A stretch of DNA of 63,458 nt, counting the filler, from Octopus bimaculoides (Eukaryota), in the NCBI RefSeq assembly GCF_001194135.2. It is 4 parts of 4 records of this genome, joined end to end, with 100 filler letters (N's around TTAATTAATTAA, not from the genome) between each part and the next. Parts side by side here need not be neighbours in the genome. Positions count along the whole stretch, not along the records: positions 41,837 to 63,458 come from NC_068990.1; 3 more parts are not named here. One strand, given 5' to 3'. Positions 1-63,458 of the stretch are shown here, one piece after another. Each line of letters starts with the position of its first letter. Within the stretch, counting starts at the first letter, position 1. The notes under the pieces were generated by a model. The model was not told the origin of the DNA and searched no databases. It saw nothing but the letters and a program-made list of their open reading frames with translations. The position numbers were made by a program, and so were the translations under genes.

Positions 1-1229
1 TATATATATATATTATAATAGTGATCAGTAGATGTAATTTTATATATAACTACGAAGGTACTGAGCACTTGTACTATTAGCTATATATACATATATATAT
101 ATATATCAACTTTAAATAGAGCTCAAAATTAATCCGTTGAAAATATATATATATATAGTAATGTTTATATGCCAACATAACTTGGCAGTCCTGTGAAGGA
201 CGATGTTACTGTTGTTTTAACCCCAGGAAAACATCTTTTCCAGCTGAATAACGACACGCAGTCTGAGTCTGTATAAAGCATCTACAAGGGAGGTGATTGC
301 TCCCATCTCTAGCCTTGCGTGATACTCACAGACCTAGGTTTCTGGATGTTATCCGTTCTCAGTGTGAGACAATCACCAGCTAGTGACGAAAGCTATCGCC
401 ACTCGCAAATACTATATATATATATATATATAGATAGATAGATAAATTGTAAATGTAAAAATAAAAACAAAAACACAAAGGATTCTGCGGTACACGTGTT
501 TCAAGCTTTATAGTTGTTACATCAGTGTATAATTGACAATGTGAAGCTGTCTTCAGCCGCAAATGTATTCTCTCCCAAGAATTATATCACATAGGCGTTA
601 AAGGAGGAAGAAAGATGAGATATAAGAGGTGAGGTTCCGTTTGGTATTTTGCATTGTACTATACCTCGTAGAATTCTCAATTTATGCATAATTTCCTCGG
701 TACTCCGGAATCCGTCCATACCTTGCCACTNNNNNNNNNNNNNNNNNNNNNNNNNNNNNNNNNNNNNNNNNNNNNNNNNNNNNNNNNNNNNNNNNNNNNN
801 NNNNNNNNNNNNNNNNNNNNNNNNNNNNNNNNNNNNNNNNNNNNNNNNNNNNNNNNNNNNNNNNNNNNNNNNNNNNNNNNNNNNNNNNNNNNNNNNNNNN
901 NNNNNNNNNNNNNNNNNNNNNNNNNNNNNNNNNNNNNNNNNNNNNNNNNNNNNNNNNNNNNNNNNNNNNNNNNNNNNNNNNNNNNNNNNNNNNNNNNNNN
1001 NNNNNNNNNNNNNNNNNNNNNNNNNNNNNNNNNNNNNNNNNNNNNNNNNNNNNNNNNNNNNNNNNNNNNNNNNNNNNNNNNNNNNNNNNNNNNNNNNNNN
1101 NNNNNNNNNNNNNNNNNNNNNNNNNNNNNNNNNNNNNNNNNNNNNNNNNNNNNNNNNNNNNNNNNNNNNNNNNNNNNNNNNNNNNNNNNNNNNNNNNNNN
1201 NNNNNNNNNNNNNNNNNNNNNNNNNNNNN

Positions 1230-1273
1230 GATAGATAGATGGATAGATGGATAGATAGATAGATGGATAGATG

Positions 1274-1339
<66 letters not shown>

Positions 1340-1361
1340 CAGATAGATAGATAGATAGATG

Positions 1362-1418
<57 letters not shown>

Positions 1419-1482
1419 ATACATACATACATACATACATACATACATACATACATACATACATGCATACATACATACATAT
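1230..1482. repeat. (GATA)n followed by (ATAC)n microsatellite
   Basis: Direct reading. Confidence 0.97.
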
Positions 1483-1616
1483 ATAGGTCTGCATTTTACA
1501 TTTGATCGTACTGCATTAACTTTGGATATCTTTGTTGCTTATTTTGATTTTAATCACCTTATTTTGGAATTGTATGTATAATACCATACTTAATTCTAGT
1601 GCCTATATATATAAAC

Positions 1617-1762
1617 GTCGGGCTTTTTTCAGTTTCCGTCTACCAAATCCACTCACAAGGCTTTGGTCAGCCCGAGGATTTAATAGGAGACCCTTATCCA
1701 AGGTGTCATGTAGTGGGGCTGAACCTGGAACCATGTGGTTCTTACCACACAGCAACGCCTGT
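1617..1762 (-). mobile_element. SINE family A, 5' half
   Basis: cagtttccgtctaccaaatccactcacaaggctttggtc..gaacctggaaccatgtgg. Confidence 0.8.
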
Positions 1763-1988
1763 TCCTATTCTAGAATGTTGTCGTGAAGATGGACGTATCT
1801 CGAGGAATTTCTCCCCGTATAGGTCTTCTGAGACATATCTTTAAAGGATTTATTTTCGGTTTCCCAAGCAGTAAGAATTTAAATGGAATTCACCAAAATA
1901 GAGAATTAATTTATATTGCAGTTTTTCGCTAATTAGGAGCTGTTTACTATCATTCTTCCTCTCCTTCTCCTCTTCCTCATTAGCCCTT

Positions 1989-2026
<38 letters not shown>

Positions 2027-2691
2027 CCTCTCTCTCTCCCCTCTCTCTCTNNNNNNNNNNNNNNNNNNNNNNNNNNNNNNNNNNNNNNNNNNNNNNNNNN
2101 NNNNNNNNNNNNNNNNNNNNNNNNNNNNNNNNNNNNNNNNNNNNNNNNNNNNNNNNNNNNNNNNNNNNNNNNNNNNNNNNNNNNNNNNNNNNNNNNNNNN
2201 NNNNNNNNNNNNNNNNNNNNNNNNNNNNNNNNNNNNNNNNNNNNNNNNNNNNNNNNNNNNNNNNNNNNNNNNNNNNNNNNNNNNNNNNNNNNNNNNNNNN
2301 NNNNNNNNNNNNNNNNNNNNNNNNNNNNNNNNNNNNNNNNNNNNNNNNNNNNNNNNNNNNNNNNNNNNNNNNNNNNNNNNNNNNNNNNNNNNNNNNNNNN
2401 NNNNNNNNNNNNNNNNNNNNNNNNNNNNNNNNNNNNNNNNNNNNNNNNNNNNNNNNNNNNNNNNNNNNNNNNNNNNNNNNNNNNNNNNNNNNNNNNNNNN
2501 NNNNNNNNNNNNNNNNNNNNNNNNNNNNNNNNNNNNNNNNNNNNNNNNNNNNNNNNNNNNNNNNNNNNNNNNNNNNNNNNNNNNNNNNNNNNNNNNNNNN
2601 NNNNNNNNNNNNNNNNNNNNNNNNNNNNNNNNNNNNNNNNNNNNNNNNNNNNNNNNNNNNNNNNNNNNNNNNNNNNNNNNNNNNNNNNNNN

Positions 2692-2749
<58 letters not shown>

Positions 2750-3123
2750 TCTGTCTATACATGTGTGTGTATGTGTGTATGCATATGTATGTACACATTT
2801 CTATTTATGCATGCATGTATGTACGGATGCATGTATGTATGTATGTATTTATGTATGTACGGATGCATGTATGTATGTATGTATGTATGTATGTATGTAT
2901 GTACGTATGCAGACCTACATCTTCGTACGTAAGTATATATGTAAGTCCATATGTACTATGCATGTACGTATGTATACATGTGTGCAACCTAACATGGAGA
3001 CAAGCATGTATATATACGTACGTACATACGTATGTAACCTTGCATACGCATACACACACACATATATATGTACATACACACACGTGCATATATATATGTG
3101 AGTGAATGTCTGTCTGTACCAGC

Positions 3124-3202
<79 letters not shown>

Positions 3203-3997
3203 TTGAATTAGTGGGAAAAGAAATAAATATTTCAGGGAGTTTTATTGAAATATTATTTCAAGCCTCACTTACCAAATTTTATTTGAATTGGTTCTCTCCG
3301 ATAAATTGCTGCATATCTCTAATCACACTTACACACACTTATATATATATNNNNNNNNNNNNNNNNNNNNNNNNNNNNNNNNNNNNNNNNNNNNNNNNNN
3401 NNNNNNNNNNNNNNNNNNNNNNNNNNNNNNNNNNNNNNNNNNNNNNNNNNNNNNNNNNNNNNNNNNNNNNNNNNNNNNNNNNNNNNNNNNNNNNNNNNNN
3501 NNNNNNNNNNNNNNNNNNNNNNNNNNNNNNNNNNNNNNNNNNNNNNNNNNNNNNNNNNNNNNNNNNNNNNNNNNNNNNNNNNNNNNNNNNNNNNNNNNNN
3601 NNNNNNNNNNNNNNNNNNNNNNNNNNNNNNNNNNNNNNNNNNNNNNNNNNNNNNNNNNNNNNNNNNNNNNNNNNNNNNNNNNNNNNNNNNNNNNNNNNNN
3701 NNNNNNNNNNNNNNNNNNNNNNNNNNNNNNNNNNNNNNNNNNNNNNNNNNNNNNNNNNNNNNNNNNNNNNNNNNNNNNNNNNNNNNNNNNNNNNNNNNNN
3801 NNNNNNNNNNNNNNNNNNNNNNNNNNNNNNNNNNNNNNNNNNNNNNNNNNNNNNNNNNNNNNNNNNNNNNNNNNNNNNNNNNNNNNNNNNNNNNNNNNNN
3901 NNNNNNNNNNNNNNNNNNNNNNNNNNNNNNNNNNNNNNNNNNNNNNNNNNNNNNNNNNNNNNNNNNNNNNNNNNNNNNNNNNNNNNNNNNNNNNNNN

Positions 3998-4033
<36 letters not shown>

Positions 4034-4500
4034 TAAAGATTGGAAACAAAATTATTTTCGTAATGTCTCTGCAGTGGAAAGTGCTAAATGTGAAAGTGTA
4101 TATCATGGGGCGGGGGAGCGTACCATGTGACAGTGGCACTCTAATCGAATGTAGACTCGAAGTAGGCACCTATTGTTTGTTTATTTACCGGGAAGATTTG
4201 ATATACAACACTTTGTAATACAAGATATGTAACTACATATTTTCAAACATACAAACACGTTATATTTTAGATTTCGTATAATTTTTCTGTAATTGTGTGT
4301 TAATGTTTTGGACAGAAAATCCTTATAACACTCACAACCAGAGTGTTCCTAAATTATGATCTATATTGTTGTCTCCAACTTTCTCATTGCAGGAATAATC
4401 CACGAAGAATGATGTGTAATTGCTTGTAGGTCTTCACTCTATCCACGGAGAATATTCTGGAAAAACATCCGACAGCGGAAGTCTGGCGGTCTCTATTCCT

Positions 4501-4736
4501 TTACACAACTAGCGACACAGTCTTTGTCATTACATCTACTCTGCAGAACAAGTAGAACAGCTTTCGTCGCCACACCCTCACTGCACAGCCAAGGAAACTG
4601 CCTTATCATCACATCTTTGCTACACAACCAAAGAACCAATTTTGTCATCATATCTTCGCTACATGACCATTGAAACATCATTGTCATCACATTCTCGCTA
4701 CACAACCAAGAACATAGTCTTGTTATCATTCTCATG
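4501..4736. repeat. Degenerate 39-40-bp minisatellite, six units
   Basis: Units start at 4501, 4541, 4581, 4620, 4659 and 4698 (ctacacaacc..ttgtcatcac..). Confidence 0.75.
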
Positions 4737-4857
4737 CTACACAAGAATATTACAGAATTAATGTTCTCGAGTATTCTAATTATATGAAGTCTCACAGTCT
4801 CCGACTATCTCTCATAAGTAACCTTATTTTTTCCGACCACCTTTTCTCATTCGTTTA

Positions 4858-4895
4858 TTTTTCTGATGAAAGACTTACGTCCGAAACGTCATGAC
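4858..4895 (+). ncRNA. Minimal (Penelope-type) hammerhead ribozyme motif
   Basis: CUGAUGA A AGAC UUAC GUCC GAAAC GUC. Core intact and palindromic ACGU present; stem II has one A-C mismatch and stem I is weak. Confidence 0.55.
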
Positions 4896-5112
4896 CCTTT
4901 CTTTTTTTTTAAGTGTTAAACTAATGCAACATTTGTTGAAACTCGTCCCCCTTCCCCATGTTGTCTTCTTTTTCTCATTTTCTTTTTTGTTCATTGATTA
5001 ATGCATACATAGACAGGTAGACCGATATAGGGCAGATGTTCAGAATGGATTTAATCTCCGAGCAGCTGATGACCTTAAACACCCAAATAGACTCATTTTG
5101 GTTTTGTATTCA

Positions 5113-5181
5113 AATATCTCCGATAGTATTTCGTTCATAGAAACATACAGGCCACTTTAATGTGGCCTGTATGTAAGGATT
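5113..5181 (+). ncRNA. Relic type I hammerhead with a perfect 13-bp stem III
   Basis: GAAAC opens a perfect 13-bp hairpin that closes exactly on GUA. Stem I AAU(A)UCU/AGGAUU; the core has three lesions. Confidence 0.5.
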
Positions 5182-6435
5182 CATACATCTGCCGCTACAA
5201 CCCCTTGTTTCACAGATGCTCTGTTTGTTTCTTTGTTTTTATTTTCTCTTCTTTTATTTTTTATTCCCCTGGTCTTTTCTACAGCAACTAAAACAGACTA
5301 AGATTCTTTAAAGCCATAAACTTCCTCATCATTCGGTCGGGTGTCTTGCCTGGACTAATACAATTCTTCCACGCTGGGTCGAGCGATACAGCATGAATAT
5401 CTGACCTGGATTCTGGTTACATTTTGTCTTTCAATTGCTCAAATATCTCATCTGCACACACCACGATTGCAGATGATAGCAGCAGTTCGCAAACTGAACT
5501 GGTTGATCCCTGCGTTGAAGTTTGTTGTCTCTCAATCCGCTCAGTATCCGGTTGATATTCACCATTGATCAAGTTAGTTCATTTGCCAAAATAAGACCCA
5601 CCCATCGTGCTGTACCCATGATTTCAACCTACTTGGCCCGAGTGGTTACATGTTATTCAACTCATAGCTGGGGCCCTGACAAGTCCTACTGCTCAAGGTC
5701 AGGATGAACCTAGGAACAACAGAAGCTTAGAGCTACATAAAACCTTGGAACTCTCAAACCGGGTCCCCACACCATTAAGGGGTGCGGTTTGAAGTCACAC
5801 TCGTCCCCAATAAGACCCATTCCATTAAGTAGTCCTTCTCTTCTTCCGTGTTATCCTTCAGGCGCCGCCCTACATACATCGTCCTGTTGTTTCTCGTCCT
5901 CAGACTCTGTCTGCAATGAAATTACACCCTTGCCTACACTGTTCTCGCTGTTTCGCCCTAGGCCAATTCCGACCAAGCAGACCTATAATCAAATGACGTT
6001 CCAGACGAGACCATCATGCAAGTGAACTCATAACCATATCATACAACCTGTCCAATTCGACTTTTTTTTTCTGCTAAACCGCAGAATATAAATCAGTGGG
6101 GATTTGGTTACTATTTCTAGCATTTTGAGCCATATCATCGACGTACCCTTTTTAAACGTTCCATCAACACGTCAACTGAACGTTAACTGCCTCAATCTGG
6201 CACAACTTATGTGAAAACTTGATGGGCGCTGTCCCTCCATTTCTCACTCACTAACAGTAAAAATAACAGAATTCCTCACAGCAAGTGTATATTATTTTAT
6301 GCTTGTTTATTTATCTTATTTTATTTATTTATTTACTTATTTATTTATTCTGTATAGATGATGTATAAATGTAATTACATACACGTGTAAAAATATGCAA
6401 TTACATAATTGTATTACACTAATTACAAACATGAC

Positions 6436-6476
<41 letters not shown>

Positions 6477-6721
6477 GTAATAATAATAATAATAATTAGA
6501 AGAGAAACATATAATGATATTTTACTTGTGTAAACGTATATATGTGTGCGTTTGTGTGTAGGGGGCGTTGTTTGGGTGAGAGTGTGTGTACATGTGTTTG
6601 TGTGTGTGTGTGTGTATGCGTATTAGATTTCGGTTATTTGCATTTGTCTATGTAACAGTGGTTGTCTCTCACCTCACACAATCACCTCCTCTTCCTGTAC
6701 TTACATGTGTGTCTACATATG

Positions 6722-6798
<77 letters not shown>

Positions 6799-7503
6799 NN
6801 NNNNNNNNNNNNNNNNNNNNNNNNNNNNNNNNNNNNNNNNNNNNNNNNNNNNNNNNNNNNNNNNNNNNNNNNNNNNNNNNNNNNNNNNNNNNNNNNNNNN
6901 NNNNNNNNNNNNNNNNNNNNNNNNNNNNNNNNNNNNNNNNNNNNNNNNNNNNNNNNNNNNNNNNNNNNNNNNNNNNNNNNNNNNNNNNNNNNNNNNNNNN
7001 NNNNNNNNNNNNNNNNNNNNNNNNNNNNNNNNNNNNNNNNNNNNNNNNNNNNNNNNNNNNNNNNNNNNNNNNNNNNNNNNNNNNNNNNNNNNNNNNNNNN
7101 NNNNNNNNNNNNNNNNNNNNNNNNNNNNNNNNNNNNNNNNNNNNNNNNNNNNNNNNNNNNNNNNNNNNNNNNNNNNNNNNNNNNNNNNNNNNNNNNNNNN
7201 NNNNNNNNNNNNNNNNNNNNNNNNNNNNNNNNNNNNNNNNNNNNNNNNNNNNNNNNNNNNNNNNNNNNNNNNNNNNNNNNNNNNNNNNNNNNNNNNNNNN
7301 NNNNNNNNNNNNNNNNNNNNNNNNNNNNNNNNNNNNNNNNNNNNNNNNNNNNNNNNNNNNNNNNNNNNNNNNNNNNNNNNNNNNNNNNNNNNNNNNNNNN
7401 NNNNNNNNNNNNNNNNNNNNNNNNNNNNNNNNNNNNNNNNNNNNNNNNNNNNNNNNNNNNNNNNNNNNNNNNNNNNNNNNNNNNNNNNNNNNNNNNNNNN
7501 NNN

Positions 7504-7554
<51 letters not shown>

Positions 7555-7865
7555 TGTGTGTGTGTGTGTTGTGTGTGTGTGTCTTAATTCACTCCTATAT
7601 AAACCGTGTCGGTGTTTCGCAAAACAAAAGCTCGGTGAAAAAAACCTTCCATCATCGAACAACAATCTAAACAACAACAACAACAACAGCAGCAGCAATG
7701 TCATCATCATCATCATCATCATCATCATCGTCAGCTGCATCAGAAGCAGCAGCAGCAGCAGCAACATGAACAATATAGAGAAGAACAAGAATAAAACAAG
7801 AGGGAAAAAGCTTTGATGAAAGGTGTGAGGCAATGATTTCCATGTCACGGCTTTTACAGTCTGGC

Positions 7866-8529
7866 AGAGTGGGGAAGGGAGGGAGGGAGAGAAATAAAGA
7901 TAGAGAGATAGTGGGAGAGAGAGAGGAAGGGAGAGAGTGGGAGAGAGGGGAGAGAAAGGCAGGGAGAGAGAGAGGGAGATAGACAGAGGGCGAAAGAGGC
8001 AAAGAGAGAGGCAGGGAGAGATATGGACAGAGAGATAGAGGGAGAAAAAGTAAGAGGAGCGAGAAAGAGAGAGGGAACGATTATGGGTGTGGGAGAGAGT
8101 GAGAGATATAGCGGGAAAGAGAGAGGCAAAGCGAGAGAGAGGCAGAGCAAAATATGGAGAGAGAGATAGAGGGAGAGAAAAGGGAGAGAGAGAAAAGGGT
8201 GAGAGAGAAAAAGGGAGAGAGAAGCAGGGAGGAAGAAGTAACTGAGTGTGAGGAAAGATAGAGACATGATAGAGAGAGAGAGAGAAGGAGAGAGAGAAGG
8301 AGAGAGAAAAGGAGAGAGAGAAACTATGGGTAAGAAATACAACTGTGTGTGTGTGTGTGTGTGTGTGTCTAAAGAGAGAGAAAGAGAGAGATGGAGGGAA
8401 TAAGAGAAAGCGGGTAGCGAGAAAGAGAGAGCGAGACTATGTGTGAGTAATAGTCAGAGAGAGAAGACAGAAACAGAGAAAGAGGGAAGAAGAGAGAGGG
8501 AGAGGCGGGAGAGAGAGAGAGGCGGGAGA

Positions 8530-8530
<1 letters not shown>
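7866..8530. repeat. Cryptic purine-rich (GA) tract
   Basis: About 660 bp, strongly A/G-biased on the + strand. Confidence 0.9.
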
Positions 8531-8573
<43 letters not shown>

Positions 8574-10447
8574 NNNNNNNNNNNNNNNNNNNNNNNNNNN
8601 NNNNNNNNNNNNNNNNNNNNNNNNNNNNNNNNNNNNNNNNNNNNNNNNNNNNNNNNNNNNNNNNNNNNNNNNNNNNNNNNNNNNNNNNNNNNNNNNNNNN
8701 NNNNNNNNNNNNNNNNNNNNNNNNNNNNNNNNNNNNNNNNNNNNNNNNNNNNNNNNNNNNNNNNNNNNNNNNNNNNNNNNNNNNNNNNNNNNNNNNNNNN
8801 NNNNNNNNNNNNNNNNNNNNNNNNNNNNNNNNNNNNNNNNNNNNNNNNNNNNNNNNNNNNNNNNNNNNNNNNNNNNNNNNNNNNNNNNNNNNNNNNNNNN
8901 TTGCTCAACCATCATCACCATCATCACCACCACCACCACCATCGCCGTCATCAACACGACAATAAATTACTAGCGCCAGAAACAAGAGCCTAAATGTGGT
9001 CGCTCACATTGCTAGAAATACCAACCAAATGACCCTCACAGATCTCTTACGGAAAGGACACTTTGGATTTACAAGTTCCCGAGTTCAATGCGCATGGGAA
9101 AAAGGTAGCGGCGGCGGCGGCGGTGCTGCTGGCGGTGGCGGTGGTGGAGGTGGTGGTGGTGCTGCTGCTGCTGCTGGTGTGGTTTGAGGTTAGGATCTTG
9201 CTCTCGAACATACGCTTATGATATACATAAGAGAGAGGTGAGGAGAGAAAGAGAGAGAGGAGTAGAGAAAGGAAGAGAGAGCGTGTGTTTGTATATACAT
9301 ACAGGTATGTATGCGGTGGTATTGGTGCGGTGTATGTACATATGAATATATGTAAGATAGTTATATATTGTGATTATTTATTTTTAGAAAGGCATTGTAG
9401 GGTAGGTGTGAGAGGCCAGATCTGGACATTTTGAAGAACATTTTGGCCGAATATGGTTTGTTTAAATGCTAAAAGGTTTAAAGCAGCGAACTGTTAGAAT
9501 CGTTGGCAACGCCGGACAAAATGGTTCGCAACATTTTGCAATGTCTGCAAGGGAACATGGCGGCTGTGAATTTCAGAGGCCTGCAGCTGAAGAAAAGAGG
9601 AATTGGGCGATGGATGCAGTGTGGGCGCTACCAAGTAAGACAGTAGGGGTGGCCAGGAGAGGAACGGGACGGCCATATAAAGTCGGCTGAAAGTGAGATG
9701 CTGAGAACTATTCAATTTGTAATTTGTATTTAGTTTTATTTCACGATGGTAGATTCTATTTTTAGAGACTTTAAATATGAGGATGGACAGAGCCCAAGAG
9801 ATTACCGGGTCAAGCAGAACTAATGAGAATAATGAAGCTGTCGGGCAATGTCTGCAAGAGAATATGGCGGCGGTGAACTTCGGAGGTCTGTAAGTTCAAA
9901 GGAAGCGGTATTGGGTGAAGGATGCAATACGAGTCCAGCCAGATAAGATAGAGATGGTGGCGAGGATGAGGAAAAACTGGTTGATCAGGTGGGCCCAGGT
10001 AGAAGATATATGCATCCAGTTAGTTCAAAAGCCATTGTAGTATCGAAAGGTCAGGAAGGTGTGTCTGTGAGTTATTGATTGACATGTGCTGCTAATTGAA
10101 CGTCTGCCAATCATTAAAATGGTCTTGTCTTGGATGCAGCCGATGGTGTGTTTCATTAGAATGCGTGGAAAGGCTTTGGTATTAGCGAAATCTTAATAAA
10201 AGACGATGTATACGAGAGTGTGATGTGCATCTGTAAAGCAAGCATCGTCCTATAAAAGTGGACAGCTCCGCAATACGTGTGTGGGCTTTTGAGATTCACG
10301 CAACCTCAGTGAAATACTCCGGGTTTCACATGAGATTCGGAGTAACCGTTGTTAAAGTGTGTCTATGTCTGAGGGAAAACTATTCGATGGCTACAAGCTT
10401 TCTCACTTGTTTTGCTTCGTTCCTAAGTTTTGTTCGAAATTTGACTG

Positions 10448-10495
<48 letters not shown>

Positions 10496-10585
10496 ATGAG
10501 AAAGAGGGGTGAGAGAGAGAGAGAGAACAAATAGTGAGGGATTATCAATCCGGCCAAAATACTTTATTATTTCTAACTTGTCTCT

Positions 10586-10616
<31 letters not shown>

Positions 10617-12997
10617 TTATATATATATACAGGTGGGGGGGGGGTAAGAAGAAAAATAAGCGAAAATGCAAATTGGAAATCAAAAAAGTAAAGGCTTTTT
10701 ATGAAAAGTAACGATAGATATATACAATTAGATGAACTGAGGTAGGAATAAAAGTAATAAAAGTCATTATTGTAAATTGTTAAAGAGATTCAAAAGCATA
10801 CCAGTTTCGTAATGTTACTAATCATAATTTCATTTGGGTATTAAGCCTGCGTCCACGGTGCTGGCTATCAGATAGATGGTAAGCCAAAGATTGTTTGTTA
10901 TATCAAACGCATACCCAAGAATCCACACAAGTCTGCAGAGTTTCTACAATTAAAATCAAGGAGAATGGAGTAAGTCCTTTTATTTCATTGATTTACAATT
11001 GTTTCATCGAAAATCGATCTCGTGAACTTTGTTATATTATGTATGCAACCATTGATACATGGGGTGTTATAGACACGAGATCGAAGATCGATTCTTCAGA
11101 ACCATGCGTACGGTTATTTGCTGTGCAAATTTAAATTAACGATAACTTATATGTATATCGGGTCATCACAAGCCAGACGAGAAAGAAGAAGCTGCGGTTT
11201 GAATTGACTGGCCAAGAAAAAAAAATTATTCGAATAAAGAAAAGAAAGAATAAGAACATAAAAGAAATGTCGTCAACGTTGTCGTCGACTGTCCGTCGTA
11301 GGTCGACGTTGACTCTTCTGTACAGGACATCGCCACAGGGCTACCGGCTTCTCTGAACAAACATTGGACGGTGTGTAAGGCAGTTGGCGTCGTATCCCAA
11401 CCCAATCGCCTCTCCGGACCTCCATCCCAAATATCAGGCGATGGACAAGAGTGCAACGAGTATGGTTGGCGATGGGGCTGCCCTGCGCTACCAAGTTCAC
11501 GTACAACCGTTGTCTGCTGGTATAGCTCTTCCGTCTAGGTCTCCTCCGCCTCGTCGGTTATCCGACGTCCTGCCGCCTACGTTTTCACCGCATCCCTGGC
11601 ACGGGAGGCCACGAGGTTGCTAGCACTTGCCCAAGATGCCTCTCCAGTCTACGAAAAGAAGGAGTGAGTTACTTTCCTTTTTATGATCAACCACCGATGT
11701 GGGTGCCGTACCGTGTCATACTTAAGTATATGCATACACACATACATAGACACATAGATTCAGATATACATACATAGAAACATACACACATACACACATA
11801 CACACATAACTGCATACATGCATGCAGGTATACATACATACAAGCATTTCAGAAAAAGAAACCAACCAGTAAATACGCACATTACAAATAGAATCAGTAA
11901 GCGGAACAGTAAAGATATGCAAGACTTTTCTCAATTTTAAAATGTGAATTTTTTTTTTTTTTTTTTTTCTGTTATTCACATTCCAACGATAGAGCTTTCT
12001 ATCGTTGTTAGAAACCAGATTCTTCCTTACCGGAAGATCTCAAACAGTTAAAAATAGAGGAGAACACACATACATTCATTCATACATGCACACATAAATA
12101 TACATATACACATCACACATACATACATGCATAAACACACACACACACACATACATACATACATACATACATACATACATACATACATACTCTTACAGAA
12201 AGATCTGAACAAGTTAAAAATAGAAGGGAACACACAGAATAATTCAAACATGCGTACGTATACATACACTCACACATACATACATTCATACTTACATACA
12301 TACATACATAAACACATATGTACATACACACATAGATACACATACATAATCAATGCATACATAATGCATACACTCATGTCACATTCATAAAACGACTTGC
12401 TTCACGTCTCTCATTACTAGATTTTAATTTAACGACTCAATGTATTTACTAATCCGCCATATTGAATCGATCTTCCCCACCACCACCACCACCATCATCA
12501 TCACCGTTATAACGACTCTCTGCTTCCTTCCCTCCTTTTCATTCATCCTTACTCCATTTTTTCTTTTCTCTCTCTGTCTCTCTATCCGTCTTCTTCCCGT
12601 TTTGTTTTTGTTTAATTCCTGCCTACTACTCGCCTCTGTCTAACAAATCTACATTGCTGTAAAACACATCTCTAAGTGATAATCTACATTGGAGCAATGA
12701 TGTAGATAGGCTCAGCAGCATCGAAATGATTAGGAGCGAAAGCAGAGTATGTTTGTTGTAGAAATGAAGAGGGGAAATTCATGTTGTGTTCCACATCGAT
12801 GCATATGCCCTGACCCAAATCAATAAACACGTCAAAAGACGCCGAATACTGTGGGTGTATGTATGTGTGTGTGTGTGTGGAGGGACGTACGTACATACAT
12901 ATATGAGTACATGCGTGTATAATACATATATGTATACGTGTGGGACGTGTTGGGGGTGTATGTATGTATATATGTATATATATGTATATGTATGGTA

Positions 12998-13051
<54 letters not shown>

Positions 13052-13253
13052 ATTTATACGCAAACATGCCATTCTGCTCCTATCGGCATGCATATACATA
13101 CATACATACGTAGATACATACATCTATGTACGTACGTATGTATGTATGTACGTATGTATGTGTGCGTGTATGTATATGTGTGCGTGTGTATATATCTATA
13201 AATATATAATATATATATGTTTGTATGCACGTATGTATGTGTGTTTCTATGTA

Positions 13254-13285
<32 letters not shown>

Positions 13286-13357
13286 TGTTCATACGTATTA
13301 GAGTATGTATACTCCCATATGTACAAATGTGCATATGTATATGTATGTGTATGTATG

Positions 13358-13410
<53 letters not shown>

Positions 13411-13618
13411 NNNNNNNNNNNNNNNNNNNNNNNNNNNNNNNNNNNNNNNNNNNNNNNNNNNNNNNNNNNNNNNNNNNNNNNNNNNNNNNNNNNNNNNNNN
13501 NNNNNNNNNNNNNNNNNNNNNNNNNNNNNNNNNNNNNNNNNNNNNNNNNNNNNNNNNNNNNNNNNNNNNNNNNNNNNNNNNNNNNNNNNNNNNNNNNNNN
13601 NNNNNNNNNNNNNNNNNN

Positions 13619-13681
<63 letters not shown>

Positions 13682-38298: not shown

Positions 38299-38713
38299 TG
38301 GGGGGAGAGAGAGAAACACTTTATTTCACGTTGCTCCAGTTCACTCAGCTGTAGAAATGAGTTGCAACGTCAGAGGTGCCAAGCTGTATCGGCCCTTTTT
38401 CCTTTCTCTTGGATAACATCAGTGACATGGAGAGAAGAGGCTGGTATGCGTGGACAATGGTATGCATGCATGGACGCACGCATGCATGTACGTATGTACG
38501 TGTGTATCTCGAGAATACTGACACTTTATTGTAACAATATGTTATATAAAGACCCACAAATGCTCAACTGATTTCCAAAGGAAATATGAAATATTAAAAG
38601 GGATAAAATTCTATTTCAAATTATTAAAAAGTATTTGAAAGAAAACTCAGAACTAGAATAATAAATAAGTTTATATCAGCTGGGACGAACTCGCTAATCA
38701 CTTAACTTTTAGG

Positions 38714-39075
38714 CAATGGCTGTGTGGTTAAGGCCTTCAGTTTGCAACCACCTGTTTTCGGGTGTAGTCCCACTGCGTGGCAACTTGGACAAGGAGAGAC
38801 TTGTTTTGTGAATGAGCTTGGCAGACGATGTGCGTGTTTGAGTTTGTGTTGTGGTAGTGGTGGTGGGGGGTAGGTTATTTGTCATCCCTACCCACCGTTT
38901 GATATTAGGTGTTGGTTTGATCAGGTCCCTGTAACTTAGAGAGTCGGGAAGAGCGACCAATTGAAGAAGTATCAGAACTGAGAATAATACATTCTAGGGC
39001 CGATCCCTCCGACTAAACTCCTTCAAGGCTGTAGCCCTGGCATAGCCACAGTCCATTGATTGAAATAAGAAAAAG
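38714..39075 (+). mobile_element. SINE family A, old diverged copy
   Basis: tggctgtgtggttaag..gtcccactgcgtggcaacttggacaag head and recognisable 3' segment. Confidence 0.6.
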
Positions 39076-39437
39076 TTGTATGCTTGAGTGTGTTTGAGTG
39101 TATCAGTGTGTGTATGTGTATGTATGTATGTATGTATGTATGTATGTGTATGTGTTTGATAATTACGTAATATGATATATAAACATGTTTACAATTGACC
39201 TTTAGATGTACCTTAGAATTAACTACGTTGTAACGAATATTTCAACAGCCATAAATACGGAGATATCAATAGATAATTCTTTGAGCCTACTGAAAAAACT
39301 TTTAGCTAATACATGTGAAAATTCAGGCATAACTATGCAATTTGAAGAAAGCTAGAAATTTTAGTGTATATACTACGCTGGTAGTTTTCGACCTAAAACC
39401 TTATCTACTTAATCTTTATAATACTACAAACCATAAC

Positions 39438-40085
39438 TTAACCCTTTGTGTCCTAACCTCCTGAACCTTATTTTACCATATTACATACACACACATATGC
39501 GTAGGAGTGGCTGTGTGGTGAGCAGGTTGATTACCAGCCACATGGTTCCGGGTTCAGTCCCACTGCGCGGCATTTTCGGCAAGTGTCTTCTACTATAGCC
39601 TCGGACCGACCAAAGCATTGTGAGTGGATTTCGTAGACGGAAACTGAAAAAAACCCGTCGTATATATATATATATATGTGTGTGTGTATTTGTGTGTGTG
39701 TGTTTGTGTGTGTGTGTTTGTGTGTGTGTGTTTGTGCGTGTGTGGGTTTGTGTGTGTGTGCTTGTGTGTCCCCTCCCCCAACATCGCTTGACAACCGATG
39801 CTGGTGTGTTTACGCCCCTGTAACTTAGCGGTGCGGCAAAAGGCAGACTGATAGATTAAGTGCTAGGCTTACAAAGAATAAGTCCTCGGGTCGATTTGTT
39901 CGACTAAAAGCGGTGCTCTAGCATGGCCACAGTCAAATGACTGAAGCAAGTAAAAGAATAAAAGAATTAAAAAATGGAAGAATATATTTGGCACTCCACC
40001 GGTGCTACGGTATAGAACGTTGCTACGTTACAGAGAAAAACAAGCCATCCACCGGTAAACCGGTGTTACGGACTCAAAGGGTTAA
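39438..40085. mobile_element. TTAA-flanked element with 12-bp TIRs containing a nested SINE
   Basis: TTAA-ccctttgtgtcc (39438-39453) ... ggactcaaaggg-TTAA (40070-40085); TIRs 11/12 identical. Confidence 0.65.
39499..39968 (+). mobile_element. SINE family A, full-length
   Basis: A box TGGCTGTGTGG, B box GGTTCAGTCCC, CORE-like segment, internal (TA)/(TG) tract, taaaagaa tail. Confidence 0.88.
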
Positions 40086-40508
40086 TGTTATTATTTACTC
40101 AGATGTACACTAAATAGAATTGAATGAAAATTAATTATTCAAAGTCACATTTAACATGTTTGTGCACGGTTGTACATGGATTCGTTTAAGTTTTGCGACA
40201 TATCTTGCGGATTACCTCAGCTACAACGTCCATGATGTTTCTGAGGTCTCGTGTAGTTTCGGATATTTCAGCAATAGATCCCTTCGCCCATTTGGCTCGG
40301 ATTGTATTTGATCACCTCTTTGTTTGCATCCCAGATAGCAGCAAACCACTGGTCTGGCCCAATACGCTGCACATGTTGTCTCGATAGAAGAAATTCTTCA
40401 TACAGAGAATAGGAAAGTAAACACACGAACATGATAAATATGACTAAACATAACTATAGTACTATTTACATTTATAATAATCCTTATAACAAAAGCTAAA
40501 TCTAATTT

Positions 40509-40897
40509 GTGGAGGTGCAATGGCCCAGTGGTTAGGGCAGCGGACTCGCGGTCAAAGGATCGCGGTTTCGATTCCCAGACCGGGCGTTGTGAGTGTTTAT
40601 TGAGCGAAAACACCTAAAGCTCCACGAGGCTCCGGCATGGGATGGTGGCGAACCCTGCTGTACTCTATCACCACGACTTTCTCTCACTCTTACTTCCTGT
40701 TTCTGTTGTGCCTGTAATTCAAAGGGCCAGCCTTGTCACTCTGTGTCCTGCGAAATATCCCCGAGAACCACGTTAAGGGTACACGTGTGTGTGTGGAGTG
40801 CTCAGCCACTTACACGTTAATTTCATGAGTAGGCTGATCCGTTGATCGGATCAACTGGAACCCTCGACGTCGTAAGCGTCGGAGTGCTAACAACAAC
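40509..40897 (+). mobile_element. Young full-length tRNA-derived SINE (family C) with target-site duplication
   Basis: A box TGGCCCAGTGG, B box GGTTTCGATTCCC, (AAC)n tail. Flanked by aaatctaattt (40498-40508) and aaatttaattt (40898-40908), 10/11 identical. Confidence 0.85.
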
Positions 40898-41444
40898 AAA
40901 TTTAATTTACTCTGCATTGTCAAATTAAGTTTACAGATCTACACCTCTTCATTTCGTTGCACAAAATTCATAAGGAAGGAATCTATGTTTTTAGTTCTCA
41001 ACAATCATTAGGAAGTATGCTTAAACAATGAAACAACTTAATTAGCCATTACCTAACAATTTCAACTATAATTACACCTATAAATATAATTATCTTTAAC
41101 TATAATTACCGCTAATTAGCACTATTAAGCATAGTTTCGAACCGTATCGTATTTGATAGTATATGGTATAGGAGACACACATTTCTTTTCAAAACAACTC
41201 TCAGAATATTACTCCTGATTCTATACGCTAAATTGATGTAATGATAGCATTGTTCAATTAAATGGACTTGCATGAAACGATCGTACTGCATTACCTCTGG
41301 ATATCCTTGTTGCTTATTTTGATTTTAATCACCTTACTTGGAAATTGTACGGATAATACCGTACTAAATTCTGGCGCCTCAACTTAAGTACCATATTCAT
41401 CTGAATCTAAATTTTTGTTATATATATATATATATATATGTACT

Positions 41445-41736
41445 TTTTTTTCAGGTTTCAGTCATTTGACAGTGGCCATGCTGGAGCACCGCCTTTGGTC
41501 TAAGAAATCGACCCCAGCACTTATTCTTTGTAAGCGTAGTACTTATTCTATCGGTCAATTTTTTCGAACTGCTATATTTCAGGGACATAAACACACCAGC
41601 ATCGGATCGGTTGTCAAGCGATGGTGGGTTGCCAAGCACAGCCACAAATAAACACACACACAAACACACACACACACACACTTATATATATATATATATA
41701 CGATGGGCCTTTTTTCAGTTGCCACTCACAAGGCTT
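41445..41736 (-). mobile_element. SINE family A, cut by a scaffold join
   Basis: gtttcagtcatttgacagtggccatgctggagcaccgcc..ggttgtcaagcgatgg. Confidence 0.8.
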
Positions 41737-43848
41737 NNNNNNNNNNNNNNNNNNNNNNNNNNNNNNNNNNNNNNNNNNNNTTAATTAATTAANNNNNNNN
41801 NNNNNNNNNNNNNNNNNNNNNNNNNNNNNNNNNNNNTAAAACCAGTCCATTGCCGTTGGATCTGTTAACGTATTCCCCTTATATCATATCCATTTAGTGT
41901 ATGGAAGCAGCAGAAAATATTGTTATTTAATATAAAGTTTGTTTTGCTGTGTTGATTGCAGACATCTGTATGCACCAGTTAACTGATTAAACTTTAGTTA
42001 GTAATCGGTTGCATGGGAACTCTCATTTCATTAATATACAAGTTACCACTACTGTAAGACCTGCAATTCAACTTTACTAACCCTCCTCGTCTACATCAGT
42101 AATTTTTGTTTTTTTTAAGTTGGTTTTATGTCTTAATCTATTATTCTATTTTCCTATATGCTTACACTTAAAATTTATCTATTGTTTTTAAACCGCAATA
42201 ATTCACACGATATTTTTAGCAATTGAGTTTTATAACAGCTGCTTGCTTTTCTCGTGTTTAGACTTTTAACATCGAGTTTCTTATGCAATAGCTTACAGTA
42301 AGTTAGTAGTCAGTGAAAAGCAGTGCATTGGTATTTAGTGGAAAATTCGCATCAGCTACTACCACCTATCTGGTTATTAACAAGTGGGATTATTTATTTT
42401 ACTAGAGATCTGTCTGAAATAGCCTAAGGGAAATGTGGAGCCAACATGCACTACTGCATTTAGTTAACTTGCTTCAGCGCTTATCTTTTTAAGGATTTAA
42501 ATATAATTGATAAATAGTTATGTCTGTTGGCATTCGATGAGCTTTAATAATAATACTAATCACAATAATAAGTTGTAGAATTTAGTGAAGTCTGGTTCTG
42601 ATGAGATACACATAGTTGGCTTCAACTTGGTATTTTAAATGGAAAACAGAGAAAGTAGCTTGCATTGAGGGAATAATAGAGTGTAGTAACTGTTGGTCTG
42701 TGTTTGTTATCAGCATGTCTTTCTTCATATGTAATCATTGTAATAATAGTCAGTGCTGCTGACTGAGATTTTTTTTTTTACACGTCTGTACAACCACTTG
42801 CAGTGATGTGATATGTTGACCAAAGACATATTCTTTTCAGTTCATCTACGTATGTTATGTGTGACTATACAAGAACGTGCGTTTGTGCATTTTGTGTGTG
42901 TGTACTCACGCACTCACATATATTTATTCACATGTTACGCATGCACATGAAAAAAAAAACATGCCCATATTTTCGAGCACACGCATACATACACCTGTAT
43001 ATATAATACGCATGCACACACACACATGCATATATATACGTATGAGCGTGTGTGTACTTGTTCACTAGATTAGAGATTCCAGCTGTCTGCATATGTAGCT
43101 TCGTATAATTGTGAATATGCCTTGTAGAAAAGTTAACTTTATAATATTGCAGTTAAATATTGATGTGGTGTATGTTAGGAAAGCATTTAAAAAAATATGC
43201 GTGTGTGTCTGACGAAGAAAAAAATGTGCCGTTTCGATAATTTTTTAAACCTATCTAAACACGTTTGTTACATTAGCCTCATTAGTAAACTAATGATTAA
43301 TGAATTGTGTGAAAGATTGTGCTGATAGAAAATGCGTTCTGAATTCACTGCGAACGGTTGTTTTGTGGGTGGTTATTCAGTTGCTACTTCAATATCTGCT
43401 TTCTTTTCCGATATTGTTATATCTGATCTTATGACCCTTTCCTGTTCATATTTCCTTGATTCGTGACACCTGTCACCCTGCTCACAAATCTAAATTAATA
43501 AAAGAAGCAATAATGTTAATTTATACATTTGACAACATATTACATACATCACGCGTTATTATAAGTCTTGCTTGGACCTTCAGTTTTTCCATAGCAAATC
43601 ACAACAAACTTCAAAACTCAACAAAAACAAGGCACCAAGAATTATCATAGACTACTCATTGATCACTTGGACCCTTGTCTAATACACAACGTTTACTTGG
43701 TCTCTCAACCTGTTAGGAACAGCAGCCAATTAACTTCAAATTACATCCTATAGTCTTACTCTCAGAAAAGACGTTAGCTCATGTAACCCTACATGCATAT
43801 CAGAAAGACAATATAGTCATGGTTAGAACGCTTTTGATCTTGGGTCTG

Positions 43849-43966
43849 TTGGATCAGGATTGACTTGAAGTTAAGCCACGACAATGGTGAAACCTAAATA
43901 CTCAAAATTGGATCAGGATTGACTTGAAGTTAAGCCACGACAATGGTGAAACCTAAATACTCAAAA
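43849..43966. repeat. Perfect 59-bp tandem duplication
   Basis: ttggatcaggattgacttgaagttaagccacgacaatggtgaaacctaaatactcaaaa twice. Confidence 0.95.
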
Positions 43967-45626
43967 TAAAAGATCATTTGAACATGCGAGGAGCCCAATT
44001 TGCAGTTGCTACAAGTTCCAACACATACAGTCTCTTTTTACATATAGCCATCCCCAACACACTATTATAAACTTGAAATAGCAACCAAATTTTCCTCACA
44101 TTTAATCCTATCGTCTAGAACAGACGGTCAAGACGTATAAAGCTGTTCTGAACATATACAACCCGAGGGAAAAAAACTAAGTGGTTATGGTTAGAGTGTC
44201 TTTGATTATATGTTTGCTCATTCCGGGTTAGCCTGGAACTAAATAATAACAACTACATTATCCTAAGAACACTACCATTCCCATACACACCAAAAATAGC
44301 GGCATCGTTAGCCGCATTAACCCTGCCACTATATTGGGATATGTGCACATCGCATGAGATTGGTGCAAATCAGGGTCACATAAAGCACACCCCAATAATG
44401 GACTACCTTAGCCATTCCATTGACTGACAAGACATCAAAACATAAGTGTTAAATGAGAATTAATAAATTAAAAATTAAATTTTCTTGTGAGCCAGAACCG
44501 TGCTAAATTATAGCCGAACAATATTAAAATGTTCGAGTAACAAGAAAAAAATGCATGTTTTCAACAATTTTTTTTTGTTTATTTGTCTTCTAAGCTGTTA
44601 TGATTTACCATTTGCATGGCATGGGAAAAGTAACAAACACACTATAGTAGTCCTTTCCCTTGGTACCCTAACTTTGCTTAGTATGTTAATGGTCGTTGAT
44701 CAGATCCTAGAGTTCATGAACACGATGGTTATGAGTTTGAACTCTGACTAAGTCCACTTTGCTCATAACCACTGTAACCACCATCCGAACCTAGAGACGT
44801 ACAGGAACAGACTGGCGAAAATGCGATGTGTAACCTAGGCTTTCATTGGCAACCTTTTACGAGAAGCAGGCCACAAGAGACGTGGTTCATCATTATAAGC
44901 GGGTCGCATTATTAAAGGAATTCAAGGTAGATTTTCGTTAGGCGTGCCATTCATTAAGTTCCGCGGGCCGTAGGTTACCCGTGACGAGTCTAAACAGTCA
45001 TACTTCACACCATACTTTAAATCACTGTATGCCTGTGTATACAGTCCCCTATTAGGTGGAAGTTTCATATATCTGGAAAACTGGATCTGAGAGTCGCATC
45101 TAGTTTCTCAACTACTTAACATCCTTGAGATAGCAGTCAAATCTTCTTTGTTGTGTTTAAACAGACACACAGTGGAAAATATAATCCGGTTTACACAATG
45201 TCTAAAAAAAGATAGGATGGGTCACATTGGAGTGCTTTTGATCACAGATTTGTTCGATCGTGGCTGGCCTGGGGCTAAACTATCAATCTATCTGCATACT
45301 TTCTCGATCGTGGCTGACCTTAGGTTAAACAGCAATCCAAATTTATAAATATTTTCTTCATTGAGAGAAACGGGAACGCCCCTCTCGGGTTTTTCCCCAT
45401 TTTAAATGCCATTTTATTTTTATATTTTTCTCTGGAAGTATCTTTTGAGAAATCCAATCAACTCAATTACTTGAAGTAACTTTAAAGAATCGACTTATTT
45501 TCTTTTAGTTATAAGCTTTTTCGAACTCAAGTAATTTTTTTTTAATGATTTAACCCTTTATTAGCTAGTTTTTGTTTTGCAGAATTTGTATATATAAATA
45601 TATGTATGTATAAAACGAATACATAG

Positions 45627-45673
<47 letters not shown>

Positions 45674-46565
45674 ATATATACACACACACACACATATACA
45701 TATACGTATATATACACATACATATGAGTCTGAGTATTTGTGCGCGCGCGCATTTTGTATGTATAATGTATTTAATGTGTATAAACTATATGTATATATA
45801 TGGGGGAGTATGTACTCTAATATGCGCGTATGTTTTTTTTTATAACAGTTTTATTTGCAAAAAGCTTTAATATAAAATCATAGTTATATTAGGAAGTATT
45901 TAGAAGGAAGTTGTGTTAAGTTCATAGCATTTTTTACACATTTATCTTCTAGTCTAATAAGCTTTCTAAGTAAATATTATTATTCAATTTGAAGTATTAT
46001 TGAAATAAAAATATGATTTAAATGAAGAAGATTTAATGTTCACAATAAAACACTATTTTTTTCCTTGTTTTGTCCGTTGTCTTAGAGACGATTTTCAAGT
46101 ATCAGTTCTTACTTCTGAGGAAGAACACACGCGCACGCATTAGCTTGTGTGTGCGTGTGTACCGCACGCGCGCGTGTTCCTTTAATTTTTACACGTGCAT
46201 ACATAAACCAGGTGCACATGCATATATGTGTGTATATGTGTGTGTGAGAGAGAGAGAGAGGGGGGAGAGAAATGTTAAAAATATAATTTAGAAGTGTAAA
46301 GTGTTTAGCGATATCTTTCAAGTTCTAGTTTTGATTTTGTCACAGCTAGAGAATGTAGCCTAGTGTTTTCTTGTTTTGTTTTATTTTGTTTTTTCCTTCT
46401 TCTCTCTTAAAATATCACTGACAATTCTTGCAACTCTTTGAATATACTCGTTTTTATATATATATGAAAACATTTTGAGGACTGGCTGTGACGAAGGAAA
46501 AATCTAAGAACTTTTAGGTTTACAGGTAATATTTCCAACCACTGAAATATATTTTAACTTAGAAA

Positions 46566-46615
<50 letters not shown>

Positions 46616-47411
46616 ACCCTTTGTAAGGATCGAACCATTCATCCTTTGCTTACCGGTAAAACATGTTTCAGAATGCACAAAAGTTTGGGTTCACTTCTTA
46701 TTGCCGTGTAAGACTGACTGCTTGTTTGTTCAGTAGCAAATGTTCTGATATTACTAAGTATAAAGACTCCCCTATTGATCTGAAATGGGAACCTACAACT
46801 GATTTAATGTTTGTTTGTTGCATTTATTTCACGTTGACTGATATGTATTGTGTGTGTGTGTGTGAATCTTTGTCTTTCTACCTTTCAACAATAATCATGA
46901 GGATAATGACTTTAAAAATACACCTTTTTCACGCTTTATTTTCATGTGTCAATAGAATGAAAGAACAATTCTTTTTAAGCGTCTTAATTATTTTAGTTTT
47001 CTTAAACCATTTTTCATACAATATGTGTATATATATATACATATATATATACATATAAGTTATAAATGCCGTCCGGCTCCGGTGGCATACTTTTCATTAT
47101 TACTGGTTAATAATACCTTCACCTGGATAATGTTTGGACTAGTTAACACTTCTAGAAACTTCCTAATGTATTATTATATTACCTGATTTACAAAGAGAAG
47201 GGAAACATTGAGATCTATCTTGTCTTTTTCATTCATTTAGTAATCTTAATTACTGTAATTTTAAAGAATGTCCAAGTCGCTACTTTTCTTGTTACTATAT
47301 TTTATATAACTGAAATAGATATATATTTTAAAATAATCATTAGCTGTTTATTGAATTGAGTAAATTGGTGAAGATTTGTTTCTTGACACTGTATTAGAAG
47401 GCATTTTAATA

Positions 47412-47450
47412 GTTTGTTTTGTTTTCTTTCTGTATTTGTAGCTTCAGCAG
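47412..47450 (+). promoter_or_regulatory. Splice acceptor of the zinc-finger coding exon, with alternative nearby CAGs
   Basis: gtttgttttgttttctttctgtatttgtAG (AG at 47440-47441) followed by cttCAG CAG aATG. Implies an upstream non-coding exon; the ORF-track start at 47419 lies inside this tract. Confidence 0.7.
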
Positions 47451-47451
47451 A

Positions 47452-48954
47452 ATGGAACTGGGGGAGACGTCTGCCATCTCTGAAGACAAAAAGTATACAG
47501 TGCAGCTGGTGACCAAGTTCACATGTAAATATTGTGCCATGCAATTTGCTTCGTTGCGGGATATGCAGCTGCATGTACTATCACATACTCACGGTAAAAC
47601 ATTGCATAGTTGCACTGTGTGTGGAAGGTCTTATACAACTCCTTCGAAACTCCAACGTCACGTTCGTGTACACAGTGGTGAGAGACCCTACATGTGCAAT
47701 TTGTGTGGGCGGCGTTTCACACGTTCTGACCATGTCAAACAGCACATGAAGGTACACCAGCCACACAGACAGAAGAATATGTGCCGTATCTGTGGAGTGC
47801 GCTTTGCTCGTTCTTCTCTTCTTGGTAGTCACCTTCGTCGACACAGCATTCTTCTAATTCATGTTTGTCGACGTTGTGGTGAGGGTTTCCAGGAAGCTGA
47901 AGAGCTGGATCTTCATAGAAAACTGCATAAAATAAAAAGTAACTTACGGCCGAATGGACGACGACGTAGCCGTGGAGCTCCTGTAGATATGTCTGCATTA
48001 ACGAGCGGACCACCTGATGATATCAACCCGAAAATACCATCTGAAGGGAAATGGGTAGGCTGTGCTAGATTCTGTGTAGCACAGGTATCTACCAGCAATA
48101 GTAAGATTATCCGAATGTCAGCATCAGAAAACGAAGATCACGAAGGTGATGAGACTTCAAACAAAAACGAGATAGAGTTCATTAAGCAGGAAGTACAGTA
48201 TCCTAGTATGGAATCTGAAGAACAACAGTCTTTATCATCTGAAAGAAGTAACTATCAGATGTCTATTTCTACCAGCTACACCTTGGCCAAATCTTTAGTA
48301 GACAATCAATTTAGAAGGTTTTCTGCTGAGTCAGAGAAAATGTTTATTCTTCCAAGTAGTACAGAGGCAAATCAGGGAATATCGTTACGAAAGTCTGAAT
48401 CTGTAAACAACCAGTTTGGTGGTGCTGTCGTACCAACAGAGCCGTCATCTTGTCCAGAAATGTTGCGAAATTCTCTGTCTTCACCTGAAATTTCTCGACA
48501 AACACTGTCATCACCAGAAATTTCTCAACAAAGATTACCATCACCAGAGGTTTCTCATGAAACATTGAGTGCACTTAAGGCTGTGATTAAACGAGAACCT
48601 GGCTGTGCAAAAGAACAAGATTCTCAATATCCAATGAGTTTACTTGCAAGAAACTCTGTAGCTATGTCCCAATGTCCACCATTCATGAAATATCCAGAAG
48701 ATCTTTCCCAACAAACACAAATTCGACAGAGAAATATTTCTAGCCCAGCATCTGTAAATGGTAAAAGGCTCAGTAAATGTGACCATTGTGGAATGTGGTT
48801 TGAGGATTTTGGAATATACATGCTCCATAGTAGCTTACACTCAGCTGATGAAACAGATCCTTTCACTTGCAGAAAATGTCTAAAAAAGCTTGGAAACCGA
48901 TTAGAATTCATGGCTCACCTTGTTTGGCACTTGGATCCAGAGCTCCATATTTAA
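47452..48954 (+). CDS. C2H2 zinc-finger transcription factor, 500 aa: five N-terminal fingers plus a C-terminal Ikaros/Hunchback-like dimerisation finger pair
   Basis: Uninterrupted ORF. ATG at 47452 has strong context (A at -3, G at +4) and follows a polypyrimidine tract and AG acceptor. Fingers at 47518-47928: CKYC..HVLSH, CTVC..HVRVH-SGERP, CNLC..RSDHVKQH, CRIC..HLRRH, CRRC..HRKLH. Basic NLS-like RPNGRRRSR. C-terminal CDHCGMWFEDFGIYMLHSSLH-SADETDPF-CRKC..NRLEFMAHLVWH. Stop TAA at 48952-48954. Confidence 0.93.
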   Translation: MELGETSAISEDKKYTVQLVTKFTCKYCAMQFASLRDMQLHVLSHTHGKTLHSCTVCGRSYTTPSKLQRHVRVHSGERPYMCNLCGRRFTRSDHVKQHMKVHQPHRQKNMCRICGVRFARSSLLGSHLRRHSILLIHVCRRCGEGFQEAEELDLHRKLHKIKSNLRPNGRRRSRGAPVDMSALTSGPPDDINPKIPSEGKWVGCARFCVAQVSTSNSKIIRMSASENEDHEGDETSNKNEIEFIKQEVQYPSMESEEQQSLSSERSNYQMSISTSYTLAKSLVDNQFRRFSAESEKMFILPSSTEANQGISLRKSESVNNQFGGAVVPTEPSSCPEMLRNSLSSPEISRQTLSSPEISQQRLPSPEVSHETLSALKAVIKREPGCAKEQDSQYPMSLLARNSVAMSQCPPFMKYPEDLSQQTQIRQRNISSPASVNGKRLSKCDHCGMWFEDFGIYMLHSSLHSADETDPFTCRKCLKKLGNRLEFMAHLVWHLDPELHI

Positions 48955-48977
48955 TTTAAGAGGATTTCTTCGAATAA

Positions 48978-48983
48978 GTGAGT
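48978..48983 (+). promoter_or_regulatory. Candidate splice donor 23 nt after the stop codon
   Basis: AA|GTGAGT matches the donor consensus. Confidence 0.4.
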
Positions 48984-50057
48984 ATTTATTTTAATGCTTT
49001 TTGAAATTGTGTTTTTTTTTTAATTACTTATTCAGATTCAAAGATCTTCAAATTTTGGGGGGATTTCTGTTTTTATTTTTTTCCCTGCTCAGTATCTAAT
49101 TAATTTTCTCTAAAGCAACATAAAAGGGCAAAAAGTAGTAAAAAAATGTTAAAATCTTTTGAAGTATATTTGTATGTTTTAATTTTGTTTGTTTTCCTCT
49201 AAAGAAAAAAAAAGGAAAACATTGAAATATGCTTAAATTTGTACAAAATGAAATGTGGCTGTATGTGTGTAAAAAGAGAAGAATAATTACTTTTAAAAGA
49301 TTTAGAAATGTTGAAAGCTCAATTTCTTTTATTAATAGTTCTTTTAGGCTCTTTATGTTGATTATTAAAATTCTAATTTAAAAGATGACACTCATTCTTA
49401 AGTAAAAAGTATATGACAGTTAAATGTTAAATATGCAAAAAAAACATTGAAATTGGTAGCCAAGAATGTGTGAATGACCGGGCAAAAATTTCAAAACCCC
49501 TTGCTTAAAAGAAAAAGAAAAAAATTATTAAAATATTGAATTTCATATTTGCCTTTAAATGTTTGTATTTTCAATACAGACTTTGTGACTGTTGCTGTTT
49601 TTTTATTTATACTTCTTGTTTTTGTTTTATATTTCCTCTCTCCCACTCTCACTCACTCACTCACTCACTGTCTCTGTCTGTCTCTCTTTCTCTCACTCTT
49701 TTATACAAAATATTTTTTTAAATGTTGTTTCAATGTAATTTTTGAAATGATTTTGTGAATACTTTTAGAAATAGTTTGTTATTTGCAAAGGGCCTATTGC
49801 CAGAATGTGCCAAATTCCTTGCTCTGCCAGTGAGATAAAAGACTGGATTGTTAGACTTTTACACTGTTGGCAGAACTTTAGCAAATATTCTTGCTATTTT
49901 GAAATATGAGAATGGATGTTTGTTTGGTGTTACCAAACTTATACATTGGGTCCAACTGTCCTTAACTTACTACAGTAACCTGAAGTTGTGGATTTCACTA
50001 GCATAGCCATAGTATAGAACTTCAGATTATAAAAAAATGAATGATGATGATGATGAT

Positions 50058-51216
50058 AATTCTTTCTAGTATAGGCACAAGGTCTGAAATTTGTGAAGAA
50101 GGTGCTAGTTGATTACACTGGCCCCAGTGCTCACCTGAGATTTATTTTATCAACTCCAAAAGGATGAAAGGTAAAGTAAACCATGGCAGAATTTGAACTC
50201 AGAACACGAAACCAGGAGAAATACCACTAAGCATTTTATCTGTCATGTTAATCAGTCTTCCAGGTCACTACCTGATGATGATGATGATGATTTAAAATTT
50301 TGGTACAAGGCTAGCAAGTTTGAGGGATAGGGTAAGTCAATTACATTGACCCCCAGTGCTCAGCTGGTACGTATTCTGTCAACCCCGAAAGGATGTAAGA
50401 CAAAGCTGAAATCAGCAGCATTTGAACTCAGAACGTAAAGTCGGAAGAAATGCCACCAAGCATTTTATCTGGCATGTTAACAAATCTGCCAGCTCACCAC
50501 CTCAATAATAATAATAATAATAATAATGATAATAGTTTCAAATTTTAGCCCAAGGCCAGCAGTTTTTTGGAAGGGGCCAAGTCAATGAAATCAACCCCAG
50601 GGCTGAACTGTTACTTATCTTATCGACTTTAAAAGGATATAATACAAAGTTGACCTCACCAGTATTTGAACTCAGAGTGTAAAAACTGACAAAATTTTGC
50701 TAAGCATTTTGCCCAGTGTGCTAAGTAATAATAATAATTAGTTCTGATTTAGCAAGCAGTTTTGAAGGTTAGGGTTTAATTGATACCCTTGACTCCAGTA
50801 TTCAACTGGTACTTTCTTTTATTGATCCTGAAAGTACAAAAGGTACAGTTAACTTCAAGGATTTGAACTGAGAAGGAAGCATAACTAAATCAATATCACA
50901 AGGTACTCTTTTTAGAGCTCTAATGATTCTCTCACCCACTGCTCTAAATAATAATAATAATAATAATAACGGTTTTAAATTTTGCCACAAGGGCAGCCAT
51001 TTTGGGGGAGGGGATGAGTTGATTACATCAACATCCCCCCCCCCCCNNNNNNNNNNNNNNNNNNNNNNCCCCCCCCAGTCATCAACTGGTACTTATTTTA
51101 TCAAGGATGAACGGCAAAGTCAACCTTGGCAGAATTCGAACTCAGATCGGAGCGACGGGCGAAATACTGCTAAGCATTTCGTCCAGCATGCTAACTATTC
51201 TGCCAGCTCGCTGCCT
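50058..51216 (-). mobile_element. Tandem array of five family B SINEs
   Basis: Five ~200-bp copies (starts about 50058, 50291, 50535, 50741, 50971) separated by (GAT)n/(AAT)n. Confidence 0.85.
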
Positions 51217-51229
51217 TCTAAATAATAAT

Positions 51230-51780
51230 AATAATAAGTATTATTATTGTCATTATTGTTATTATCTATTCTTTTCATCTCAGGTTTTGTTGGAACTCCT
51301 GGAGTCTTGCATGCATAGCAGGCTTGCTGCCTGCAGCCTACTGTATATCATGCTATCTGTTCTTTTCAACTTATACTTTCCTAATTATTCTGGCTATGTC
51401 AAGGAGGCAAATCTTTTGTAACAGTTCTACTGGGCACTCTATTTCAATTTCCTTTATATTCCTCTTGATGCTTTCTGATACTGTCTCCCAAGGAACCAAC
51501 AATTATTAGCACTTTCTTCACCTTCTTCATTTTCCATAGCCAGGCTATTTCATACTTAAGTAGATTGTATATATATATCTATTTTTTGACTTCCTTCTAG
51601 ACTATTTGTGAGTCAAAGGGACATGCAACATCAACTATATAGCATGTGGTGAATCTTGTCCACCACCACTAGGTCCGGTCTGTTATGCTCTAGCACCTGA
51701 TCTGTTTTTTGCAAGTCTCTGACTCCACCATTCTCTACGGGTTGTGTTCATATCATGTCTTACCTCTATCTTGCTCCCGC
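51230..51780 (-). mobile_element. RLE-type (R4/Dong-like) LINE 3' fragment, degenerate
   Basis: DQVLEHNRPDLVVVDK..CYIVDVACPFD..LKYEIAWLWKMKKV..IIVGSLG..ELLQKICLLDIARIIRKV*, with the PD..D motif at 51673-51678. Contains stops and frameshifts; (TAA)n on both flanks. Confidence 0.8.
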
Positions 51781-52436
51781 TTTATTATTATTATTATTAT
51801 TATTATTTCTAACATAGGCACAAGACCAGATAATAAAAGGGAGGGGGTTTAGTCACATAAATTGGCTTCAGTACTTAACTGGTTGTTTATTTCATGAACT
51901 CTGGAGGGATGAAAGCTAAGTTGACTTGTCCAGGATTTGGACTCCGAGCAAAAAGAGCTGGAATAAATTTCCTTCATTTTGTCAACTCTGGAAGAATGAA
52001 AGGTAGAATTTACTCCACAGGATTTGAGATCAGAATTTAAAGGCTGGATGAAATATTGACTTTCTAATGATTCTCCCACTTCATAATAATGATAATTATG
52101 AATATGATCTTCCTGTAGGTATCTTTTAAAATTTTAAATTGTCTTGATAGGAATTAGTTTCTTTTCATCCCTAGTCTTTTGCTAATCTACATATTTCAGG
52201 TTTTACATTGTATGTTTAATGCAGAATTCCTCCCAGCTTAACTCATCTTTCATTACCATACATGATAACATTAGTGGTATATCATAAACTTTCTTTCTTT
52301 GAACATTCTTTTATTGTGAGGGTTGTTTGATAATTCAAATTTCCTTGCCTTTCTACATTTACTAGAAACAAATCTTATTAATAGCTCCTGGTCAAACTAT
52401 TTTTTTTTTCCTCTTCTGCTAATTCTGCTTTGTAAG

Positions 52437-52548
52437 ATGATACTGCACGCTGCTTCATCCAATCCATGTCAGCATTGATAAACAGGCATAGAACTGACTG
52501 TGATGGTGATATGATGAACAAGGAAGGATTCATTATTGTAGAATCTAT
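52437..52548 (+). CDS. Candidate internal coding exon (112 nt) of an unidentified gene
   Basis: T-rich tract plus AG acceptor, GTAAGC donor, one frame fully open (DTARCFIQSMSALINRHRTDCDGDMMNKEGFIIVES). No homology recognised. Confidence 0.33.
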
Positions 52549-53039
52549 GTAAGCATGATTCAACAGTACTGTCATTCATTTATTCTAGAAAATCTAATAA
52601 AAGAAATCTAATTTGCTGTTGTTATAGGAGCAGACTTAGGAAGCATTGCTTTCACACACACACACACACACACACAGAAGTGTATGTGTGTGTGTGTGTG
52701 TGCATGAGAGAGAGAGAGCAAGAGATAGAAAGAGAGAGAAGTCTATATAATAATAATAGTATAGCTGCAAGTTGTAAATGACTTTTGGCCATAGAATTCA
52801 GTGAATTATGAAAATGTTCTGTTGCCTTCAGAGTCTCCTCTGCTTGACACATGGTTGGTCAAGTAGAGAGAATGTTGCACAATTGGTCAAGGAACCCCAG
52901 TTCCTATTCTTTTGTTAACTTTATTGTTTTGTATGGGCAACATTCTTAACTCTCAGTTAACCTGTCGAATTCACCTAGCTATAAAATATGTATCACAAGA
53001 TAATATAATTCATAATATTGTTTACTTGTGAAGTAGGCA

Positions 53040-53870
53040 TGGTATGTTTGAGTGTCTCGGTTTGATTTCATGTGACAGCGTCTTGGGCAGATGTCTTCTA
53101 TTATATATATATCCTTGAGTTGACCAAATAACCTTGTGAGTAAAATTTGGTAGATGGAAACTGTACTGAAGCCTGTTATGGACAAGTGTGAAAGAAATAC
53201 TCATCAGCAACAAAGCTTGGCAAACTAATGCTTTGAGCAAAGATCTTTACCTTCACCCGAGTTGCTTAGCTAATCACTTGTAACTCTTACTGTAGGAAAA
53301 ACTGTGAAATAACAATAGGTCCTTTGGAAATCCCAAACCAGTAGTAAGGATTATCACTGATAGAAGCTTGCTTCACAACCATTAAGTCTTCAGTTCAGTC
53401 TTATTGCAACATGGCTTGGGTAAGTGTCTTTCACTATAACCCTGGGCAGACAAAAGCCTTGTGAGTGGATTTGATAGACAGAAACTGAAAGAAGCCCATT
53501 GTATCTTTTTTCTTTCATCTGTTTCAGTCATTAGTCAGCAGCCATGTTGGGACACTGCCCTAAAGAATTTTTAGTGGAATGAATTGACCCCAGTACTTTT
53601 GTTTTTTTCTTTCTTTGAGCCTGGCACTTATTCTATTCATCTCTTGCTCAAATACTAAGTTATGGAGACATAAAAACACCAGCACTGATTTTCAAGCGCT
53701 GGTGGGACACACACACTCAGATATCTATATACATGATGGGCTTCTTTCAGTTCCCATCTACCAAATCCGCTCACAAGGATTTGGTCAGCCTAAGGCTATA
53801 GTAGAAGACACTTGCCCAAGGTGTCATGCAGTGGGACTGAACCTGGGACTATGTAGATGGAAAGCAGGGA
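53040..53870. mobile_element. Cluster of three decayed family A SINEs (two + heads, one - full copy)
   Basis: + heads at about 53040-53180 and 53345-53505; - copy at about 53505-53870. Confidence 0.7.
53296..53343 (+). CDS. Candidate internal coding exon (48 nt), phase-compatible with 52437-52548
   Basis: ctcttactgtAG acceptor, GTAAGG donor. Splicing gives ..IIVES-M-KNCEITIGPLEIPNQ with no stop. Confidence 0.3.
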
Positions 53871-54023
53871 TAATGTATATGTATATATGGAAAAAGTTTT
53901 GTATATATAATCCAAATAAGAAGGTAAAGAAAGAGTTTAGCAGTTCAAATACTGAAACAAGTAAAAGGTAAAAGATATAAGGTTAACGTTTTTCTTGGGT
54001 AATCTTTTGATTTTAAATTGTTT

Positions 54024-54238
54024 TTAACCCTATAGCATTTAAACTGGCCATATCCAGCTGAAATATTCTACCTGTTCTATATTCAAATCAGCAAGATCTA
54101 TCCTCTCAACAATGTTATTCTGAAAATAAACAATCACATCAAAATCTCAAAGGAATAAGATTATGTATGATCAATTTAAAACAATGTGAATAAATAGGTA
54201 TTACATTTGACAGAGTAATTTGAATGCTGAATGGTTAA
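54024..54238. mobile_element. TTAA-flanked piggyBac-like MITE
   Basis: TTAAccctatagcattt ... gaatgctgaatggTTAA with imperfect TIRs. Partial copies in the opposite orientation at about 9365-9482 and 60600-60760. Confidence 0.7.
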
Positions 54239-54569
54239 ATATATATTTGTGCAGTGTAAAAACTGATAATGTAAATAAATAAAACTAAAAGTAATAAGCG
54301 ATTTGTTGATTTACAGTACTAAGTTTGGTTCAGTTTGTAAGAAAACATACTTGCATTCAGTTATATAGCCCCTTCTTACAATCACTTACATCCTTATTTA
54401 GCTGTAACCTCTACTTGCAATCGACTATGTCCCTTAATTGCAATCAGTTACACCCATTTTGTATTAACATGTTGTTTCATTGTGGCAATACAAATTATGA
54501 AATACTCTACAATATCTATTTTGATGATTTAGAGCAGGCATTAGCAATCTTTTATGAGAAGTGGGCCAA

Positions 54570-54960
54570 ATGAGACATGGCTCATCATCAACCAGGTTAC
54601 ACTACTAAAAAAATATTGAAGGTAATTTTTCATTAGATGTGACATTCAGAAAGTCCCATAAATTGCTCATGATTGATCTAGGGGTTATGCTTCTCAACTG
54701 TATTACTACTAATGATAATAATGAATAAGAAATTGTAAGAATATAGGCAATGAAGAGAGTAACTGTCATCTCAATAGTTGTGGGAGCACTAACAATCAAG
54801 TTTGAGAAATTAGAATTGATATGCAGGTTGGACATGCTCAAAAAAACTGATCTATTTGCTACAACGAGGCTTTTGAGATTGATACTTGGGTGTTAAGTAT
54901 TGTGGAAAGAGGGCCTGTGTCGACCTTTGACATTTTGTTGTCTGCTCTCACTATTAACTG
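54570..54960 (+). mobile_element. RLE-type LINE 3' fragment, highly decayed
   Basis: AMKRVTVISIVVGAL..IDMQVGHAQKTDLFATTRLLRLILGC* after a frameshift. Confidence 0.6.
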
Positions 54961-55018
54961 AAGCAAGTAAAATCAAGAACTCTTAGAAGTAAAAAAAAAT
55001 AGCGATAAATGATAATGA

Positions 55019-56308
55019 TGCTTTCAAATTTTGGTACCAGGCCAGCTTGTTTAACAGAAAGGGGCAAGTAAATTACTTCAACCCCAGTACTTGACTGGTA
55101 CTTATATTATCAACCCCGAAAGAATGAAAAGCAAAGTCAACTTGGTAGAATTTGAACTCTGAAGAAACGCCACTAAGTATTTTGTCTAACATGCTAACAA
55201 TTCTGCCAGCTCACCACCTTAATAAATAATCCCTTCTACTAAAGCCACAAGGCTTGAAATTTAGTGGAGAGGAGGCTATCATTTATATCGACCTCAGTGC
55301 AACAGAATGAAATGTGAAGTCAGTCGTGTAGAATTTGAACTTGGAACATAGAAAATGGACAAAACACCACTAAGCATTTTGTCCAACATGCTAATAATTC
55401 AGCCACCTTTCCACCTTCACCACCTTAACAATAATAATTATAATAATAATGGTTTCAAATTTTGGCACAAGGCCAGTAAGTTTGAAGGATGGGATAAGTC
55501 GATTACATTTAGTAAGTTGATTACAGCTGGAACTTATTTTATCAGCCCCGAAAGGATAAAAGCAAAGTCTACCTCAGCGGAATGTAAAGACATGAAATGT
55601 CGCTAAGCATTTTGCCTGGCAAGCCAACAATTCTGCCAGCTCGCCGCCTTAATAATGATGATGATGATGATAATCCTTCCTAATTTTGGCACAAGGTCAG
55701 CAATTTTGATGGGAGGGAAGTTGATTACATAGACTCCTACCTATTTTACCAACCATGAAAGGATGGAAAGCAAAGTTGATTTTGGTGGAATTTGAACTTA
55801 AAATGTGAAGCTGGAATAAATGCTGCTAAGTATTTTGTCCAGTGCAGTAATGATTGCCAGCTTACTTCCTTAATAGTCCTTCCTGCTATAGGCACAAAGC
55901 CTGAAACTTTGGGGAAAGGGGCTAGTCAATTAGATTGACCCTAGTGCGTAACTGGTACTTATTTCATAGACCCCAAAAGGATGAAAGGCAAAGTCAACCT
56001 TGACGGAATTTGAACTCAAAATGTAAGGATGGACAAAATGCCGCTAAGCATTTTGTCTGGCATGCTAACGGTTTTGCCAGCTTAGCCCCTTAATAATAGC
56101 ATTTCTAATTCAGACACAAAGCCAGAAATTTTGATGTAAAAAAAAAGTGTTTGTTGATATCATCAGCCCCAATGATACACAGGTACTTTACGTTATTGGC
56201 CCTGGAATGATGCAAAAGCAAAGATGACTTTGGTGAAATTTGAGCTGAGAATGTAAATAACTGGATTGAATACTGCTAGGCATTTTGTCCAATGTTCTAT
56301 CAATTCTG
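55019..56308 (-). mobile_element. Tandem array of six family B SINEs
   Basis: Copies start at about 55019, 55230, 55451, 55675, 55877 and 56101, separated by short (AAT)/(GAT) runs. Confidence 0.85.
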
Positions 56309-56370
56309 CAAACCTTTGCTATAATACTATCAAGAGTTATTATTATTTGGTGTCCATTGCTAGTACATAC

Positions 56371-56454
56371 ATCATCTCTGACTAAATAGAGATGAGAGTA
56401 ATCAAGATCAAATATTTGTGATCCATGGATTTTAAGTTCCATTGTAAAGTTATT
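56371..56454 (-). CDS. Candidate 84-nt symmetric exon on the minus strand
   Basis: tttttttctcctctacatgtcAG acceptor, GTATGT donor, open frame NNFTMELKIHGSQIFDLDYSHLYLVRDD. No homology recognised. Confidence 0.25.
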
Positions 56455-56876
56455 CTGACATGTAGAGGAGAAAAAAATTCTATAGTATTTTATTGCTCAA
56501 TTGATGTATTAAAAAAAAAAAAGCAAGAACAAAAAATAACACTGACAAATTAACAAAAAAGACTTCTTAAAAACAGGAAAAAAATATCACCATCATACTT
56601 TATATAATTTTTTTATACTCACATGATTTAGTTTCAAAGAGTTCTTTCAGCAGAATAGTTTTGAGTTCATAATTCAACAATTGACATTATGCTGTGGCCT
56701 GTTAATCTCCAAATCTCTTTCCATTCTTACTAAGCAGTCAAGTAGGTGAGATAAGAGAGAGAGGGGATGGGGAGAGAGAGAGAGAAGGGCCTTGTTGTCT
56801 GTAATATTAACACTGAATTTTCTCAGTCAACAGTGGTATAGAATGGTTAGTTAGAGAATTTATTCTTGAACTAATA

Positions 56877-57785
56877 TTGGTTTCAAATTATAGCACAAGG
56901 CCAGCAATTTCCAGGGAGGGGCTTTGTTGATTACATCGACTCCAGTGTTCAACTCGTACTTATTTCAACCCTCCCCCTTCCCCTGAAAGGATCAAAAGCA
57001 AAGTAAATCCTGGTGGCATTTGAACTCAGAATGTAAAGTCAGAAGAAATGCCGCTAAGCATTTTGCCCAGCATGCTAATGATTCGGCCAGCTCGCTGCCT
57101 TAAATTCTTACAACAATATTAACTATTTTTTTAACAAAATATTGTATCATATATATTTGTTCCAGCCCTTTATGTTCTGAGTTCAAATCCTGCCAGAGTC
57201 AACTTTGCCTTTCATCCTTTTGGCATCAATAAAATAAAACGTCTGTCATGTGCTGAGGTTGATGCTATTGACTAAATCTACCCCCTCCCAACACACATAC
57301 ACATACACACAAATTCCAGGCTTTGTAATGATGCTAGAAAATCATTAAGAGCAGTGCATTGGCATAATTGTTAGAGCTTATGGCATTTAGTCTTGAGTTC
57401 ATATCCTATTGAGGTCTACTCTGTTTTTCATTCTTTCAGGGTTTGATAAAATAAATTTCCATTCAAGGACTGTGGTCGATGTAATTGACTAATCCTCACC
57501 CCTCAAAAGTGTTGACCCTGTGCCTAAACCAGAAACCATTATTATTATTATTATTATTATTAATCATCAACGGCGAACTGGCAGAAGCATTAGCAAGCTG
57601 GGCAAAATTCTTAGCGGCATTTTGACCACTTTCTTTATGTTCTGAGTACAAATTCTTCCAAGGTTGACTTCACCTTTCATCCTTTCGGGGTCGAAAAAAT
57701 AAATACCAGTTGAACTCTGGGGTCAATGTAATTGACTTACTCCCTCCCCCGAAATTGCTAGCCTTATGCCAAATTTTGAAACCAT
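56877..57785. mobile_element. One minus plus three plus family B SINEs, head-to-head
   Basis: - copy at 56877-57101; + copies at about 57165, 57340 and 57570. Confidence 0.8.
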
Positions 57786-57902
57786 CATCATCATCATTAT
57801 TATTATTGTATGTTCAGCTTTTGCTTTGTATTTGTACAAGTTGACTTTAAGTCTCACCCAGAGACCTCAACAGACAACAAGTTAGAAGATTATTATTATT
57901 AT

Positions 57903-58433
57903 TGAGTGAGATAGCAGTGCATGCCATCAAAGTGACACTGGGGTACAAATATACGAAACCCAATATACCCATCATGACTACCTGTCTGATAAGGGTACAC
58001 CAGGCACATGCATCACAACCACATGTGCACAACATGGTGACCTTATATCAAGATAAACATCGCATGACCTTGCAGGTGGGGCCCAGTTAGAATTTTCTTC
58101 AGGTTGAATAGCCCATCCCACTCAAGAGGACTCTGAATGATGAACAAAACACCCATATTTCCAGAGGTGAATTATTCAAACCCCAAAGACTTCCTCTCAA
58201 CACATGGCTATGATGCTCTCCCACTACTTCTGCTCGTGATCAGAGATGCATATATCGTCAGCCACTAAGGGACATGATCAACTGGTTAAGTTTAAACAAC
58301 TGACAAGCAAATCTGTGGTATTGGACAGAATATTTGCTGTAGCCCATCTTTTCTACCAAGATAAAAATATGGTACATAATAAAACTTCCAATCAGTTAAT
58401 ATCAGAAGCCATGAGAGCCACTTCCTGGTACTG

Positions 58434-58437
<4 letters not shown>
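57903..58437 (-). mobile_element. ~550-bp interspersed element, copy 2
   Basis: Same sequence and same microsatellite flanks as 17131-17688. Confidence 0.8.
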
Positions 58438-58469
<32 letters not shown>

Positions 58470-58476
58470 TATTATT

Positions 58477-58770
58477 AAGTCTGTGAGCTGACAGAATAAT
58501 TAGCACACTAGACAAAATGCTTAGCAGCATTTTGTTTGTCTTTATGCTCAGAGTCCAAATTCTGCTTAACTTTTCATCCTTTCAGCACCAGCTGAGCAAT
58601 GGGGTCAATATAATCAGCAAGTCACCTACCCTGGAATTTCAGGCTTTGTGCTATAGTAGAAACGGTATTGGCTCAATGAAATAAGTAACAGTTGAACATT
58701 GGGGTCAGTGTAATTGACTAGCATCCTCCCCCAATATTGCAGGCCTTGTGCCTATAGTAAAAAGGATTAT
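58477..58770 (+). mobile_element. Family B SINE with duplicated 3' part
   Basis: gtgagctgacagaataattagcac..tttcatcctttcag, then two ggggtca.tgtaat..ggcYttgtgcYtatagta tails. Confidence 0.65.
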
Positions 58771-61042
58771 TGTTATTATTGTAGTAGTAGTAGTAGTAGT
58801 AGCACATATGGTTCAAGAAAGAGAGCAAGTAATGCAGCATGAACAAACGTTGAAGATGGTAGAAATGTGTGACTCAACAAACTTTATGCTGTTGTGCTGG
58901 AGTTCTGTTGTATAAATCGGTGGGTAACCCCAGGTAACTCTGGTGCCATGGTAGAAGGGACCAAAACATCTACAGAGCTGCTTCACTGCCTGATGTGACA
59001 CTGATTCCTGTACTCAGAAATGGAGTACAGCAGCACCCCTCAGCACTCTTGTGTTTACCCTAAAAGCTAAAAGTAGTAGTGGTGGTTGTGGTCATTGTTG
59101 TCTTTAGTTATGTCTGTTTCTAGCCTAAATTCAAATCTACCTTGGTCTAATGTGTCTTTAATCATCTCTTCTGAGTCAATGACACATGCCAATCAATTAT
59201 TGTACTCCATTACATCAAGTGTTCCCTCTCCTCATATATATATAGTATCATGCCCATGTTGGACATCTATTTCCTCTTGCACTTACACTCAGTATATTCT
59301 ATCATTTCCTCTTTGTCACTTTCTGAAATATCTTTTTAAACAGGTATATGATATTATAAGATATGTCATTCCTCCTCATCAGTATGTACAAAATGGATAA
59401 ATTATTTCTGTGGTCATGTTTTGTTTCATATTTCACTGTGGGCATTTTATTCTGTTTATGGGCAAGTCAGCCAACCTCAATTTTTAACTTCTGGGCAAAG
59501 TTGTCTATGACAAATTGATGTCCTCTACAGTTGGAAAATTATAGAACTAACCATTTGAATTCTTGTTTGTTTTGTGGGATGATTGATCTACCTACTAAAG
59601 CTCTGTACCTCTTACTACACATTAGACTGATTTTGAAGTAGATTTACTTGTGTGTTTAAGACATCTTTATAGCTATAGTTCATCTCATCTGTATTCTTGA
59701 TTTCAGATCAACTGTTAATACTTTTCAATTTGATTTTCAGCATATTTTGATTGAATGGCAGTGATTCTAATGCCAAACATCTGTTTGGACTGATTTGGTT
59801 TATGCTTTGCTCGTAAAGAATGTAATACACTTGCAAAATGTTATGCTATCTAATCACATTTTTGGGTGTATGTCATGCCAATACTTTACTCTTTTCATCA
59901 GATGTTATTTAAAAATTGTGTTTAATCATTATTGAATAGTCCTAGTTTAACTGTGCCCAAGTTGACAATGACTCAGAAGCTGTTGTGTAATTTATAAGTT
60001 CATTGCACTCTGATAAGTGTTGTCTTAGTCATTTCATACTCCAACAGGTAGAAGCATTCCATTTGAAAGATTGATGAAAATAAAGTTAGGAGTTATTTCT
60101 CAGAAGACTTGTTTTGACCCTTTTAGATACCAACCCACCTAAGAACAGCATTGATTCCATGATACAAGCTTCCCATTTTAAGGTGATCTTTTAAAGTGAA
60201 CCTAAATTTGGATGAATTCTTGACTTATGTTGAAATCTTAATTTATGTTGCAGATTTATGACAAAATTATTTTACTAAATCCTTCATTATTTTTCAAGGC
60301 AGACACATTAACACGCCTAGCAAAATGTTTAGTGGCATTTTACCCATCTTTACGTTCTGTGTTCAAATTCCACTGAGGGTGACTGTGCCTTTCATGCTTT
60401 CGGAGTCAGTAAAATAAGTAACAGTTGATTAGTAATTGACTCAGCCCACCCAAAATTCAAAATTAATATTAATTGAAACAGAGGCAGTGTATTTCAATGG
60501 ATATACATATGGTAATGAATGTGTTATGGTTCTAGTTCCATCTATGTGTGTAGAGGCCACATGTATAGATTTAGTTGTTTCAACAATGATTGGAAGATAT
60601 TAACCCTTCACTATTCGGATATTCTGCCAAATGTAATGTTTATTTATTCACATGGTTTTGAATTAATCATGCATTGTCTCTTAGCTTTGAAATTTTGATG
60701 ATGTGATTGTATATTTTTAGTATGACATTGTAAAGTAGATGTGAAAGCCCAAATCTAACCCGGCTCAAATGACTTGATCTAACCCGGATCTAACCTGGGT
60801 CATATGGGCGAGGGGGTCTGATGTTGAAAGATCTGAAACACTGTGAGATCTCCAAGACATTGCTGATAATTCATCTCAGAGCATCTGTGAAATGTATCTT
60901 AAAACTAGAATTAACAGTTTGGTGTGTATGGATGAAATTTAGTCTCAGGACAACCAGCTTTCATTTTTATGATAATTTTGTTTTTAATTTAGCTATCAGC
61001 AATAATAAAGATAATAGTGATGGTTTAGTAATATTTCACTAT

Positions 61043-61383
61043 TATAAAAGACTCCCTTCGATCATGAATGACCATGGGATTGCACCTAGAAAGTTACCTT
61101 CCAAGGCACAAGTCCTGGCAAGGTTGATAATGAAAGACCAGCAGTCGCCCATGCATGCCGGCCTCCCCTCTCCATGCCACTGATGTTATCCAAGGGAAAG
61201 GCAAAGGCTAATACAGCTTGGCACCAATGACATTGCAACTTATTTCTACAGCTGAGTGAACTGGAGCAACATGAAATAAAGTGTCTTGCTCAAGAGCACA
61301 ACACACAACCCAGTCTGGGAATCAAACTCACTAACTCATGATTGTGAGCCTGACACTCTAACCACTGAGCCATGTGCCTTCAC
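61043..61383 (-). mobile_element. tRNA-derived SINE family D, full-length
   Basis: Head at right (aaccactgagccatgtgccttcac) and aagtgtcttgctcaag CORE-like segment. Related pieces at 38313-38460 (+), 33290-33550 (+) and 26215-26432 (-). Confidence 0.75.
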
Positions 61384-62564
61384 TAAAGCAAAACAGAGGC
61401 ACCTGTTGTAGTCTATATGGTTCGGTATCATGTGACAAACATTGGTCTACAGTAAGTTTCAGTTCTGCATATTTTTTCTGTTCTTTTCCAAAAGATGTGT
61501 TGAGAAAATTTTGGAACCTGGTTTCTATCCAGCACTAGAACTCTCTCACTTTCTTTTCAGAGCTAGTATTTTACCAGAAATCACAAATTGTTATTGTTAT
61601 ATTGTTGCTTAGCATTGATATACCATTATTTTAATTCATCCATTTATTATTTAAATGATCATAATAATAATATATTTCAAACATAATATGTATTTTAGTC
61701 TGTATCAAATATGTTTCATTACAAGTACATAAGTATTGCACTTGTGTGGAATTTACCGAAGTGAAGACAACATTGGACAGATGCCAGACTTGGGTGAATG
61801 CTCTCAAGTTGTTGGCTCTAGATAATATTCATTTACAAGAATGACAACAAAAAAATCTAGAGTATATAACTGTCTATAATTGAATCATTTCCAAATAAAA
61901 CCTTTATTGAAAAAGCAAGGCATCACACCTAAGATGTTGCATTGTGAGTAAAGCAACTCAACTTACTTAGGACTGACTGAAAAATTAGTAGTATTGCATC
62001 ATAATTTTACAACATTTATTTCTTTCTAAAACTCTTCCTCCCACATCTTGTTTGTACATATATAAAGTGGTAGGCCCTATTCAATCCATATCACTTCATA
62101 ATTACATTAAAATACTGAAAAGTGAGTTAAATTGAGTGGAATACCATCAGTAAAAATATTAAAAACAAAACTAAAAAATGATTTGAAAATGTAAATAAAT
62201 TGTAAAGATTTGACAATGTTTAGAATAATTTGAATATTTTAAACTTGTAAGTTTGTTTAATATTTAGAAAGAAAAACAACAGTCTGGCAGTTTATTATCA
62301 GGTGGAGTACCCCAGTTTCTTCACGTTTGTTGTTTTTGGCTTGTCATCAAGAGACACATCATTGCTATCTTGCAATAATTGGGGAGTTTATTAAAACAGC
62401 AGTCGTGTTTCTTTGATATGATTACATGCTTCCTGGGACTCGATTCTTCCAATCACACAGATTTTTAACAAACCGCACTGTTTTTAGAGCAGATTAGTAA
62501 TGAAACAAACTTGATAGTATAGGCAAAAGGTGACATTACTGGTAAATGATTCATAACTTTATTT

Positions 62565-62775
62565 TCCTACCTAGAGTTGGGATTGTTGCGAGTCTTCTCC
62601 ATTTTGCTCTGTTCCCTATGTCCTTGCCTCTTCAACCTCTTGCCTCCGTTTCATCTTTCTTCATGTTTTTCATAGTCGCCCTCCTCTGCATCCTTTCATG
62701 TACATTTCCATCACTCCACTCAATGTGACACTTTCATCCTTCCTGAGCACATGACCTTGCCACCATCCCAAATAC
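62565..62775 (-). mobile_element. RTE LINE 3' fragment
   Basis: WWQGHVLRKDESVTLSGVMEMYMKGCRGGR..NRAKWRRLATIPT. Confidence 0.6.
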
Positions 62776-62815
62776 TGTTCACAACATCCATTTCTGGGCG
62801 CTGTATTCCTGTAAT

Positions 62816-62932
<117 letters not shown>

Positions 62933-63291
62933 GGTCATCCACTGAACTATTTCTATTTCATTTCCAGCAACTTCTGTTGTTCCGCATTCATTATTCATAG
63001 TATTTTCCCTATGCTCAGCATATGCCTTTCTGTTCGGTTACAGCAGCATTCCATGCCTCACCAGCATTTGCATGTCAAAGTTAAGAATAAGTACACCCTA
63101 TCTTGTGTGTCTGCTTAAGGGATGGCATTAGGAAGGGCATCCAGACATAAAACATTACCTTGAAAAAAAAACTGTGATGATGATTATCTGTCCAGAGACA
63201 AGTTAGACGAGCTATGCATATCATCATCATAATCAACAGCAGAAGCTTTATCATCCTCATCATATTTATTTATTTATTTATTTATTTATTG

Positions 63292-63458
63292 CTTGTCGTT
63301 AGAATGCAGTCATGGTGGGACACTGCCATGAAGAATTCTTATTTTTTTTAGTTGAATGAATCAACCCCAGTACTTATTTTTTTTTTTTTTTAAGCCTGGT
63401 ACTTATTCTGTTGGTCTCTTTTTGCTGAACTGCTAAATCACGGGGATGTAAACACACC
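63292..63458 (-). mobile_element. SINE family A 3' segment running off the window
   Basis: aagcctggtacttattctgttggtctctttttgctgaactgctaaatcacggggatgtaaacacacc. Confidence 0.7.

Follow-up and report, generated by a model that had tools for sequence, protein, structure and literature searches.

An Ikaros-type C-terminal finger pair on a non-Ikaros zinc-finger array in a molluscan protein of Octopus bimaculoides

We describe a gene of Octopus bimaculoides (positions 47452-48954 of the window, the whole 63,458-nucleotide stretch of DNA that was analysed) whose product carries two separate sets of C2H2 zinc fingers: an N-terminal array of five fingers (F1-F5) with no specific likeness to that of Ikaros, and a C-terminal pair (F6-F7) that profile comparison assigns, at the level of sequence, specifically to the Ikaros dimerisation type. 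The protein probably belongs to the hunchback/Ikaros-like (HIL) class and acts as a sequence-specific transcription factor, in which the array would bind DNA and the terminal pair would dimerise.

Gene structure and conservation

The features of the gene and its 5' boundary are as follows.

47419..48954, + strand: open frame, with the ATG at 47452 and 500 aa encoded
47452..48954, + strand: complete single-exon coding sequence (500 aa and a stop) of a hunchback/Ikaros-like zinc-finger transcription factor
47415..47441, + strand: polypyrimidine tract and AG splice acceptor directly 5' of the ATG, TGTTTTGTTTTCTTTCTGTATTTGTAG/C

A preliminary description of this DNA had reported five N-terminal fingers and two last ones about 280 aa away; the 500-aa product has exactly this arrangement, all seven being C2H2 fingers, with a measured F5-F6 gap of 283 aa, and the strings quoted at that time (CDHCGMWFEDFGIYMLHSSLH, the linker SADETDPFT, CRKCLKKLGNRLEFMAHLVWH, TPSKLQRH and RSDHVKQH) are all exact. 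The RefSeq orthologue P0001 begins MD/SFSRMELGET, and two codons plus 2 nt are therefore supplied by an upstream exon; this short 5' exon (coding or 5'UTR) sits beyond the piece containing the gene, and a search of 41837-47451 for the 'MD' exon of RefSeq isoform X2 did not find it. An Rfam scan of the piece carrying the gene gave no match, and exact look-ups of P0001 and of the octopus protein in the assembly index gave none. A conserved block is present farther 5', at 42175-42440.

The protein is 99% identical to the Octopus sinensis 'zinc finger protein ztf-16-like isoform X2', and the Argonauta orthologue is likewise encoded by a single exon. The dN/dS ratio between the O. bimaculoides and Argonauta genes is 0.045, and dN is 0 in both the array and the pair (165 + 65 codons; dS 0.93 and above 2). 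The gene is intact and under strong constraint, and selection has frozen both finger modules.

The C-terminal pair is of the Ikaros dimerisation type

48778..48930, + strand: F6-F7 pair (aa 443-493), Ikaros-type dimerisation module and putative protein-protein interface
48778..48840, + strand: finger F6 (aa 443-463)
48868..48930, + strand: finger F7 (aa 473-493)

Both fingers are regular (C-x2-C-x12-H-x3-H, F7 having H-LVW-H) and are joined by the nine-residue linker SADETDPFT. When the pair alignment of the family was compared by hhalign with authentic vertebrate Ikaros pairs—taken from 14 short fragments matched by the Ikaros C-terminus in a word-indexed protein search, none of them Hunchback, TRPS1 or ZTF-16—the probability was 98.4%, with a P-value of 9.5e-15 and a score of 69, whereas control comparisons with ordinary finger pairs of the same protein gave P-values of 1e-4 to 7e-8 and scores of 24-37; the earlier assignment of the pair to the Ikaros dimerisation type is upheld by this difference. 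The word-indexed search with the 65-column pair alignment yielded 10 candidates and zero hits.

An HMM built solely from the vertebrate Ikaros pairs was run over 1,900 domains, and its top 47 places are taken by the terminal pairs of families A-D (see below) and related unnamed proteins; the terminal-pair median is 27 bits, against 19.6 for the 99th percentile of generic pairs. The O. bimaculoides pair itself scores 22.6 bits (rank 110, with three or four generic pairs higher) and by its sequence is a divergent copy, less cleanly separated than the family as a whole.

A motif census took in, from 289 proteins, the 1,763 adjacent finger pairs that are more than 30 aa away from the C-terminus. 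Single motifs are found there 89 times (F-x-D), three times (DPF linker) and twice ([DN][RK]x[ED]FxxH), and the only two pairs with all three belong to family B, being Ikaros-type pairs followed by a longer tail; the full set thus occurs in 0 of about 1,760 ordinary pairs, but in 94 of 244 C-terminal pairs. All of the elements of the Ikaros signature (F-x-D with a hydrophobic helix, DPF, and [DN][RK]-x-[ED]-F-x-x-H) are present in F6-F7; the matches to F-x-D, DPF and (D/N)R-x-EF-xx-H first noted by eye form a combination beyond chance. Helix positions -1/2/3/6 of the first finger read D/A,S,G/M,I,L/L, compared with D/V/M/I in Ikaros, and positions -1/1/2/3/4/6 of the second read N/R/L/E/F/A, compared with D/R/Y/E/F/S; hydrophobic residues occupy positions 2, 3 and 6 of the helix in only 1.1% of 2,100 generic fingers. 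The contact positions of F6-F7 are hydrophobic or acidic, in contrast to the polar or basic ones of DNA-reading fingers.

F6-F7 does not share the Ikaros spacing, with its 7-residue linker and H-x5-H last finger; the hhalign alignment places a 2-residue gap within the linker. Drosophila Hunchback (Hb) and mollusc families B-D also vary in spacing, which is thus a subfamily trait and not a core feature.

AlphaFold2 predicts the pair alone to be a compact unit, with a pLDDT of 83.9 and a pTM of 0.66; Foldseek comparison of this model with the PDB returned nothing at E<=0.001. No solved Ikaros-type terminal pair came out of sequence searches of the PDB, whether the query was F6-F7, its profile or the Ikaros pair, and 2ma7 (Eos) gave no match as a C-terminal pair. 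With plain HMMER against the PDB, neither F6-F7 nor the Ikaros pair itself is separable from generic fingers. The two-finger ZNF451 model of Pfam, PF23108, was rejected as a classification of the pair (weak match, E 0.0046, below the cut-off).

An N-terminal array without specific likeness to Ikaros

47524..47586, + strand: finger F1 (aa 25-45), helix contacts S/R/D/L, scaffold nearly invariant, probably auxiliary
47611..47673, + strand: finger F2 (aa 54-74), contacts T/S/K/R, helix TPSKLQR
47695..47757, + strand: finger F3 (aa 82-102), contacts R/D/H/Q, helix RSDHVKQ
47611..47757, + strand: F2-F3 unit (aa 54-102), putative DNA-binding core
47782..47844, + strand: finger F4 (aa 111-131)
47866..47928, + strand: finger F5 (aa 139-159), acidic contacts E/E/E/L

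F2 and F3 are joined by a canonical linker, HSGERPY, and their helices are invariant family-wide; the invariant columns of alignment A1 (see below) concentrate in these two fingers. The F4-F5 region (47782..47928, aa 111-159) has the non-canonical linkers QPHRQKNM and SILLIHV, and is modelled with a pLDDT of 87-94. Base reading by F5 is unlikely, given its acidic contact residues.

The best solved relatives of the F2-F3 core are generic KRAB-type, ZBTB, EGR, WT1 and KLF fingers. The Ikaros N-terminal chain 8d7z_C is the 60th match, at 65.5 bits, behind ZNF568, PRDM9, ZBTB24/7A/20, CTCF, EGR1, WT1 and KLF4. The core is therefore no closer to Ikaros than to generic fingers, in agreement with the initial view of the DNA-binding array as non-Ikaros, and homology to F1-F4 of Ikaros proper (IKZF1-5) with Ikaros-type F2-F3 helices was not found; the helices differ by inspection. 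Those of Ikaros F2-F3 are QKGNLLR/RRDALTG, whereas the five-finger octopus array has TPSKLQR/RSDHVKQ.

Distribution of the family and of the terminal pair

An exhaustive HMMER search with the pair profile against 1.84 billion proteins gave 24 hits at E<=1e-30, and all of those examined belong to the same family; alignment A1 contains 22 full-length members covering both finger modules, in which the zinc ligands and signature residues of the pair are invariant. All named members are molluscs, so that the family seems confined to this phylum, and the plan of five plus two fingers is conserved in the four classes sampled. The family is not cephalopod-specific, because chiton, gastropods and bivalves carry it too; of the suggestion that the protein might be specific to molluscs or to cephalopods, the first part is supported and the second is not.

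Cephalopods have five paralogues, four of which derive from a cephalopod-specific expansion; the four cephalopod clades are monophyletic in a neighbour-joining tree (98% bootstrap), and F6-F7 is 58-80% identical, where compared, to the pairs of the four cephalopod paralogues. The sole intron found, in Haliotis, lies between F4 and F5, off the boundary between array and pair. The RefSeq label of the octopus orthologue, 'ztf-16-like', is an automatic best-hit name; one paralogue is labelled 'Eos-like'. The current best-hit names (ztf-16-like, PRDM10-like, EVI1-like, myosin-G-like, su(Hw)-like and Eos-like) mislead, and one family name would mend this; a search of the literature for this family in molluscs or cephalopods found no paper.

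A second tier of the same search consists of single-stretch matches of 52-77 bits at the C-terminal ends of proteins whose arrays are different; generic zinc-finger proteins attain such totals only through the summing of 7-20 stretches. These define at least three further mollusc families (B, C and D) with an Ikaros-type pair at the extreme C-terminus, scoring 52-77 bits against the profile of the octopus family and 27-48 bits against the Ikaros-only HMM. Their named members are all molluscs, but their N-terminal arrays are unrelated to that of the octopus family.

Family B: three array fingers, starting RPHRCEVCQRSFREVATLRKHEQLH; an extra conserved tail, VKYPHTIPNY
Family C: ACRYCGKTFSQAGYIKAHERLH and 3-4 further fingers
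Family D: about 8 fingers

Families C and D score 35-48 bits on the Ikaros-only HMM, compared with 22-32 for the family of the octopus gene. A hemichordate protein, P0155, has an Ikaros-type terminal pair on yet another array.

Relationships to Ikaros, Hunchback and other HIL proteins

Large and Mathies are said to have described, in 2010, a hunchback/Ikaros-like (HIL) family that includes C. elegans ztf-16, ehn-3 and hbl-1. What defines the class is a DNA-binding cluster, N-terminal or central, together with a C-terminal protein-protein pair (bioRxiv 10.1101/2022.06.20.496913; PMC5393059), and the octopus protein has this architecture: five of its fingers fall within aa 25-159 and the other two within aa 443-493 of the 500 residues. 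By class definition the nematode proteins share it, although their finger numbers are not those of the octopus protein; RefSeq already names the orthologue 'ztf-16-like', and the octopus protein therefore joins a known class.

With the Ikaros family (IKZF1-5) the protein shares the plan of an N-terminal array and a C2H2 finger pair at the very C-terminus, the presence of more than one paralogue per genome, a first terminal finger of the form C-x-H-C...F-x-D whose helix has Asp at -1 and hydrophobic residues at 2, 3 and 6, a linker ending in DPF-x-C, and a second-finger helix [DN]-R-hydrophobic-E-F-x-[AS]-H. It differs in its terminal linker (nine residues rather than seven) and last finger (H-x3-H rather than H-x5-H) and in its array; the cephalopod coding sequence is single-exon, and the family is molluscan, not deuterostome. 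Molluscs are expected to own a separate hb gene. Hunchback also has two separable finger domains, of which the C-terminal pair dimerises (PMC5393059), and its first terminal finger likewise has F-x-D and a hydrophobic helix; the second terminal finger of Drosophila Hb, KCDGPVGLFVHMARNAH (construct P0179), is without the R-x-E-F helix common to octopus and Ikaros.

That the gene is a true protostome orthologue of Ikaros (or Pegasus), with DNA-binding fingers diverged past recognition, we consider unlikely. The common plan of four or five fingers plus two, the F2-F3 linker H-S-G-E-[KR]-P (as between Ikaros F2 and F3), the PEDLS string of octopods (see below) and the name 'Eos-like' of one paralogue would accord with it, as would the second terminal finger, in which N-R-L-E-F resembles D-R-Y-E-F of Ikaros and not GPVGLFVH of Drosophila Hunchback (P0179). 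However, the F2-F3 core is equally near to ZBTB, EGR, WT1 and KLF fingers, the named members are exclusively molluscs, and families C and D score much higher on the Ikaros HMM, which makes them orthologue candidates at least as good. Domain shuffling, the idea first put forward, by which an unrelated array would have acquired an Ikaros-type pair within the mollusc lineage, is also improbable. The same type of pair does occur on at least four mollusc arrays (families A-D), and in the hemichordate P0155 on another again, but divergence of the array after gene duplication accounts for the same pattern. The architecture was already fixed in chiton, gastropods, bivalves and cephalopods, so that any graft would be ancient and its junction no longer detectable, and the Haliotis intron does not separate array from pair.

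An ordinary multi-finger protein, with DNA or RNA bound by the C-terminal fingers and a likeness to Ikaros that is convergent or superficial, is a very improbable reading. The regular form of both fingers, the failure of single-sequence HMMER to tell the pair from generic fingers, and the overlap of the O. bimaculoides pair with the top of the generic score range are compatible with such a protein; against it, the profile-profile score beats the controls by 7-10 orders of magnitude, the three-motif set is confined to terminal Ikaros-type pairs, the contact positions are hydrophobic or acidic, and each family has the pair at the very C-terminus.

Proposed function and dimer partners

As an HIL-class factor, the protein would contact bases through F2-F3, with its canonical linker and invariant helices, and fingers 1, 4 and 5 would modulate this binding; read by the canonical recognition code alone, the DNA target would have a G-rich core. 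The F6-F7 pair is predicted not to bind DNA, but to homo-dimerise and to hetero-dimerise with the other cephalopod paralogues. The F2-F3 helices do not differ among these paralogues, so that the dimers would occupy paired sites, like Ikaros-family dimers. McCarty et al. reportedly found in 2003 that the domain is selective, with the Ikaros, Hunchback and TRPS1 pairs homodimerising and showing no cross-dimerisation. Heterodimers with Ikaros or Hunchback are a priori unlikely, and the four cephalopod paralogues are likelier partners than Hunchback.

Ikaros and Hunchback are standard examples of factors that control the competence of progenitors and their temporal identity, in blood and in neurons. 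Molluscs may have radiated the Ikaros-type pair onto at least four arrays, with coleoids further expanding one family to five paralogues with identical base-reading helices and near-identical pairs; we raise tentatively the possibility that an independent Ikaros-like combinatorial dimer network arose in this way. If so, such a network evolved independently in the invertebrate lineage whose nervous system is the most complex, and the dimerisation pair would be an ancient bilaterian module, the closest relatives of the vertebrate Ikaros pair surviving in lophotrochozoans. The mollusc-wide family and its three sister architectures provide lophotrochozoan data on Ikaros/Hunchback orthology and on the age of the module, and the cephalopod expansion, with its frozen helices, offers a tractable test of whether combinatorial dimer networks originated repeatedly.

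The disordered middle region

The F5-F6 spacer (283 residues) is mostly disordered: AlphaFold2 predicts order at aa 21-165 and 430-500, and pLDDT is below 50 at 166-198 and 212-429. Several short features lie within it.

48049..48075, + strand: conserved motif KWVGCARFC (alignment A1), GLAKFSLGPQP in other molluscs
48178..48192, + strand: FIKQE, hydrophobic-K-x-E, SUMO-consensus-like, a candidate modification site
48475..48564, + strand: three in-frame 30-bp repeats with Ser-Pro sites (Tandem Repeats Finder: period 30, 3 copies, 80% match)
48583..48597, + strand: VIKRE, a second SUMO-consensus-like motif; cephalopod paralogues keep [AV][LVI]IKRE
48694..48708, + strand: PEDLS (aa 415-419), a string identical to the Ikaros CtBP-binding motif

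The region of KWVGCARFC is predicted to form an ordered island in the disordered linker (block 201-210, pLDDT 83, with flanks below 45). PEDLS is the CtBP-binding motif of Ikaros (PMC5393059), and at this site is found only in Octopus and Argonauta, being absent from P0003 and the other paralogues. The SUMO-type K-x-E sites, the Ser-Pro repeats and the CtBP-like PEDLS of octopods suggest that the protein may recruit co-repressors and be regulated by modification. The products of the three 30-bp repeats are LSSPEISRQT, LSSPEISQQR and LPSPEVSHET.

Organization and conservation of the gene

The sole long open reading frame of the 21.6-kb piece of NC_068990.1 (47419–48954, + strand; ATG at 47452; 500 codons) encodes a protein with seven C2H2 fingers, arranged as an N-terminal array of five and a C-terminal pair separated by 283 residues. 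All of the sequence strings cited in the preliminary description are present in it, and Pfam matches generic C2H2 models and nothing else. The features of the gene are as follows.

47415–47441, +, polypyrimidine tract and AG directly 5' of the ATG
47524–47928 (aa 25–159), +, C2H2 fingers F1–F5
48049–48075 (aa 200–208), +, KWVGCARFC, one small island of predicted order (~aa 200–210) in the linker
48475–48564, +, in-frame 30-bp tandem repeat, three copies, encoding three Ser-Pro decapeptides
48694–48708 (aa 415–419), +, PEDLS, identical to the Ikaros CtBP-binding motif
48778–48930 (aa 443–493), +, C2H2 fingers F6–F7

The nearest database protein (99% identity) is the Octopus sinensis 'zinc finger protein ztf-16-like isoform X2' (P0001). 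Its N-terminus reads MD, then SFSRMELGET, and a tiny upstream exon therefore exists; this was sought within the 21.6-kb piece and not found. The entire functional coding sequence is within one exon, and the Argonauta orthologue is likewise single-exon (genomic record L001, 10001–11524). The Haliotis homologue has a 770-bp intron between F1–F4 and the segment containing F5, the linker and the pair, and this intron after F4 is lost in cephalopods. Between Octopus and Argonauta, dN is 0 over 165 codons of the array (dS 0.93) and 0 over 65 codons of the C-terminal pair (dS >2), with a dN/dS of 0.12 in the linker; array and pair are both under strong constraint.

AlphaFold2, run with an alignment of 22 full-length family members, predicts order over the fingers (aa 21–165 and 430–500) and disorder at aa 166–198 and 212–429. 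The KWVGCARFC island (pLDDT ~83) is modelled as a short beta strand in a 260-aa linker otherwise predicted to be disordered; its counterpart in non-cephalopod molluscs is GLAKFSLGPQP. Additional short strands are modelled at aa 434–442, immediately before F6. The disordered middle contains the SUMO-type motifs FIKQE and VIKRE, and the Ser-Pro decapeptides (LSSPEISRQT, LSSPEISQQR and LPSPEVSHET), which are also kept in Argonauta and in another cephalopod orthologue, P0003. PEDLS, the CtBP-binding motif of Ikaros (PMC5393059), is shared by Octopus and Argonauta only, being absent from P0003 and the paralogues.

The C-terminal pair is of Ikaros type

The proposal that F6–F7 are of the Ikaros dimerisation type was upheld by four discriminating tests (a HMMER search with the family's pair profile, an Ikaros-only HMM, profile-profile comparison and motif counts), which establish a specific sequence relationship to the Ikaros dimerisation pair. 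There are no solved Ikaros-type terminal pairs in the PDB, and plain HMMER against the PDB was uninformative: the Ikaros pair itself also matches generic fingers.

An exhaustive HMMER search of 1.84 billion proteins with the pair profile yielded 24 matches at E<=1e-30, and every one examined belongs to this gene's own family. A second tier consists of single-stretch matches of 52–77 bits, located at the very C-terminal end of proteins whose arrays are quite different; generic zinc finger proteins attain such scores solely by adding up 7–20 stretches. With the Ikaros-only HMM, built from authentic vertebrate Ikaros-family C-terminal fragments, the best 47 of 1,900 domains (289 proteins) are all terminal pairs, from this family, the families B–D described below and related unnamed proteins. 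Motif-bearing pairs have a median score of 27 bits, whereas the 99th percentile of the generic pairs is 19.6 bits; the test is conservative because the background set is enriched for query-like fingers. The octopus pair itself is a divergent copy; it scores 22.6 bits (rank 110, with three or four generic pairs above it). Profile-profile comparison with vertebrate Ikaros pairs gives a probability of 98.4% (P 9.5e-15, score 69), whereas controls matching either profile to F1F2, F2F3, F3F4 and F4F5 score 24–37 (P 1e-4 to 7e-8). The three motifs of the preliminary description (F-x-D, the DPF linker and [DN][RK]x[ED]FxxH) occur jointly in 94 of 244 C-terminal pairs and in two of 1,763 pairs lying >30 aa from the C-terminus, both of the latter being terminal pairs of family B in which the tail is longer.

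At the positions that canonically contact bases, the residues also agree with those of Ikaros. Positions -1/2/3/6 of the first finger are D / A,S,G / M,I,L / L (D/V/M/I in Ikaros), and positions -1/1/2/3/4/6 of the second are N/R/L/E/F/A (D/R/Y/E/F/S in Ikaros); hydrophobic residues occupy positions 2, 3 and 6 in just 1.1% of 2,100 generic fingers. The pair differs from Ikaros in its inter-finger linker (9 residues rather than 7) and in its last finger, which is H-x3-H.

The N-terminal array and class membership

The array is not specifically Ikaros-like, as had been suggested. The best solved relatives of the F2–F3 core are ZNF568, Aart, PRDM9, ZBTB24/7A/20, CTCF, ZNF410, HIC2, EGR1, WT1 and KLF4, with the Ikaros N-terminal chain at rank 60, and non-mollusc matches in the full-length search are generic zinc finger proteins with 27–36% identity across about one quarter of the query. 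Contact residues are S/R/D/L in F1, T/S/K/R in F2, R/D/H/Q in F3, R/S/L/S in F4 and E/E/E/L in F5. From the canonical recognition code we infer that F2–F3 read a G-rich core; F5 probably does not read bases, because its contact residues are acidic.

The gene failed the Ikaros orthology test because its array is not Ikaros-type. As to Hunchback, the terminal finger was compared, by way of the synthetic construct P0179, and the second finger of the pair is Ikaros-like and unlike that of Drosophila Hunchback. P0179, which scores 59.9 bits with the mollusc pair profile, is a 133-aa public-database entry in which an SV40-type NLS is combined with two terminal pairs, one chimeric (Pegasus/Hunchback) and one of Ikaros type. 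By architectural definition the gene is a member of the hunchback/Ikaros-like (HIL) class and probably works like that class, which is defined by this arrangement and whose terminal pair serves protein-protein interaction (bioRxiv 10.1101/2022.06.20.496913; PMC5393059). The RefSeq labels 'ztf-16-like' and 'Eos-like' show that the resemblance had already been caught automatically. The protein is most likely a sequence-specific transcription factor of the class, which would bind DNA through F2–F3, dimerise through F6–F7 and be regulated via the SUMO-type motifs, Ser-Pro repeats and PEDLS of its disordered middle.

A mollusc family expanded in cephalopods

Full-length 5+2 relatives are present in cephalopods (Octopus, Argonauta, Acanthosepion), bivalves (Sinanodonta, Mytilus, Pecten, Argopecten, Mizuhopecten, Crassostrea, Saccostrea, Dreissena, Mercenaria, Mya, Mactra, Tegillarca, Pinctada), gastropods (Haliotis, Gigantopelta, Patella, Babylonia, Nucella) and a chiton (Liolophura). 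The species-named members, on which this restriction rests (many database members are unnamed), are molluscs without exception, so that of the earlier suggestion of a mollusc- or cephalopod-specific factor the first part stands and the second does not. Automatic annotation has not named them consistently (ztf-16-like, PRDM10-like, EVI1-like, myosin-G-like, su(Hw)-like, ZNF148, Eos-like, sal-like), as expected of a family without a characterised orthologue, and a literature search for this mollusc or cephalopod family found no describing paper. It is a mollusc-specific, cephalopod-expanded subfamily within the known HIL class. Invariant columns of the 22-sequence alignment cluster in F2–F3 (recognition helices and the linker HSGERPY) and in the C-terminal pair (C, C, F-E-D, L-H, L-H, F-x-C, K-C, K, E-F).

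In a neighbour-joining tree of conserved blocks (~230 columns), four cephalopod paralogue groups form one clade (98% bootstrap), with the P0010 group as sister of the octopus gene (98%); a fifth paralogue, 'Eos-like' P0034/P0035, is placed outside it. Non-cephalopod molluscs have one copy each among named matches. The annotated C-terminus of P0039, an Octopus vulgaris paralogue, ends within the second terminal finger (…KKLDYSILNEFF), which may reflect an error in the gene model or a natural isoform whose pair is incomplete, such as is described for ZTF-16a.

The F2–F3 helices are the same in all five cephalopod paralogues, and the pair is 58–80% identical between the octopus gene and the three of the four others compared; for these reasons the paralogues would be its most plausible heterodimer partners. 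The Ikaros, Hunchback and TRPS1 pairs reportedly homodimerise without cross-dimerising (McCarty and colleagues, in 2003), so that the retargeting of Hunchback previously envisaged would, by analogy, be unlikely a priori.

Other families with an Ikaros-type terminal pair

The named second-tier proteins are also molluscan. Besides one hemichordate protein, P0155 (Ptychodera), at least three more families of molluscs have the terminal pair on unrelated arrays.

Family B (Haliotis, Physella, Liolophura; P0140/P0165/P0143), terminal pair on its own array
Family C (Pomacea, Sinanodonta, Potamilus; P0192/P0195), terminal pair on its own array
Family D (Sinanodonta; P0202/P0209), terminal pair on its own array

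Either an Ikaros-type module was shuffled onto these arrays, or the arrays diverged after duplication. One family-B Physella isoform carries the name 'ikaros family zinc finger protein-like'. Families C and D score 35–48 bits against the Ikaros HMM and the family of the octopus gene 22–32 bits; should molluscs have an Ikaros orthologue, this gene would not be the best candidate for it.

Surrounding DNA

A SINE-like interspersed repeat of ~230 bp forms dense clusters on the 3' side of the gene. The copies are numerous and diverged (60–87% identity) and occur in both orientations, with an (AAT)n/(GAT)n tail after each. Octopus and Argonauta share conserved non-coding blocks (76–84% identity), of which the largest, 79% identical over 297 bp, is ~5 kb 5' of the ATG in each of the two; the blocks are candidate promoter or 5'UTR exon, and 3'UTR or enhancer, elements.

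50040–51260, 55000–57135, + orientation, SINE-like repeat clusters
57168–58790, 60298–60428, inverted, SINE-like repeat clusters
42175–42440 (largest), 41930–42036, 43056–43118, 52549–52654, 52752–52911, conserved non-coding blocks
43849–43966, perfect tandem duplication (100% identity) of a 59-bp unit, in upstream intron or intergenic DNA
45589–45680, 46565–46615, 58434–58469, 62816–62932, microsatellites (TA)47, (AC)n, (CAT)12 and (TC)58
51047–51068, assembly gap of 22 N
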